From assembly GCA_038231435.1 (NCBI GenBank), contig JBBRLJ010000001.1:128001-192000 (forward strand): 64,000 nucleotides of DNA. The letters run 5' to 3'. The stretch comes from Planctomycetota bacterium (lineage in GTDB: Bacteria; Planctomycetota; UBA11346). Position 1 is the first letter of the stretch; the number at the start of each line of letters is the position of its first letter. The notes under the pieces were generated by a model, which worked only from the letters and a program-made list of their open reading frames with translations, was not told where the DNA came from and did not search any database. This document shows, piece after piece, positions 1-64,000 of this stretch. Position numbers and translations under genes: made by a program.

Positions 1-508
1 GCTGCTCCGCCGAACCGACCGCGACCGCGTCGACACCATCGAGCCGATACCGACTCCACGTCACCAGCTGATCGCAACTGTCCACCGCGATCTCGGCGCT
101 GACGTCCAGATGCACCTCGACCTCGTGCTCGCGGCCGTCGTCCGACCACGCCGTCACGGTGACATAGCTGACCGGTCGCGCGAGCACTTCGAGTTCATTC
201 GCGAGCAGCGGTGACAGGAAGCGCACGCGCAGACGGATACCGCCGCCGGAGAACACATAGGTGGTCGCAGTCGGTGAGATGATGCACGCGTGCTGGGTGA
301 GCGGTGGTACCCGCGCCGGATCAGGACCAGCAAAGCGGTGGCAGGCGCCATCGATGCGGACCAGTCCGGCGAGCGGATGGTTGCGGCCGGTCCAATGCTT
401 GGTGTGCGACGACGTCAGCTCGTCGCCCATCGACCAGATGCTGAAATACGGGTCGTGGGCGATGAGCGGGACGGCGGGAGCGCGGAAGGGCAGGATGGTG
501 GTGGTCAT
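1..508 (-). CDS. Glutaminase A (GtaA)-like / DUF5127-DUF4965 family protein, 5' part (runs off window start)
   Basis: Manual translation from ATG at 508: MTTTILPFRAPAVPLIAHDPYFSIWSMGDELTSSHTKHWTG...VRIDG...LSPLLANELEVLARPVSYV. PAVPLIxxDPYFSxW is the typical N-terminus of this family. Not in the ORF track. Confidence 0.75.
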   Translation of the reverse strand, partial: MTTTILPFRAPAVPLIAHDPYFSIWSMGDELTSSHTKHWTGRNHPLAGLVRIDGACHRFAGPDPARVPPLTQHACIISPTATTYVFSGGGIRLRVRFLSPLLANELEVLARPVSYVTVTAWSDDGREHEVEVHLDVSAEIAVDSCDQLVTWSRYRLDGVDAVAVGSAEQ

Positions 509-716
509 GATCCCAGTCGTACGCATGCGCTCGCTGCTTAGCCAGCGTCCCGGCATGCGTACACACATCATGGGCATTCGCGGGGTTATCAGGTGCAAAG
601 ATGGCGCACTCCTATCGAACCACGTCCGCTCCGACCGCGAGACCGAGCGAGTCAGGCGGCAGCTTCGCGATCAGCTACGTATTGATCCCGGTTGCTGGCT
701 TGGACGCTAGCGCTAC

Positions 717-1910
717 GTGTCCCGCCTAGCGCACATCACTTCAGCTTCAGTGGCAGTGGTCCTCCTCCTGGTCGCCGGTTGCGGCGAGAAGGCCGAGAAC
801 GGCGGGAAGGCGAAGCAGACCTGGCGGATGCCGGTGCAGGTGCAGGCCGTCGCCACGCGCTCGGTCGCCCAAGAGATCCGCGCCGGCGGTACCCTCGATC
901 CCGCGGAGGTGGTGCAGATCACCAATCGCGTGGCCGGGGTTGCCGAGCACGTCGCGTTCAATGCCGGCGATGCGGCGAAGGCAGGCCAGGTTCTGGTCGA
1001 AATCGAACCGGAACGCTTCCGCATCGCCATCGAGCGCGCCCAGGCCGGCTTGGCCAAAGCCGAGGCCCAGGTCGCCGAGGCGCGCGCGGCGCTGGCCAGG
1101 CGCGAGGAGATCGCTGCCAAGGGCGACGGCCTGATCACCGCCGAGGAATTGGCGACCTGGCGCAGCCGTCTGGCCCAGGGCACGGCGGATGTCGCGCTGG
1201 GCAAGGCCGGTGTCGACCAGGCCGAGCTCGATGCGCGGGACGCTGGCGTCCGCGCTCCCATAACCGCCATCATCGAATCGCGCGCCGTGCGCACCGGCCA
1301 ATTCCTGCCGGTCGGCACGGTGGTCGCGACCCAGGTCCAGCGCCTGCCCATGCGTCTGCGCGCGCGTGTGACCGCGGCCGAGGCCGGGCTGTTGGCGGTC
1401 GGCCAGCCAGTACGGGTGCTTCCCGCCGCGGGCGGCGAACTCGCCGGCAAGATCGCGCTGGTCGGAGCCGTCGGCGACACCGCCACCCGCACCGTCGAGG
1501 TGGTGGCCGAGATGGCGACCGCGCCGGATGCGATCATCGCCGGAGGCTTCGCTGAACTGGTGGCCAGCGCCAGCGGCGCCAAGACCCAGCCGGCCGTCCC
1601 GCAGTCGGCGCTGCGCGCCACCGAACGCGGCTACGTCGCCCTGGTCGCGACCAGGGACGGCGGGGGCTGGGTCGCGCGCTCGCGCATCGTCGATGCGGGC
1701 CTGCGCTCGCCGGATGGCTGGGTCGAGATCCGCGCAGGCCTGGCCGCCGGCGATTCGCTGATCGTGCTCGGCGCCGACGGCCTGCGCGATGGACAGGCGA
1801 TCGACCCGACCGAGGCGACGTCTCCCGCGGCAGCCTCGGCCGACTCCAGCGCCGACTCCGAGCCAGCCAAGGCCGAGGCTGCTTCCAAGGGCCAGGCTGG
1901 GAAGCGCTGA
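717..1910 (+). CDS. RND efflux periplasmic adaptor (membrane fusion) lipoprotein
   Basis: Lipobox-like LLVAGC, lipoyl/hairpin pattern (VRAPITAIIESRAVRTGQ), directly upstream of an RND permease. Confidence 0.9.
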   Translation: MSRLAHITSASVAVVLLLVAGCGEKAENGGKAKQTWRMPVQVQAVATRSVAQEIRAGGTLDPAEVVQITNRVAGVAEHVAFNAGDAAKAGQVLVEIEPERFRIAIERAQAGLAKAEAQVAEARAALARREEIAAKGDGLITAEELATWRSRLAQGTADVALGKAGVDQAELDARDAGVRAPITAIIESRAVRTGQFLPVGTVVATQVQRLPMRLRARVTAAEAGLLAVGQPVRVLPAAGGELAGKIALVGAVGDTATRTVEVVAEMATAPDAIIAGGFAELVASASGAKTQPAVPQSALRATERGYVALVATRDGGGWVARSRIVDAGLRSPDGWVEIRAGLAAGDSLIVLGADGLRDGQAIDPTEATSPAAASADSSADSEPAKAEAASKGQAGKR

Positions 1911-1923
1911 ACGTGACCACGCC

Positions 1924-4900
1924 GTGCTCGCCGCGCTGACCGACCACTGCATCAAGCGTCCGCTCACCGCCTGGGTGCTGATGGTGGCGATGACGCTGAT
2001 CGGCGGCCTGGCCCTGTCACGCATCGGTCTGAGCCAGTTCCCGGACGTCGACAAACCCGAGATCTCAGTGACCGCCGAGCTTCCAGGGTCGTCGCCGGCC
2101 TCGATGGAGCGCGACATCTGCGAACTGCTCGAGGAGGTCCTGGTCCAGGCCGAAGGCGTGGCCTCGATGGAATCGTCGGTGCGGTCAGGCCGCGCGACCA
2201 TCACCATGCACCTGCAGACCGGCCGGGATGTCGAGGCCGCGCTCCAGGACGCCCAGAACCGCATCTCGCGCATCGCCGACGATCTGCCGCGCGACATGTT
2301 GCCGATCCATCTCTCGAAGACCAATCCAGAGGACCGACCGCTGGTGTTCCTGTCGCTCAGCGGGCCGTATTCCAACCAGGCGCTGTCGGACACCGCGCAC
2401 AATCTCATTTCGGACGCGCTGCAGGCGGTCCCTGGCGTCGGCTCGGTAGACCTGCAGGGTCCTCAGATCCGCGCGGTCAAGGTGTGGCTGCAGCGCGAGC
2501 GCCTCGAGGCGCGCGACCTGACCATCTCGGATGTGCTCGCCGGACTGCGCGCGAACAATCTCGAGGCCTCGGGTGGCACCATCGAGGGCGCCGGCGGAGA
2601 TCTCGGCGTGCGCGTGCTCGGACAGCCGCGCGAGATCCGCGATCTCGCCGGCGTGGTGATTGCGACCCGTCCAGTGCCGGGCGGAGCTCCCGCCGCGGTC
2701 CGGCTCGGCGACCTGGCGATGATCGAGGACGGCTTCGTCGAGGAACACCGCATCAATCGCGTCGATGGCCAGCAGCGCCAGGGGATCGCCATAGCAAAGC
2801 AGCGCGGCGCCAATGCCGTGGCGGTTTCCGCCGGCATCCGCGCGGTGATGGTTCGCCTGGGCTCGCAGCTGCCGAAGAGCATGGTCCTCGAGATGGCGTT
2901 CGACGGCAGCGTGTTCGTGCTGCAGTCGCTGTCGGCGATGTGGCACGAGTTGGCGGTGGCGGTGGTGCTGACCGCGCTGGTGTGCTGGGTGTTCCTCGGC
3001 GCCTGGTGGGCGGCGGCATCGGTGCTGCTCGCCATCCCCATGGCCCTGCTGGGCACCGTGGCGGTGCTGTGGGGCACCGGGGCCACGCTCAACACCTTCA
3101 CCCTGCTCGGCCTGGCGCTGGCGATCGGCCTGGTGGTGGACGACGCGATCATGGTGCAGGAGAGCATCGATCGGCATCGCGGCCAGGGCATGCCGCCCAA
3201 GGACGCTGCCGCGCGCGGCACCGCGGCAGTGCGCTTCGCCGCACTGGCGGCATCGGTGGCGGTGCTCGCGGTATTCTCGCCGGTGATGTTCATGGGCGGT
3301 GAGATCGGCGCGTCCTTCCTGCAGTTCGGCGTCGCACTGTGCGTCGCCGTGGGGCTCAGCTACCTCGAGGCCGTGACGCTGGCTCCCGCGCGCGCGGCGC
3401 AGTTCATGGGCTCGGGCCGACGCGTCCACGAACCGCGCGCGTGGAAGGCCATAGAACGCGGCTACCGCCGGATCCTCGGCATCGCTTTACGCAGGCCATG
3501 GCCGACCCTCGCCAGCGCGGTGCTCGCCACCGTGACGGGCGCCTGGGCACTGGCGTCGCTGCCGCGCGAAACCGCGCCCGAGCAGGACGGCAGCCGCATC
3601 GAGATCCCCTGGAGCGCGCCCGCCACCGCCGATCAGCGCACGGTGGACGCGATCGCGGATGCGATGTCGGCCACGCTCGGCACCATTCCGGGTGTCATCT
3701 CGGTGCAGGTGAACGCCAACGGGGTCAACGGCCGCTGCTACGCGACTCTCGCGCCGCGCGGACAGCGCCCGGTGCAGGGCAGGATCCTCATCGAGGTGCG
3801 CAAGCGGCTCGCCGTGATCCCCGGACTGACCGCGCGCGCGCGCCCATCGGTCCAGGATCTGATCCAGGTGCCTGACGCGGCCGCGGCCGACATCTCGATC
3901 CGCGGACCCGAGCACCAGCGCTGTGCGGACATCGCCGATGCGATCCTCCGCCGCTGGCGCGACGATCCGCGTCTGGTCGAGGCCTCCACCAGCTGGAAGA
4001 TCGCCGCCGCCGAGCTGACCGTCGAGCCCGATCGCGCGGCGTGCGCTGATCTCGGCGTCGATATCAACGTCTTGGCGGCGACCATCGACAGTCTGATCGG
4101 CGGCAGCGGTGCGGGCACATTTACGCTCGAAGGCCGGCGCCAGGACGTACGCGTCCGCCTGCGCATCAGCGAGCGCTCGACGCCCGAGGACATCGGCCTG
4201 GTGCGCGTGCGCACCCGCTCGGGCGCCACCGTCCCCCTGTCCTCGGTGGCGCATGTCGGCATCCGTCCGGCGCCGGCGCAGCTGACCCGGCTCGACCGCG
4301 AACCCGCGGTGATCCTGCGCGCGAACGCCGCGCCCGGCGTGTCGCAGGATGCAGCCCAGCACGTTGCCGCGTCGCTGGTCGGCGAGCTTCCGCCCGGATA
4401 CCGCGCCGTCCCCGGGGATTCGGCGGCGGTATTCAACAATGCCATGAGCAATCTCGGCTTTGCACTGGTCATCGGCTTGGCCGCCGCCTACCTCATCCTG
4501 GTGGTCCAGTTCAACTCGTTGATCCATCCGCTGACCGTGCTCACGGCCTTGCCCCTGGCTGCAGCCGGCGCAGGCGTGGCGCTGCTGATCACCGGGCAAT
4601 CGCTCAACCTCTACAGCGGCATCGGCATGCTCCTACTCATGGGCCTGGCCAAGAAGAACTCGATCCTGCTCGTCGACCGCGCCAACCACGCCCGTGATCA
4701 CGGCGAAGCCGGGGATGCCGCCGATGCCATGCGCATCGCCGGACCGGCGCGCTTGCGCGCCATCCTCATGACCTCGGCAGCGACCTGCGCCGCGGCCCTG
4801 CCGATCGCCGCCGGACTCGGCGAGGGCTCGGAGGTGCGGCGCCCGATGGCGATCGCCATCATCGGCGGCGTCGCCATCTCGACCGCGCTCAGCCTGGTGG

Positions 4901-4980
4901 TGGTGCCTGCGTTTTACATCATCAGCGATCGTCTCGGTCGCCGCGGAAGCCCCGCGCGCCGGGAAGCCGACCAGTCCTGA
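1924..4980 (+). CDS. RND efflux permease (AcrB/AcrD/AcrF family)
   Basis: CIKRP N-terminus, FPDVD, GLVVDDAI, KKNSILLVD, RLRAILMTS motifs; GTG start at 1924 inferred. Confidence 0.93.
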   Translation: MLAALTDHCIKRPLTAWVLMVAMTLIGGLALSRIGLSQFPDVDKPEISVTAELPGSSPASMERDICELLEEVLVQAEGVASMESSVRSGRATITMHLQTGRDVEAALQDAQNRISRIADDLPRDMLPIHLSKTNPEDRPLVFLSLSGPYSNQALSDTAHNLISDALQAVPGVGSVDLQGPQIRAVKVWLQRERLEARDLTISDVLAGLRANNLEASGGTIEGAGGDLGVRVLGQPREIRDLAGVVIATRPVPGGAPAAVRLGDLAMIEDGFVEEHRINRVDGQQRQGIAIAKQRGANAVAVSAGIRAVMVRLGSQLPKSMVLEMAFDGSVFVLQSLSAMWHELAVAVVLTALVCWVFLGAWWAAASVLLAIPMALLGTVAVLWGTGATLNTFTLLGLALAIGLVVDDAIMVQESIDRHRGQGMPPKDAAARGTAAVRFAALAASVAVLAVFSPVMFMGGEIGASFLQFGVALCVAVGLSYLEAVTLAPARAAQFMGSGRRVHEPRAWKAIERGYRRILGIALRRPWPTLASAVLATVTGAWALASLPRETAPEQDGSRIEIPWSAPATADQRTVDAIADAMSATLGTIPGVISVQVNANGVNGRCYATLAPRGQRPVQGRILIEVRKRLAVIPGLTARARPSVQDLIQVPDAAAADISIRGPEHQRCADIADAILRRWRDDPRLVEASTSWKIAAAELTVEPDRAACADLGVDINVLAATIDSLIGGSGAGTFTLEGRRQDVRVRLRISERSTPEDIGLVRVRTRSGATVPLSSVAHVGIRPAPAQLTRLDREPAVILRANAAPGVSQDAAQHVAASLVGELPPGYRAVPGDSAAVFNNAMSNLGFALVIGLAAAYLILVVQFNSLIHPLTVLTALPLAAAGAGVALLITGQSLNLYSGIGMLLLMGLAKKNSILLVDRANHARDHGEAGDAADAMRIAGPARLRAILMTSAATCAAALPIAAGLGEGSEVRRPMAIAIIGGVAISTALSLVVVPAFYIISDRLGRRGSPARREADQS

Positions 4981-5007
4981 CGGTCCCGGTCGTGTCCGCC
5001 AACAGGC

Positions 5008-5571
5008 TCACGACTTCTTGGCGTGGATCTCGACCCAGACGGCGAAGGCCTGGATGAACCGGCTAGCGGTCTCGCGCATCTTCTCATCGCTCAAGGCGCC
5101 CGTGGCGTCGAACAGGGATGCGGCATTGCCGATGTAGGCCTCGGGCTGCGGCATGGTCGGGATGTTGAGATACATCAGTGACTGGCGCAGGTGGTGGTTC
5201 GCGCCGAACGCGCCCTGCCCGCCGACGGTCACGCTCATCACGGCGCCAGGCTTGCCATTCCACGCACTCTTCCCGTACGGACGCGAGCCGATGTCGATCG
5301 CGTTCTTCAGCATTCCAGGAACCGAGCGGTTGTATTCGGGTGTCAGGAACAGCAGCGCATCGGCGCGGCGGATGCGGTCGCGGAAGGCGACCCAGGGCTG
5401 GGGAGGCTTTTCGTCGAGGTCCTGGTCGTACATCGACAGTTCGCGGAGCTCAACGATCTCGAGCTTCAGGCTCGCCGGGGCGAGCGCCGACAGCGCGTTC
5501 GCCATCAGCCGGTTGAAGGAGCCTTTGCGCAGGCTGCCGACGATGACGGCGACGTCGCGGGGATTGCTCAT
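5008..5571 (-). CDS. NADPH-dependent FMN reductase (ChrR/SsuE-like)
   Basis: GSLRKGSFN and PEYNRSVPGMLKNAID motifs; GGAG upstream. Confidence 0.92.
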   Translation of the reverse strand: MSNPRDVAVIVGSLRKGSFNRLMANALSALAPASLKLEIVELRELSMYDQDLDEKPPQPWVAFRDRIRRADALLFLTPEYNRSVPGMLKNAIDIGSRPYGKSAWNGKPGAVMSVTVGGQGAFGANHHLRQSLMYLNIPTMPQPEAYIGNAASLFDATGALSDEKMRETASRFIQAFAVWVEIHAKKS

Positions 5572-5698
5572 GGATGCTCCAACAGGTGACAGCGGACAGG
5601 ATGGGAAGCAGAGATGTCGCGACTATCTCCCCCCTCTCGTCCTTCCCATGGCAATCCGCCATGCGTTGGACAACTTGGCCCGAACACACCGTGCGGAG

Positions 5699-6586
5699 TC
5701 AGGAATGTTTCTTGGCGACGCGCATGACCATGGTCAGGAGTCGGCGCGCGCCGGTTCCAAGCACCAGCACGGCGCCCAGGAACGCCACCGCCATCTGGCC
5801 TGGAGGATGATCCCGGTGATTCGCCCAGACGAATGCCAGGATCGTGACCATCAGCGCGATCGCCGGCGCCGCGATGAACATGCCAGCCAAGGTGCGGCAC
5901 CACGAGCGCGCGATGAGCGCCGGCAACACCAAGCAGCCGAAGGTGAAAAGCGTACCGGCACTAGCGATGGCGAGACCGAGTGCGACGCCTAGGGACAGCG
6001 CGAGACCCGCCGACCACCAGTTCACCCGGATGCCGACGGCGGAGGCGAAGGTGGGATCGAGCACCACCAGGCAGATCCTCCGGCGGAACACCGCGAAGCC
6101 GACCGCGATGACCACCGCGAGCGCGGCGAACATTTCCACATCGATGCGCGATGCGCCGATCAGGGACGACGCGAACAGGTGGCTGACCTGCTCGAGATCG
6201 TGCGGGTGGGTCGCCAAGAGCAGCATGGGCATGCACCCGCCCATCAGGAACAGCCAGGCGGTAGAGGAATCGCCCGAGCGGCCGCGCGCGAGCCCCGCGA
6301 TCGACGCGAGCGTTCCGCCGATGATCGCGGCGGCGGTGTTCGCGGCATGGCCAGGATCGCCTTCATGGGAGGCCAGCCATGGGATGGCGAACGCCGTTGA
6401 TGCCCACAGCGCGATGGCGACGCTCCCCGCCGAGGCCTGGGCCACCGCCGCGCCGAGAAAGGCCTGGTTGCGGGCCACGACCAGGCAGCCGAGCTGGGCC
6501 AGTGCCACCGCGATCAGCCAGCCGGAGAGGTACGAATTGCCGAAGAATTGCCACGAGGTGAGGAATTCCTTGATGAAAGCGTTCAT
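5699..6586 (-). CDS. Metal (Zn/Mn/Fe-type) ABC transporter permease
   Basis: Hydrophobic, DPTFASAVG loop, GTLFTFGCLVLPA; ATG at 6586 overlaps the ATPase stop (ATGA). Confidence 0.85.
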   Translation of the reverse strand: MNAFIKEFLTSWQFFGNSYLSGWLIAVALAQLGCLVVARNQAFLGAAVAQASAGSVAIALWASTAFAIPWLASHEGDPGHAANTAAAIIGGTLASIAGLARGRSGDSSTAWLFLMGGCMPMLLLATHPHDLEQVSHLFASSLIGASRIDVEMFAALAVVIAVGFAVFRRRICLVVLDPTFASAVGIRVNWWSAGLALSLGVALGLAIASAGTLFTFGCLVLPALIARSWCRTLAGMFIAAPAIALMVTILAFVWANHRDHPPGQMAVAFLGAVLVLGTGARRLLTMVMRVAKKHS

Positions 6587-7329
6587 CGCCGCGCCTCCGC
6601 GACCGCCGCCGCCAGGCCCGAGGCCGCCGCCGGCTGCAGTCCGTAGGCGTGCTGCAACCGCTCGGGCGTCAGCACCTCGACGATCGATCCCGCCGACACC
6701 TGGCCGCGATCGAAGAGCGCGGCGTGGGTGGCGCACTGCGACGCGAGCGCCAGGTCGTGCGTGACCAGCAGAATGGTCATGCCGCCGCCCGCATGCAGCT
6801 TGGCGAGGGTCTCGACCAATTCGTGCTCGCTGGTCGGATCGAGCCCGTTGGTCGGCTCGTCGAGCAGCAGCAGGGTCGGGCGACGCGCCAGCGCGCGAGC
6901 GAGCACCCCTCGCTGGCGCTGCCCGCCCGAGAGCGACAGGTAGGCGGCGTTCGGGCGGTCTCCCAGGGCGACTCGCGCGAGCGCCTCTTCCACCCGGTCC
7001 TTCGCCTCCATCCCACGGGCACCGGTGCCGACCAATCCCAATTCGACGAATTCGCGTAGGGATACCGGCACCGTATCCGGAAAATCGGTGCGCTGGGGCA
7101 CGATGCCGATGCGCGCGCTGTGCGGGAACGAGGATGCGAGCGTGAGCGTCCCACCGAGCGGCGCGAGTTGCCCGAGCAGCACCTTGAGCAAGGTGCTCTT
7201 GCCGCAGCCGTTCGGGCCGAGCACGCACCAGAACTCGCCCTCGGCAACCGTCAGATCGATGGTGGCGAGCGGGCAGCCAGGCGCATACCCCAGCACCAGC
7301 GAGCGCGTGCTGAACAGCGGCGTAGTCAT
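6583..7329 (-). CDS. Metal ABC transporter ATP-binding protein (ZnuC-like)
   Basis: GPNGCGKST, LSGGQRQR, LLLLDEP, VTHD. Confidence 0.92.
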   Translation of the reverse strand: MTTPLFSTRSLVLGYAPGCPLATIDLTVAEGEFWCVLGPNGCGKSTLLKVLLGQLAPLGGTLTLASSFPHSARIGIVPQRTDFPDTVPVSLREFVELGLVGTGARGMEAKDRVEEALARVALGDRPNAAYLSLSGGQRQRGVLARALARRPTLLLLDEPTNGLDPTSEHELVETLAKLHAGGGMTILLVTHDLALASQCATHAALFDRGQVSAGSIVEVLTPERLQHAYGLQPAAASGLAAAVAEARR

Positions 7330-8360
7330 TTGCCTGCCGCGAATGCGTCGGCGACGGCCGTGACATTATGGTCGATGAATGCCAGGTAGTCATCGGTGCC
7401 GGCCAACGCGCCGACCTGGTGCGCCATCGCGGCGATATGCCCTCCGGTCTGCTCGGCGACCACGCGCGCATCCTTCGGGTCGAAGAACGGCGTGGTCAGG
7501 ATCACGACGATGCCCTGGGACTTCATCATCGATATCACCTCTTGCAGGTGCTTGGTCGTCGGCGGGATGCCTGGCTTGGGCTCCAGATAGCCCACGACCT
7601 CGAAGCCGAAGGTGCGCGAGAAGTACGGCCACACCGCGTGATCGGCGACGACCTTCTTCCCATTGCATGCGCGCATACGCCCGAGCCATCCACCGAGCTT
7701 GGCGTCGTCGCCCTGACTCTTGAGGAATTCGCCGAGCTTGCCGCGCTCGACCAGAAGCCCGAGCTTGGACGGATCGTATTTCGAGGAGAGCTCCTTGCCG
7801 AACAGCCGCTCGCCGAGGCGCTTGGCGAAATCCTGGTAACGGCCGTGAACGTACTCCGCATCGGCGGGGCGCAGCTCGGCGATCTTGGCCTCGATCAGCG
7901 CCGCCACCTTCAGCCCGCTGAGCGGATCCGTGAAGAAGTGCGGATTACCGCCCGGATGGACGTCGCCCAGGGAGCGGTCTACCGTGCCGGTAGGTACCTC
8001 CAGGGGCTGGATGACCGTGCAGGCCTCGAGGAAGCCCGGTGTTCCAGGCAGCACCTTCTCATTGCGCGCGTTCTTGAGCAGGACCGGGGCCCAGCCGATC
8101 TCGAGCTCGAGACCGCTCTGGATGAAGAGGTCGGCGTTCGCGAGTGCGCGCACGAAGCTCGGCCGCGCCTCGATGTAATGCGGATCCTCGGGTCCCTTGG
8201 CGAAGGTGGTGACCTTCACGCGCTCGCCGCCGACTTCCTGGGTCAAGGAGGCGAGATCGGGGACGGTGACGCATACCTCCAATGGTTTGTCGGCCGCGAT
8301 GCCTGGCGCGGCGAGCGCGAGAACCAGCAGGATGATGGTGGCGATGGGGAGTGGTTTCAT
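7326..8360 (-). CDS. Metal ABC transporter substrate-binding protein (ZnuA/TroA cluster A-I)
   Basis: Signal peptide, EDPHY, GLELEIGW, DVHPGGNPHF, EPKPGIPPT motifs. Confidence 0.92.
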   Translation of the reverse strand: MKPLPIATIILLVLALAAPGIAADKPLEVCVTVPDLASLTQEVGGERVKVTTFAKGPEDPHYIEARPSFVRALANADLFIQSGLELEIGWAPVLLKNARNEKVLPGTPGFLEACTVIQPLEVPTGTVDRSLGDVHPGGNPHFFTDPLSGLKVAALIEAKIAELRPADAEYVHGRYQDFAKRLGERLFGKELSSKYDPSKLGLLVERGKLGEFLKSQGDDAKLGGWLGRMRACNGKKVVADHAVWPYFSRTFGFEVVGYLEPKPGIPPTTKHLQEVISMMKSQGIVVILTTPFFDPKDARVVAEQTGGHIAAMAHQVGALAGTDDYLAFIDHNVTAVADAFAAGK

Positions 8361-8372
8361 GGTGGATCTCGC

Positions 8373-9743
8373 TCAGTAATTGTGCGCGGGATGCGCGCCG
8401 ATCATGACTTCGAATCCGAGCCACACGCTCTGGGCGTCGTGCGTCGGCAGCGCGGCGGAATGGTCGAAATCGTATTGGAGCCTGAACTTCGAGAATTCAC
8501 TGGGATTGAAGGTCAGGAGCGGCGACAGGCGATAGCGGTTGTCGCGAGTCGGATCAGCGTCGTGGCTGACCAGACCGGTTCCAACCTGGTACGAATCGCC
8601 AGCTCCAGTCGCGTATTCGGCGCGGAATCCGGCGGCCCAGCGGGGCTGGAAGCCGACCACGACCTGGGAGCATATGCCCCAGTCCCTGAGGAGGTCCGCG
8701 GGGATTAACCCCGCGCTCACCGGATCCACCGCCGCGTCGGCGTGGTAGCGACGGGCAATGACCTCGGTCTGCCACACCAGGCTCGGGATGGCGCGCACCC
8801 GCTCGTGCCATTTGACCAGCAGGTCGGCGCCGAAGATCTCGGTCCGACCGGTCGGCCCGGTATTATTGGGGCCGAATGCCGCGGACACGCCGAACTGGAG
8901 CATGGTCGCCTCGGGCAACTCCCAATTGTTCACCCAGCGCACCGCGTACAGGAAATCAGCCAGGCTGCGCGTGGTGCGCGCGACCGCGGGTCGGCCACCG
9001 ATGGTGAGCGGTGGACCGCTCGCAGGAGTCTCCCCGCCCATGAAGCTGCGCTCGGTGGCGTCGTCGGGATTCTGCATGCCCGCGAACACCTCTGAGAACC
9101 ACGGCAGCGGCGCGAGCCATGATACGCGGCCGCCCACGCCCCGGTTCCCATCTGGGCCGAAGATGCGCGAGTTCACCACCGGCTCGTCGAGCCATGGCCA
9201 CTGGTGCGGATGCTGCGGATTGGTGCGGCCGAATTCGGTGAGGTAGTAGCCACCCTTGAACTGGAGGGAGTACGGAAGCTGCGTCGTCGTCGCGTAGGCC
9301 TCTTCGAGCTCGACGCCGTCCTCCTTATAGACGATGTGCGCCTCGGCGTTGAAGTACGGATCCACAGCCCCGAAAAACGAGATCTCAGCCTGCTGCAGCG
9401 TGAAGCCGCGGCGCTTGGGATCGTGATCTCCGCCCTGGAGCTGGGTGATCTGCGGATCGGTGGCTGTCGAGGCCCCGCCCGCCGTGTTGATATCGAGCGA
9501 GACGTCGGCCAGTTTGACGGTCGGGCTGCCGCCTCCACCCCCGATCTGGGCGATTGGGGCGCGCGTGGTCGTCGCATCACCGCGAGGCACGGGCCGAGCA
9601 GGTGCATCGAGGCCAGCGAGCGCGCGATCGAGCGCGGCGTTGGGATCGTCGGTGGGCGGGTTCTCCGCGGCCTGTATCAGGGTGGGGGAAAAGAGGACAG
9701 CGGCGGCTGCTGGCAGCAGCCACCACAGCACGGGGCTGCGCAT
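8373..9743 (-). CDS. Putative outer-membrane beta-barrel protein of the metal-uptake operon
   Basis: Signal peptide, GDHDPKRRGFTLQQAE, EEAY, NPQHPHQW, amphipathic strands, C-terminal GAHPAHNY; GGAG before ATG 9743. Confidence 0.75.
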   Translation of the reverse strand: MRSPVLWWLLPAAAAVLFSPTLIQAAENPPTDDPNAALDRALAGLDAPARPVPRGDATTTRAPIAQIGGGGGSPTVKLADVSLDINTAGGASTATDPQITQLQGGDHDPKRRGFTLQQAEISFFGAVDPYFNAEAHIVYKEDGVELEEAYATTTQLPYSLQFKGGYYLTEFGRTNPQHPHQWPWLDEPVVNSRIFGPDGNRGVGGRVSWLAPLPWFSEVFAGMQNPDDATERSFMGGETPASGPPLTIGGRPAVARTTRSLADFLYAVRWVNNWELPEATMLQFGVSAAFGPNNTGPTGRTEIFGADLLVKWHERVRAIPSLVWQTEVIARRYHADAAVDPVSAGLIPADLLRDWGICSQVVVGFQPRWAAGFRAEYATGAGDSYQVGTGLVSHDADPTRDNRYRLSPLLTFNPSEFSKFRLQYDFDHSAALPTHDAQSVWLGFEVMIGAHPAHNY

Positions 9744-9803
9744 GGGATCTCCGTCGGGAACATGGAGTCGTCGGGGTGCGCGCACGCGCACCGGAGCGAG
9801 GAA

Positions 9804-10166
9804 TCAGCTCAACGACGATGACGGAGGCCCGCGCGCGGGCGGTTGACGAGAGAGCCCAGGAGCCCACCCCCAACCGATCGGTGGTGCGTTCAGGGTGACG
9901 GGGATGGAAGGAGGCGCGATGACCGAGGGAGCCAGCGGCTCAATGGCCTGGCCCGGCGCAGAGGACAGCAGCTGGCAGATCGCGCACGTCGTGTCGTCAT
10001 GGTCGCTAGCGATCGACGCCAGGGTGACGGTCGATGCGCGCGCACCGGTCTGCTGCGCGTGATGTTGCGCCTCGTGCACCAGGCGCAGGACGGGGACGCC
10101 GAGGCTGGCGATGAGCGCCAGTGCGACGAGCAGATTCCCCACCAACGTGCGTCCGACCAATGCCAT
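9804..10166 (-). CDS. DUF2946-like leader protein (CxxC; C-terminal RGPP arrest motif)
   Basis: Hydrophobic N-terminus, His cluster, HDDTTCAICQ, Pro-rich linker, PPARGPP five residues before the stop; first gene of the metal-uptake operon. Confidence 0.75.
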   Translation of the reverse strand: MALVGRTLVGNLLVALALIASLGVPVLRLVHEAQHHAQQTGARASTVTLASIASDHDDTTCAICQLLSSAPGQAIEPLAPSVIAPPSIPVTLNAPPIGWGWAPGLSRQPPARGPPSSSLS

Positions 10167-10294
10167 CGACGCAGGTCTAACTGTGCCTTACACGAATGCA
10201 AAGACGAGGACGGCTGTCGCATTGCGCAAGAGCGCAACGATCGACGCCATCGACCGGTACCGAGGTACTCCACGGTGACGGTGATGGCGCCGGA

Positions 10295-13249
10295 TCACCA
10301 GTAGATGAAACGCTCGAAATCGCTGCGTCCGGGATCCGGTAGCGCCGAGACGTCGAGCACCACGTAGCGGTTCTCCTCGACGTCGAGCAGGACCTTGCCC
10401 TTGGCGCCGTAATCCTGGGCGGTGTCGTACGACCACTTCATGATGAACTCGCGCTCGCCGAGATCGGTCTGGACCTTGAGCATCAGGTAGTCGTGCTCGA
10501 CGCGGATCGAGTCAATGGCTGTCACGGTGTGGATCAGATAGCGGCGCTGCAGCGATTCGCGGATCAGCTTCTGGGCGGCCTCGGGCCACTCGGAGAGGTC
10601 GCGGATCAGGCCGATCTCCTGCTCGCGGTTGTCCTCGATGACCCAACGCAGGCTGATGTATTTGTCCGGGTGGCGCACCGGCATGCAGCGCAGGGTGAAC
10701 ACGCCGTCGTAGGTGCGGTCGTTGGCGACGGTGACGTGCAGGGTCTGGCGCTCGTCGAGCGTGATGGTGGTGAACTCGGGCTTCAGCCAGCGTGGCCGGT
10801 GGCCGGTGACCGGCCCCAGCCCGGTGGTGGCATCGACCCCCTCCTTGGAGGCCGAGGATCCCGCGCCACCGCGCGTCTGCTTCTCCTGCTCGACCAGCGT
10901 ATCGATGCTGCCTTCGTCGGCGGCGCCTTGGATGCGCACCAGCTTGGCGTAGCGGCCGTCCAGTTTCATCAGTTCGGCGTGCGCACCCTGCTCGACGATA
11001 CGGCCGTCGTCGACCACCATGATGCTGTCGCAGTTGCGTAGCGTGCTCAGGCGATGTGCGATGATGATGCTGGTGCGGCCCTTCACCAGTTCGCCGAGCG
11101 CGGTCTGGATCGCCAGCTCGGACTCGCTGTCGACCGATGACGTCGCCTCATCGAGGATCAGGATGCGCGGCTCGCACAACAGCGCCCTGGCGATCGATAG
11201 CCGCTGGCGCTCGCCACCCGACAAGCCCGCGCCGCGTTCGCCGACCCAGGTGTCGTAGGCCTGCATCTGGCGCATGATGAAGTCATGGGAATTGCCGGCG
11301 CGGCTCGCGGCGATGACGTCCTCGATCGAGGCGTCCGAGCGGCCGTACGCGAGGTTGTCCCAGAGCGTGCCGCGGAACAGGAACGGCTCCTGAAGCACCA
11401 CGCCGATGTTGCGGCGCAGGTCGTTCTTGCTCATCTGCCGAACCTCGATGCCGTCGATCAGCACCTGGCCCTCGTCCACGTCGTAGAAGCGCGAGATCAG
11501 ATTGATGACCGTCGACTTGCCCGAGCCGCTGCGCCCCACCACGCCGATCATCTGCCCCGGCTGAATGTGGAAGTCGACATTCTTGAGGATCGGCGACTGC
11601 CGGCTGTAGCCGAAGGTCACGCCCTTGAACTCGATCTCGCCGCGCATCTTCGGCAGCGCCTGCGGCTGGGTGGCCTCGGGGATGGCGATCGGAGTATCGA
11701 GCACCTCGAAGATGCGATGCATCTGCGTGCTGAATTGGGTCAGCCACGAGGTCAGATTGGTGAGCCCCGATAGCGGCCCGTAGAATAGCCCAAGATAGCT
11801 GAAGAAGGCGATCAGGGTGCCGAGGCTGATGCCCGCGGCGTTGTCGGCGCCGACGCCCTGGCCGATCGAGACGTTGTTCTCGAGCACCTTCTGTCCGCCC
11901 ACGTACCAGACGATCCACCCGCCGACACCGAAGATCAGGCCCATCAACGGGTAGAAGGTCGCGGCCGAGGCGTCGACGCGCAGGCGGGCGTCGCGCAGGG
12001 TCTCGGACGAGGCGGTGAAGCGCTTGAGCTCACGGTCCTCCTGGGCGAAGGATTTCACCACGCGGATGCCGCTGAGCAGACCGTTGAGCATGCCGGCCTG
12101 GCGCGACGAACGCTCCCAGAAGCGCTGGTAATGCGGGTAGACGAAGCGGTAGAAGATGAAGGTGCCCGCGATCACGAACGGCGCCGGGATCAGCGCCCAC
12201 AGCGCCAGGTGCGGCTCCAGGCTGTACATCGAGATGGCGGCGAGGATCACCATCAGGATCTGCATCAGGAAGCCGGCGGTGAGCTGGCCCATGAAGCCCT
12301 GAACCGCTTCGGTGTCGTAGGCGACTCGACCGACCAGCGACCCCACCGACTGCTTGTCGTAGTAGCTCAGGCTCAGCTGCTCGAGATGGCCGACCAGCTT
12401 GGTGCGGATGTCGAAGGAGATCGAGGTGCCGACCCGGCTGGCGATGCGGCCGTTGGCTACCGTGGCGATCGCGCGCAGGATCTGCGCCAGCGCGTACGCG
12501 CCGACCACCAGCAGCAGCAGGTGCGTGGGCTGCGTGACGTGCTCGAGGAAAGCGAACGGCTGGGACTTGCCCGCTGATTTCGGATCGAGGACGTGATCGA
12601 TGAGGTACTGGATCAGCCGAGGCGCGATCATGTCGAGAGCGACGGCGATGATCAGCAGCGCCATCATCGCGAAGGCCGCAGGCCAATAGGGCCTCATCAG
12701 CTGCATGACCCGCGAGAGGGCGGCGCCGTGCTTCACCGCGAATGGCGACAGCTGGCCTGGATACTCGAGGATGATGCCCGAGACCGCGCAGCGGCGCGGG
12801 TCGACGTCGTCCTCGGGCGAGAATTCGATTGGCTTCCCCTGGCGCAGCTGGTCGAGGCGCTTCCCGGCGCGCCCGAAATGGTATTTCGCGCGGTTGCTGT
12901 AGCGCGCGATGTCGAGCCAGATGCCGCCGACCTTGGCCTGGAGCAGCCCCGATCCGTAGACCGCGACGGTGCGGAATTCCTGGGTCTCGGCGAATGCGAG
13001 CACCAGCAGCGGTTTCGCCGGCGCGGTCTCGTCCAAGACCCATACCGTCGACGCGCTCGCGACCACCCACTGCCTGACGTAGAGGCCGGTGAGGTTGATG
13101 TCGGTGGCGATCGAGATCGCCACGTCGCGCGGATCGCCGCCCGCCTGGCGAAGGCCATCGGCGATGGCCGGAGGCAGGTCTTCCTTGAGCTTCATGGCGG
13201 GCTGCGGTCCTACGGGAGGGCGTATGAGGAAGGGCGAGGTCTGGAACAT
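10295..13249 (-). CDS. ABC exporter (TMD+NBD) with N-terminal extension and C-terminal DUF1854-like domain
   Basis: GRSGSGKST, LSGGERQR, ILDEATSS; C-terminal RCMPVRHPDKYISL...EIGLI...VQTDLG...DVEENRY resembles DUF1854; GGAG upstream. Confidence 0.85.
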   Translation of the reverse strand: MFQTSPFLIRPPVGPQPAMKLKEDLPPAIADGLRQAGGDPRDVAISIATDINLTGLYVRQWVVASASTVWVLDETAPAKPLLVLAFAETQEFRTVAVYGSGLLQAKVGGIWLDIARYSNRAKYHFGRAGKRLDQLRQGKPIEFSPEDDVDPRRCAVSGIILEYPGQLSPFAVKHGAALSRVMQLMRPYWPAAFAMMALLIIAVALDMIAPRLIQYLIDHVLDPKSAGKSQPFAFLEHVTQPTHLLLLVVGAYALAQILRAIATVANGRIASRVGTSISFDIRTKLVGHLEQLSLSYYDKQSVGSLVGRVAYDTEAVQGFMGQLTAGFLMQILMVILAAISMYSLEPHLALWALIPAPFVIAGTFIFYRFVYPHYQRFWERSSRQAGMLNGLLSGIRVVKSFAQEDRELKRFTASSETLRDARLRVDASAATFYPLMGLIFGVGGWIVWYVGGQKVLENNVSIGQGVGADNAAGISLGTLIAFFSYLGLFYGPLSGLTNLTSWLTQFSTQMHRIFEVLDTPIAIPEATQPQALPKMRGEIEFKGVTFGYSRQSPILKNVDFHIQPGQMIGVVGRSGSGKSTVINLISRFYDVDEGQVLIDGIEVRQMSKNDLRRNIGVVLQEPFLFRGTLWDNLAYGRSDASIEDVIAASRAGNSHDFIMRQMQAYDTWVGERGAGLSGGERQRLSIARALLCEPRILILDEATSSVDSESELAIQTALGELVKGRTSIIIAHRLSTLRNCDSIMVVDDGRIVEQGAHAELMKLDGRYAKLVRIQGAADEGSIDTLVEQEKQTRGGAGSSASKEGVDATTGLGPVTGHRPRWLKPEFTTITLDERQTLHVTVANDRTYDGVFTLRCMPVRHPDKYISLRWVIEDNREQEIGLIRDLSEWPEAAQKLIRESLQRRYLIHTVTAIDSIRVEHDYLMLKVQTDLGEREFIMKWSYDTAQDYGAKGKVLLDVEENRYVVLDVSALPDPGRSDFERFIYW

Positions 13250-13298
13250 GGCGGATCTCCAGCGGGTTGATGGCGTGGCGGCGACGTCACCGCCAGCA

Positions 13299-14126
13299 TC
13301 AACCCACCGACCTCACCTCGGGACGGTCCCACACGCCCGGCCCGCTGGCGATCGCGCGCTGTCGCGGCGTCAGATCCGCGCCGTCGCCCACTACCCGCGG
13401 CGAGCTCCCCCACTGCATGTAGGCCGGCGCGAACTTCAGCAGCGCCGCGCGGCGCTCGTGCGTTGCGCAAGTCCAGGGCATGGTGCCGTGCGACAGCGCC
13501 TCGGTGAACACCACCACGTCGCCGGCGCGCATGGGCACGTGTTCCAGCAGCGGATTATCCAGCACGCCGTACCACTGGGGCGGCAGCGGATACAGCGTCT
13601 TGTGCGTGCCGGGAACACAGCAGAAGCCTCCGGCTCCCGCCGGCACATCGCACAGGGCGTAGCTCACCACCACCAGTCCGTTGTGCATGCGCGCGCCGTG
13701 GGTCGTGTAAAAGCAGCCGTGATCGAACATCGCGGCGTTGTGGTGGAGCCCTTCACCGCCGCGCTGGCCATCGGCGCTCATCGCCATGCCGTAGGCGTGG
13801 TCGAGCCGGAACTTCTCGCCGATGATGCTGCGCAAGATCGGCAGGATGCGTGGGTGGTCGATGAGCCCGGCCCAGTCCTGACCCCACTCTAGGAATCCAG
13901 AGAAGCGCGACTTGAACGGATCGTTCGCCGCGTTCATGATGCCTTTGACGTCCATCTCGGCGCGCATGCGCTGGACACGCGAGGGTTCGAGCACGCCCCG
14001 AATGACGATGAAGCCACGGAGGTCGAAGAGGAACTTCTCCTCGGTGCTCATCTCACCGGGATAATCGGGCTCTTGGCGTTTGACGTCGTCGGTCGAGGTT
14101 CCGACCGCGGGAATCGTGGACTGCAT
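13299..14126 (-). CDS. Phytanoyl-CoA dioxygenase (PhyH) family Fe(II)/2OG enzyme
   Basis: FDLRGFIVIRGVL, GGFCCVPGTHK, AGDVVVFTEALSHGT, RRAALLK; AAGGAG upstream of ATG 14126. Confidence 0.85.
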   Translation of the reverse strand: MQSTIPAVGTSTDDVKRQEPDYPGEMSTEEKFLFDLRGFIVIRGVLEPSRVQRMRAEMDVKGIMNAANDPFKSRFSGFLEWGQDWAGLIDHPRILPILRSIIGEKFRLDHAYGMAMSADGQRGGEGLHHNAAMFDHGCFYTTHGARMHNGLVVVSYALCDVPAGAGGFCCVPGTHKTLYPLPPQWYGVLDNPLLEHVPMRAGDVVVFTEALSHGTMPWTCATHERRAALLKFAPAYMQWGSSPRVVGDGADLTPRQRAIASGPGVWDRPEVRSVG

Positions 14127-14606
14127 GCATGCTCCTTGCCGCGAATGCGGCATGGACGACGGAGCGTTGGAGCTCCGCCGAATGGTAGTGGAGGTGGGAG
14201 CCGCGTGGCGCGGCGATGATTCATTGGAGGCGAGCGCGAGGCGCTCATCCATTGCCCACGGAAGACCGCTGAAGGCCGCCGCGGGGCGCAGAGGATCGCT
14301 ACGGGCCCGGTAAGTCCCGCGAAGCGCGACCTGCCCGGCGCTAGGCCAGGACGGGACCCGGACCGAACAGACCGACAGCGCCGGCGTGATGCTGGCAGCT
14401 CGGGAACGTCGGCAGCGGAAGGAACTCGCGCGTGGTCATTGCGTCACCTGTGGGTGGAGACGCCCATTCGAATACCGAGCGGCCAGTCGGCGTCAAGCCA
14501 CCCGCGACATGCGAATACCGCGCCGAAACGGGAATATGACATCGCAAGACCTTGCCGCACAGCCGCCGCGGCATGGGCGCCATGCCGCGGCAGGTGCCGC
14601 GAGCAT

Positions 14607-15776
14607 TCAGGGTTGACGCTCGAAATACGCCACCAGGGCCGGGTCCAGGCGAGGGATGTCCAACGGGATGCCGCCGGCTCGCAACGATTGGGTCGCCATG
14701 CATCCGGCGGCCACGCTCTGCCGCGCCGCCACGGGCGAGGTCATGGTGGCGCCGCCATCGCGCGCGAAGCGCACGAACTCGGCGACGATGCGCGGATCCG
14801 CGCCGCCGTGCGCCTCGGCGCCGCCCGCGACGATCGGGAATTCGGCATCGCCTTGCGGCTTGTACGCGCCCCGCTTATTCCAGACCCTGACCACGCAGTC
14901 GCCTGGGCAATCACCGAAGTTCTCGACCCGACCGGCGGTACCGATCACGGTGTAGTTGCGCCACGCGTCCGGGGTGAAATGGCATTGCACGTACGAACAG
15001 AAGACGCCGTTGTCGAGCTGCATCTGCATCATGCTCTGGTCCTCGACGTCCATCACCGGATTCATCCCCTTCTGCGAGAGCGGCGGCCAATTGGCATCGC
15101 TCCACGAGGCGATGCCGCGCTGCGACGGGGCATGGCGATCCGCGATCCCCCCGTACACCGTCAACCCGCCCAGCGCGTTGACACGGCTGCTGTAGCCGCC
15201 GCACAGCCAATGCAGGACATCGATGTCGTGCGCCGCCTTCTGCAGCAGCAGGCTCGTCGACTTGCGACGATCCGCGTGCCAATCCTTGAAGTACGCGTCA
15301 CCGCCGTACGAGATGAAGTGCCGGCACCAGCCGGCCTTGACCTCGCCGATCGCGCCGCTGTCGATGATCTCCTTCATCTTCTGCACGAAGCTCATGTGGC
15401 GCATGTTGTGGCCGAGGAACAGCCGCGCCTTGTGCTTGCGCGCCGTCTCCAGGATGCGATCGCAGCCGTCGACGGTGATCGCCATGGGCTTCTCGAGATA
15501 GACGGCCTTGCCCGCCTCGAGCGCCGCGACCGCGTGTTCCTCATGGCAGAAATCTGGGGTGGTGACGAAGACCGCGTCGACGTCGCGGCGCGCCAGCAAT
15601 TCGCGATAGTCGCTGGTCGTGAAGACCTCGCCATGGGTCGTGCGGAAGTGGGCGAGGGCGCCCGGGTCGAGATCCGCACCGGCGACGATCCGCCCTCCGG
15701 CGGCGACCGCGTGGGCGGCGATGCCGCCCCTGCCGCCAACTCCGATGACGCCGATCGCCAGATTTCTGGTGGCCAT
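14607..15776 (-). CDS. Gfo/Idh/MocA family oxidoreductase
   Basis: GVIGVGGRG, TPDFCH, LEKPMA, HDIDVLHW; AAGGAG upstream of ATG 15776. Confidence 0.92.
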   Translation of the reverse strand: MATRNLAIGVIGVGGRGGIAAHAVAAGGRIVAGADLDPGALAHFRTTHGEVFTTSDYRELLARRDVDAVFVTTPDFCHEEHAVAALEAGKAVYLEKPMAITVDGCDRILETARKHKARLFLGHNMRHMSFVQKMKEIIDSGAIGEVKAGWCRHFISYGGDAYFKDWHADRRKSTSLLLQKAAHDIDVLHWLCGGYSSRVNALGGLTVYGGIADRHAPSQRGIASWSDANWPPLSQKGMNPVMDVEDQSMMQMQLDNGVFCSYVQCHFTPDAWRNYTVIGTAGRVENFGDCPGDCVVRVWNKRGAYKPQGDAEFPIVAGGAEAHGGADPRIVAEFVRFARDGGATMTSPVAARQSVAAGCMATQSLRAGGIPLDIPRLDPALVAYFERQP

Positions 15777-16042
15777 GGTCGACTCCTTATCCCCCAGCAT
15801 CCCGCGGCGAGCACAGCCGGGCAAGGGCGACGCTCCGCGGCCGACCATGGATGCCGCCGCAGCGGGCCACGCTCCCTTGGTCGATTTGGAGCCGGGGGTA
15901 CCGGCCCGCATGTCGATAAGACCTCGCCTGTGAAACCATGAAATCATACACGAGCTTGCTGGGCGAGCTGTAAATGCCGCGCTGTGTAAGGTTTCCGGCA
16001 GATACCGTTGCGTTCACCGGCCTTCGCGGCGACTCTGACTCC

Positions 16043-16486
16043 ATGCCCGGGCTGCGCATCCTGCACGTCGACGACAATCCGGGCGACGCCAATCTCCTGT
16101 CGGAAGCGGTGTCCGAGGCAGGGGTGTCCGCGACCATCGAGACCGCGCCGAACGGCGTGCGCGCCATCGAGTATCTGCACCAATGCGCCTCCCACCCGGG
16201 ACACGCGCTTCCCGATCTGATCCTGCTCGACCTGAACATGCCGGTGATGAACGGCCTGACTTTGCTGCGCATCATCAGCAGGCACGACGACTGGCGGCGG
16301 GTTCCGGTGGCGGTTCTCAGCAGTTCGCAGCTGAACGCCGAGCAGGAGGAGGCCTTCGCGCTCGGCGCTATCGCTTATCTGATCAAGCCGCACGACTTCG
16401 TCGGCTATCTCACGCTCGCGCGCCAGTTGCCGCATTTTCCGAAGTTGGAAGGTTCCGTCCGCGCCGCGGCCGCCGTGGCGCGCTGA
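16043..16486 (+). CDS. Single-domain response regulator (Rcp1/CheY-like)
   Basis: HVDDNPGD, LLDLNMPVMNG, LSSS, YLIKP. Confidence 0.88.
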   Translation: MPGLRILHVDDNPGDANLLSEAVSEAGVSATIETAPNGVRAIEYLHQCASHPGHALPDLILLDLNMPVMNGLTLLRIISRHDDWRRVPVAVLSSSQLNAEQEEAFALGAIAYLIKPHDFVGYLTLARQLPHFPKLEGSVRAAAAVAR

Positions 16487-16600
16487 TCGCACCTATTCAC
16501 GGGTCAACTCACGGGTCAACGTCTCGGCGCCAATCCCGTAGTCATCGACCCCCTCCACGTCGGACGTCCAGCTGATATGACCTCCGGCCTCGGAGGCTCC

Positions 16601-18352
16601 ATGCCGTTACCCAGACCACCTCGATCAATCGTGCGCGCTCTCTGCATACTGCTGTCGTCCAGTGCGCTGGGCACGCTCTCGCTCCATGCCGAGGACGAGT
16701 CGATCAGCGTCCAATCGGAGATCGACCTCGCCGCCACGGGCGCGCCGATCAGCCGCTTCATCTACGGCACCGCGCAGACCGAGATCGCGAACGCCAAGCT
16801 GATGGGCCTGACCACCCGCCGACTGGGCGGGAACACCGTCAGCTCGTGGAACTGGAGGAAGGGCTTCTGGTCGAGCGGGGCTGACTGGTACTTCGTCAAC
16901 AACCCCAAGGACGAGAGCAAGGCCAAGGGCGGCAAGGACAACTGGTGGGCCGAATTCCAACGTGCCAACCGCGACGCGGCGCTCGAAGGCTACTTCACCA
17001 TCCCGATGATGGGCCGGGTCGCCAAGGACGGCACCTCGTCCGGCTTCGACATCGGCAAGTATCCCGGCCAGCAATCGTGGGAGTCGAAGGATCATCCCGG
17101 CGACCTGCATCCGAACGCCGGCAATGGCAAGCGCGTGGTGCGCGGTGCCGACGGCAAGGAGAAGACCGAGGAGCTGACGCCGGACCCCGACGACACCTCG
17201 GTCGCGATCACCCCCGACGAGCAGTGCGCCCTGCTAGAATACATGATCAAGGACCTCGGCTTCGGCACCGCCGAGCACGGAGGCGTGAAGTATATCGTGC
17301 TCGACAACGAGCCGGCGCTGTGGAACGGCACGCATCGCGCCATGCATCCCGCCGGCTGCTCGTACGACGAGCTGTGGGAGAAGACCAAGACATTCGCGAC
17401 CACGCTCAAGCGCATCGACCCGGGCGTCAAGATCGCGGGACCCGCGATGTGGGGCTGGACGGAATACTTCTGCTCCGGCCTGGATTCGCAGCTGATCGGC
17501 CAGGGCAAAGGCTCATGGGACGCGCCGCCCGACGCGAAGGCGCACGGCGGCATGCCCTTGACCAAATGGTACCTGACCCAGCTCGCCAAGGAGGAGAAGG
17601 CCTCCGGCAAACGCTTGGTCGACATCCTCGACTGGCATTTCTACCCGCAGGCCAAGACCGGCGGCAAGCCCCACGATACGCAGGGCATGGAGGACCGCGT
17701 CCAGGAGACTCGCGTGATGTGGGATCCCACCTTCAAGGACAGCTCGTGGATGGGCGCGCAGACCGGCAAGGTGCTGCGCATCATCCCGCTGATGAAGGAG
17801 TGGATCGCCGAGTGTTACCCGGGCACCAAGACGGCGATCGGCGAGTACGATTTCGGCGGCGGCCAGGACGCATCCGGCGGCGTCGCCCAGGCCGAGCTGC
17901 TGGGCGTCTTCGCGCGCGAGGGCCTCGACTTCGGCTATTACTGGTTCGCGCCAGACGCGAAGTCGTCCATCCACCTCGGATTCTGCCTGTATCGCAATCC
18001 AGATGGTGATCCCGCCGGCGCCCCGGCGGACAGCGCGGCGAAGCCCGGACGGCCGGTGGGTGATCAGTACCTGCCGTCGACGTGCAGCGCGCCCGAGGAC
18101 GTCTCGGTCCATGCCATCAAGGATGGCGCGAGCGGAAAGGTCAGCCTGATCCTCATCAACAAGCGCGGACGCAAGCCCGCGCATCTGATCATTTCGCTGA
18201 AACAGCCGCTCCCGAAGCAGCAGGCCCATGCTTGGCGTCTGGACGACGTGGATGCGAAGGCGCTGAAGCCGTCCGAGCTCGCGCTCGGGGGCGAGCGGCT
18301 GGAATTCGACCTGCCGCCCATCTCGGCCACCAGGGTCGACCTCGCGCCCTGA
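16601..18352 (+). CDS. Secreted glycoside hydrolase family 44 (endoglucanase/xyloglucanase-like)
   Basis: RLGGN..SSWNW, LDNEPALWNGTHR, DWHFYPQ, IGEYDFGG; signal peptide; GGAGG before ATG 16601. Confidence 0.85.
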   Translation: MPLPRPPRSIVRALCILLSSSALGTLSLHAEDESISVQSEIDLAATGAPISRFIYGTAQTEIANAKLMGLTTRRLGGNTVSSWNWRKGFWSSGADWYFVNNPKDESKAKGGKDNWWAEFQRANRDAALEGYFTIPMMGRVAKDGTSSGFDIGKYPGQQSWESKDHPGDLHPNAGNGKRVVRGADGKEKTEELTPDPDDTSVAITPDEQCALLEYMIKDLGFGTAEHGGVKYIVLDNEPALWNGTHRAMHPAGCSYDELWEKTKTFATTLKRIDPGVKIAGPAMWGWTEYFCSGLDSQLIGQGKGSWDAPPDAKAHGGMPLTKWYLTQLAKEEKASGKRLVDILDWHFYPQAKTGGKPHDTQGMEDRVQETRVMWDPTFKDSSWMGAQTGKVLRIIPLMKEWIAECYPGTKTAIGEYDFGGGQDASGGVAQAELLGVFAREGLDFGYYWFAPDAKSSIHLGFCLYRNPDGDPAGAPADSAAKPGRPVGDQYLPSTCSAPEDVSVHAIKDGASGKVSLILINKRGRKPAHLIISLKQPLPKQQAHAWRLDDVDAKALKPSELALGGERLEFDLPPISATRVDLAP

Positions 18353-18434
18353 CTCCCCTCCGGGCTTCCTGGTCCGGCGCGCTGCAACACGTGGTTTTTC
18401 TCTCCGCCGCGTATGCTGTCGGTCGAGGACACCC

Positions 18435-18782
18435 ATGGCCATCGACGAGAAGATCCTGGCCCTGCTCGAGCGCAGGGGCTATCAGGTCACCGACGCGGTA
18501 CGCGAGGCGCTCGACGAGTTCATCGCCGCCGCAGAGGACGCCAGCGTCCGCATCGATGTGAACGATGTCGACGAAGACGAACCGGGCGGCGACGACGACG
18601 ACCTCGCCACCACCAAGCAGATCGCCTGCCCGCACTGCGGCGAGGACATCGCCATTAGCATCGATCTCAGCGGCGAGGACCAGGATACTGTCCAGGACTG
18701 CCAGGTGTGCTGCAGCCCGATCCGGGTCACGTACACGGTGGTCGACGGTCGGATGGGCGCGTTCTCGGCTGAGGCGAGCTGA
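18435..18782 (+). CDS. CPXCG-motif cysteine-rich protein with acidic N-terminal extension
   Basis: CPHCGE...QDCQVCCSPI; GAGG upstream. Confidence 0.85.
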   Translation: MAIDEKILALLERRGYQVTDAVREALDEFIAAAEDASVRIDVNDVDEDEPGGDDDDLATTKQIACPHCGEDIAISIDLSGEDQDTVQDCQVCCSPIRVTYTVVDGRMGAFSAEAS

Positions 18783-18789
18783 TTCATTT

Positions 18790-18946
18790 CAGGGGCTTCG
18801 CCCCTACGGGCCTGCGGCCCTACCCCTCGGGCTTTGTCGGGGCTCGATGTCGCCGGAGGCCAGCGAAATCGTGGGCGGATGGGCGGCGCGCCCATTGTAT
18901 CCGCCCACCGCCACTCGGCGCCCGCCCCGTTGCGGAGCAACGGGGC
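18790..18946. repeat. Cluster of GC-rich hairpins between convergent genes (terminator/REP-like)
   Basis: AGGGGC-ttc-GCCCCT; GGGCC-tgc-GGCCC; GTGGGCGGAT (18871-18880) with ATCCGCCCAC (18899-18908); GCCCCGTTGC-gga-GCAACGGGGC (18924-18946). Confidence 0.55.
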
Positions 18947-18969
18947 CCCCGAAGAGATTGTTCACAGTG

Positions 18970-21693
18970 CTACTTCGCGGAGGCGGACTTGGCGGAGGTG
19001 GTGGCGGCGGTGGTCGAGAAGGCGGCGGTGAAGACATAGGTGCCGGCGCCGGTCTCGATGACGGCGTAGCCAGGTTCGTGGCGGGCGGGAGTCGGCCAGG
19101 GCTTGCCGGCTTCGCGCAGGGATGCGGTGTCGGAGGTCGGGATCCAGATCTCGGCGCTGGTGTTCGGGGGCACGGTCACCACGAGCGTGAGCGCGCCCTG
19201 GGCGTGCGTCCACGAGCTGCGGATCTCGCCGTGGATGCAGCGGTGGGTCGCCTCGGCCCTGGTGAGGCCGCCGCCGATGCGGGGGCGGATGCGCATGCGC
19301 TTGAAGCCGGGCTCGAGCAGGTCGATGCCGGCGACGTCAGAAAACAGCCACTCGCCGCACGCGCCGTAGGCGTAATGGCTGTAGGAGTTCATGCCGGGAT
19401 CGGCGGGGCCCTCCTCCTTCTTCCAGCCGTTCCAGCGTTCCCAGATGGTGGTCGCGCCCTGGGTGATCGGATAGAGCCACGACGGGTAGGTGGTGGTGTT
19501 GAGCAGTCGGTAGGCGACATCGGTGCGGCCATTGGCGCTGAGCACCGGCAGCAGGTACGGCAGACCGACGAATCCGGTGGACAGGTGCCAGTCGCGCGCG
19601 GCGATGCATGCCACCAGCTTCTCGACCGCTGCGGCGCGCAGCGCGGCCGGCACCAGATCGAAATGCAGCGCGAGCAGGTAGATGGTCTGCGTCTCGTCGT
19701 CCGTGCGCTTGCCGAGGATCGTGCCATCGGCCTTCACGAACTCGCGCTGGAACGCCTTCTTCACCTTCTCGTGCAGCTCGCGGAAGCGCGTCGCCTCGGC
19801 CTGCTTGCCCAGCACCTCGGCCGCCTCGGCGACGAGCTTGGCGCCGTGCGCGTAGAACGCCGTCATGATCACTTCGGGCGGAGTCCAGCAGTCGACCTGC
19901 AGCCAGTCGCCGAAGACGATGAACTGCTTGTCGCGGTGGTAGCGGATGTTGATGCCCTCGATCGCGGTGCGGTCGCAGTACTCGACCCACTTCACCATCG
20001 CCGGGAACATCGCCGCCAGGATGTCCTTGTCGGCGTAGCAGCGCCACATGGTGAGCGGGCATATGGTACCAGCGTCGGCCCACGCGGCGTCGCCGCGCTC
20101 GAGTCCCCACACGCCGCCAAGGCCGGGGACCTGCGGGGCGATGTTCGGGAATGTGCCGTCGGCGTTCTGCGCGTCGCGCAGGTCCTGCAGCCATTTGGTG
20201 AAGAACGCGGCGATGTCGCGACTGCAGATCGCGGTGCGGATGTAGGCCTGGGCGTCGCCCGTCCAGCCGAGGCGCTCGTCGCGCTGCGGGCAGTCGGTCG
20301 GCACTTCGAGGTAGTTCGCCCGCTGGGTGCGGACGATGTTGCCATACAGCTTGTCGATCATCGGATCCGAGCAGGTGAACGATCCGGCGGCGGGACAGTC
20401 GCTGCCGAGCACGATGCCGGTGATGGCGTCCAGCGGTGGTTCGCCGGGCCAACCGGCCACCTCGACGTATTGGAAGCCGTGGAAGGTGAAGCGCGGTTCC
20501 CAGATCTCCTCGCCGGTGCCCGCCGCGGTGAAGACGTCGATGCTGGTGGCGGTGCGCAAGTTGTCGACGTAGAGCTGACGATCGGGTGTCACCATCTCGC
20601 CGTGGCGCAGGCGGATGGTGGTGCCCGCAGGTGCGCGCAGGCGGATGCGCACGCGGCCGGCGATGTTCTCGCCGAGATCGAAGATCCAGGATCCCGGGCG
20701 CGCCTGCCAGCGCGCGACTGGTTTGACCTCGGACAGGCGGCGCACCGGCGGCCCTTGGTGAGCCTGGAGGATCGGCGCGTCTCCGATCGCGGTGGCGTTG
20801 ACCTTGTGCCAGCCCTTCGCGTCGAAACCGGCGCGGTCCCAGCCTATCGGCTCGGCTCCGCCATCGTACAGCTCGCCCTTGAGGAAGGTTGATGACAGCA
20901 CCGGACTGTTTGCGGTGCGCCACTGGTCATCGCTGACGATCCAGGTGACGGTGCCATCGGCGTGCTCCAGGCGCAGCAGCATCAGCAACTCGCAGCGGCC
21001 ACCCCAGATGTGGGCCTTGCCCTCCCATCCGACCGGTCCCTTGTACCAGCCGTCGTTGATCTGGGCCGACAGCACCCGCTCACCGGCTGCTCCAGAGTCG
21101 TTGACGAGTGCAGTGACGTCATGGCAACGATACAGGAGCCGCTTCGCGTAATCGGTCCAGCCGGGCGCGAACTGCTCGTCGCTGACCGGGCGTCCGTTGA
21201 TCCACGCCAGGAAGATGCCACGCGCCGTCGCATAGAGGCGAGCGTCCGTGACCGGCTTGTCCAGGCTGAACGAGCGGCGGAAGTACGGGCTGTTGCTCGA
21301 CACCTGGGCCGGGCTGTGGATCCACTGCCCGCGCCACTCCTCGCGCTTCAGGATGCCCATGGCCCAGCCGGCGACCGCGCTCCACGGCGAGGCGACGCCC
21401 GTCTCGTCCCACACCTGCACGCGCCAGGCGGCGCGTTGAAAGCTGGCGAGCGGCGTACCCGCGTAGTGGATGTGCGCCGATGCGTCAGACTCGATCCGAC
21501 CAGAATCCCAGAGCAGGGAACGCCCGGCGAGCAGATCGGCACCGGTCTTGGCCACTACCACGCGATAGGCCGTCTGGCGCGCGCCGCGCGCCGCGCTGTC
21601 CGAGCGCCACGACAACCGCGGGTCCGGACGCTCGATGGCGAGCGGGTGCTCCAGGTATTCGCAAGCGAGGGCGACGGGGGTCAGCGAGCTCAT
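18970..21693 (-). CDS. Alpha-L-rhamnosidase (GH78)
   Basis: PRLSW, PGWTDY, PRFTFHGFQY, PTDCPQRDERLGWTGD, GATTIWERW, MNSYSHYAYG. Confidence 0.95.
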   Translation of the reverse strand: MSSLTPVALACEYLEHPLAIERPDPRLSWRSDSAARGARQTAYRVVVAKTGADLLAGRSLLWDSGRIESDASAHIHYAGTPLASFQRAAWRVQVWDETGVASPWSAVAGWAMGILKREEWRGQWIHSPAQVSSNSPYFRRSFSLDKPVTDARLYATARGIFLAWINGRPVSDEQFAPGWTDYAKRLLYRCHDVTALVNDSGAAGERVLSAQINDGWYKGPVGWEGKAHIWGGRCELLMLLRLEHADGTVTWIVSDDQWRTANSPVLSSTFLKGELYDGGAEPIGWDRAGFDAKGWHKVNATAIGDAPILQAHQGPPVRRLSEVKPVARWQARPGSWIFDLGENIAGRVRIRLRAPAGTTIRLRHGEMVTPDRQLYVDNLRTATSIDVFTAAGTGEEIWEPRFTFHGFQYVEVAGWPGEPPLDAITGIVLGSDCPAAGSFTCSDPMIDKLYGNIVRTQRANYLEVPTDCPQRDERLGWTGDAQAYIRTAICSRDIAAFFTKWLQDLRDAQNADGTFPNIAPQVPGLGGVWGLERGDAAWADAGTICPLTMWRCYADKDILAAMFPAMVKWVEYCDRTAIEGINIRYHRDKQFIVFGDWLQVDCWTPPEVIMTAFYAHGAKLVAEAAEVLGKQAEATRFRELHEKVKKAFQREFVKADGTILGKRTDDETQTIYLLALHFDLVPAALRAAAVEKLVACIAARDWHLSTGFVGLPYLLPVLSANGRTDVAYRLLNTTTYPSWLYPITQGATTIWERWNGWKKEEGPADPGMNSYSHYAYGACGEWLFSDVAGIDLLEPGFKRMRIRPRIGGGLTRAEATHRCIHGEIRSSWTHAQGALTLVVTVPPNTSAEIWIPTSDTASLREAGKPWPTPARHEPGYAVIETGAGTYVFTAAFSTTAATTSAKSASAK

Positions 21694-21773
21694 GGCGTCT
21701 CCAGTGCTGGCAGACTACGTGGCGGGTCTTGACTTTGGCGCCACCGACCGCGACGAATTAGCACGAAAACGTC

Positions 21774-22652
21774 ATGAAGACCGTCAACCTCATTGGCCCC
21801 GCGACCTTCCCCATCGCCCTACGGCGCATGGATCCGCAGGATGACATGGCACTGCACAGCCACGACAACATCGAACTGGTGGTGATCATCGGCGGTTCTG
21901 GTCGCCACCGCACCCGCGATGGCCGGTACGCCCTCGCGCGCGGCGATGTCTTCGTCGTGCCAGTGGGCATGCCCCACGGCTACGAGCGCGTCGATGGTCT
22001 GCGCCTGGTGAACCTGGTCTTCGATCCGGTGCGTGCCGAACTGCCTCTGGGCCGCCTCGCGTCGCTGCCCGGCTACCACGCCCTGGTCAGCCTCGAGCCT
22101 GGCCTGCGTCGCCATCACGACTTCTCGGGCCACCTGCGCCTCGACGAACCAGCGCTGGCGTGGCTCGAGCGCGCGCTCGACGACCTGGAGGCAGAGCTCG
22201 CGTCGCGCACGCCCGCCTGGGACCAGGCCTCGTGCGCCTGGCTGCTGCAGATCCTCATCCGCCTGGCGCGTCTCTACGCCGACCACGATGCTCCGGCCTC
22301 TCGACTGGTGGTGCGGCTCGGCGCGGTGCTGGCGCATCTCGAGACCCATCTCGACCAGGACCTCGACCTCGATCGCCTGGGCAGGATCGGCGGCATGTCC
22401 AAGAGCACCCTGCAACGCTGCTTCCGCGCGCTCTACGGCGTGCCGGTGAAGCGCCACGTCACCGATCTGCGCCTGCGCGTCGCGCGCGACCTGCTCGCCA
22501 GCGGCCTGCCGGTGGCCGAGGTCGGCCGACGCGTCGGGATCCACGACGCCAACTACTTCTCGCGCGTCTTCCGCCGCGGCGTGGGCACCACTGCGGGGAG
22601 TTTCCGCGCGCGCGCACGCTCCACCTCCACCTCCATTCAGACGGCGAAATAA
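21774..22652 (+). CDS. AraC family regulator (RhaR/RhaS-like), divergent from the rhamnosidase
   Basis: Cupin HSHDNIELV...H, C-terminal DANYFSRVFR. Confidence 0.9.
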   Translation: MKTVNLIGPATFPIALRRMDPQDDMALHSHDNIELVVIIGGSGRHRTRDGRYALARGDVFVVPVGMPHGYERVDGLRLVNLVFDPVRAELPLGRLASLPGYHALVSLEPGLRRHHDFSGHLRLDEPALAWLERALDDLEAELASRTPAWDQASCAWLLQILIRLARLYADHDAPASRLVVRLGAVLAHLETHLDQDLDLDRLGRIGGMSKSTLQRCFRALYGVPVKRHVTDLRLRVARDLLASGLPVAEVGRRVGIHDANYFSRVFRRGVGTTAGSFRARARSTSTSIQTAK

Positions 22653-23560
22653 CGCATCTCGATCGCCGGCGCGAACACGTGCCGCGAGATCGGCAGGCTG
22701 GTGTTGCCCTCGGGCGCCGACGGATCGTGATTGAGCTTGGCCTTCGACGGTGGATGGCCGAACAGGCGCCGGTAGCACCGGCTGAAGTACAGGGGATCGG
22801 GAAAGCCGCACGACCGCGCCGCCTCCTTGGCGCTCGCCCCCTCCTGCAGCATGCGCCGTCCCTTCCACAACCGCCGTTGCAGCAGGTACTGCTTCGGCGT
22901 ATTTCCGGTATAGCGGCGGAAGGTGCGGATGAATGCCTCGGTGCCCAGGCCGAACTCGCGTGCCAGCTCCGAGATGCGCGGCATGCGCGGTTCGTCCTCC
23001 AACCGCGCGATCAGTTTCTCCCAAGGATTCAGCCGCAGGGTGCGCGCGCGTCGGCGATGGAACGCGGCCTCGCAGGCGAGGCGCTGGATGTCGAGCACCG
23101 CGGCAGCCGATTCCAGCCGCCACGTCGGAGACGCCTGCAGCAGTGATTGGATCACCCGATCCCACAACGCGATCAGCGCGCCCATGCGCTCGCCCACCGC
23201 TACGCGATGCGGCAATGCGCCGAGTTCCGGCAGCACCGGTACGCCGTCCGCGAGCGCGTCGAGACCCGCATGCCAATGCAGCTGGTAGAAGGACAGGGGC
23301 CCGGATCGGTCGACCTCGTATTGGTTCACCCCTGGGCCGAACCATACCAGGTCGCCCGGACCGGCGATGCCAGCGCCGCCCTCGGGGAATGCGAAGTGCA
23401 TCGCGCCACCGGTGACCAGGCAGTAATGGAGTCCACGCACGCGGTAGCGGGGCGCGATCGGCGGCTGACTGACATAGAAACCCGCCATCAGCACCTGCGG
23501 GGCCAGGCGCTCGGGAGGGATATGTGGCCAAGGGAGCTCGGGCAGCGATTGCGGTGCCAT
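22637..23560 (-). CDS. AraC family transcriptional regulator
   Basis: FIRTFRRYTGNTPKQY, CGFPDPLYFSRCY; overlaps the convergent AraC gene by 16 nt. Confidence 0.88.
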   Translation of the reverse strand: MAPQSLPELPWPHIPPERLAPQVLMAGFYVSQPPIAPRYRVRGLHYCLVTGGAMHFAFPEGGAGIAGPGDLVWFGPGVNQYEVDRSGPLSFYQLHWHAGLDALADGVPVLPELGALPHRVAVGERMGALIALWDRVIQSLLQASPTWRLESAAAVLDIQRLACEAAFHRRRARTLRLNPWEKLIARLEDEPRMPRISELAREFGLGTEAFIRTFRRYTGNTPKQYLLQRRLWKGRRMLQEGASAKEAARSCGFPDPLYFSRCYRRLFGHPPSKAKLNHDPSAPEGNTSLPISRHVFAPAIEMRYFAV

Positions 23561-23635
23561 CAGCGTCTGGCTCCGGCTACGAGGTCAGGGCCAATTTCAT
23601 CCATGCCGGAGTCACGATATTCCATACCACATCTG

Positions 23636-23665
23636 TTGGAAGAGCGAAATGCCCCGGCATATAAT
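23636..23665 (+). promoter_or_regulatory. Candidate sigma70 promoter for the dehydrogenase operon
   Basis: TTGGAA (23636-23641)-N18-TATAAT (23660-23665) in an AT-richer divergent intergenic region. Confidence 0.4.
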
Positions 23666-23734
23666 GGATCCAGCGCAGCGACAGACCCCCTCGGACCAGC
23701 CCAGACTTCCTCACATGGATGAAAGAGAGATGCC

Positions 23735-24775
23735 GTGAGCACCCCAGCCAGCCAGCAAGCCACCGCGCCGACGCCCCAGACCTCGGCCAAGGCCGCCGCG
23801 GTGGTCTTCGACCAGGAACGCCGCGCGAGCATGCGCGACATCGTGATGCCGCCACCGGCGCGCGACCAGGTGCGTGTGCGCACCGAGTTCTCGTCCATCA
23901 GCTCCGGCACCGAGGGCTGGGCGTTCAAGAACGAGTTCTCGTGGAGCGCCACTTCCTTCCCGTGCGTCCCCGGCTACCAGCGCGTCGGCACCATCACCGC
24001 GCTCGGAGAGAACGTCACCGGCTGGGCGATCGGCGATCGGGTGATGGCCACGACCGGCGTATGGTCTGGCGACGTCACTCCCTTCTGGGGCTCGCACGTG
24101 GCCGAAGCCAACACCTGGGCCGGCGAACTGTGGCGCCTGCCAGCGGGAGTCGATGCGGTCGATGCGTCGGGCCTGGTAGTGGCGCAGGTCGGTTTCAACG
24201 CGGCATCGAGGCTCGATCTGGCCGCCGGCGACTGGGTCGCGGTGTACGGCGACGGCATGATCGGGCAGTGCGCGGCGCAGGCGGCGCGGGCGCGCGGCGC
24301 GCGGGTGGTGCTCATCGGCCACCGCGACGAGCGCGTGGCGCTCGCGGCCAAGCACAGCGCGGACTTCGCGGTGAACGCCAAGACCAGCGACGCCGCGGCA
24401 TTCGTCCATGACCTCACTGGCGGCAAGCCGGTGCGCGGCGTGCTCGACACCATCCAGTCCGAGACGGTCCAACGCGCCTACATGCCGCTGCTCGAGTACG
24501 CACGCGGCCAGATCGTGTACTCGGGATTCACCCCCGGCACCACCTGGGCGGACATGGCCGAACTGCAGAAGCGCGAGCTCACCACGCATTATGTCGCCGG
24601 CTGGACGCGTCCGCGCATGGACGCGACCCTGGCGCTTATGGCCGCGGGCAAGATGCGTCTGCGCCCGCTCATCACCCATCTGGTGCCGCACACCCGCGGC
24701 GCCGACATGTACCGCATGATCCTCGATAAAACCGAACCATTCGTGGGCATCGCCCTCGACTGGGCCAGGAGCTGA
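23735..24775 (+). CDS. Medium-chain dehydrogenase/reductase (alcohol dehydrogenase-like, canonical Zn ligands absent)
   Basis: SSISSGTE and PGYQ in place of C..D/GHE; GDGMIG nucleotide-binding motif; LITH. Confidence 0.82.
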   Translation: MSTPASQQATAPTPQTSAKAAAVVFDQERRASMRDIVMPPPARDQVRVRTEFSSISSGTEGWAFKNEFSWSATSFPCVPGYQRVGTITALGENVTGWAIGDRVMATTGVWSGDVTPFWGSHVAEANTWAGELWRLPAGVDAVDASGLVVAQVGFNAASRLDLAAGDWVAVYGDGMIGQCAAQAARARGARVVLIGHRDERVALAAKHSADFAVNAKTSDAAAFVHDLTGGKPVRGVLDTIQSETVQRAYMPLLEYARGQIVYSGFTPGTTWADMAELQKRELTTHYVAGWTRPRMDATLALMAAGKMRLRPLITHLVPHTRGADMYRMILDKTEPFVGIALDWARS

Positions 24776-24778
24776 ACC

Positions 24779-25699
24779 ATGAAGATCCTCATCACCGGCG
24801 CCTGCGGGCTCGTCGCCCGCTCCCTCATCGCCGAACTCGAATCCAACCACCAGCTGACCCTGGTCGACCGCACCGACCCGCGCGAAGCGACGGTGTTCTC
24901 ACCCGGTTCGGCTGAACGCAAGAAGGTGCCGCTCGAGACCCGCTGGCCGTTCATCAAGGCCGAGATCACCGACCACGCGGCGATGCGCGAAGCGGTGCGC
25001 GGCCATGACGCGGTCATCCATCTCGCCGCCGCCGTCACCGGCCTGCCCGAGCACGGCGTCGAGACCATGCACGCCAACGTCTGCGGCACCTTCGCGGTGC
25101 TCGACGCCTGCCGGCTCGAGGGCGTGAAGCGCTTCCTGTGCGCGTCGTCGATCAATGCCTTCGGCACCATCTACTGGCGCGTCAGCGGCAAGGCCCCGGT
25201 CTACACCAGCATGCCGTTGACCGAGGACTTCGCCGTCCAGGTCGAGGATCCCTACAGCCTCAGCAAGTACGTCAACGAGCTGACCTGCGCGGCGTTCACC
25301 CGCGGTTACGGCATGACCACCGCCGCCTTCCGCTTCGCCGGCATTATCACCGACCAGCAGTACCGCGAGGCGCTGGCCTGGGACGGCACCATCACCTCGT
25401 GGTCGGACGACCTCTTCCAGTGGGTGCATCTCGAGGACGTCGCGCACGGCATCCGCCAGGCCGTCGAGCATCCGAATCTACCCGCGCATGGCGTCTACAC
25501 CCTGGGCGCCGCGGACACCCGCGCCAACGAGACTACCATGCAGCTGCTCGAGCGTTTCCGCCCCGACCTGGCGGCGAACCTCACCAAGCCGCTGCCTGGC
25601 CGCACCGCGCTGATGTCGATCGACGCCGCGCGCCAGGCCTTCGGCTACGAGCCGCGCTTCCGCATGGAGCGCAAGATCCAGCGCGCCGCGGCGCGCTGA
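24779..25699 (+). CDS. NAD-dependent epimerase/dehydratase (extended SDR)
   Basis: ITGACGLVA, IHLAA, ASS, YSLSK. Confidence 0.88.
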   Translation: MKILITGACGLVARSLIAELESNHQLTLVDRTDPREATVFSPGSAERKKVPLETRWPFIKAEITDHAAMREAVRGHDAVIHLAAAVTGLPEHGVETMHANVCGTFAVLDACRLEGVKRFLCASSINAFGTIYWRVSGKAPVYTSMPLTEDFAVQVEDPYSLSKYVNELTCAAFTRGYGMTTAAFRFAGIITDQQYREALAWDGTITSWSDDLFQWVHLEDVAHGIRQAVEHPNLPAHGVYTLGAADTRANETTMQLLERFRPDLAANLTKPLPGRTALMSIDAARQAFGYEPRFRMERKIQRAAAR

Positions 25700-25701
25700 G
25701 C

Positions 25702-26859
25702 GTGGGGCCGGCCAGGGCGTTGCTCGGTGTGCTCGCGGCATTTGCCGCCATGACCGCGGCGCCTGTCGCGCTCACGGCGGCCGAAATCACGAGCGATGTC
25801 TGGCTGATCTCGGGCCAATCGAACGCCTGCGGCTGGGCGGTCGGCGAGGGACACCAGCCTGACCCGCGCGTCCAGATCTACGATCCGGCGAAACGCGCGT
25901 GGGCGATGGCGGCGGAACCGCTGGCCCTGCTGCACGGCACCGGCGTCGGGCCTTGGCACTCCGCAGCGCTCGTGGTCGCGCAAGGCGGCATCAAGGTGGG
26001 CCTCACCGGATTCGCGGATCCGGGCAAGCCGATCGCGAACTGGGATCCCGGCGCGGTCGACATGGTCGGCCTCGAACGCAGCATCCACGAGCAGGGCGGC
26101 GAGGGCGCCGGCGTATTCCTATGGTACCAGGGCGAAAGCGATGCGAACACCGCGATGGATACGCCGACCTACCAGGCGAAGCTGCGCGATCTGATCGCCC
26201 GGGTTCGAAAGTCGGCGAGGAATCCGACGATGACCGCGGTGATCATCCAACTCGCCTACTGGGGACCTTCCGTAGCCAATGCCGTCGCCATCCGCGAGGC
26301 GCAGCGCTGCTTCGTCATCGATGACGGCAATGCGCTGCTGGTTCCGGCCCTCGGCCTGCCGATGCAGGGAGACGGCGGCCACCTGACGCGCGAGGGCTAC
26401 TTCTCGCTCGGCGAGCGGATCGCAAAAGCGCTGCTCAAGACCCGCTACCATCGCAAGGACATCGATTGGCCAGGCCCGGTGCTCGACGCCGCCACGCTGG
26501 GGCAGGGCGGCACCGTGATGGCGCACTTCGCCGAGACCAAGCGCATCGCCGCCTGCGCCGCGGGTGACTTCTGCGTGCTGGACAAGGATGGCGTGAACAC
26601 GTGCACCGAGGCTCAGGCGCAGGGCACCCGCGTCGCGCTCTCGTTCGCGCGTCCGGTGAAGCCGCCCGCGCGGCTGGTAGTGGGATACGGCCAGGCCATA
26701 CCCCTCACTCTGGCGGACGAGGCGGGAAACCCCGGTCCGGCGGCGATTCTCCAGATCGCCGCGGGAGCCGTTCCTGGCGATGGCGTGACCTCGGCCCCCA
26801 ACGGGGCAGGTCGCCCCTCAGAGGCCGGGATGCACACCGTCAATAAGCCAAGCCACTAG
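25702..26859 (+). CDS. Secreted sialate O-acetylesterase / CE6-like (SASA) esterase
   Basis: SGQSNA, WYQGESD, DGGHL; signal peptide; GTG start inferred. Confidence 0.82.
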   Translation: MGPARALLGVLAAFAAMTAAPVALTAAEITSDVWLISGQSNACGWAVGEGHQPDPRVQIYDPAKRAWAMAAEPLALLHGTGVGPWHSAALVVAQGGIKVGLTGFADPGKPIANWDPGAVDMVGLERSIHEQGGEGAGVFLWYQGESDANTAMDTPTYQAKLRDLIARVRKSARNPTMTAVIIQLAYWGPSVANAVAIREAQRCFVIDDGNALLVPALGLPMQGDGGHLTREGYFSLGERIAKALLKTRYHRKDIDWPGPVLDAATLGQGGTVMAHFAETKRIAACAAGDFCVLDKDGVNTCTEAQAQGTRVALSFARPVKPPARLVVGYGQAIPLTLADEAGNPGPAAILQIAAGAVPGDGVTSAPNGAGRPSEAGMHTVNKPSH

Positions 26860-26966
26860 GAGACGCCGCCTCCACATCTGTCTCGCCGATCGACAGACCG
26901 CATCCAGGAAGTTCCATTCACACTTCCGATGCCGTCATGTGGTATCATATGGAGTGAGTACACGGC

Positions 26967-29900
26967 ATGCCTGAGGGGTCGAGTGTCGGCGGCGGTCCAC
27001 CGCCCGCCTCCGAGCAGGCATTCTCACGCACCGTCCCCGGCGATTCGTTGACAGCCGAGGGAGCGCAGGCTCATTACCTGCGCACCCAGACCACCGGCTT
27101 CGCTCCGCGACAACCCACAGCCGAGGCGGGACCACCGGTGCTCGCCGGCGAGGCCCTGGGGGAGCGTCTGCGCTCGCACGGACTGCTCTCCGATCAGGAG
27201 CCGACGAGCGGCACGCGTTACGAATTGCACGGGATGCTCGGGGTCGGCGCCACCGGCCAGGTCTTTGCCGTGCGCGACCGCAACCTCGGCCGCGAAGTCG
27301 CGGTGAAGGTGCTCACCACCACCGCGGTGGCCGATCGTTCCGGCGTAGCATCGTTCATCGACGAGGCGCGCATCACCGCGTCGCTGACCCATCCCAACGT
27401 GCTGCCGGTGTACGAGATCGACATCACCAGCCAGGGGCAGCCCTACTTCACCATGGGCAAGGTCTCGGGCCAGACCCTGGGCGAGGCGATCCAGCGATCC
27501 ACGGACGGACACCGTGATGCGCGGATCGCATCCACCAACGCGCTGGTCAGCATCATCATCGGCGTCGGCAACGCGCTCTCGTACGCGCACGACCACGGCC
27601 TCGTCCACCAGGACATCAAGCCCGACAATATCCTGCTCGGCGATTTCGGCGAAGTCCTGGTCCTGGATTGGGGCAGCGCCACGCAGTGGCCCACCACGGG
27701 AACCTCCAAGCTCTACGGCACGCCCATCTACATGAGCCCCGAGCAGGCTCGACGCGAACAATCGACTCCACTGAGCGACGTGTACTGCCTTGGCGCCACG
27801 CTGTTCCATGCGCTTCTGCTGCGCTTCCCGACCTGGGCAGATGATCCGGAGACGTTCTGGGAGCGGAAGCAGCGCGGCGAGATCGATCCACCGACCAGTG
27901 ATGAGCTGCGCGCGGCTCCGCGTGCGCTGGTCGAGATCAGCCTCAAGGCGATGGCGCCGCAGTCGGCCCACCGCTATCCCACCATGAAGGAACTGGTGCG
28001 GGATCTCGAACGCTACCAGGCGGGGTTCGCGGTGACCGCGCTGCGCGAGGGCTGGCGCCTGAGCCTGCTGCGCTGGTACCGCAGGAATCGCCGTGTGTTC
28101 TGGATCTCCACGGCTGCCGTGGCAATGGTATCAGCGATCGGGACGGCGCTCGTGGGCGAGAAGCTGAAGGAGCGCCAGGATTGGTCGGGCCCATGCAACC
28201 TGGATCTGGTCCACGCCACGCCAGAGAACCTGTCGGCGGAGTGGGACCTGATGACCAAGCCTGCATGGGGCCCAGGCACCTGGGAGTCGGTGCCCTTCAC
28301 CGACGCGCAGAAATTCAGTTATGGCGGCGGATCACTCGATCTCATCTGCGGCAACTATGCGCTCGACCTGGAATGGAAGCGCACCATCAGCGGCGATTTC
28401 AAGGTCGAATGGGACTACACCGCGATTCGCACCCAACAGAACCTCAACTGCTTCATCGGCGACAATCGCGAGTCCGGCTACACCTTCCATATCTCGTCTT
28501 GGGGTGACACCACCTTCATGGTGATGACCACCGGGGCGGAATTCCGCATGGTGGACATGCGGGTCGCTGAGCGTCCATTCGTCATGAACCACGCCTACCA
28601 TTTCGTCATGGAAAGGAAGGACCGGCACGCGCAGCTCAGCATCGACGGAAATAAAGTCCTCGATTTCATGGATGTCGAGCACGAATTGCCGCAACGCTTC
28701 GGCTTGGACTGCTTTACCAACCAGGATCTGCGCATCGCCAACCTGCACGTCTATCAGCGCCCCCTGCCGCAGCGCGTCTCACCGCTGGCGGTGGCCGCGA
28801 AACTCTACCAACTGGGGAACTTCGTCGAGGCCGAGCGCCAATATCAGGAGATCGCCAGCGCGTACCCGGGAAGCGATCTGGCGGTGAACGCATCGTTTTG
28901 GCTGGGCATGTGCGCTCTTCGCCTAGCGCACGTGGATCGCGGGATCGCGCTGCTCGAGTCGTTCGAGAAAGGCAATCCACGCCACGAACTGGTCCCATTC
29001 TCGCTCCATGCCCGCCTGGTGAATGCTGTCGAGTCGCATGATGATGAGGTCGAACGCACGTTGCGCACAGCCCTTGCCGCATTCCCTGGGCACCCGATAT
29101 CATGTACGGTGCTGCGCGAATTGGGCGAGGAGCGTCTCGAGCTGCTCAAACCCAAGCCGGTCGAGGATCCCTCGGACGACCCCTATCCGCCTGATATCGC
29201 GGAGCGCATCGTCGCAGCCATCGCCGAGATCCGGCAGTGGTCGGATCGCTACCGCACGCCGTGGCAGAACAACGCCTTCATCAGCGCCGCCGGCTTGCGC
29301 CTGATCCAGCTGGGACGGCTCGATGACGCCTTCGCCTCAATTCCGCGAGGAACCCACGAATACGCCCAAGCACTCTACCAGGCGGGCCAGTTCGACCGTG
29401 AGCTGGCCGAATATCCGACCAACAGCTGGTTGCATTCGGCGATCTCGAATTGCAGCCGTTCCGCGGAAGAGCTCTTCGCCGGCAAGGGCGACGAATGGAA
29501 TGTCACCTTCAAGCAGTACGTGCGGGGTGAGTTCGAACCGTTGCTCGCCAATCCCGACGATGCGTTGTGCGTCGAGATCCTTCTCGGCCAGAGGCGATGG
29601 GAGGACATCCTGCGCCTCTATCCCGAGACACCCCGTGACGACAGCGCCGATCGCAGCCCCCGTTTCCTCGCCATGATCGCGCTCGGCCGTTACGACGACG
29701 TGCTCGCGCAGGCCAAACATCCGCGCATGCGAGCGATGGCCGAGATCGCCGCTGGCCACATCGAGCAGGGCCTGGCGGAAGGCCGTGATCACGAGGAGAT
29801 CCGCTCTCTCGTCGGCTTACGCTGGCGAGAGGCCAACGATCCACGCGGCGTGGCCCTGCTCGAACGCGTCGCCGCCGGTCCCACCGACTTCACGCAGCAG

Positions 29901-30269
29901 TCGACCATGTTCTCGCACCATCTCCTGGCCCCGATGGTGCAAGCCATTGGGGGCGATCGCGGCGCGGCTCGAGACCGCATAGCGTTGGTCTCGAAGCGGT
30001 ACCCGATCCAATACATGCAGCAGCTCCACAAGCTGGCGGATCTCGTGCTGGGTACCATCGACGACGCGGCATACCTCGCGCAGCCGGTGCACTACGGCAC
30101 CGAGGCGCGTCTCGTTCTCGGCCATGCGCTGCGTGCGGAACTGGAAGGCGATCCCCGCGCCGCGCTCGCCGCGTACCAGGCGTTCATGGCGGTGCCGTTC
30201 AACCACCTGACGCGCGAGATCCTCGAGGATGCATTCGTCGCATGGCGGATCAGGGCCCTGTCTTTGTGA
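26967..30269 (+). CDS. Membrane-anchored Hanks-type Ser/Thr kinase with beta-rich and TPR-like C-terminal regions
   Basis: GVGATGQV, VAVK, HQDIKPDN, DWG, GTPIYMSPEQ, DVYCLG; TM after RRNRR; helical repeats downstream. Confidence 0.9.
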   Translation: MPEGSSVGGGPPPASEQAFSRTVPGDSLTAEGAQAHYLRTQTTGFAPRQPTAEAGPPVLAGEALGERLRSHGLLSDQEPTSGTRYELHGMLGVGATGQVFAVRDRNLGREVAVKVLTTTAVADRSGVASFIDEARITASLTHPNVLPVYEIDITSQGQPYFTMGKVSGQTLGEAIQRSTDGHRDARIASTNALVSIIIGVGNALSYAHDHGLVHQDIKPDNILLGDFGEVLVLDWGSATQWPTTGTSKLYGTPIYMSPEQARREQSTPLSDVYCLGATLFHALLLRFPTWADDPETFWERKQRGEIDPPTSDELRAAPRALVEISLKAMAPQSAHRYPTMKELVRDLERYQAGFAVTALREGWRLSLLRWYRRNRRVFWISTAAVAMVSAIGTALVGEKLKERQDWSGPCNLDLVHATPENLSAEWDLMTKPAWGPGTWESVPFTDAQKFSYGGGSLDLICGNYALDLEWKRTISGDFKVEWDYTAIRTQQNLNCFIGDNRESGYTFHISSWGDTTFMVMTTGAEFRMVDMRVAERPFVMNHAYHFVMERKDRHAQLSIDGNKVLDFMDVEHELPQRFGLDCFTNQDLRIANLHVYQRPLPQRVSPLAVAAKLYQLGNFVEAERQYQEIASAYPGSDLAVNASFWLGMCALRLAHVDRGIALLESFEKGNPRHELVPFSLHARLVNAVESHDDEVERTLRTALAAFPGHPISCTVLRELGEERLELLKPKPVEDPSDDPYPPDIAERIVAAIAEIRQWSDRYRTPWQNNAFISAAGLRLIQLGRLDDAFASIPRGTHEYAQALYQAGQFDRELAEYPTNSWLHSAISNCSRSAEELFAGKGDEWNVTFKQYVRGEFEPLLANPDDALCVEILLGQRRWEDILRLYPETPRDDSADRSPRFLAMIALGRYDDVLAQAKHPRMRAMAEIAAGHIEQGLAEGRDHEEIRSLVGLRWREANDPRGVALLERVAAGPTDFTQQSTMFSHHLLAPMVQAIGGDRGAARDRIALVSKRYPIQYMQQLHKLADLVLGTIDDAAYLAQPVHYGTEARLVLGHALRAELEGDPRAALAAYQAFMAVPFNHLTREILEDAFVAWRIRALSL

Positions 30270-30370
30270 ACGCGTGCGCCGCTAGGCCGTGGTAGCGATG
30301 GACACGGATCTGCGTAGTGCACCGTTAGAAGCCATGCGCGCTCCGCCGCCCATGTCGGCGGGTTGACGAA

Positions 30371-31480
30371 TCAGGGAGACATACTCGAAAAGACCGCGAT
30401 GACCGGCGTCTGTCCGGATACGCTGATCTCGATCGTCCGTTCGCGGGCCATGCCCGGAAACGCCAGCAGCTCGGGCGCGTGCGTGAGCGTCACGATCACT
30501 CCTCCTGGCGCGAGCACCCGCAGGGATTCCGCGCTGATCCGCGTGTAGAGATCGCCGATATCGGCGCCGGCGTTCACCTGCACGCCCCAGGGGAGATTGC
30601 ACACCAGGCGATCCACCGATGCGTCCGCGAGCGGAAGCGCGCGGGCGTCCCAGCGCGCGGGTGGCGCGAGCCCGGCGACGGCGGAGGCGGAGGCGGAGGC
30701 GGTATTGTCGCGCGCCACTGCCACCGCCGCGGGATCGATATCCCCGCCGATCGCGCATGCCCCGGCTGCGCCGGCCTCGATGACGATGGTCCCGGCTCCG
30801 CAGCACGGATCGACGGCCAGGTGCCCGCGTCCGATGCGCGCGAGCGCGACCATGGCGGCGGCGATCGAGGGCCGCAGCGAGCCGGGGACATGGGCCCGCT
30901 TGTAGCCGCGCTCGTGCAGCGGACGCGCGGCCAGGCGTACCCCGAGGTGGGCGCGCTCGTGCTCGATGAATACGCGCAGGTTGAGATCCGACTCGTCGTC
31001 GCGTTCGCGATGCTCCCAACCGTGGCGGGCGGCGACCGCCCCGGCGATCGCCGCCTTGATCTCCTCGTTGCCGTAGTTGCGCTTCCCGACGAAGCTCGGC
31101 GTGACCGAGAACGTCGGCCGCGCCGCGATCGATCGCACCGCGGCGCATGCGCGTTGCGCAGGTCGTAGATCGAGCCTGGAAGCGAGCGCGGTCAGCTCGG
31201 CGAGCACGCTGCGCGGTCGGCCGATGCCGCTCCAGGACGCGACCTCGAGGAAGACGTCATCCACGCAGCGCAGCGCCAGCAGCGCTCCCGCGTCCGCACA
31301 GCGGGCCGATACGCGCCGATACGCGGTCTCGAGCACCACCGCGCCGGGGATGCGGCCGATCTCCTCTGCCGCCACCGGCTCGAGACCGCGCGTGGCCAGG
31401 GCGAAGACGCCAGTCGCAGCCGGCGTGCGGGTCTCGATGGCCCGCGTGGATGTTCCAACGTCCTCGGCCATCGGCAGCAT
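30371..31480 (-). CDS. THUMP-domain RNA methyltransferase (RlmL/Trm14-like)
   Basis: TRGLE, LHERGY, LRPSIAAAM, DPCCGAGTI, NLPWG; start codon uncertain. Confidence 0.82.
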   Translation of the reverse strand: MLPMAEDVGTSTRAIETRTPAATGVFALATRGLEPVAAEEIGRIPGAVVLETAYRRVSARCADAGALLALRCVDDVFLEVASWSGIGRPRSVLAELTALASRLDLRPAQRACAAVRSIAARPTFSVTPSFVGKRNYGNEEIKAAIAGAVAARHGWEHRERDDESDLNLRVFIEHERAHLGVRLAARPLHERGYKRAHVPGSLRPSIAAAMVALARIGRGHLAVDPCCGAGTIVIEAGAAGACAIGGDIDPAAVAVARDNTASASASAVAGLAPPARWDARALPLADASVDRLVCNLPWGVQVNAGADIGDLYTRISAESLRVLAPGGVIVTLTHAPELLAFPGMARERTIEISVSGQTPVIAVFSSMSP

Positions 31481-31736
31481 GCTCGTCCGCTCACACTCGC
31501 CCGCAATGCCCTCCGCCATCATGGACGCGGGCGCCCATGGGACCAACGCTTCTCAAACCTCTCTTGTACACGGCTGAGCGTATGGGGGCGTAGGGCTCGT
31601 GGCGCCCCTGTACGGGATGCGAGGATAGTTCCTATCTGCCCAGCAGATGTGGTTATAATGAGGTCCTCGGGCATGCCGCTGCCCGTCATCGACTGCCGAT
31701 CAGGGCAGTACTTCCATAGCGGCAGGATGGCTATTT

Positions 31737-32150
31737 ATGATCACCGATTCCCTCGAACCCCTCGACCCGAATCACCACGAGGTGCATGTGGCTCATGTCG
31801 ATCCGGCCAACAAGCCGGTCGAGCAGGTCGGACCACTGCAACTCCGCGTCATGCACTTCATCTGGAAGCATGGTCCTTCGACTGTGCAGACGGTGATGAC
31901 GGCTCTCAACGGCGACCATGGCTCCCGGCCGTTGGCCTACACCACCTTCCTGACCGTGATGCGCAACCTGGCGCGGCGCAATCTGCTCGAACAGAAGAAG
32001 ACCGCGCAGCGGTCGCACATGTTCTCGGCTTCCATCGGCGAAGACGAGTACAAGACCGCGTTCATCAAGCAGGTGTTCCGCGACTACTTCGCCAACGACC
32101 TCGACGCGTTGCTGCGTTACGTGGGACATCCGGAACTCAGCCACCACTGA
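31737..32150 (+). CDS. BlaI/MecI/CopY family transcriptional regulator
   Basis: GPLQLRVMHFIW, LAYTTFLTVMRNL winged-helix pattern. Confidence 0.85.
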   Translation: MITDSLEPLDPNHHEVHVAHVDPANKPVEQVGPLQLRVMHFIWKHGPSTVQTVMTALNGDHGSRPLAYTTFLTVMRNLARRNLLEQKKTAQRSHMFSASIGEDEYKTAFIKQVFRDYFANDLDALLRYVGHPELSHH

Positions 32151-32265
32151 TCCGGGCATCTGTCTCGTCGTTCGACGCCTCCCCGTCCGTGCCACATTGC
32201 CGGACGGTGGAGGCGTTGTCGTTTCCTGGTTCCAGGATGGAACGCACTGACGGAAACGGAAACGC

Positions 32266-33051
32266 TCAGATCGGCGGACACATGTGGTCGGGCAGCTGGT
32301 CCCCCGTCGTCAGCCCGAGTCCTTGGGTCACGCAATGCTCGGCACCGTTGAAGCGCGCGCCGCGCTCGACGAAGATGACGCTGAACGCCACGCGCGGCAC
32401 GTCGGTATGATTGGCCCCCGCGCGATGTGCGCAGAATCCCTGGTGGAACGTGGAGCCGCCAGCCTGCAGGGGCACGATCGTCCGTTCGGCGAACTCCAGG
32501 TCCGGCCACATGCCAATGAGGCTGCCGGCGTTGTTCAGGTCCTGTGCCGATAGATCCCGGCGTACGTGGGTCTTCGGGATGAAGCCCATGCAACCGCTCT
32601 CGACCGAGGCATCGCCGAGGGCGATCCATGCCGAGATGGTGAAGGTTCCGCGCTCGATCGACCAGTACGGCTGGTCCTGATGGAACTCGGTGGGCGTCTC
32701 GTTGCGCGGTCGCTTGATCAGGATGTGGTCGTGCCACAGGCGCATTGGGCGGCCCGCGAGCCTATTCACCGCCGCCAGCAACGCCGGGTGGAAGGTCAGC
32801 GCACGCATGGCTTCGCTGGTTCGCCAGACATTCACCAATTGCTGGAAGACCGCGCGGTTGGAATACGCCACCGTCTCCGGGCCGTCCGCGATCGCGAGCG
32901 CCGCCGCGCGGAAGGCCAGCGCCTCATCGCGGGGAATCACATTCGCCACGCCGACGAAGCCCTCGTCTTGGAAGCGCGCGATGTGGTCGACGGAAACCGT
33001 CGAACTGTCGGTTGATGCGATGGCTGGGGCTGGGGAGGCGAGGGCTAGCAT
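32266..33051 (-). CDS. Phytanoyl-CoA dioxygenase (PhyH) family protein
   Basis: FHQDQPYW (HxD), SAWIALGD, GCMGFIP, HRAG; GGAG before ATG 33051. Confidence 0.88.
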   Translation of the reverse strand: MLALASPAPAIASTDSSTVSVDHIARFQDEGFVGVANVIPRDEALAFRAAALAIADGPETVAYSNRAVFQQLVNVWRTSEAMRALTFHPALLAAVNRLAGRPMRLWHDHILIKRPRNETPTEFHQDQPYWSIERGTFTISAWIALGDASVESGCMGFIPKTHVRRDLSAQDLNNAGSLIGMWPDLEFAERTIVPLQAGGSTFHQGFCAHRAGANHTDVPRVAFSVIFVERGARFNGAEHCVTQGLGLTTGDQLPDHMCPPI

Positions 33052-33178
33052 GGGTGCTCCGGCTGGTGGTGGGCGGGGCGATGGTGCCACCACCCTACCC
33101 GCCGCCTGACCTGCGCTTCCAGCAGTCGTCGCAGGGCATACCGGATTTTCCTCCGACAAGCCCCTGGTTAGGCCCGCC

Positions 33179-34102
33179 TCATCCCCCTGGAGGCCGGGAG
33201 TGGAGCCGGAACTGGCGCGGGGTCAGGCCGGCCTGCACCTTGAACACCCGCGCGAAATAGCTGCTGTCGCCGAAGCCGACGGTCAGGGCGATGTCGGTGA
33301 CGCTGCGGTCGCTCGCGCGCAGCAGCTCCTTGGCGCGGTCGATGCGCAAGCGCACCAGGAACTCCCACGGCGGCAGGCCGCAGTGGCGCTTGAACTGCTC
33401 CGAGAAATGGTGCGGGCTGAGATAGGCGCGGTCGGCGATCGACTTCAGCGAAATGTCCTCGCCGTAATTCTCCTCGATGAAGGCTATGGCGGCGTCGAGC
33501 GCCTGGCGCTGCCCCACCGAGGCTGGAGCCACGCTCGGCTTGCCGCGTTGCCGATGCCAGGCGCGCGCCAACTGCACCAGCAGGGTCAGGAACCGGGCGC
33601 GCGCCATGACATCGAAACCGTCGGCGCCCTGGGCGAGCTCCTCGACGATCGCATCGAGTGACGACAGCACCCGCGCACGTTCGTCGACATCGAGGTGCAT
33701 CTTCGGCACGCCCTCGGCCTCGTGGCGGAACATCGGCTCGACGAACAGGAAGTCGGACAATCCTGCGATCGTCTCGAGGCGCGTGCGCTCGCTCGCGATC
33801 AGCTCGGGCAGGAACAGGATGTTGTAGACCACCAGGCCCTTGGCCTCGCGGAAGGCGTGGCGCTCGTCCGGCGCGACCAGGAAGCAGTCGCCCGGCAGCA
33901 GGGCGTAGCGCTGGGCGCGCAGCGGCCGCGTGCCCGCGCCCATCAGCTCGACGACGTGGGTCGCGCGGCCGCGCGCCACGGAGACGATCTCCTGGAACTC
34001 GTGCTGATGCGGAACCACGTCGGCGTCCACCCGCACCCGCGCGACGTTCAGCGGCAGACCAGGATGCGTGAAGCAGCGCTCGGATCGCAGCAGGTCGTCC
34101 AC
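33179..34102 (-). CDS. AraC family regulator (RhaR-like cupin)
   Basis: HQHEFQEI, GFGDSSYFARVFK. Confidence 0.9.
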   Translation of the reverse strand: MDDLLRSERCFTHPGLPLNVARVRVDADVVPHQHEFQEIVSVARGRATHVVELMGAGTRPLRAQRYALLPGDCFLVAPDERHAFREAKGLVVYNILFLPELIASERTRLETIAGLSDFLFVEPMFRHEAEGVPKMHLDVDERARVLSSLDAIVEELAQGADGFDVMARARFLTLLVQLARAWHRQRGKPSVAPASVGQRQALDAAIAFIEENYGEDISLKSIADRAYLSPHHFSEQFKRHCGLPPWEFLVRLRIDRAKELLRASDRSVTDIALTVGFGDSSYFARVFKVQAGLTPRQFRLHSRPPGG

Positions 34103-34185
34103 GCCGCCATCCTAGCGCGCGCCCTGGCGCCCGGAACCGCGGGTCGCCAGTGGCCGCCATCCGGGCCACGGCTACGCTGGGCACC

Positions 34186-34395
34186 ATGGACGACGGCCCG
34201 TGGACGATGTACCTGTGCCTGGTGCTGGGCTGCGTCGGCAGCGCCTATTTCGTCTATGGTAAGAAGCAGCAGCACTGGGTCGCGCTGGCCTGCGGCATCG
34301 GCATCATCGTCGCGCCGCTGGTCATCTCGGTGACCTGGGCGGCCATCGCGGTGTCGCTGGTCCTGATGGCGATCCCGTTCGCCGTCCGCCGGTGA
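34186..34395 (+). CDS. Small membrane protein
   Basis: Three hydrophobic segments with a YFVYGKKQ motif. Confidence 0.65.
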   Translation: MDDGPWTMYLCLVLGCVGSAYFVYGKKQQHWVALACGIGIIVAPLVISVTWAAIAVSLVLMAIPFAVRR

Positions 34396-34504
34396 TCCCG
34401 CCACCGTTGATGGGCCGGAGAGTCCGGGGTTGAACCGAGGCGCCGGGCGGCAAAACTCCCAGCCGGACGCCACCGTCCCACGGCACGCGGGTCACGCGGG
34501 TCAC

Positions 34505-34578
34505 GCGGGTGTAGCTCAATGGTAGAGTAGCGGCTTCCCAAGCCGAACACGGGGGTTCGATTCCCCTCACCCGTTCCA
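34505..34578 (+). tRNA. tRNA-Gly (anticodon CCC)
   Basis: Acceptor GCGGGTG/CACCCGT, D-arm GCTC-AATGGTA-GAGT, loop TTCCCAA, T-loop GTTCGATTC, discriminator U, encoded CCA. Confidence 0.95.
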
Positions 34579-34879
34579 CCTTCCTCCTGTGAAGAGCGCT
34601 GCGGCCATTCTCGTCCACGATGCCTGCGTTGGCTTCTCCTAGCGTGGCGCTGCCACGCGGCGTCGTCGCCGCCTTGGCCTCGTGGACGATAATGGTCCTC
34701 GCGCTGGAAAAGTGGGATGGGATCCTGGGGGCTGGAGAGGACTCGCCATGGCGGGGCCATGGCATGCGGATGCATGCATGAGGCGAGTAGAGTAGACAAG
34801 GGCGCGACGGGTGGGTGGTGGCGCGCTTGCAGGGCGGAAGGGCGACGCACCATGTGCGGCCCACGCAGGAGACTCAGCC

Positions 34880-36535
34880 ATGCCTTATGCCATCGGTTAT
34901 GATTTCGGTAGCGAGAGCGGGCGGGCGGTGCTGGTCGACGTGCGCAATGGCAAGGAGGTTGCCAGCCATGTGGTGGCGTATCCGCATGCGGTGATCGACA
35001 AGAAGCTGCCGACCGGCGAGAAGCTCGGGCTGGATTGGGCGCTGCAGCATCCTGAGGATTACCTGGTGGTGCTCGAGAAGGCCACCAAGGCGATCCTGCG
35101 CAAGGCCAAGGCCAAGCCCGAGCAGGTGATCGGCATCGGCACCGACTTCACCGCCTGCACGGTGCTGCCGGTGAAGGCCGACGGCACGCCGCTGTGCCTG
35201 ACCAAGCAGTGGAAGCGCAACCCGCACGCATGGATCAAACTGTGGAAGCACCACGCTGCGCAGCCGTGGGCAGACAAGCTCAACGAGCTCGCCGCCAAGC
35301 GCGAGGAGGAGTGGCTCGCCACCTACGGCGGCAAGATCTCGAGCGAGTGGTTGTTCCCCAAGGTCGCGCAGGTCGCCGACGAGGCGCCCGAGGTCTACGA
35401 CGCCGCCGACCGGTTCATCGAGGCCGCCGACTGGATCGTCTGGCAGCTCACCGGAGTCGAGACGCGCAACGCCTGCACCGCCGGCTACAAGGCGATCTGG
35501 GACGACCAGTCCGGCTATCCCAGCCGCGAGTTCTGCGCGTCGCTGCACCCCAAGCTCGCCAACCTGGTCGACAAGCTCGGCCAGCCGGTGCCGCTCGGCC
35601 GCAAGGCCGGCGAACTGACCGCGGCGATGGCCAAGCGCATGGGCCTCAAGCCCGGCATCGCGGTCGCCGTCGGCAATGTCGATGCTCATGTCAGCGTGCC
35701 GGCGTGCGGCGTGGGCGGATCCGAGGGCTACGGCGGCGATAGCGCCAACGGCGTGCTGGTCGCGATTATGGGCACCAGCTGCTGCGACATCCTCTGCGGC
35801 CCCGAGAAGAAGATCGTTCCCGGGATGTGCGGCGTGGTGAAGGACGGCGTGGTGCCCGGCAGTTACGGCTTCGAGGCCGGGCAGTCCGGCTTCGGCGATC
35901 ACTTCGCCTGGCTGTCGCGCTTCCTCGCCAAGGGCGATCCGGGCCACGAGCGGCTCGAGAAGGACGCTACGGCGCTCGGGCCCGGCGGATCGGGCCTGCT
36001 CGCGCTCGACTGGTGGAACGGCAACCGCTCGGTGCTGGTCGACGCCAACCTCAGCGGCCTGCTGGTGGGCATGAACCTGCACACCACCCCGGCCGAGGTC
36101 TATCGCGCGCTGATCGAGGGCCTGGCCTTCGGCCTGCGCATGATCATCGACACCTTCGCCACCAACGGCGTGCGCATCGACCGCATCATCGCCTGCGGCG
36201 GCCTGGCCGAGAAGAACCAGCTGTTCATGCAGGTAGTGGCCGACGTCTGCCAGCGCCCGATCCAGCTCGCGCGCTCGGCGCAGGCACCGGCGGTGGGCTC
36301 GGCGATCTTCGGCGCCCTCGCCGCCGGCAAGGCGCGCGGCGGCTACGATTCGCTCGCCGCCGCCGCCAAGGCCATGGGCGGCGTCAAGAAGCTGGTGTTC
36401 ACGCCAAACCGCGGCGTCGAGGAGACCTACGACACGCTGTTCGCCGAGTACCGCGAGCTGCACGACTACTTCGGCCGCAAGAATGCCGTGATGAAGCGCC
36501 TGCGTTCGATGCGCCTCTGCGAAGACGCCGAGTAA
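34880..36535 (+). CDS. araB: Ribulokinase
   Basis: GYDFGSESGRAVL, WALQHPEDY, IGTDFTACT, KLWKHHAAQ, YGGKISSEW, LDWWNGNRS; AGGAG upstream. Confidence 0.92.
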   Translation: MPYAIGYDFGSESGRAVLVDVRNGKEVASHVVAYPHAVIDKKLPTGEKLGLDWALQHPEDYLVVLEKATKAILRKAKAKPEQVIGIGTDFTACTVLPVKADGTPLCLTKQWKRNPHAWIKLWKHHAAQPWADKLNELAAKREEEWLATYGGKISSEWLFPKVAQVADEAPEVYDAADRFIEAADWIVWQLTGVETRNACTAGYKAIWDDQSGYPSREFCASLHPKLANLVDKLGQPVPLGRKAGELTAAMAKRMGLKPGIAVAVGNVDAHVSVPACGVGGSEGYGGDSANGVLVAIMGTSCCDILCGPEKKIVPGMCGVVKDGVVPGSYGFEAGQSGFGDHFAWLSRFLAKGDPGHERLEKDATALGPGGSGLLALDWWNGNRSVLVDANLSGLLVGMNLHTTPAEVYRALIEGLAFGLRMIIDTFATNGVRIDRIIACGGLAEKNQLFMQVVADVCQRPIQLARSAQAPAVGSAIFGALAAGKARGGYDSLAAAAKAMGGVKKLVFTPNRGVEETYDTLFAEYRELHDYFGRKNAVMKRLRSMRLCEDAE

Positions 36536-36541
36536 TCCGAC

Positions 36542-37192
36542 ATGTCCCGCGCCGACCAGAAGACCTACCTCCTGCCCATCGTCGAGGAGCTGCGCAAGCA
36601 CTGGCCGCAGAATCGCGCCATCAACGTCGTCTGCCACGGGCACAGCGTGCCCGCCGGCTACTTCGCCACGCCGATGGTCGATAGCCTGAACGCCTATCCC
36701 CACCTGCTGCACGTCGGCCTGAAGCAGCGCTTCCCGTTCGCGGTGGTCAATGTCATCGTCACCGCCATCGGTGGCGAGACCTCCGAGAGCGGCGCGCGTC
36801 GTTTCGAGAGCCAGGTGCTCTGCCACCGGCCCGACGTGCTGTGCATCGACTACAGCCTCAACGATCGCGGCGCGCTCGCGGCGGCACGCACGGCGTGGAC
36901 GACGATGGCGGCACGCGCGCTCGATCATGGCGCGCGGGTCCTGCTCCTGACGCCGACACCCGATCGCACCCAGGCCCCCGGCGGTGATGGCGACGACCTG
37001 CGTCGGCATGCCGACCAGGTACGAGCGCTGGCGGACGAACTCGGCACCGGCCTCGTCGACAGCCTCGATGCGTTCGCGCGCACCGTCGCCGCGGGTGCCG
37101 ACCTCGACGATCTGCTCAGCTGGTACAACCATCCGAACCGTGCCGGCCACGAGCTGGTCGCCCGCGAACTGCTGCGTTTCTTTCCTGCGTGA
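36542..37192 (+). CDS. SGNH/GDSL hydrolase
   Basis: HGHSVP (block I), GGETS, YSLND, NHPNRAGH. Confidence 0.85.
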   Translation: MSRADQKTYLLPIVEELRKHWPQNRAINVVCHGHSVPAGYFATPMVDSLNAYPHLLHVGLKQRFPFAVVNVIVTAIGGETSESGARRFESQVLCHRPDVLCIDYSLNDRGALAAARTAWTTMAARALDHGARVLLLTPTPDRTQAPGGDGDDLRRHADQVRALADELGTGLVDSLDAFARTVAAGADLDDLLSWYNHPNRAGHELVARELLRFFPA

Positions 37193-37457
37193 GTGGCGGC
37201 TGCTTCCTGCCGACGGCAGATGCCCCAGGGCATCTCGGATCACTTCGTCATCGCCGCGCTGCCCTCGAAGAAAACCGGGTGCGTGCACGTCCTGGTCCAG
37301 CACTTCTGCCGTAGCATCGACGCAGCTCCTGAACGTTCCAAGGCTTAGAGCGTAGCTGCTGATCTCGTGCGGGAATCGTTGAGGTTTCGGTCTTGCTCGA
37401 GTCGGATGGCGGTTATGGATATGGGTCCTTACTGACCTATATCGCACGGACGACGCC

Positions 37458-40400
37458 ATGGCCCTGCCCCCCCTGCCCACCAAGCCCAACCAGCAGCTGA
37501 TCAACCACACGCTCGATCACGAGCTCCACGAGGAGCACGACCGGCGCCTGTCCCAGGCGCGCGACCTCGGGCGGCGGATCCGCGCGCGGCTCGCGGGCTG
37601 GCGGCTGCCGCTGCTGGCGGTCCGCACCACCTACAGCCTGCTGCGCGGCACCGCCTCGCCGGAGCAGTGGGCTCAAGCGCTGGTCGGGCTGCGTGGCGAC
37701 GACGCCGACTCGTCGCTCCAGGCGGCGAAGGACCGGCGCGGCGCGAATCATCCGTCCGACCAGGCCGCCGGTGGCGCGGTGCTGGCGGCGGTGCGCGCCC
37801 TCGAGCGCGCGCGCACCTCAGGAGCGGCCGTCGCCGGACCCGCGCGCGTCCAGGACGCGCCTACGCTCGCCGTTCGGTCCGATCACGATCGCGATGCCGA
37901 TAGCGATGGCGATGCCGATGCCGATGCCGAGCCGTGGGCGATCCTCGCCGACCGCGACGACGTGCTCGGGCTGCCGGCCTGCATCGATCACTGGGGGCGC
38001 GGCAAGGTCGGCATCGGCGCCACCGTCGAGCTCGCCCGGGGCGAGGGCGAGGACGAGGACGAGGACACCCTGCTGCTCGCCCCGACCGAGACCGCCTACG
38101 CACGCCTGTGCCTGCTGCTGTCGTGGCGGCACGAGGAGCCCGAGGCATGGGCGCGGTGGCGGCGCGGTGGCGCGGCCCGCGACGGCCTCGACTGCACCGG
38201 CCTCGTCGCGCTGGTCCGCGACGAGGCGTGGGGCCGCCGCCTGCGCGATCTCGGCGCCGAGATCTGGTGGCGCGCGGACGTCCGTCCCCAGCAGACGCCG
38301 GTGGCGTTCCCCGTCGCGTCGGCGCCGATCCTCACACACCACGACGACCGCGGCCGCGCCGCCGCCGGCATCCTCGCCGCGATCCGGCAGCGGCGCACGG
38401 TGCGCCGCGAGGACGCCCGCCATGCCGGGAACGCGCTCACCGACCTGTGCGCGATGCCCGCGGCGTACGCGGGATACGAGGAGCAGCTCGACGCCGGCGC
38501 CGCGCTCGCCGCGCGCTGCCGCTGGCTGCCGGGCGGGCAGGACGAGCAGGGGCGACCGCAGCTGCATCTGCCGCCGCGCGGGGCCGGGCTGTTCGGACGC
38601 GACATCGATCCCGATGCCCTGCTGCGCGAACGCGCCGAGACGGGACTGGTCGACCGCTACCAGGCGCAGTGCGACGTGGCCCGCGCCGCGGCGCGGGCAC
38701 GGCTCGAGAAGGAGCTGCGCATCATCGCCGACAAGCGCTTCGCCGGCTACATCCTGATGGTGTGGGAATTGGCCGACGGCCACCACACCTGCGGTCGCGG
38801 ATCGGGCGCCTCATCGATCGTCTGCTACTGCCTGGGCATCACCAACGTGGACCCGGTGAAGTACCATCTGGTCTTCGAGCGCTTCCTGTCGCCCGAGCGC
38901 ATCGATCCGCCGGACATCGATGTCGATTTCGCCTGGGACGAGCGCGACGAGGTCATCGGCCGCACCATCGCGCGCTACGGGCGCGAGCACGTGGCGATGG
39001 TCGCGACCCACCAGGGCATGCACCGCTGGGCGGCGCTTCGCGAGGCAGCGCGCGCGCATGGCATCCCCGATGGCGCCATCGCCACGATGAGCCAGCGCCT
39101 GCGCGAATCCGATCTCTATGGACAGGGCGTCGAACCGCCCGAACCGTGGCCAGCCATCATCGCCGCCGCCGACGCCATCGCCGGCGCGCCGCGCCACCTT
39201 GGCCTGCACTGCGGCGGGGTGGTCATCACCGCGCGTCCAGTGCGCGAGCTGGTGCCGGTGCATCCGGCGGCGAAGTCGCTCGAGGTGCCCGGACATGGCC
39301 GGCTGCGCGTGCCGACCATCGCCTGGGAGAAGGACGGCGCCGAGGATCTCGGATTCATCAAGGTCGACGTGCTCGGCAACCGCAGCCTGGCGGTGCTGCG
39401 GGACTGCCTCGAAGACCTCGAGGTGGATGGCAATCCGCTCGAGCTGCTCTCGTGGAACCCGATGGAGGACGAGCGGACGAAGGACATCGTCGCGCGCGGA
39501 GCGACCATGGGCGTGTTCTACGTCGAGAGCCCATCGATGCGCCAGCTGCAGGCCAAGGTCGGCAGTCCGGATTTCGACCGGCTGGTGGTGCACAGCAGCA
39601 TCATCCGCCCAGCGGGCACCAACTTCATCGACACCTACATCCGACGCTACCACCGCTCGAAGGAGACCGGCGGCGACGTGCCGGAAGCGGAGCTCCGGGA
39701 ATGGTATCCGCACCCGGCGCTGCGCGGCCTGCTCAGCGACAGCTTCGGCGTGCTCTCATACCAGGAGGACGTGATGCTGGTCTCGCAAGCGCTCGCCGGC
39801 TTCGGCAGCAAGGAGGCCAACGAGCTGCGCAAGGCGCTGGGGCGCAGCGACACCGGGACCCGCCTGCAGGCGCTGGCGAATCGTTTCCGCGAGGGCTGCC
39901 TGGCCAACGGCGTCGCCGAGGATGTCCTCGACTGGGTGTGGCGGATGATCTCGTCGTTCGCGGGCTACAGTTTCTGCAAGGCGCACTCCGCCAGCTACGC
40001 GGTGGTGAGCTTCCAGTGCGCCTACCTCAAGGCCCACCATCCGGCGCACTTCATGGCGCGGGTCATCGCCAACCAGGGCGGCTACTACCACACCGCCGCC
40101 TACGTCGAGGAGGCGCGCCGCCTCGGCGTCGAGATCCGCGGCCCGTGCGTGCTGCGCAGCGCCTGGAAGACCCAGCGCGAGGGCGCGGGCGCCATCCGCA
40201 TCGGTTTCCAGCTGGTCACGGGCCTGTCGATGGCGACGGCGGAGGCGATCATCAGGGAACGGTCCGTGGTCCGTCGTCCGTCGTCCGTCCTCGGACATCA
40301 GGACGGCTGTCCCTTCCGGAGCCTGCGCGAGCTGAAGTCCCGCTGCCGCATCCAGGCCGACGAGATGAAGGCGCTCGATGACGGCGGCGCCTTCGACGCG

Positions 40401-41042
40401 CTGCTCCCGCACCTGAACACGGCACAGCGCACCTGGCTGGTGACGGTGGTGTCGCGCGAGGCCGAGGCGTTCATCCATCCGCCGAGCGTGGCCGGGCAGG
40501 CGATCCTCGATCTGCTCGCCGAGGACCTCTCCGATCCGGTGCCGCCGCCGCTGCGCGACCTGCCGCTCGAGGTGGTGCGCCAGCGACGCTACGCCTGCCT
40601 GGGCCTGTTGCCCGAGCGCCATCCGCTGTGCCTGTGGCACCTGCCGAAGCGCGCGGTGTTCTGCCGCGACATCACCGCGCGCGCCGATCGCCGGCGCCTC
40701 TCGGTGATCGCCTGGCCGATCGCGCGCAAGCGCGTCAGCGCCACCTACAGCAAGGACGAGGACGGCGTGGAGCTCGACACCCCGCGCTTCGAGGCGATGT
40801 GCTTCGTCACCGTCGAGGACGAGACCGGCCTGACCGAGACCGTATGGTTCCCGGACGCGTACCGCGCCTATGGCGCACTGCTCGAGCGCGGCGAACCGCT
40901 GCGTCTCACCGGTACCGTCGCAGTCGCCTTCGGCTACCCCACGCTCACCATCGAACACGCTGACTGTCGGTGGGGGGCTACGGCCCCCCAACATCGGCCT
41001 GCCCCTACCGACCGGGGCCTTACGCCGGCCTGCCCCCCATGA
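37458..41042 (+). CDS. dnaE2: DNA polymerase III alpha subunit, DnaE2 (error-prone)-like
   Basis: GRGSGASS, PPDIDVDF, HCGGVVI, KVDVLGNRSL, YQEDV, FAGYSFCKAHSASYA, OB-fold FVTVEDETG; degenerate PHP domain. Confidence 0.85.
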   Translation: MALPPLPTKPNQQLINHTLDHELHEEHDRRLSQARDLGRRIRARLAGWRLPLLAVRTTYSLLRGTASPEQWAQALVGLRGDDADSSLQAAKDRRGANHPSDQAAGGAVLAAVRALERARTSGAAVAGPARVQDAPTLAVRSDHDRDADSDGDADADAEPWAILADRDDVLGLPACIDHWGRGKVGIGATVELARGEGEDEDEDTLLLAPTETAYARLCLLLSWRHEEPEAWARWRRGGAARDGLDCTGLVALVRDEAWGRRLRDLGAEIWWRADVRPQQTPVAFPVASAPILTHHDDRGRAAAGILAAIRQRRTVRREDARHAGNALTDLCAMPAAYAGYEEQLDAGAALAARCRWLPGGQDEQGRPQLHLPPRGAGLFGRDIDPDALLRERAETGLVDRYQAQCDVARAAARARLEKELRIIADKRFAGYILMVWELADGHHTCGRGSGASSIVCYCLGITNVDPVKYHLVFERFLSPERIDPPDIDVDFAWDERDEVIGRTIARYGREHVAMVATHQGMHRWAALREAARAHGIPDGAIATMSQRLRESDLYGQGVEPPEPWPAIIAAADAIAGAPRHLGLHCGGVVITARPVRELVPVHPAAKSLEVPGHGRLRVPTIAWEKDGAEDLGFIKVDVLGNRSLAVLRDCLEDLEVDGNPLELLSWNPMEDERTKDIVARGATMGVFYVESPSMRQLQAKVGSPDFDRLVVHSSIIRPAGTNFIDTYIRRYHRSKETGGDVPEAELREWYPHPALRGLLSDSFGVLSYQEDVMLVSQALAGFGSKEANELRKALGRSDTGTRLQALANRFREGCLANGVAEDVLDWVWRMISSFAGYSFCKAHSASYAVVSFQCAYLKAHHPAHFMARVIANQGGYYHTAAYVEEARRLGVEIRGPCVLRSAWKTQREGAGAIRIGFQLVTGLSMATAEAIIRERSVVRRPSSVLGHQDGCPFRSLRELKSRCRIQADEMKALDDGGAFDALLPHLNTAQRTWLVTVVSREAEAFIHPPSVAGQAILDLLAEDLSDPVPPPLRDLPLEVVRQRRYACLGLLPERHPLCLWHLPKRAVFCRDITARADRRRLSVIAWPIARKRVSATYSKDEDGVELDTPRFEAMCFVTVEDETGLTETVWFPDAYRAYGALLERGEPLRLTGTVAVAFGYPTLTIEHADCRWGATAPQHRPAPTDRGLTPACPP
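40261..40288 (+). repeat. 4x heptamer SGTCCGT inside dnaE2
   Basis: ggtccgt ggtccgt cgtccgt cgtccgt. Confidence 0.8.
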
Positions 41043-41173
41043 AGAAACGGCAAGTGCAGGTAGGTCAGGCTGACTGCGTCGCCTGAAACGGATCCTCAGT
41101 CCTTCGGATGTCCCATCTCTCCCTCCCGCTCTCCCCCTTCCACGCCTTCCGTCTTCGCCATCGTAGCGGTCCG

Positions 41174-41812
41174 ATGTTCGAGCCCGCCGTCACCCTGAGC
41201 GACTACGTCATCGCAGCCGAATGCGCGTGGTGCGCGTGGTGCTGCGAGCGCTGGCCCGGACGGTCGCGGCCGTGGACGACGCTGTTCTATGTATCGCTGA
41301 TCGTCGCTGGCGTGGTCGGCGGCACCTCGCACGGCTTCTATCCCACGGACGGCGAGCGCGTGCACGAAGCGTTGTGGACGGCGACCCTGCTGTCGATCGG
41401 CGTGACCGCGCTGGCGATGTGGGGGATCTGTGCGAGCGGCCTGAAGCGCCAGAGCTTCCGCTGGGTGGTCGGCACCGCGACCGCGCTGCTGGTGGCGTAC
41501 GCCATGGCGGTGCTGATCGGTGCGCGCGAGTTCAGGGTGGCGATCGCCTTCTACCTGCCGCCGGCAGCGGCGATGCTCGGGCGCTTCGCGTGGCTGTGGT
41601 GGCGCAGGCGCGACCGCCGCTTCGGCGCCGGCACCGCCGGCGTGGCCCTGACCTTCGTGGCGGCGGCGATCCAGGCCCTGCGCCTGGACCCGCATCCGTT
41701 GTTCGATCACAACGCGCTCTACCACGCGGTCCAGGCGCTGGCGCTGCTGGCGATCCTGCCGGCGGCGAAGGCGTTGGCGGTGGGCACAGAGAGGCCCGCA
41801 GCAAGAGTCTAG
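41174..41812 (+). CDS. Multi-pass membrane protein (DUF6962-like)
   Basis: EPAVTLSDY N-terminus, GGTSHGF, HNALYHAVQ near the C-terminus; several TM segments. Confidence 0.7.
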   Translation: MFEPAVTLSDYVIAAECAWCAWCCERWPGRSRPWTTLFYVSLIVAGVVGGTSHGFYPTDGERVHEALWTATLLSIGVTALAMWGICASGLKRQSFRWVVGTATALLVAYAMAVLIGAREFRVAIAFYLPPAAAMLGRFAWLWWRRRDRRFGAGTAGVALTFVAAAIQALRLDPHPLFDHNALYHAVQALALLAILPAAKALAVGTERPAARV

Positions 41813-41932
41813 GAGATCGAGACGACAGGATGGAAGCGGGGCAGCAGCGATCAGAACCGATTGCAACCGTTGCACATCACCGCGTCCTTCCTGATGCCTG
41901 TTCCAACCGAATGTCCCGGCGAACCTCCCAGC

Positions 41933-41959
41933 GAACCTCCCGACGTCTGCTCCGTCTAT
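41933..41959 (+). promoter_or_regulatory. Candidate ECF-sigma promoter of the RiPP operon
   Basis: GAACCT-N16-TCTAT, resembling the sigmaE-type GAACTT-N16-TCTRA, 25 nt upstream of the first precursor. Confidence 0.4.
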
Positions 41960-41984
41960 CAGGTATCCTCCCCTGGAGCCTGCC

Positions 41985-42242
41985 ATGAAGATCCCCGACC
42001 ACGTCCTCGACCTGATGCTGATCGGCGCCATCGGCGCCGTCTGCTTCATCCCGCATGGGACCAAGGCCGCGGTCGCCGCGATGCCGACCACGAAGGCTCC
42101 CATCGCCAGCGTGGTTCCAGACGTCCCGCTCCACACGGATCCGGTGAACGCTCCGGGTTGCGCCATGCCCCGCGCCGATGCGCCCACGGTGGGCCGGCCG
42201 ATCGTCGCCCACGATCCCTGTCCCGGCTGCGGACGGGGCTGA
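41985..42242 (+). CDS. RiPP precursor 1 (85 aa, ends DPCPGCGRG), chryseobasin/ChrA-like
   Basis: GGAG at 41975-41978; hydrophobic N-terminus; CPxCGxG C-terminus; adjacent to a DUF692 gene. Confidence 0.85.
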   Translation: MKIPDHVLDLMLIGAIGAVCFIPHGTKAAVAAMPTTKAPIASVVPDVPLHTDPVNAPGCAMPRADAPTVGRPIVAHDPCPGCGRG

Positions 42243-42244
42243 CC

Positions 42245-42499
42245 ATGAAGATCCCCGACCACGTCATCGACCTGATGCTGATAGGCGCCATCGGCGCCAT
42301 CTGCTTCATCCCGCATGGCGGGAAGCCGGCCCCCTCCGCGCTCTCGGCACGCTCAGCGGTGGAGACGGCTGGCGCGCCTGCTGGATGCGTGACACCGGTG
42401 CAGCCGCCGTCCGCAACTCCGATCGTCGGCCAACCTGCTCCGCCGGCGCGGCCGATCCGCTCCCGCGGCGACTATTGTCCGGCCTGCGGCATGGGCTGA
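42245..42499 (+). CDS. RiPP precursor 2 (84 aa, ends DYCPACGMG), chryseobasin/ChrA-like
   Basis: ATG 2 nt after the precursor 1 stop; first 75 nt 71/75 identical to precursor 1; CPACGMG terminus; hidden inside ORF 41861..42499. Confidence 0.88.
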   Translation: MKIPDHVIDLMLIGAIGAICFIPHGGKPAPSALSARSAVETAGAPAGCVTPVQPPSATPIVGQPAPPARPIRSRGDYCPACGMG

Positions 42500-42503
42500 G
42501 CGG

Positions 42504-43427
42504 ATGCCCACGCGGCTGACGCCGGTGCGCGTGGGCCTGTCGTTGATGACGACGGAGGATTTCCGCGCCGCGTCGCTGCCGCTGTTCGCCGATGGCGTGG
42601 TCGATGCGCTGGAGTGGAGTCCAGACATGCTCTGGGCACCATGCGGGGAGCGCCATCCCGAGCCAGCGTGGTGCGCGGCGCTGCTCGATCACTACGAACA
42701 CGCGGGCCGACTGAGCGGACACGGCGTGCATCTGTCCGCCTTCTCTGCCGAGGCTCCCACGCGTCACGAACGCTGGTTCGCCCGCCTGGCAGGCGATCCC
42801 CGCCGCTACCGCCGCTTCTCGGAGCACGTCGGCTTCATGTCCGCTCCCGGCTTCGCCGATGGTGCGCCCCTGCCGGTGCCGCGCTGTGCCGAGACCGTGG
42901 CGCTCGGCGCTGCGGCGCTGACCCGCATCGCGCGTGTGACCGGCGTCCCCGCGGGGCTGGAGAACCTGGCGCTCGCCTTCAGCGAATCCGAGGCCTGGGA
43001 GCAGGGTCCGATGCTCGCGGACATCCTATCTGCGGCGTCGACGGCCTCGACGGCGGAGGCGCCGGCATTCCTGGTGCTCGATCTGCACAACCTGTGGTGC
43101 CAGGCGGTGAACTTCGCCATCGACCCCGAGCGCCTCCTGGCGGCTTTTCCCCTGGAGCGGGTGCGCGAGCTCCACGTCTCGGGCGGCAGCTGGTCGCATC
43201 CGCGAGCCGATCCCCTCGGACGGCGATTCCGTCGCGACACCCATGATGGCGCCGTGCCCGACGAGGTCCTCGCGCTCATCGAGCCGGCGCTGGCGCGCTG
43301 CCCGCTGCTCGAGGACGTATTCCTGGAGCGGCTCGGCGGAACCATGCTGACCGAAGATGAGCGTGGCGGATTCCGCACCGATTTCATGCGCCTGCGCGCG
43401 CTGGTATATGAGGCCGCGCATGCCTGA
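42504..43427 (+). CDS. DUF692 family multinuclear non-heme iron oxidase (MNIO; ChrH/MbnB/TglH-like)
   Basis: HGVHLS, FSEHVGF, GLENLA, LDLHNLWC, ELHVSGG, DTHDG, FLERL metal-ligand pattern. Confidence 0.92.
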   Translation: MPTRLTPVRVGLSLMTTEDFRAASLPLFADGVVDALEWSPDMLWAPCGERHPEPAWCAALLDHYEHAGRLSGHGVHLSAFSAEAPTRHERWFARLAGDPRRYRRFSEHVGFMSAPGFADGAPLPVPRCAETVALGAAALTRIARVTGVPAGLENLALAFSESEAWEQGPMLADILSAASTASTAEAPAFLVLDLHNLWCQAVNFAIDPERLLAAFPLERVRELHVSGGSWSHPRADPLGRRFRRDTHDGAVPDEVLALIEPALARCPLLEDVFLERLGGTMLTEDERGGFRTDFMRLRALVYEAAHA

Positions 43428-43692
43428 CCACGACCACCCCGCCATCAACCTTGCCACCTACCAGAGGCGCCTCTTGGAAGCGCTGCACCACGCCGATGTG
43501 GATTCGGACGGATATGCGATCGCGCGCGAGTTGCGCGCCGATCCGCTGCTCGCACCACTGGCGGAACGGATGGGGCGCTGGGAGCCGCGCAGCCTCGAGA
43601 CCGCGGCGGAGCTGGCGCGGCGATGGGGGCGAGTCGATCCGGCGACGACGGCCGAGGCGCCTCATTCCGATGGCACTCGCGATCAGACCTGA
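43420..43692 (+). CDS. Small helical protein, putative MNIO partner
   Basis: ATG overlaps the MNIO stop (ATGCCTGA); 90 aa; LATYQRRLLEAL helix reminiscent of DUF2063-type partners. Confidence 0.6.
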   Translation: MPDHDHPAINLATYQRRLLEALHHADVDSDGYAIARELRADPLLAPLAERMGRWEPRSLETAAELARRWGRVDPATTAEAPHSDGTRDQT

Positions 43693-46600
43693 GCGTCGCG
43701 CCCGGCGCCGTTCGCCAGCGTCAGCCAGCGCTCCGCCTCCGACTCCCATGCGTCCCCGTCTCCCACCGTACCCTCGGCACTGGCAAAGAAGCGCCGGTCG
43801 AGTTCCGCGATGCGCGCACGCAGCTCCTCGCGCTGACGTTCGGCGAGACCCAGGGACGCATCGCCGTCGATGCGCTTGAGCAGGGATAGCACGGTGAAGG
43901 GCGTGAGTTTGCCCGGGCGCGCATGGCGCGGTCCTGATGCCACCACCGGTCTACGGCTTTGGCGCAGCCACCACCACAGGCTCGCCAAACCAACCACCGC
44001 GACGGCCGCGGCCACGACCCGCGACCAACGCTCGCGAGGGATCGCTCCGAGATCGAGCGGCACGTTGGCGATGGCGTCGACGATATCCGCGTCCACATAG
44101 CGCTTGTAGACCGCTTCCGTCCCGGCGATGCGCGCGACTGGGAAGCGGAATTCCGCCGTCGCGTCGCCGGAGCGGCGCTGGTAGTGCGCCTGGAAGCGGC
44201 GCTGGCAGAGGGCCGCGGCGTCCGGCGAGGCCGGGTCGATGGCGGTGACCACCAGCCCCTGGTCGTCGATCTTCACCCGCGTGAAACCAGGCACCTCGAG
44301 ATCGAGCAGGCGGTCGGGCTCGGGAAGGATGCCCTTGCCGTCGGCCTGGATCTCGATCGAGGCCTCGCCCTTCGCGAGTTCGCGCGTGTCCAGGGTCTGG
44401 GTGATCTTGAGGTCGCGACAGGGGCGCGTCGGCGCGTTATGTGCGCGGGCGTCGATGATCGCCACCGCCGATGACACCGGCAGCACCACCTGGCCCTGGC
44501 CGTCAGCGAAATCGAGATCGATCGGCACCGACGGCAGGCGATCGACCGAAGCGTCCTTGGCTTTCATCGCGATGTAGGCGAGTGGCGTCTCGCGCCAGCC
44601 CTCCTTGCCGAATCCGCGCGGGGCGATGTCCGGCTGGCTCCAGGCCAGCGAGATGATCTCGAAGCGCTCGCCGAGCGTGTCGCGCAGGCGCTTCTCGAAA
44701 TCGTTGCGGTAATTCACCTCCTCGCCGTTCTGGGTGTAGACCTGATTCTGCAGATAACGGTTGAAGCCGCCGCTCTCGCGGCCGAGCGCATCGCTGTAGC
44801 GCAGCGCGACACGGATCCCGAAGGCATGCTCGCCGACCGTCGAATCGCCGTCGACGGCGAGTGACAGCCCGATCTCACCAAGCAGATCGTCGTACGACGA
44901 CAGCAGCTGGCGCGCCTTCGCGCCGCTCTTGTGATCCCCGAGCACGCGCAGCGCGTTGCGCAGGTAGCGAGGCTTGAGCTCGGGAGCGATGGAACGCATG
45001 CGCATCTCGATCTCGGCGCCGAACAGCGCCAGGTGCTGGTCGGCGGCCTTCGCCGGCAGCGCCACGATGGCGGCGCGCACCTTCCCCACCTGGTCGACGT
45101 CGGCCTCCTGCTGCCGGGTGAGGTACCCCATGTCGCTCGCACCCAGGGCGGATTGGAACCACTGCACGTAGGCGTCGGCTGAGGGATCCTCGTCTGAAGT
45201 CGCCAGCCCCGCCGCGTACGATGCCGCCGCGCGGGCGAAGGCCGCGAAGGCGCGGTCGCGCAGGCCCGTGTACTCGGCGAGCGGCACCTTCTGCCCGTAG
45301 GCGAATTCGGCCTCGTCGAAGAGGATCGCCCCTTGACCGGATAACAGGCGCCAGTGGTCAGGAGCCTTCACCAGGGCGCTCTCGATCAACTGGTCGGCGA
45401 GCCGGTAGCCACGCCGCACCTCAGCGACGGTCTCGGCGTCGGTGCGCTTGGTGCCCGCCTGCTGCTGGACCTCGGGCTTGCGCCATCGGCCGGCTAGGCT
45501 CGAACGCATCGCCGAGACGATGTTCACCGATGCAACTGGCGGCAGATCTCGCACGTCGCCGAAGACGGCCGTGATGTCCTCGGCGCGGAATACCTCCGCG
45601 GGGCTGTGGCAGGCGGAGAAGGCCTGCACCTGCAGCTCGGGCGGCAACGGAGGCAGCGGCAGTTTGCGGAATTCGCCGAGCAGCTTGGCGAGCTCCGTGA
45701 GGTCGCGCGCCTGCCGCGCGCGCGTCAGCGGGATGGCGCTGCCGGCGTAAAAATAGCTGCGCCCCCCGCCATAGCTGCCATTGGTGCCCATGCCGTAGCG
45801 ATTGCCGCCGCCTCGGCCCTGGGCCCACACCTGCAGCAGATCCTTGGCGAGCTCGAAGGCACGTTGCTGCTCGTCGGGCGCGAGTTTCGCGATCAGCGCG
45901 AGCGCCTGATCGTATTCGCCCGAGCGCCCGACCATGCCGCCGATGATGCTGCGCAACCGTTGCGCCAGGGCGACATCGAGGTTGGCGAGCCATCCCGCCG
46001 ACGGTGCCAGGGTGAGGAGTTCAACCGCTGGGATGGGCGGGTGGTCGTCGTTGCCGTTGCCGCCTTGGTTCGCGTAGCTGTAGGAGTTGGAGCGCATGAT
46101 GCGGCGGCCGCCCCGGCGCATGGTGGAGCGCACGGGAGTCGCGCGCGAGAAACCCTGACCCTGGTCGTATTCGTCGCCCATCTGATTTACGGTAGCCCCG
46201 ATGCTGCCCTCGGCCTCGCGCAGCCAGCCGAGCGCCAGCAGATTGAGCGCCGGTCGCCAGCGCTCGGTATCGAGCGCAGCGGCCGCTAGCAGACCGTTCA
46301 CGACGCGCGCCTGCGTCCCCAGTGCCTGGATGCGCGCCATCACGTCGGGCGATTCGGCGAGCGCCTCGACCTGCGCCGCCACCGCCGCCAGCAGCAGGCG
46401 GCCCTGGGATGGCTTGCCGCCGAAGACCTCCATCAGCCAGGCGTTGCCGACGCCCTCGGGAAGGTTGGCGAGCAGATCGAGGCAGCGCTTGATGCCGGAC
46501 ATGCGCAGCGCCGACTGCTCGGGATCGGCGTCGCTCAGGTGCGCGAGCATCGCCTGGGTGAGATCCCACGCGCTGCGCAGCTGCTCCGGATCCTTCTGCG

Positions 46601-47423
46601 CCAGGCCCACGGCCATGCGGAAGCGCGCGTGCAGGTCGATGGTCGCGAGATCCTGGTTCTTCAGCGCGGGCTCGAGCGGCGGCAGGAAATGGCCGGCCTC
46701 GATGACGTGGTCTGAGGCCAGCAGCAGCGCCGCTGCGCGACCGCGCTTCTCCGGGCTCTGCCCGCCGAAGTGCTCGGTGCCGACTTCGAGCTGGGCGACC
46801 AGGCTGCCGCTCGCGCTCACCAGCGTGAGCGCGTTGCGCAGCAGATTGCCAAGCACCTGCAGCCGCTGGTCGGTGATCTCGCCAGGAGCGCATTCGCCCA
46901 AGGCGATGACGTCGGCGGGAAGCAGGACGGCGTTCTGGCACAGCTCGCCGAGCATGTGGTCGTAGACCTTGCCCTGGTCGTCGGCCGGCAGCGACGCGAT
47001 CACCTCGTGGACCCGGTCCCAGGCGCCCGCCTGCACAGTGATGACGAAGCGCTCGACGCGATCCTGGAGCGGATCCTTCGCGGGCTTGCGCGCGACACCG
47101 TCGGATGCCATCGCCACCAGCGCCATCGCCGGCATGCGCGGCAGCTTGACCTGCGTCAGCATCTGCAATAGCTGCTTCGCGGCGAGTTCGGCGGGCGTCG
47201 GCGGGGTCTGCGCCGGGGCGGTGTCGGCCTGCGGAGCATCATCTGATTCCTCCATCGCGGACAGGCTCGCGACCGGCGACGACAGGGCGATGGCGATCAG
47301 GCAGCCCACGCAGGCGTGGAGACGGATGACGCTGGGAATGCGCCCGGGCTTTTTGCCGGTGATGCGTCCGGTGATGCGTCCGGTGATGCTGAACGTGATG
47401 CTGCTCGCGGCGCGCTGGATCAT
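43683..47423 (-). CDS. Large exported, C-terminally anchored protein of the MoxR/VWA operon (BatD-like position)
   Basis: About 1246 aa; signal-like N-terminus, helical repeats, beta-rich C-terminal part, TM near the end; start inferred. Confidence 0.65.
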   Translation of the reverse strand: MIQRAASSITFSITGRITGRITGKKPGRIPSVIRLHACVGCLIAIALSSPVASLSAMEESDDAPQADTAPAQTPPTPAELAAKQLLQMLTQVKLPRMPAMALVAMASDGVARKPAKDPLQDRVERFVITVQAGAWDRVHEVIASLPADDQGKVYDHMLGELCQNAVLLPADVIALGECAPGEITDQRLQVLGNLLRNALTLVSASGSLVAQLEVGTEHFGGQSPEKRGRAAALLLASDHVIEAGHFLPPLEPALKNQDLATIDLHARFRMAVGLAQKDPEQLRSAWDLTQAMLAHLSDADPEQSALRMSGIKRCLDLLANLPEGVGNAWLMEVFGGKPSQGRLLLAAVAAQVEALAESPDVMARIQALGTQARVVNGLLAAAALDTERWRPALNLLALGWLREAEGSIGATVNQMGDEYDQGQGFSRATPVRSTMRRGGRRIMRSNSYSYANQGGNGNDDHPPIPAVELLTLAPSAGWLANLDVALAQRLRSIIGGMVGRSGEYDQALALIAKLAPDEQQRAFELAKDLLQVWAQGRGGGNRYGMGTNGSYGGGRSYFYAGSAIPLTRARQARDLTELAKLLGEFRKLPLPPLPPELQVQAFSACHSPAEVFRAEDITAVFGDVRDLPPVASVNIVSAMRSSLAGRWRKPEVQQQAGTKRTDAETVAEVRRGYRLADQLIESALVKAPDHWRLLSGQGAILFDEAEFAYGQKVPLAEYTGLRDRAFAAFARAAASYAAGLATSDEDPSADAYVQWFQSALGASDMGYLTRQQEADVDQVGKVRAAIVALPAKAADQHLALFGAEIEMRMRSIAPELKPRYLRNALRVLGDHKSGAKARQLLSSYDDLLGEIGLSLAVDGDSTVGEHAFGIRVALRYSDALGRESGGFNRYLQNQVYTQNGEEVNYRNDFEKRLRDTLGERFEIISLAWSQPDIAPRGFGKEGWRETPLAYIAMKAKDASVDRLPSVPIDLDFADGQGQVVLPVSSAVAIIDARAHNAPTRPCRDLKITQTLDTRELAKGEASIEIQADGKGILPEPDRLLDLEVPGFTRVKIDDQGLVVTAIDPASPDAAALCQRRFQAHYQRRSGDATAEFRFPVARIAGTEAVYKRYVDADIVDAIANVPLDLGAIPRERWSRVVAAAVAVVGLASLWWWLRQSRRPVVASGPRHARPGKLTPFTVLSLLKRIDGDASLGLAERQREELRARIAELDRRFFASAEGTVGDGDAWESEAERWLTLANGAGRDAQV

Positions 47424-47476
47424 GGTCTTCCTGAGGGAGTCGTGGTTGGCGGGGCGGCCGGGTCCGAGGCGGATAG

Positions 47477-48346
47477 TCACGAACCATCCCCGTTGCTGCG
47501 GGCCTGCTGGCCAGCGGCGTTGGTCTGCTGCTTGATCTGCTCGCGAGCATCCTCGTCCTTCTTCTGCTGCTGCTGCGGGTTCGGCTTGTGGCCGTGACTC
47601 TCGCGCTGTTGACGACGGCGCTGGCTGAGGTTCTTGCTGTTGCACTTGCAGTTCGACGGCAAAGGCAGGCCCTGGAGCTCGCTGAGGTCCATGCGCTCGA
47701 GGCGCACGGTCGCTTCCAGATTCCTGCTCGCCGGGTCGGCCAGCGCGCCACCATCCTCGGCCAGCATGCGGAACTGCTGGCGCGCCTGCTCGGCATCGGG
47801 CTTCCATTCGTCGGGGCTCGCCCCCTCGAGGCGCATCAGCCACGCTGCCGCGTAGGACGCCGAGGCGAGTTCATGTCGGGCCTCGCGCGCGATCGCTTGC
47901 CGTGCGGGATCCGCGCTCGTCCCTTGGGACGATGCAGGCGAACCGCCATCCGACGAACTGGAGGACAAGCCGTCGACCAAGCTGTCGAGCTGGACGATGC
48001 CTTCCAGCAGTTCGCCCTGGTGGATGCGCGCGCGCGCCTGGTCGAGGGTGAGCGCGGCCACGGCCGGGGACAGGGCCCGGGGGTTCGCTGGTGCCCCCAC
48101 GGATCCAGCCGTGCTGCCGTCATGATCGGGGGCAGCGTCCGGAGCCTCGGCCTGAGCGAGCGTCGCCAGCGCCTCGCCGGCGGCCGTGGCGGCGGTTGCC
48201 CAATCGCCCTCCGCCGCCGCCGCGTGCGAGCGCTCGCGCTGCGCCGCCGCGCGGTCCATCAACAATTGGCGCTGGCCACCGCCGAGATGCCACGCGAGCA
48301 GCAGGGCGGGAGCGATCAGCCAGAGGAGCAGCAAGCATCTACGCAT
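47477..48346 (-). CDS. Hypothetical TPR-like protein (BatC-like position)
   Basis: N-terminal TM, helical body, CKC motif and Gln/Lys-rich tail; start overlaps the upstream stop. Confidence 0.6.
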   Translation of the reverse strand: MRRCLLLLWLIAPALLLAWHLGGGQRQLLMDRAAAQRERSHAAAAEGDWATAATAAGEALATLAQAEAPDAAPDHDGSTAGSVGAPANPRALSPAVAALTLDQARARIHQGELLEGIVQLDSLVDGLSSSSSDGGSPASSQGTSADPARQAIAREARHELASASYAAAWLMRLEGASPDEWKPDAEQARQQFRMLAEDGGALADPASRNLEATVRLERMDLSELQGLPLPSNCKCNSKNLSQRRRQQRESHGHKPNPQQQQKKDEDAREQIKQQTNAAGQQARSNGDGS

Positions 48347-49355
48347 GGGTGGTCCTCGTGCCCTGGATGAAGCGCGCCGGCGCATCGGCGGCGGAATGGG
48401 GGCGGCTACGCGAGGGCCACGTGCTTCCCCACATGATCAGCGCCAGCGGCAGCACGGCTTCCACCGTAGCGCCCACGCCCAACGCCCACAGCGACCACCA
48501 GGCGAGTCCGGTGCGCAGCGGCTGGGCGGGCGCCACGGCGAATCCCGCGAGCTCGCTGCTGGGCAGATGGCGTGCATTGCCGTCGTGATACCGGCCGTGC
48601 AGCCGCGACGCGAGCTGGCGCAGCGACGCCGCGTCCTGGTGCGAGGCGTGGTCGGCGATCATGGTGCCGCGCGCGCAATCGCCGACGCCGATCACCATGG
48701 TGCTGGTGAACGCCGGCGGCAGGACCGGGGCGGCGGTCGCGGGCAAGGTGTCGCCGTCGCTCACCAGCATGAACGCGGCGGATCCCGGCCGCCAGGTCTT
48801 GGCGATCTCGGCGGCGCAGGCGACGCCATCGTACATGCGCGTCTTGCCGACCTCGAATGCGTATTCGAGCGGCAGATCGGCGAGCACGTTGCCCACCACC
48901 TCGGGATCGATGGTATCGACGACCACCGGCTTGGCGCCGCTATAGAAGGCGATGACGCTCACCAGCAGGTGACCACGATCGAGGCGCTCGAGAGCGGAGC
49001 GCACCAGGTCGCGGGCGCGTTCTCCACGCGTCTGGGCGCCGTCAGCGCCCGCGTCCGTGATGGTCATGCTCGGCGAGACGTCGAGCGCGATCACCAGATG
49101 CCGGGGCTCACCGCCGCGCGCCGCGCTCTCGCGCGGGTCCTCGTTCAGCAGGATCGCCAGGGCCCAGGCGATGGCGGTCGCGGCCACGACGCGGGCCGGC
49201 GCGGCCAGCGCCACCCAGGCGCGCGGACGCGCCGACGCGCCGAACGCCAAGCCGGCGATCCGCCGCACGCGCGCAGCGTGCATCCGCTCGGCGACCAGCG
49301 CGAGCAGGAACGCCGCCACGGCGACCAGGGTCGCGAACGTGAGCGGGCTCACCAT
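48339..49355 (-). CDS. VWA domain membrane protein (BatB-like)
   Basis: MIDAS LDVSPSM, SDGD, IGVG; ATG overlaps the upstream stop. Confidence 0.85.
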   Translation of the reverse strand: MVSPLTFATLVAVAAFLLALVAERMHAARVRRIAGLAFGASARPRAWVALAAPARVVAATAIAWALAILLNEDPRESAARGGEPRHLVIALDVSPSMTITDAGADGAQTRGERARDLVRSALERLDRGHLLVSVIAFYSGAKPVVVDTIDPEVVGNVLADLPLEYAFEVGKTRMYDGVACAAEIAKTWRPGSAAFMLVSDGDTLPATAAPVLPPAFTSTMVIGVGDCARGTMIADHASHQDAASLRQLASRLHGRYHDGNARHLPSSELAGFAVAPAQPLRTGLAWWSLWALGVGATVEAVLPLALIMWGSTWPSRSRPHSAADAPARFIQGTRTTHA

Positions 49356-50281
49356 GGAGTGAACCTCAACCCGAGCATGGTCAGCGAGCGCAGGCCGATG
49401 AGCGCCAGGCCGGCCGCGGCCCACGGCCAGCGATCGTCCACCGGCCGTGGCGACTTCGGCTTGAGCTTGGCTGGGCGCATCGCGTCGATGTGGCGGAAGC
49501 ACTGCTCGAGCCCGATCGGATCGCCCGCAGGGAAGACCTTGCCGCCGGTGGCGTTGGCGATGGTGTAGACCTCGGGCTGCGGCCCGCCGTCGCCGATGTA
49601 GACCATGAACACGATCACCCCCGCGGCTTTGAGGTCGTGCGAGAGATCCTGGGCGGCGGTGCCACCCAGGTCCGAGCTCTGGCCATCCGAGAGCAGGATG
49701 ATCATGCGGTCGCAGCCGTCGTCGCCCTGGGATTTCAAGGTCCGCAGGCAGGCCCTCAGGCCCTTGGCGATCTCGGTGCCGCCGAATTGCTGGGGCAGGT
49801 GGTCCGGGCGCAGCCACGGCGTGGCCTGGCGGATCGCCGCGCCGTCCTGCGTCAACGGCGTCCAGCGCAGCACCTCGTCGCCGAAGATGGTCAGGCCGAA
49901 GGCGTCGCCGGCGCGACGCGCGGTGAAACCGGCGATCGCCGCCATCGCGGCGTCGTAGCGGGATCCCTCGCCGCCGAACGGCGAGGTCATGCTCCCCGAG
50001 ACATCGAGGCAGAGCTCGATGTTGGTCAGGGCGCGTTCCTGCTCTGGCACGCCGAGGCGCTGGGGCTTGGCCAGCAACACGATCGCGAGCGCGAGCAGCA
50101 GCGCCGGCAAGAGATTGGCCGCGCGCACCATGCGTCCCAGCCAGGCGCCGGCCCCGCGCTCGGCTCCGAGTACGTGATCCATCGGCAGCACCACCGGATG
50201 CCCGCGGCGCCGCCACTCCCACGAGGCGAGCAGGATCGGCAGCGCCAGCAGCGACAGCACCCATGCGTGCGCGAACATCAT
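49349..50281 (-). CDS. VWA domain membrane protein (BatA-like)
   Basis: FAHAWVL N-terminus, LDVSGSM, GTEI, LLSDG, TGGKVF. Confidence 0.88.
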   Translation of the reverse strand: MMFAHAWVLSLLALPILLASWEWRRRGHPVVLPMDHVLGAERGAGAWLGRMVRAANLLPALLLALAIVLLAKPQRLGVPEQERALTNIELCLDVSGSMTSPFGGEGSRYDAAMAAIAGFTARRAGDAFGLTIFGDEVLRWTPLTQDGAAIRQATPWLRPDHLPQQFGGTEIAKGLRACLRTLKSQGDDGCDRMIILLSDGQSSDLGGTAAQDLSHDLKAAGVIVFMVYIGDGGPQPEVYTIANATGGKVFPAGDPIGLEQCFRHIDAMRPAKLKPKSPRPVDDRWPWAAAGLALIGLRSLTMLGLRFTPW

Positions 50282-51123
50282 GGCTCCGCCGCCACGACCG
50301 GAGCCTCGGCAATGGCCGGCGAGGCGCGATATGGAGCGAGCAGCGCATCGACGTCGACCGGTTCCGCCGATCCCGGACGCGCGTGCAGCCAGCGTTCCAC
50401 CTGGCGCAGGAGCGCTCCGGCCTCGCGATCGCAGCGCAGCGCGGCCAGGGCTTCCGCGGGCGGCAATGCGTCGAGCGCCAGCCGGCCGCGCCAATGGCCG
50501 ATCAGCAGACGTTCGAGGCGCGCCTGCTCGCGCGGTGGCATGGCGCCAGAGTGAGCGCGCGCGGCGAGTTCGGACAACTGCTCGGCGAGCGTGGGCTCCA
50601 CCAACGCGCGCGTCGGGGCCACCGGGGCCGCGCGCCGCCGGGCCAGCACCAGCAGCGGCAGGGCCGCCACCCAGGCGATGCCCGCGACCGCGAGCCAGCG
50701 GCGGTAGCCGCCGAGCGGCGGCTCGGCCGCCGCCGGCGCGTCGACCAGATCGTGGCTTTCGCCGGTGATCAGCGAACGCACGCGCACCGGCAGCGCGGGC
50801 AACGCTGGATGCGCGCCATCGGCGCCTATCAGGTAGTCGCGCAGGTCGTAAGTGCCCGGGACCGCGCCGAGGAAGCGCAGATCGTAGCGGGTCGCGCTCT
50901 CGGTGGCGGGCTCGGCGGCGGCGATGCGCACGATCAGCGGCGCGCGGTCGCTCACCGGGACGGCAGACAGGGGCGCGCCGGCGATGATCGCGGTGATGCG
51001 GCCCTCGATTCCCACGCTCGGAGCTGCCGCGCTATCAGCGGACGACGGAGCTGCGTCCGGCTGGGCGGCGTGGGCGCTCGACAGGCCGATGACGCATGCC
51101 GCGACGAGGGCGATGGCTCTCAT
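50278..51123 (-). CDS. Hypothetical exported membrane-anchored protein in the MoxR operon
   Basis: Signal peptide, TM, ATGA overlaps on both sides. Confidence 0.65.
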   Translation of the reverse strand: MRAIALVAACVIGLSSAHAAQPDAAPSSADSAAAPSVGIEGRITAIIAGAPLSAVPVSDRAPLIVRIAAAEPATESATRYDLRFLGAVPGTYDLRDYLIGADGAHPALPALPVRVRSLITGESHDLVDAPAAAEPPLGGYRRWLAVAGIAWVAALPLLVLARRRAAPVAPTRALVEPTLAEQLSELAARAHSGAMPPREQARLERLLIGHWRGRLALDALPPAEALAALRCDREAGALLRQVERWLHARPGSAEPVDVDALLAPYRASPAIAEAPVVAAEP

Positions 51124-51986
51124 CGTGTCCCCCGTGTCCGATCGCGTTCGCGCAGGAAACCACGCACCCTGGCCATGAACGGCTGGTCGGTGGCGAGCTC
51201 GAGATGATCGATACCCGCACCGGCGAGCGCGCGCCCGGCGGCATCGCCGTCGTGCCAACGGCTGCGGCCGTGGGCGACGCGCGCCGAGCCGGTCTCGGCC
51301 TCGCGCGCGTCGATGATTCCGGCGCGCAACGCGCCGCGCTCGGCAGGATCGAGCAGACGCAACACCACCAGATCGTGGGCGAGCGCGATGCGCTTGAGCG
51401 CGGGCACGGCGCCTGGGTCGTGCAGGTCGCTGAGCACGATCACCAGAGTCCGGCACGGCAGCATCTCGCCCAGTTCGCGCAGCCGCTCGGCGAGGCGAGT
51501 GCCTTCGCCAGGCCCGATGTCCCCCGTGCGCAGCCGATGCAGCCACATGAATACCGTGGCCTGCGACATGCTGGGCGCGAAGCGCAGATCGCGCTCGCCG
51601 CCGCCCATCAGGCCTACGGGGCTGGCGCGGCCCAGGCCAGCGAGGGCGAGTCCGCCGGCGAGCTGCGTCATGAGCTCGTACTTGCTGAGCACGCCCGAGC
51701 CGACACGCATCGACGCCGAGGTGTCGGCGACCAGCTGAATGGGCATGCGCTTGAGCGTCTCGTATTCCTTGACGTGGAAACGGCGCGTGCGCGCGGTCAC
51801 CTTCCAATCGATGGCGCGCACGTCGTCGCCGTCGCAGAACGGCCGGCTCTGCGCGTAGTCGATGCCCGCGCCCAGGTACGAGGAGATGTCCGAACCGTGA
51901 TTGAGGCTGTCGGCGAGCCTCCTCACAGCGATCTCGAACGCCCGGGCGTCGAGCGGGCGACGCTCAGACGCGGCCGTGCTGGTCAT
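51120..51986 (-). CDS. DUF58 domain protein
   Basis: GIDYAQSRPF..GDDVRAIDWKVTAR, DTSASM, LSD. Confidence 0.92.
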   Translation of the reverse strand: MTSTAASERRPLDARAFEIAVRRLADSLNHGSDISSYLGAGIDYAQSRPFCDGDDVRAIDWKVTARTRRFHVKEYETLKRMPIQLVADTSASMRVGSGVLSKYELMTQLAGGLALAGLGRASPVGLMGGGERDLRFAPSMSQATVFMWLHRLRTGDIGPGEGTRLAERLRELGEMLPCRTLVIVLSDLHDPGAVPALKRIALAHDLVVLRLLDPAERGALRAGIIDAREAETGSARVAHGRSRWHDGDAAGRALAGAGIDHLELATDQPFMARVRGFLRERDRTRGTR

Positions 51987-53023
51987 CAGCCTGCCCGCTC
52001 GACCAGCTGCCGGAGCACCTGCTGTCCGGTGCGACCGTCGGCCAACGCCTCGTAGTTCAGCCGCAGGCGGTGCAGCAGGGTATCCTCGGCCAGCGCGAAC
52101 AGGTCATCCGGCACCACGTGGTCGCGGCCGTGGATGAAGGCGCGTGCGCGCGAGGCCTGCACCAGGCTGAGGCCGGCGCGCGGGCTGGCCCCGAGCTCGA
52201 TCGACGGATCCTCGCGCGTGCGCCGCACCAATTCGACGCAATGCGCGACGAAGGCCTCGCTGACGTAGACTTGCTGCACCGCGCCCATCGCCGCCACCAG
52301 ATCGTCCATGCCGCAGCTGGCCGCTCCGTCGAGCAGGTCGAAGGCGGTGCGCGGCACCGCACCGCCGTCCTGGCGCTTGAGACCGAGCGCCAGGCTGCGG
52401 CGCAGGATCTCGGCCTCCTCGTCCACCGTCGGATATGCGAGCCGGTGGCAGAGCATGAAGCGATCGAGCTGCGCTTCGGGAAGCTCGAAAGTCCCGGCGT
52501 GCTCGATCGGATTCTGGGTGGCGATCACCAGGAAGGGCGCCGGCAGGGCGTAGGTGGTATTGCCGATCGTGACCTTGCGCTCCTGCATCGCCTCGAGCAG
52601 CGCGCTTTGCACCTTGGGCGCGGCGCGGTTGATCTCGTCGGCGAGCAGCAGGTTGGTGAAGGCCGGACCCTTGCGTACGTGGAAACTCCCGGTCGCCTGG
52701 TCGAGGATCTCGGCACCGACGATGTCGGCTGGCAGCAGATCGATGGTGAACTGCACGCGGTGGAACGACAGGTCGATGGCGCGCGCCACGCAGTTGACCA
52801 GCAGGGTCTTGGCGAGACCCGGCATGCCCTGCAGCAGCAGGTGGCCGCCAGTGAACAGCGCGATGAGGATGCGTTCGACGACCACGTCCTGGCCGACCAC
52901 CACCTTCGCCACCTGGGCGCGGACGCTGGCGATCAGCCGCTGTCCGCGCTCGGCCTCGGCGCTCCTCGGCACGGATCCGACTGGGCCGGCGGCGGTGGCG
53001 TGAGCGGCTGCGGAAATGCTCAT
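51986..53023 (-). CDS. moxR: MoxR family AAA+ ATPase
   Basis: GMPGLAKT, QFTIDLLPADI, LADEINRA, ATQNPIE, LPEAQLDRF, ASPR. Confidence 0.95.
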   Translation of the reverse strand: MSISAAAHATAAGPVGSVPRSAEAERGQRLIASVRAQVAKVVVGQDVVVERILIALFTGGHLLLQGMPGLAKTLLVNCVARAIDLSFHRVQFTIDLLPADIVGAEILDQATGSFHVRKGPAFTNLLLADEINRAAPKVQSALLEAMQERKVTIGNTTYALPAPFLVIATQNPIEHAGTFELPEAQLDRFMLCHRLAYPTVDEEAEILRRSLALGLKRQDGGAVPRTAFDLLDGAASCGMDDLVAAMGAVQQVYVSEAFVAHCVELVRRTREDPSIELGASPRAGLSLVQASRARAFIHGRDHVVPDDLFALAEDTLLHRLRLNYEALADGRTGQQVLRQLVERAG

Positions 53024-53290
53024 GTGGACTCCGATGACGGCTAACGCCACCTGGGGTGATTCGTTCAGGCCCCGACGACACCGGGCTACGGGTGTCTACC
53101 ATGCCCCGACGCGCCCATCCGCACCCAGCCGAGCCAGGCGGACGAGACGGGTGTATAACAGGCCATTGCGTCTCCCGTGTAACAGGAAACGCAATTCAGG
53201 ACATGTCCTCTGGTGCCGGTGCCTCGGATGCCGGTGAAAAAGATGCCGGTTCCCCGGAAGGCCGAAAGGCCAGCCCACGGGCGCCGGCGA

Positions 53291-53497
53291 TCAGTGCTTC
53301 GGCTCTCCGTCCTGCTGGCGCAGGCGTTCGGAACGCTGGGTCTTCAAGCGATCGGAGCGATGCGGATCGGAGGGAGAATTCGCCACCAGCCAGCCGCGAC
53401 GCCAGTTGATCCATTCATCGCTGTCCTGGGCGAAGGGATTGGCGTCCAATCCCGCCCCGTCCTGACGATCCTTCATTCCGTGGGCGAATGGTTCCAT
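53291..53497 (-). CDS. Small protein with an Rmf/CrpP-like motif
   Basis: FAHGMKDRQDGAGLDANPFAQDSDEWINWRRGW fits a G-x6-G-x5-NPF-x9-WxxGW pattern; start inferred. Confidence 0.5.
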   Translation of the reverse strand: MEPFAHGMKDRQDGAGLDANPFAQDSDEWINWRRGWLVANSPSDPHRSDRLKTQRSERLRQQDGEPKH

Positions 53498-53607
53498 AGT
53501 GGTGAGTGTATCCCACGATCCTATGCCGCGCGCGGACGAATTCCCGCTAAGCATATAGAAGGGCAGGGCCTGGGTGGCACGCGGACAGGTATTACCTCTT
53601 CGCCCAC

Positions 53608-53865
53608 TCAGGCATCCGCTTCGAGTTCCACCTTCAGCACGTCGCTGGCCCCGTCCGCCGATCCACGCGGGATCAAGGTGCCATCGCCGAGCACCTGGAA
53701 CACCGCCGGGCGAAAATTCGCGACCCACACCGGGCCGAGCTCCGGGGACAGGCTATGCGGCTGGCCGCCCTTGCGCCAGCGCAGGCGCCGGCCGTCGACG
53801 GTGGTGATCATGACCCGCCAGCGCCGCGGCGCCGTGCCTGGTCCGCTCGTGAGGTCGCCGGTCAT
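53608..53865 (-). CDS. Hypothetical protein (85 aa)
   Basis: ATG overlaps the mprF stop (ATGA); GC-rich third positions. Confidence 0.55.
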   Translation of the reverse strand: MTGDLTSGPGTAPRRWRVMITTVDGRRLRWRKGGQPHSLSPELGPVWVANFRPAVFQVLGDGTLIPRGSADGASDVLKVELEADA

Positions 53866-56450
53866 GCCGATGCCGCCTCGAGCGGCAGCGACTGCGCCCC
53901 CTGCCCGGGCGCCGCGAGCGCGACGATGTCGTGGATCACGCGCGGCAACTGCAGGTCACCGCGCGAGAACAGGTAACGCGGCTCCCACACCGGATGGAAG
54001 GTCTCCATGAACGAGCGCAGGGCGGCGAGGCTCGCGAAGTGCTCGCCATGGGCGAACACCCGCCGTCCCAGCCTGGCGCCGGTCATGGCGAGCGCGCCGG
54101 TCGCGGTCGGAGCCGAGACGCCACGCAGCGGCGCCATGCCCAGGCTGAACCAGGTGAAGCCCTCGGCGTGACCCCAGGCCATCACCGCATCGAACAGCGG
54201 AGCGAGCAGGCCCTGGGGCGCATCCGGGGCGATGCGCACCAGGTCGAGGCTGAGCTCGGTGCGCGCGCTCGCCGTCCATACGCTGGCGAAGGCGACGATG
54301 ACGCCGGCCTGCCGCACCACCGCGGTCGGGAAGCGCGCGAGCCACGACGGATCGAAATGGCCATGCGCGAAGCCGTCGTCGGCCTGGCGCGGATGTGCCG
54401 CGATCCAGGCGTCGGCGACGCGCTTGAGTTCGGGCAGGAGCGCGAGCGTGAGCTCGGGCGGAACCACCTCGAGCGCGCAGCCGATCTCCTCGAGCCGGCC
54501 TGGCTTCGCGACGCTGGCAAGGCTGCCGCCGATGCGGTGGAACGCCAGCGGCACGCGTGCCTCGTCGCCGATCGCCACCGGGGACAAGCCGAGATCGGCA
54601 TACAGCGAGCATTCACGGACCTGGTAGAACACTGGCCGGCCATCGTGATGGTCGCAGAGCTCGCGGAAGCGCCAAGCCAGCTCGAGCCGCTGTTCCGGCG
54701 GCCCCACCGGATCGCCGAGCGCGACGTAGCTGCGGCCTTCGACGCGGTACATCACGAAGGCCTCGCCGTCTTCGCTGAAGAGCAGCTGCTTGTCGCCGAG
54801 CAGCGCGAGGTTCGCGAGCGTGTCGGGCGAGGCGTGCGCGATGCGCGCCGCGCGCTCGAGCTCGGCGGCGCTCGGTGGCGGGATCGGCTGTTCGTCAGGC
54901 TTGAATGCGCGGGCGCAGGCGACCGCGGCGGTGGCGGCCAGCGCGGCGGCGAAAGCGCGCAGCGCGCGCGCCGCATCGTCACCGGGCGCGAAGGTCGTCC
55001 ACAGCTGGGCTGACCACTCGACATGCTTGTAGGCGAACGCGCCACACCCGGCAGCCGCGAGCAGCACCAGGGCGAAACAGGCGATCCAGCCGGGGATGAA
55101 TTCCACGCTGCCGAGTCCGATGCCACGGTGGAAATCGCGGCGGCACGGCAGCAGCGCGGTGAGCAGCAGCAGCAGCGCAGCCGCCTCCTCCCAGGCGAAC
55201 CCGCGCAAAAGCGAGAGCGCCGCGCCGGCGACCAGCAGCAGTGCGGAGAGGCGCCAAGCGGCGAGCAGCTTGCGCTGCAGCCCGCGCGCGGCGAACAGCA
55301 GCGCCATGCCGAGCGCGCCGCACAGCGCATGCGCCGACTCCGAGATCATCGGCGGCACCCATAGCGCCAGCTGCTGGGCGCGGGCGGGGTCGCTCGGCAG
55401 CACCGATCCCAAGACCAGGGTGGCGCCGGCAAGCACCGCGCAGGCGGCCATGATGTGCCGCACCGCCAGGCCGAAGCGCGAGCCGATGCCGGCGACGGCG
55501 CCGCGCACATTCTCGGCGCGCGTCGACAGCTCGAAGCAGCCGAGCATCAGCGCCGCCGCCATCAGCGGCACCAGGTAGTACACGCCACGGTAGACCGCCA
55601 GGGCGCCGAGCGTCGCGGGCGACGACGCCGCGGCCGGCACCAGCACCAGGAACACGCCCTCGAGGACGCCGAGGCCTCCGGGCACCTGGCTGATCTTGCC
55701 GGCGACCATCGCCAGCAGGTAGGCGCCGAGGAAGGCCGGGTAGCTCAGGCCGATATCCGCTGGCAGCAGGATGTAGAGCACCAGACCGCGCAGCGACATC
55801 TCGATGGCCCCCAGGGCGATCTGCGCGGCGCTCATCGCCGGAGTCGGCATGCGCAAGCTCCAACCCTTGATGGTCAGCGGCCGGCGCAGCGCGATGGAGG
55901 CGATGAGCCAGGCGCCGGGCACAATCAGGAACAATCCCCCGAGCACACGCGCCGACGCGAACGGCAGGTGCAGCGACGCCACCAGGGGCGGCGGCTCGAT
56001 CACGAACACCATTCCAGCCAGCGCCAGGAACCCGACCCAGAAACCGACGAAGCAGAAGGCGATGACCAGCGCGATCTCGACCGCCGACAATCCGCTGGCC
56101 GAATAGAGCCGGTAGCGCACCGAGCCGCCCACCAGCAGGGCATTGCCGAGCGTGTGTGTGAAGGCGTGGCCGATGAACGATCCCATCGCCACCCGTCGCC
56201 AGGGCAGCGGATGGCCGGCGTGACGGCACGCCAGCTGATCGTACAGGGTCAGGACGAGGTAGCCGGCGCCGGTGAGAGCCACTGCCGCGCCGATGGTCAG
56301 CCACGAGATCGCGCGGATGGATTCGCGCAGCGACGGAAAATCGGTGCCGCGCGCGACGTGATGCAGGACACCGATCGCGAACGCGAACAGCACCACCCCC
56401 AGCAGGGGCCCGAGCCGGCGCTTCCACGCGCTGGTCCACGCACGACTCAC
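53862..56450 (-). CDS. mprF: MprF-type aminoacyl-phosphatidylglycerol flippase/synthase
   Basis: GGSVRYRLY, VPGGLGVLE, YRGVYY, LALLGDK, GDPVGP, LDLVR, LGMAPL, WEPRYL. Confidence 0.9.
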   Translation of the reverse strand: MSRAWTSAWKRRLGPLLGVVLFAFAIGVLHHVARGTDFPSLRESIRAISWLTIGAAVALTGAGYLVLTLYDQLACRHAGHPLPWRRVAMGSFIGHAFTHTLGNALLVGGSVRYRLYSASGLSAVEIALVIAFCFVGFWVGFLALAGMVFVIEPPPLVASLHLPFASARVLGGLFLIVPGAWLIASIALRRPLTIKGWSLRMPTPAMSAAQIALGAIEMSLRGLVLYILLPADIGLSYPAFLGAYLLAMVAGKISQVPGGLGVLEGVFLVLVPAAASSPATLGALAVYRGVYYLVPLMAAALMLGCFELSTRAENVRGAVAGIGSRFGLAVRHIMAACAVLAGATLVLGSVLPSDPARAQQLALWVPPMISESAHALCGALGMALLFAARGLQRKLLAAWRLSALLLVAGAALSLLRGFAWEEAAALLLLLTALLPCRRDFHRGIGLGSVEFIPGWIACFALVLLAAAGCGAFAYKHVEWSAQLWTTFAPGDDAARALRAFAAALAATAAVACARAFKPDEQPIPPPSAAELERAARIAHASPDTLANLALLGDKQLLFSEDGEAFVMYRVEGRSYVALGDPVGPPEQRLELAWRFRELCDHHDGRPVFYQVRECSLYADLGLSPVAIGDEARVPLAFHRIGGSLASVAKPGRLEEIGCALEVVPPELTLALLPELKRVADAWIAAHPRQADDGFAHGHFDPSWLARFPTAVVRQAGVIVAFASVWTASARTELSLDLVRIAPDAPQGLLAPLFDAVMAWGHAEGFTWFSLGMAPLRGVSAPTATGALAMTGARLGRRVFAHGEHFASLAALRSFMETFHPVWEPRYLFSRGDLQLPRVIHDIVALAAPGQGAQSLPLEAASA

Positions 56451-56664
56451 GGGCGACGGCTCATAGAGAACGACTCATGGCGGGGACCTGTCGGAAGTAT
56501 GCCCCTGGGAACCCTCGGCGCAGCAGCATTGTCGCGAAGTTGCCGCAGTCAGCCCCGATCGAATGCCGTGTGCATGTGGAAGCACCGAGGAAGCAGTTCC
56601 GATGCGTCCAGGAGCCTCTGTCGTAGCGCTCTACGCTGAGGGCATAGCCGCGACCACCTCCGCT

Positions 56665-56766
56665 ATGGCCCCCTTCCACACGGTCATCGCGGATTGGTTC
56701 CGCGCCTGCCTCGGCGAGCCGACGTCGATGCAGGCGCTAGCCTGGGAGCGCCGCGCCAATCGCTGA
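56665..56766 (+). pseudogene. Remnant of an Lhr-family helicase N-terminus
   Basis: MAPFHTVIADWFRACLGEPTSMQALAW then stop; matches the FHxxVxxWF...PTxxQxxAW start of Lhr helicases. Confidence 0.5.
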
Positions 56767-56857
56767 CCGACGATGCCGGAGCGTTGCGGACGCGAATTCA
56801 CCCGCGTGGTGCTGGGCCAGGCGACGCCGAGAGCTCGCCTTGTGCAGCTGACGTGGG

Positions 56858-57556
56858 CTAGCAGCGGAGAGCAGCCGAAGGGGTGCTGCCGGCCACCTCG
56901 GCGAGCCACGTGGCAATCTCCCTCGCATGGGTCAGCGCAAGCACATGCGGAGCGGAAGGGATGATGCGCTGCGCGCAGGTCCGACCCGCCGGCATCAGGC
57001 GATCCGACGAGCCGTGGATCTGCGCGATGGGCACGGCCAGATCGCCGGCCCCCTCCCAGCGGACGGACGCCCACGCGGCCCAACGCATGAAGCCGGCGCC
57101 GACCGAACGCACCATCTCCACGTGCAGCGCGCGCACCGCCGGATCGTGGATCCCGAGCGCGTAGCGGCAGAATACCGACACCGGCAGGCGCGCGGTCAGG
57201 AATCTCGAGGGCATCACCAGGCGCAGCGGTTCGAGCGAGCGGAACCACCACGCCACCTGCGCGGGATGGCGGCAGCTGCCGATCAGCGCCACCCCGCGCA
57301 CGCGGACGGTTTTCGCGATCTCGAGCGCCAGCATGCCGCCGAAGGACGATCCGCCGATAACCGCGTCGGGACCGAGCGCCAATGAACGCGCGCAACGCAG
57401 CGCGTACTCGCGTAGCGGCTCGCGAGGGCCGGGTTCGAGCCACGGCGGACGCTCGATGCCGGGGATGAACGCCGCGAGCTGGTCGTACATGCGCGCGTCC
57501 GAACCCATGCCCGGATACAAGACGATGCGAGGCGCGCCCGCGACGGTCAGGATCAC
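56858..57556 (-). CDS. Alpha/beta hydrolase (thioesterase-like)
   Basis: PGMGSD, GSSFGG nucleophile elbow, IHGSSD, terminal His; GTG overlaps the upstream stop. Confidence 0.85.
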   Translation of the reverse strand: MILTVAGAPRIVLYPGMGSDARMYDQLAAFIPGIERPPWLEPGPREPLREYALRCARSLALGPDAVIGGSSFGGMLALEIAKTVRVRGVALIGSCRHPAQVAWWFRSLEPLRLVMPSRFLTARLPVSVFCRYALGIHDPAVRALHVEMVRSVGAGFMRWAAWASVRWEGAGDLAVPIAQIHGSSDRLMPAGRTCAQRIIPSAPHVLALTHAREIATWLAEVAGSTPSAALRC

Positions 57557-58092
57557 GCCCGCGCGGCCACCACCGCGTCGATCGCCTCGGCGGTCCCGCG
57601 GTGGCGGCCGTGGTGGCTGAGCTCCGGAATAGTGACGCTGAAGCCGTGGTCGCGCACATCGACAACCTTGCCGCGCTCGGGAGACAGCGGCCACGGTTCG
57701 GAGGGCTTGCCGCGCAGCGATACCTCGATCACCCACGGACGGCCGAAGCGCGAGGCCTCGTAACCAGAGATCTTGCGCACCTGCAACGGCTGGCCGGCCC
57801 ACTCGCCGCTCGCGCGCCAACCGCCGACATCCTCGCTGAAGGTGAAACCACGGCGTGCCAGCTCCTCGCGCACCTCGCGGTCGGACAGTTCGGCTCCCGA
57901 GCGGCGCGGAATCGCCAACAGCGCCAAGCCGACGACCAGCGCGGTCACCCCGATGGCGGTGAGCGGCAGCGCGGGCAGGGCGACATGGCTCGCAAGCTTG
58001 GCGATGGTGGGAAGCCAGGCCTGCGATTGCACGGCCAGATACGCGCCGGCGAGGATCAGCACCAGTCCGAGGAAGCGCATGTCGACGAGCAT
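57553..58092 (-). CDS. Hypothetical membrane protein
   Basis: Two N-terminal TM segments; GGAG upstream. Confidence 0.6.
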   Translation of the reverse strand: MLVDMRFLGLVLILAGAYLAVQSQAWLPTIAKLASHVALPALPLTAIGVTALVVGLALLAIPRRSGAELSDREVREELARRGFTFSEDVGGWRASGEWAGQPLQVRKISGYEASRFGRPWVIEVSLRGKPSEPWPLSPERGKVVDVRDHGFSVTIPELSHHGRHRGTAEAIDAVVAARA

Positions 58093-58180
58093 GCTCCACG
58101 CGCGGCGCCCACCAAGGGCTACTTGGTCGGCTCCCCGCAGCTGCAAGGGACGGTCGCCCTGAGGCGCGGAGATGCCTGAT

Positions 58181-61009
58181 TCAGGGAGCGGAGTCCTGAG
58201 CATCGAGCGAATCCGCGAGCAGCCGCCAGACATGGCGGTATTCCACCCCCGCGGCCGCGCTCATCGCCCCCGCGCACAGCGAGCTGCTGCATGCGCCCAC
58301 CCGCGCGCCGGTATCGCGCGCGGCATGGGCCTCGCGCGCGGTGGCGCTCGCGGTGAGGTCCGGGACCAGCCAGCCGCGGTCTCCGGCCATGCCGCAGCAG
58401 CCCGTCGTCGATGGCAGCGACGCCTTGTCGGTGGTGGCGCGCACCGCGCTGGCGAGATCAGTGTCCCAGCCGCGCTTGAGCTCGGAACAGGTCGGATGCA
58501 TCACCACCTGCGCGAGCCGCTTGCGCAGCCGGCCATCCAGGCGCGGCAGCAGCTCGCGCGCGGCGAAGGTCGCCGGATCGATGACGCGCAGCCGCGACCA
58601 CGCCAGCGCCTCGGCCCCATCGAGCGTGTCGGCCGCATGCGCGAGCTGCGCTGCGCAGGTGCTGGTGTCGCTCACCACCGCGAGCCCACCATCAGCGGTC
58701 TCTGCGCTCGCGAGCGCTGCGCGCGCCGTGCGTGCGGAGATGTCGCGATACGCGTTGGAGAAGCCCTTGCTGGCGAACGGCTGGCCGCAGCACAGCGACG
58801 CCGCCTGGTGCGGGACCACCAGCCCGATGCCCGCGGCGCGAGCCAGCGCCGCCAGCGCGTGGCCGACGTCGTCGGGCCCGGCGGCGCGCGCGATGCAGGT
58901 GGGCAGATAGACGAAGGTCGGCCGACCGGGCGCGGCCACGGGCCAGGAGCGCGGCAGCCGCCGCGCGGGCGGGGGCAGGGGCACCTCGGCGCCAGGCACC
59001 GCGCGGATGCCGAGGCCGCGCGCGATCGCCAGCGCGCCGCGCGCGGCGCCCGCGACCACGGCGAAATGTCGAGCCGCGAAACCGGCGGCTGCGAGCGCGG
59101 GCCAGGCGTGTGCGCGCGCGCGCTCGGCCTTGATCAGATCGCCGGTGTCGATGTCGACCGGGCACGCGGAGGCGCACATGCCGTCAGCGGCGCAGGTGTC
59201 CACCGCGCGGCGCGTCCATACGCGTTCGATCGCTGCGCGCTCCAGCGGCGTCCCTGACGACTTCACGCGCAGCATGGCGATGCGCTGGCGCGGGCTCATG
59301 GTCAAGTCGCGGCTCGGGCACACCGGTTCGCAGAATCCGCACTCGATGCAGCGGTCGACCAGCGGATCGACCGGCGCCAGGACCTTCAGATGCCGCACGT
59401 GCGCGTCGGGATCCGATCCGAGGAGCACGCCCGGATTGAGGATGCCCAGCGGATCGAGCAGCTGCTTCACCTCGCGCATGCGCGCCACCGCGTCGGCGCC
59501 CCACTGGCGCTCGACGAACGGCGCCATGTTTCGCCCGGTTCCGTGCTCGGCCTTGAGATGCCCGCCGTGCGCGAGCACCACGTCGACCAGCTCGCGCATG
59601 AATGCGTCGTAGCGCGCGACCTCGCTCGGCCGCGAGAAGTCCGGCGTGAGCGTGAAGTGGAGATTGCCGTCCTTGGCATGGCCGAAGAGCACGGCGTCGT
59701 CATAGGTGTGCGCGGCGAACAGCGCGCGCAGGGCGCGCATGCCCTTGGCCAGGACCGCCAAGGGGAAGGTCACGTCCTCGATCACCACCGCCGTGCCCGC
59801 AGCGCGCACCGCGCCGACCGATGGGAACAGCCCCTTGCGCACCGCCCAATATCGCGCTTGCAGCGCCGCATCGCGGGTGAACTCGGCGCACGAAATCAGC
59901 GGCAGCGCAGCGAGCAGGAGCGACGCGCGGGCGACCCGCTGGTCGAGCGCAGCCTCGCGGTCCTCCTGGAACTCCACCAGCAACGCCGCCGGCTGCCCGG
60001 CTGGGAGCGCGCCGGGCAGCTTGTGCGCCACGCGCCGCATGGACGGCGCATCGAGGATCTCGACCGCGGCCGCTCCGGCGGCGGCCAAGGCCGGCACCGC
60101 TTCGGCGGCGTCCTCGACCGACGCGAACAGCATCCAGGCGGTGGCGCGGAAGCGCGGCAGCGGAATGGTGGAGAAGACCGCATCGGCGATGAACGCGAGC
60201 GTGCCCTCGGATCCGACCACCAGGCGCTGCAGGATGCCGGCCGGCGTGTCGGCGTCGAGGAAGGCGTTGAGGCTGTAGCCGACGGTGTTCTTGGTGGCGA
60301 AGGCGGTGGCGATCCGCGCCGATAGCGCGGCGTCGCCGCGGATGGCGTCGCGCAGCGCCAACAGCCCGTGAGCCAGTTCGGGCCGATCCGCGGCCAGGCG
60401 CTGATCGGCGTCGCCCGCGCCGGTCGAGATGCGGTAGCCGTCGGCGAGCACCAGATCGAGGCTGGAGACGGTGTGATAGCTGTTGGCGGCGACGCCGCAG
60501 CACATGCCCGAGGCGTTGTTGGCGACGATGCCGCCGATCTCGGCGGCCTGGATGCTCGCGGGATCCGGTCCGATCTTGCGCCCGTACGGCGCGAGCGCGG
60601 CATTCACGTGCGCGCCGACAGCGCCTGGCTGGCAGGCAACGCGCGCGCCGCCGTCAAGGACGCGGATGCGGCGCAGATGTCGGCTGACCACCACCAGGAT
60701 GCCGTCGGTGACCGCCTGCCCGGATAGGCTGGTGCCGCCGGCGCGGAAGCACACCGGTACCTTGGCGCGCGCGGCGCACGCCAGGATCGCATGCACGTCG
60801 GCGATGTGACGGGGGATCGCGACCACGCGCGGCACCATCCGGTAGATGCTCGCGTCCCCGGCCCACTGCAGCCGGTCGGCGAGATCGCCGAGCGCGACCT
60901 CGGGACCGGTAGCGGCGCGCAGCGCGGCGCACAGCGGATCGGAGTCCGCTTCCAGGCCCTGGATCGCCGAGATGGCGTGATGCTGGTCGGAAGCTGCGAC
61001 CTGGATCAC
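58181..61009 (-). CDS. FAD- and Fe-S-binding D-lactate dehydrogenase-like protein
   Basis: DASIY, RAGGTSLSGQ, NNASGMCCG, GHAKDGNLHF, KAEHGTGR, CIECGFCEPVCP, CAADGMC, two CCG motifs. Confidence 0.9.
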   Translation of the reverse strand: MIQVAASDQHHAISAIQGLEADSDPLCAALRAATGPEVALGDLADRLQWAGDASIYRMVPRVVAIPRHIADVHAILACAARAKVPVCFRAGGTSLSGQAVTDGILVVVSRHLRRIRVLDGGARVACQPGAVGAHVNAALAPYGRKIGPDPASIQAAEIGGIVANNASGMCCGVAANSYHTVSSLDLVLADGYRISTGAGDADQRLAADRPELAHGLLALRDAIRGDAALSARIATAFATKNTVGYSLNAFLDADTPAGILQRLVVGSEGTLAFIADAVFSTIPLPRFRATAWMLFASVEDAAEAVPALAAAGAAAVEILDAPSMRRVAHKLPGALPAGQPAALLVEFQEDREAALDQRVARASLLLAALPLISCAEFTRDAALQARYWAVRKGLFPSVGAVRAAGTAVVIEDVTFPLAVLAKGMRALRALFAAHTYDDAVLFGHAKDGNLHFTLTPDFSRPSEVARYDAFMRELVDVVLAHGGHLKAEHGTGRNMAPFVERQWGADAVARMREVKQLLDPLGILNPGVLLGSDPDAHVRHLKVLAPVDPLVDRCIECGFCEPVCPSRDLTMSPRQRIAMLRVKSSGTPLERAAIERVWTRRAVDTCAADGMCASACPVDIDTGDLIKAERARAHAWPALAAAGFAARHFAVVAGAARGALAIARGLGIRAVPGAEVPLPPPARRLPRSWPVAAPGRPTFVYLPTCIARAAGPDDVGHALAALARAAGIGLVVPHQAASLCCGQPFASKGFSNAYRDISARTARAALASAETADGGLAVVSDTSTCAAQLAHAADTLDGAEALAWSRLRVIDPATFAARELLPRLDGRLRKRLAQVVMHPTCSELKRGWDTDLASAVRATTDKASLPSTTGCCGMAGDRGWLVPDLTASATAREAHAARDTGARVGACSSSLCAGAMSAAAGVEYRHVWRLLADSLDAQDSAP

Positions 61010-61677
61010 GGCACGTCGAGCAGCTTGTTGAGGCTGGCGAGCAGGCGCTCGTTGTAGGTCTGCAGGGCCTTGGCGTCGGCGAGACGTTCGTCGTCGTGCC
61101 CGGTGGCGCTCTCGTACTGCGGGATGACGCGCTCGAGCATGTCTTTCGCCGACAGGAAACGGCCGCGGGCCTGGCGCAGGTGGTCGCGCGTCTCGGGCAC
61201 CAGCTCGTTCTCCTTCGGCTTGGCGAGCCGGTAATGATCCAGTCCCAATTGGAAATCGATCTCGGCATCGGCGAGCGAGCGCTCGAGCCGCTTGAGATCT
61301 ACCGCCGGCACCTGCGCAGGCTTGGGCACGGCATCAGGCTGCGCCGCGGGCTTGGCTGGCGTGCCGGTGGCCTTGTCGCGCGCGCTGAGCTTGCTGCTCC
61401 ACCAGCGCGAAGTCTGGTCGACCAGGCCGTTGTCGCCCCACAGCGCATCGTTCGCCTTGTTCGAGGCGTTGAGCGCGCCATCGAGCACCGGCTGGGCGCT
61501 CGCCATGCCCGGACGCCACCAGGCGGTATCGAAGATGCGGAAGGAGAAGTGGCCGTCCTTGCGCCAGTTCAGCACCGTCACCCAGGCGAGCGTCGCGGCG
61601 AAGGCGAGCAGGACGAGGATCACGAAGGCCTTCACCAGCGCATGCGAGTGGGCCGATTTCGGTGGGGCATCAGCCAT
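61006..61677 (-). CDS. Hypothetical membrane-anchored protein
   Basis: N-terminal TM, helical C-terminus; tightly coupled to neighbours. Confidence 0.65.
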   Translation of the reverse strand: MADAPPKSAHSHALVKAFVILVLLAFAATLAWVTVLNWRKDGHFSFRIFDTAWWRPGMASAQPVLDGALNASNKANDALWGDNGLVDQTSRWWSSKLSARDKATGTPAKPAAQPDAVPKPAQVPAVDLKRLERSLADAEIDFQLGLDHYRLAKPKENELVPETRDHLRQARGRFLSAKDMLERVIPQYESATGHDDERLADAKALQTYNERLLASLNKLLDVP

Positions 61678-61679
61678 GG

Positions 61680-62354
61680 TCAGCGAGTCCGTCCGTCGGG
61701 TGGAGATGAGTCGGGTGATGTGGCCGATGATGCTGCTGGAGATGCTGGCGGCTTCGCCTGCAGTCCGGTCCCTGGGGATGCATGTCCGGTGGGTGATAAC
61801 GCTGCGAGCGCGCGCTCGATCCGATCACGGCTCTCCTCGACGCTGCTGCCGATCAGGTCTTCGGCGGCGATGGTGCCATCGGGCGCGACCAGGAACAGAG
61901 CGGGGATCGAGCGCACCCGCCACGGAGCGAGCGCCGGATCGTCGAAGCCGAGCGGCAGGATGGACACCGGCCAATCGATGTGGTGCCGAGCGAGGAACGG
62001 AGGCAGGTCGGCGCGGGTTTCGGGCCGCTCGAGCGCCACGCCGATGAGCGTCAGGCCGTCACCGGCATGTGCCTCGGCGACTGCGGCCACCGCCGGGGCG
62101 GCGATTCGCGCGCACGGCGGGCACCACGAGGCGAAGAACTCGACCAGCACCGGACGTCCGCGCAATGCCGCCAGGTCAACTCCGGCGACCGGGTCGCACA
62201 GCGCCGGTGCCGGTCGGCCGAGCGGCAGCGTCGGATGACGGCGTTGCACCGCCCACACCGACAATGCCGCGGCGAGCACGATGACCACGACTGCCGCCAT
62301 CCCGGGGAGGCCCGAGCTGCGTGGGACAGGCGCGGATGCCGGCGCATCGACCAT
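61680..62354 (-). CDS. TlpA-family thioredoxin, membrane-anchored
   Basis: VLVEFFASWCPPC, VRSIP; N-terminal TM; start inferred at 62354. Confidence 0.85.
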   Translation of the reverse strand: MVDAPASAPVPRSSGLPGMAAVVVIVLAAALSVWAVQRRHPTLPLGRPAPALCDPVAGVDLAALRGRPVLVEFFASWCPPCARIAAPAVAAVAEAHAGDGLTLIGVALERPETRADLPPFLARHHIDWPVSILPLGFDDPALAPWRVRSIPALFLVAPDGTIAAEDLIGSSVEESRDRIERALAALSPTGHASPGTGLQAKPPASPAASSATSPDSSPPDGRTR

Positions 62355-62365
62355 GGCCGGCGAGG

Positions 62366-63601
62366 TCAAGGGATCGCGTCGGGCTCGGGAGCGGCGGCAT
62401 GCGTAGCGCGGCCCGCGGGCGCGGGCGCCGCCGGGCTGGCCTGCCCAGCGAGCAACGGGGCGAGCGCGTCCTCGAGATTCTTCTCGGTCTCCTGGTCGCT
62501 CGCGCCGATGAGATCGACGGCGGCGACGCGGCCATTCGCGCCGACCAGGATCAACGTGGGGATCTTGTCGACATGCCAGGCATCGTCGACCTCGCTGTCC
62601 CAACCGAGGGCGTCCCCGACCACCGGATAGCCGACACCGTTGGCGGCGATGTAGGCCGGGATCTGGTCGAAGGTGTCCTTGGTGTCGAGCGAGACGCCGA
62701 TGGTCGCGAGCTCGCTCGCGTGCTTGGCGGCGAATGCGGCGATCGCGGGCGCGGCCGCCACGCAGGGCTTGCACCAGGTGGCGAAGAAATCGATCAGCAC
62801 CGGCTTGCCTTTGAAGGCGCCGAGATCGACCTCGCCCGGCTGGCCATCGAGACGCTTGAGCTTGAGTGGCGGCGCCGCCTCGCCGACCAGTTTCTGACCG
62901 CTGGTGAGCGCGGATTCCGCAACCTCGGCCGCGGCTGGATCCCCCTGCCGTTCGAGCAGCCAGGCCTGGACCTCGTCGGGCTTCTTGCCGATCTCCTCCA
63001 TGCCCAGCAGGCGCAGGTGGTAGACCGGCACCCGTTCCTCGGCGGGCAGATCCTTGAGCAGCGCCAGCGCGAGGTCGTACTGCGCGAGCGCATCGTCGGG
63101 CGCGACCACCTTGTGGTCCTTGTCCTTCACCGCGAGCAGCCGCTGCGCCTCGCCGCTGTGGGCGCGAGCCGCGACGCGGGCGCCGAGATCGCCGAACGGC
63201 TTGATGGTGGCGAGCACCGAGGGCATGGTGGCGGGATCGGCCGCCTGCGTGAAGCGCAGCTGCCACGACGCGACCCAAGCCAGGCCGGCGCGATCGCGTT
63301 GCGCGGCGGTGAGCCCGGCGGTGCCGAGCGATTCGGCGATGATCTTCTCGCACTCGTCGGGTTTCAGCGCGTCGAGCCAGGCCTCGGCGAGGGCGAGCTT
63401 GAGGTCGACGATCTCGGCGGGTGAGAGTCCGAGATCCTCGTGCATGACGCCGTCGATGGCCTTGGCGCGCGCCTGGCTGCCGGGCTCTTGGAGCTCGTCC
63501 GGCTTGAGGTTCTGGTCGACCATGTCCAGCACCTCGGCGACCGAGGCGGCCGGGACGGACGCGGCGAGAGAGACCAGCAGGGCGCAGGCGATCAGGCGCA
63601 T
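62366..63601 (-). CDS. Exported TlpA-family disulfide reductase with helical N-terminal domain
   Basis: Signal peptide, VLIDFFATWCKPC, VDKIPT. Confidence 0.88.
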   Translation of the reverse strand: MRLIACALLVSLAASVPAASVAEVLDMVDQNLKPDELQEPGSQARAKAIDGVMHEDLGLSPAEIVDLKLALAEAWLDALKPDECEKIIAESLGTAGLTAAQRDRAGLAWVASWQLRFTQAADPATMPSVLATIKPFGDLGARVAARAHSGEAQRLLAVKDKDHKVVAPDDALAQYDLALALLKDLPAEERVPVYHLRLLGMEEIGKKPDEVQAWLLERQGDPAAAEVAESALTSGQKLVGEAAPPLKLKRLDGQPGEVDLGAFKGKPVLIDFFATWCKPCVAAAPAIAAFAAKHASELATIGVSLDTKDTFDQIPAYIAANGVGYPVVGDALGWDSEVDDAWHVDKIPTLILVGANGRVAAVDLIGASDQETEKNLEDALAPLLAGQASPAAPAPAGRATHAAAPEPDAIP

Positions 63602-63654
63602 GGCTTGATGATGCAGTGCCGGACGGGGCGAGGAAGCGGGGCTTGGGCCGGATT

Positions 63655-63750
63655 GATCCGTGGTCCGTGGACCGTCGTCCGTCATCGACGACTGACGGCA
63701 CGCCGATACGAGGACGCCGGAGTCGCAATCTGGCTGTCCGACGACGGACG
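63655..63750. repeat. Intergenic SGTCCGT-type heptamer repeats in both orientations
   Basis: gatccgt ggtccgt ggaccgt cgtccgt (63655-63682); inverse copies actgacg (63691) and acggacg (63744). Confidence 0.65.
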
Positions 63751-63794
63751 ACGACCAGCACCCGACCGTCCCCGGCCGCTCGGCCCTTGCCCAG

Positions 63795-64000
63795 CTAGGT
63801 ACGGTGCTCCTTGATCAAGGCGAGCACCTGATCGTGCAGGCGGCCATTGGTGATGACCGCGTTCTCGGCGCGAATGTCGTGCGTGCCGTCGAGCGACGAG
63901 AAGCGGCCACCCGCCTCCTCGACCACCAGGCTGGTGGCGGCGATGTCCCACAGGCTGAGGTGCGGCTCGACCACGATCTCGGCCCTGCCAGACGCTACCA
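63795..64000 (-). CDS. Inositol monophosphatase family / histidinol-phosphatase (HisN-like), 3' end
   Basis: Manual translation VASGRAEIVVEPHLSLWDIAATSLVVEEAGGRFSSLDG...NGRLH; WDxAA..EAGG motif. Confidence 0.85.
   Translation of the reverse strand, partial: VASGRAEIVVEPHLSLWDIAATSLVVEEAGGRFSSLDGTHDIRAENAVITNGRLHDQVLALIKEHRT

Follow-up and report, generated by a model that had tools for sequence, protein, structure and literature searches.

The question raised by positions 41985 to 43692 of the window (the whole stretch of DNA that was analysed, 64,000 nucleotides in length) is whether four closely packed genes of a planctomycete encode a system for peptide modification related to that of chryseobasin, and, if so, what it makes and how it differs from its relatives. 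The best explanation overall is that it is most probably a minimal ChrH/DybH/MelH-type cassette, which closes rings in the tails of two exported peptides. An earlier note on this DNA had described a RiPP unit that combines a ChrH-related MNIO with two CPxCGxG precursors, in a host probably outside the Bacteroidota, and this description is borne out, the host being a member of the Planctomycetota. The four ORFs are present as that note had them, with gaps of 2 nt and 4 nt followed by an overlap of 8 nt, and their translations end in DPCPGCGRG* (precursor 1) and DYCPACGMG* (precursor 2). The features, in window coordinates, are as follows.

41985..42242, + strand: precursor 1, 85 aa, with an N-terminal leader/hydrophobic part, a Pro/Ala-rich spacer and the C-terminal core CPGCGRG
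41985..42059, + strand: leader block of precursor 1, codons 1-25, with motif residues 1-11 and hydrophobic stretch 8-22
42219..42239, + strand: core of precursor 1, C79-P-G-C82-G-R-G, the Arg variant (from sequence)
42245..42499, + strand: precursor 2, 84 aa, with the same leader as precursor 1, a different spacer and the canonical core CPACGMG
42245..42319, + strand: leader block of precursor 2, codons 1-25, with predicted docking residues 3, 4, 7, 8, 10 and 11
42476..42496, + strand: core of precursor 2, C78-P-A-C81-G-M-G (from sequence), the core of ChrA, DybA and MelA1
42504..43427, + strand: MNIO (DUF692), 307 aa, catalytic TIM barrel of the ChrH/DybH subfamily without the fused C-terminal bundle
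42555..42710, + strand: MNIO helices 1 and 2 (residues 18-34 and 54-69), predicted docking surface with F28, W56, A59, L60 and H63 (from the model)
43420..43692, + strand: ORF4 (Hc), 90 aa, separately encoded C-terminal helical domain, MelHc-like

The 5.2 Mb host genome contains 80,027 six-frame stop-to-stop segments of at least 30 aa, and exactly two of these end in CPxCGxG, namely precursors 1 and 2; the cassette is therefore not a product of chance. Nor is the tandem an assembly artefact, as it is carried by contigs from two other sequencing runs. Positions 41728-42537 are covered without a single difference by a contig of X3, a run that belongs to the study of the possible source. A contig of 326 nt from another study (X5), representing a related strain, shows the same order, running through most of precursor 1 into the beginning of precursor 2, with 22 substitutions and a longer spacer. 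All four proteins have already been called as genes in a public collection. The two precursors are identical at 71 of their first 75 nt, with two synonymous and two conservative changes, diverge strongly in mid-sequence and converge again at the core. This leader-spacer-core pattern is, as far as sequence can tell, that of a duplicated RiPP gene. Each spacer has one extra cysteine (C59 in precursor 1, C48 in precursor 2). Both precursors lie below the cut-offs of the known families, precursor 1 scoring 10.7 bits with NF050125 (cut-off 40) and precursor 2 scoring 16.3 with the same model and 13.8 with NF050124 (cut-off 50). In a search for close homologues with four candidates the precursors matched only each other, and a scan for promoters and terminators gave no sites.

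The identification of the third gene as a DUF692 enzyme was confirmed by a PF05114 match of 86.8 bits (cut-off 25). Of its four NCBIfam matches the best is to NF050165 (ChrH) with 242.7 bits, where the equivalog cut-off is 600, and the scores for BufB (65.4 bits, cut-off 310) and HvfB (50.2 bits, cut-off 360) are far lower. The enzymes of two of the fetched loci, L064 and L067, exceed the ChrH cut-off, and the MNIO shares 39.7-41% identity with these (39.7% over 295 aa in the case of L064). A phylogeny, proposed in the earlier note as a check, places it in the clade of these two ChrH enzymes on a long stem (support 0.889 in a tree of 121 sequences), with its position inside that clade receiving support below 0.3. 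The His/Asp/Glu ligand residues expected of an MNIO are present and conserved with six aligned ChrH-type enzymes. Its iron-site residues are H73, H108, E153, D193, N196, H224, D245, H247 and E275, the His, Asp and Glu residues among them being invariant in alignment A1 and conserved with the ChrH-type enzyme of L064. Their order and spacing follow those of the DybH pairs H65/H102, D179/H210 and D228/H230, which have been named as iron ligands (bioRxiv 10.64898/2026.10.27.762324), and three iron sites with His/Asp/Glu ligands are predicted. The structure model is a TIM barrel (pLDDT 93.5) with TglH and MbnB as best PDB matches. By these sequence criteria the enzyme is assigned to the ChrH/DybH subfamily.

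The 90-aa product of ORF4 had been taken for a different partner protein. It instead corresponds to the C-terminal domain of ChrH, encoded separately. A profile of fused tails, built from the 19 long homologues (364-419 aa) among the 120 matches listed, was run against the 80,027 host segments and found ORF4 as its sole significant match (E-value 1.5e-14, the next being 0.14), and the partner is therefore the C-terminal domain of the enzyme itself, encoded apart from it. A family alignment of ORF4 and 42 split partners matches 10 ChrH-type tails with a profile probability of 92% and 13 Bacteroidota tails with one of 96%. When built from only the 10 ChrH tails, which are too divergent, a profile did not find ORF4, and the profile of the 13 Bacteroidota tails ranked it first but with an E-value of only 16. 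The structure model shows a soluble protein with four helices at residues 11-69. A role as a ChrI-like or RRE partner was considered and rejected, there being no Pfam or NCBIfam match, no Atlas hit and no clear fold match (Foldseek gave none with an E-value below 0.001 and the best, VIA, reached Z 4.2); none of 40 members of the Hc family matches DUF2063, although a distant relationship to that family may still exist. Enzymes of the ChrH family are described as all carrying a helical bundle of 7.8 kDa, which is separate in Cyanobacteria, and MelHc binds MelH and is needed for the -4 Da product (PMC13056109). By homology, the MNIO and Hc would assemble into a single cytoplasmic iron oxidase made of two pieces, as shown for MelH/MelHc.

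Among 82 related loci, the enzyme is split in 49, fused in 21, truncated in two and unassigned in 10, eight of the last being ChrH-like with divergent tails of 77-79 aa. The search for CPxCGxG-terminal ORFs beside homologues, also suggested in the earlier note, gave 44 two-Cys precursors in 38 dereplicated loci (one per cluster of 70% identity, with the cassette's own locus left out). The residue X of CxxCG-X-G in these is Met in 23, Arg in 15, Leu in four, Gln in one and Ile in one, and the exact core of precursor 1 was found again in two loci (L108 and L109). Two or three precursors are present in five of the 38 loci, three of which (L043, L061 and L074) combine Arg with Met; selection for such pairing was considered, and three of four two-precursor loci lies within chance (p 0.26). 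Duplicated precursors and a variant core had been presented as distinctive, yet with split enzymes in 49/82 loci, Arg in 15/44 precursors and tandems in 5/38 loci, no feature claimed as distinguishing is rare. The same applies to the claim of a related but distinct system outside the Bacteroidota, as the hosts of CPxCGxG precursors and ChrH-type enzymes published to date include Planctomycetota and Myxococcota (PMC13056109); tandem precursors, Arg cores, the docking of the leader or the accession of this very enzyme could already feature in the supplementary data of the published work. A clade with single-Cys CGRG precursors, coupled to a Zn-dehydrogenase, was also seen and is apparently an undescribed branch.

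An enzyme of subfamily grade is absent from 60 relatives searched, including 36 of the family (best score 108 bits vs 414) and two of the genus that are 61% and 79% complete. Within the phylum, 3 of 400 genomes have one, as do 12 of 401 genomes in the phylum of locus L002; among 401 genomes of another class, only the centre genome does. A single-protein scan of genome contigs gave four loci only. Third-position GC is slightly lower in the cassette (0.79-0.87) than in three neighbours (0.90-0.92). The cassette is sporadic and probably mobile. It is flanked by a DUF6962 gene and a convergent ORF of 1386 aa without a match. Two relatives (G002 and G010) have a different gene behind DUF6962, by eye a flavin-oxidase-like ORF. 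The DUF6962 gene and other flanking genes were rejected as parts of the system, being carried by none of 98 related loci.

The N-termini of the precursors have a feature that is shared far more widely than their spacers. The motif M-x-[ILV]-[PS]-x-x-[ILVMT]-[LIM] is present in 25 of the 32 precursors with an ATG before the hydrophobic stretch, the remaining 12 of the 44 being 5′-truncated or without such an ATG and left out of the count. By comparison, it occurs at 8 of 2,723 comparable Met codons in host frames and at none of 172 in the loci. As the motif was derived from the very sequences counted, and kin are not independent, the pattern was fixed beforehand and then tested on later loci. 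It matched all four two-Cys precursors in 12 new loci, whose enzymes are 49-65% identical to the earlier ones, as well as one of one on a Hymenobacter plasmid, giving 5/5 later two-Cys precursors. Of 18 single-Cys precursors found by position, six match the strict motif and 12 a looser pattern (positions 3, 7, 8 and 11) that was picked afterwards and has a null count of 32/2,723; large TPR-like substrates are mostly without it. In two loci (L085 and L088) the motif stands ahead of a separate hydrophobic segment. It is apparently undescribed in the main texts on ChrH-type systems, where the precursors count as leader-independent and one of which calls the ChrH-type N-terminus relaxed or unconstrained (PMC13056109).

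What the motif may do was addressed with a complex model of three chains, in which a segment of precursor 2 (residues 1-34) was combined with the MNIO and Hc. The model scores 0.74 in three runs, while the best of three controls, which were not hydrophobic signal peptides, scores 0.02; the leader alignment consisted of motif-bearing sequences. The docking mark is reached by 116 of 157 solved and by 2 of 215 mismatched pairs, counts which are only a rough guide for this kind of job. At least 55% of contacts are shared between the runs, with a partner pLDDT of 56-58. Confident contacts are made by leader residues 1-4, 6-8 and 10-15 with MNIO residues 18-34 and 54-69, and the candidate role of Hc as leader binder was dropped as the model gave no confident contact between the two. 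In the model, leader residues 3, 4, 7, 8, 10 and 11 lie on F28, A29, W56, A59, L60 and H63, which form the faces of helices 18-29 and 55-66. F28, W56 and L60 are typical of the ChrH subfamily and present in none of 15 members of the sister clade. The complex model thus supports binding of the leader to the MNIO as a prediction. It has been argued that signal-bearing MNIO substrates must have some mechanism against premature export, and masking of the signal by the partner has been suggested for bufferins (PMC12452194). It is tentatively proposed, at somewhat under an even chance, that the ChrH subfamily has a dual-use leader, residues 1-11 of which dock between MNIO helices 1 and 2 and mask the signal until cyclisation, and that such a leader marks the single-Cys CGRG branch too. 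These first 11 residues might, with a similar degree of caution, form a helix whose docking on the MNIO favours capture ahead of export and is non-essential for catalysis. A seven-residue core on GFP is modified by DybH (PMC12636315) and truncated DybA reacts in vitro (bioRxiv 10.64898/2026.10.27.762324), and a non-essential helix that improves capture fits both this sufficiency of the core and the need to prevent premature export.

The strongest alternative, which stands at close to an even chance, keeps the same chemistry and regards the motif as only the inherited start of a signal peptide or a feature related to Sec/SRP, with recognition of the core alone outrunning export. The GFP result with DybH speaks for it, as does the finding that lipidated DybA is largely modified in E. 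coli, which its authors read as modification being fast enough. The strict motif is also missing in 7 of the 32 precursors (large TPR-type and some others), and groove and motif do not co-vary among typical members; co-variation was looked for and rejected, F28/W56/L60 being kept in 22/26 enzymes with the motif vs 6/9 without. Against it, loci from Bacteroidota and Myxococcota and Planctomycetota-like loci all keep the motif while having nothing in common in their spacers, and it precedes N-termini of SPI, lipobox and anchor type alike. It is rare in crudely called host genes with a hydrophobic N-terminus (8/1,707), and the modelled contacts coincide with conserved leader positions 3, 4, 7, 8 and 11. 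In addition, the three enzymes without W56 for which a precursor is visible (L052, L134 and L135) all have precursors without the motif, these enzymes being divergent overall.

The dual-use leader and its alternative have the same chemistry in common. A -4 Da macrocycle/hydantoin with a free thiol has been shown for DybA, ChsA, HymA and MelA1 (PMC13056109; bioRxiv 10.64898/2026.10.27.762324), and in homologues a thioaldehyde is formed first, the hydantoin arises from the Gly and Met amides and macrocyclisation comes last (bioRxiv 10.64898/2026.10.27.762324; PMC10214503). The earlier note had cited, for Chryseobacterium, a thiomethyl-bearing product made by ChrH with ChrI. ChrI is however reported to be dispensable, in a text that leaves the function of the product open (PMC13056109), and S-methylation occurs spontaneously with SAM (bioRxiv 10.64898/2026.10.27.762324) and is thus probably non-enzymatic, so that the expected product is instead the -4 Da free-thiol congener. 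In the cassette, the second core Cys would be oxidized to a thioaldehyde in an O2-dependent step, the carbonyl of this Cys would shift between the amide nitrogens of the following Gly and Met/Arg to give the hydantoin, and the thioether macrocycle would be closed with the first core Cys, for a net change of -4.03 Da with a free thiol remaining. Judged from homologues, this macrocycle/hydantoin is very probably formed on the core of precursor 2 and probably also on the Arg core of precursor 1. The two precursor genes would then give one Met congener and one Arg congener, each a small macrocycle with a thiol, attached beyond the inner membrane by a flexible tether.

It is unlikely that precursor 2 is the only substrate, with precursor 1 being unmodified, yielding a shunt product or drifting as a duplicate. 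The Met amide nitrogen becomes part of the hydantoin (PMC10214503), which places the Met/Arg position in the reacting part, and the shared motif has been given as CPxCxMG (PMC12636315); no test of an Arg core was found in the texts consulted on ChrH-type systems, and the string CGRG is absent from the two main texts searched. Against this, Arg-only cores are present in 12 of 33 single-precursor loci and in all four later-found ones, and there the Arg core must therefore be the working substrate; with Arg at the Met position in 15/44 precursors and again in 4/4 later ones, it is a maintained variant. The core of precursor 1 keeps both Cys and both Gly, and the tandem persists in the related strain represented by the X5 contig. 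As regards tolerance, HymA has a CPGC ring with Leu at the Met position and is still modified (PMC13056109), and substitutions are tolerated at ring positions (PMC12636315).

With both precursors probably modified, the likeliest job of the products, put forward here by analogy as a possibility that falls clearly short of even, is that of an envelope scavenger of a soft metal (copper) or of electrophiles. Arg replacing Met in a third of the cores and the lack of metal genes recurring nearby count against a metal role, as a survey that covered 145 of the 161 candidate ORFs next to the enzyme in 42 loci gave no recurring copper, transport or redox family. The separate bufferin-like cluster of the host counts against it as well. 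Alternatively, though this is doubtful, the macrocycle might be a ligand for an anionic envelope target, such as the pyrophosphate of lipid II in the manner of the nisin B ring, or a signal. Its likeness to the lantibiotic B ring has been pointed out (PMC13056109), an Arg is often adjacent to the ring and the same neighbour survey fits such a role, but no immunity, protease or export genes are encoded, and the tethered free thiol together with the metal-binding of exported MNIO products (bufferins and oxazolins; PMC12452194) favours metals.

Each precursor has a 15-residue hydrophobic stretch at its N-terminus (mean hydropathy 2.4), and residues 1-10 carry an atypical net charge of -1, where 24 of 25 relatives have 0 or higher; in precursor 2 there is no AxA site near the stretch. 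As no methyltransferase, protease or transporter is encoded in the cassette, the hydrophobic N-terminus would itself send the modified peptides to the Sec pathway, either as a signal that is cleaved or as a membrane anchor that stays in place. The peptides would thus appear to be exported in signal-cleaved or membrane-anchored form rather than as lipoproteins, there being no lipobox. It is quite improbable that the products are lipoproteins of the DAG-RiPP kind, with a non-canonical lipobox directing lipidation to C20: a Cys is kept at position 20 of both precursors at the end of the hydrophobic stretch, and among 25 relatives that bear the motif 14 have a Cys between positions 14 and 36, in many cases within a lipobox-like A/S/T-G-C context, but C20 is preceded by Val or Ile (G-A-V-C, G-A-I-C) instead of Gly, Ala or Ser, is followed by further hydrophobic residues, and neither strict nor relaxed lipobox patterns match either precursor.

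The cassette adds a planctomycete member with small peptides and a split enzyme to the ChrH subfamily, and a single operon that would supply an Arg congener beside the canonical Met core. Its near-identical leaders over unrelated spacers, with Met vs Arg cores, are a natural test case for a dual-use leader, and the motif and residue-level docking prediction make the premature-export question testable with a few point mutants. The motif is also a handle for precursor discovery that is independent of the core, and docking of the leader, if true, would be relevant to the use of these enzymes as protein-tagging tools.

Among known systems, bufferins and oxazolins (BufABC, HvfABC; PMC12452194) have MNIO substrates with a Sec-type N-terminus, as is probable for the cassette, and share the problem of modification before export. 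They belong however to another MNIO subfamily, with thiooxazole chemistry and a DUF2063-RRE partner, whereas an RRE is absent from the cassette, where the modelled contacts of the signal are with the MNIO itself. With the chr cluster (ChrA/ChrH/ChrI/ChrE/ChrP; PMC10214503) it shares the core of precursor 2, which is identical, and an enzyme of about 40% identity, while ChrA-like precursors in the fetched loci have the same N-terminal motif. Unlike chr, it lacks ChrI (a DUF1772 membrane protein), ChrE and ChrP, has a split enzyme, falls below the cut-offs of NF050165 (242.7 of 600) and NF050124 (13.8 of 50), and S-methylation is not expected. DybA/DybH, ChsAH and HymAH (PMC13056109; PMC12636315; bioRxiv 10.64898/2026.10.27.762324) resemble it in having a small precursor directly upstream, in conserved iron ligands and in the core chemistry expected here, with the CPGC ring also found in HymA. 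It differs from the DybA-type DAG-RiPPs in its split enzyme, two precursors and lack of a canonical lipobox, as well as an NF050125 score below the cut-off. The mel cluster of Candidatus Melainabacteria (MelA1/MelH/MelHc; PMC13056109) has the same split MNIO and helical domain, a CPACGMG core, a hydrophobic N-terminus and no ChrI, and a -4 Da unmethylated product is expected in the cassette as in mel. In contrast to the 34 kDa TPR protein of mel, the cassette has two low-complexity peptides of 8.4-8.6 kDa (84 and 85 aa, where mel-type substrates are defined as exceeding 30 kDa), one of them with an Arg core, and its host is a planctomycete. It thus combines a mel-like enzyme layout with a DybA-like substrate size and is neither a strict chryseobasin system nor a canonical DAG-RiPP.

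In one branch of the MNIO subfamily, a Zn-dependent alcohol dehydrogenase (ADH_N and ADH_zinc_N domains) stands behind the MNIO and its helical partner domain Hc, an arrangement found in nine comparison loci, about seven of them independent:

L028, L031, L053, L094: dehydrogenase fused
L040, L051, L059, L124, L125: dehydrogenase as the next gene

The precursors of all nine end in a single-Cys CGRG core, with up to three of them in tandem, and the dehydrogenase was found in 0 of 65 loci of the two-Cys type. A macrocycle is impossible for these single-Cys precursors, and it is plausible that a thioaldehyde/aldehyde or episulfide intermediate is reduced in this branch, a chemistry which would be new.

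Further core variants adjoin subfamily enzymes in six loci (L102, L123, L134, L135, L025, and L097). These include single-Cys CGMG on large proteins, two of which lie in tandem in L102, as well as CGGG, CSFG and a YGMG-ending peptide which carries the N-terminal motif and has no core Cys.

The leader also varies. The precursors of L049, L052, and L100 lack the hydrophobic stretch and possess a leader of another type with a V-R/K-A-G motif at its end, their cores being CLTCGRGL, CCGCG, and CPTCGIGG plus tail; they are possibly cytoplasmic or use another export route. The enzyme of L052 has lost W56 and L60. In the precursors of L085, L088, and L079, a basic linker and then a separate membrane segment come after the N-terminal motif, so that the motif stands apart from the export signal.

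The Planctomycetota loci L003, L004, and L110-L122 encode MNIOs that form a sister clade (174-198 bits), in which the predicted leader-groove residues are missing and the Hc-like partner is longer, being either separate or fused. Upstream in L003, L004/L110, L111, and L112 is a protein of 300-420 aa or longer, with CPxCGM approximately 15-20 residues from its C-terminus.

In the window, the following also lie near the cassette:

37458-41042: DNA polymerase III alpha-like ORF, 1194 aa
43683-50494, minus strand: convergent operon

The polymerase ORF has NTPase, finger, HhH, and OB domains with no PHP-domain match at its N-terminus, and we take it to be probably a DnaE2-type copy. The last gene of the operon shares 10 nt with the stop region of Hc. 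Two of the operon's ORFs look by eye like vWA (Bat-type) proteins, and its 1386-aa ORF gave no Pfam match.

The host genome also has a second MNIO cluster:

contig C19, 54274-56642: 117-aa Cys/Lys-rich peptide with signal, 289-aa MNIO and DUF2063-like ORF

On inspection by eye, this cluster looks like a bufferin (Buf2-type) operon.
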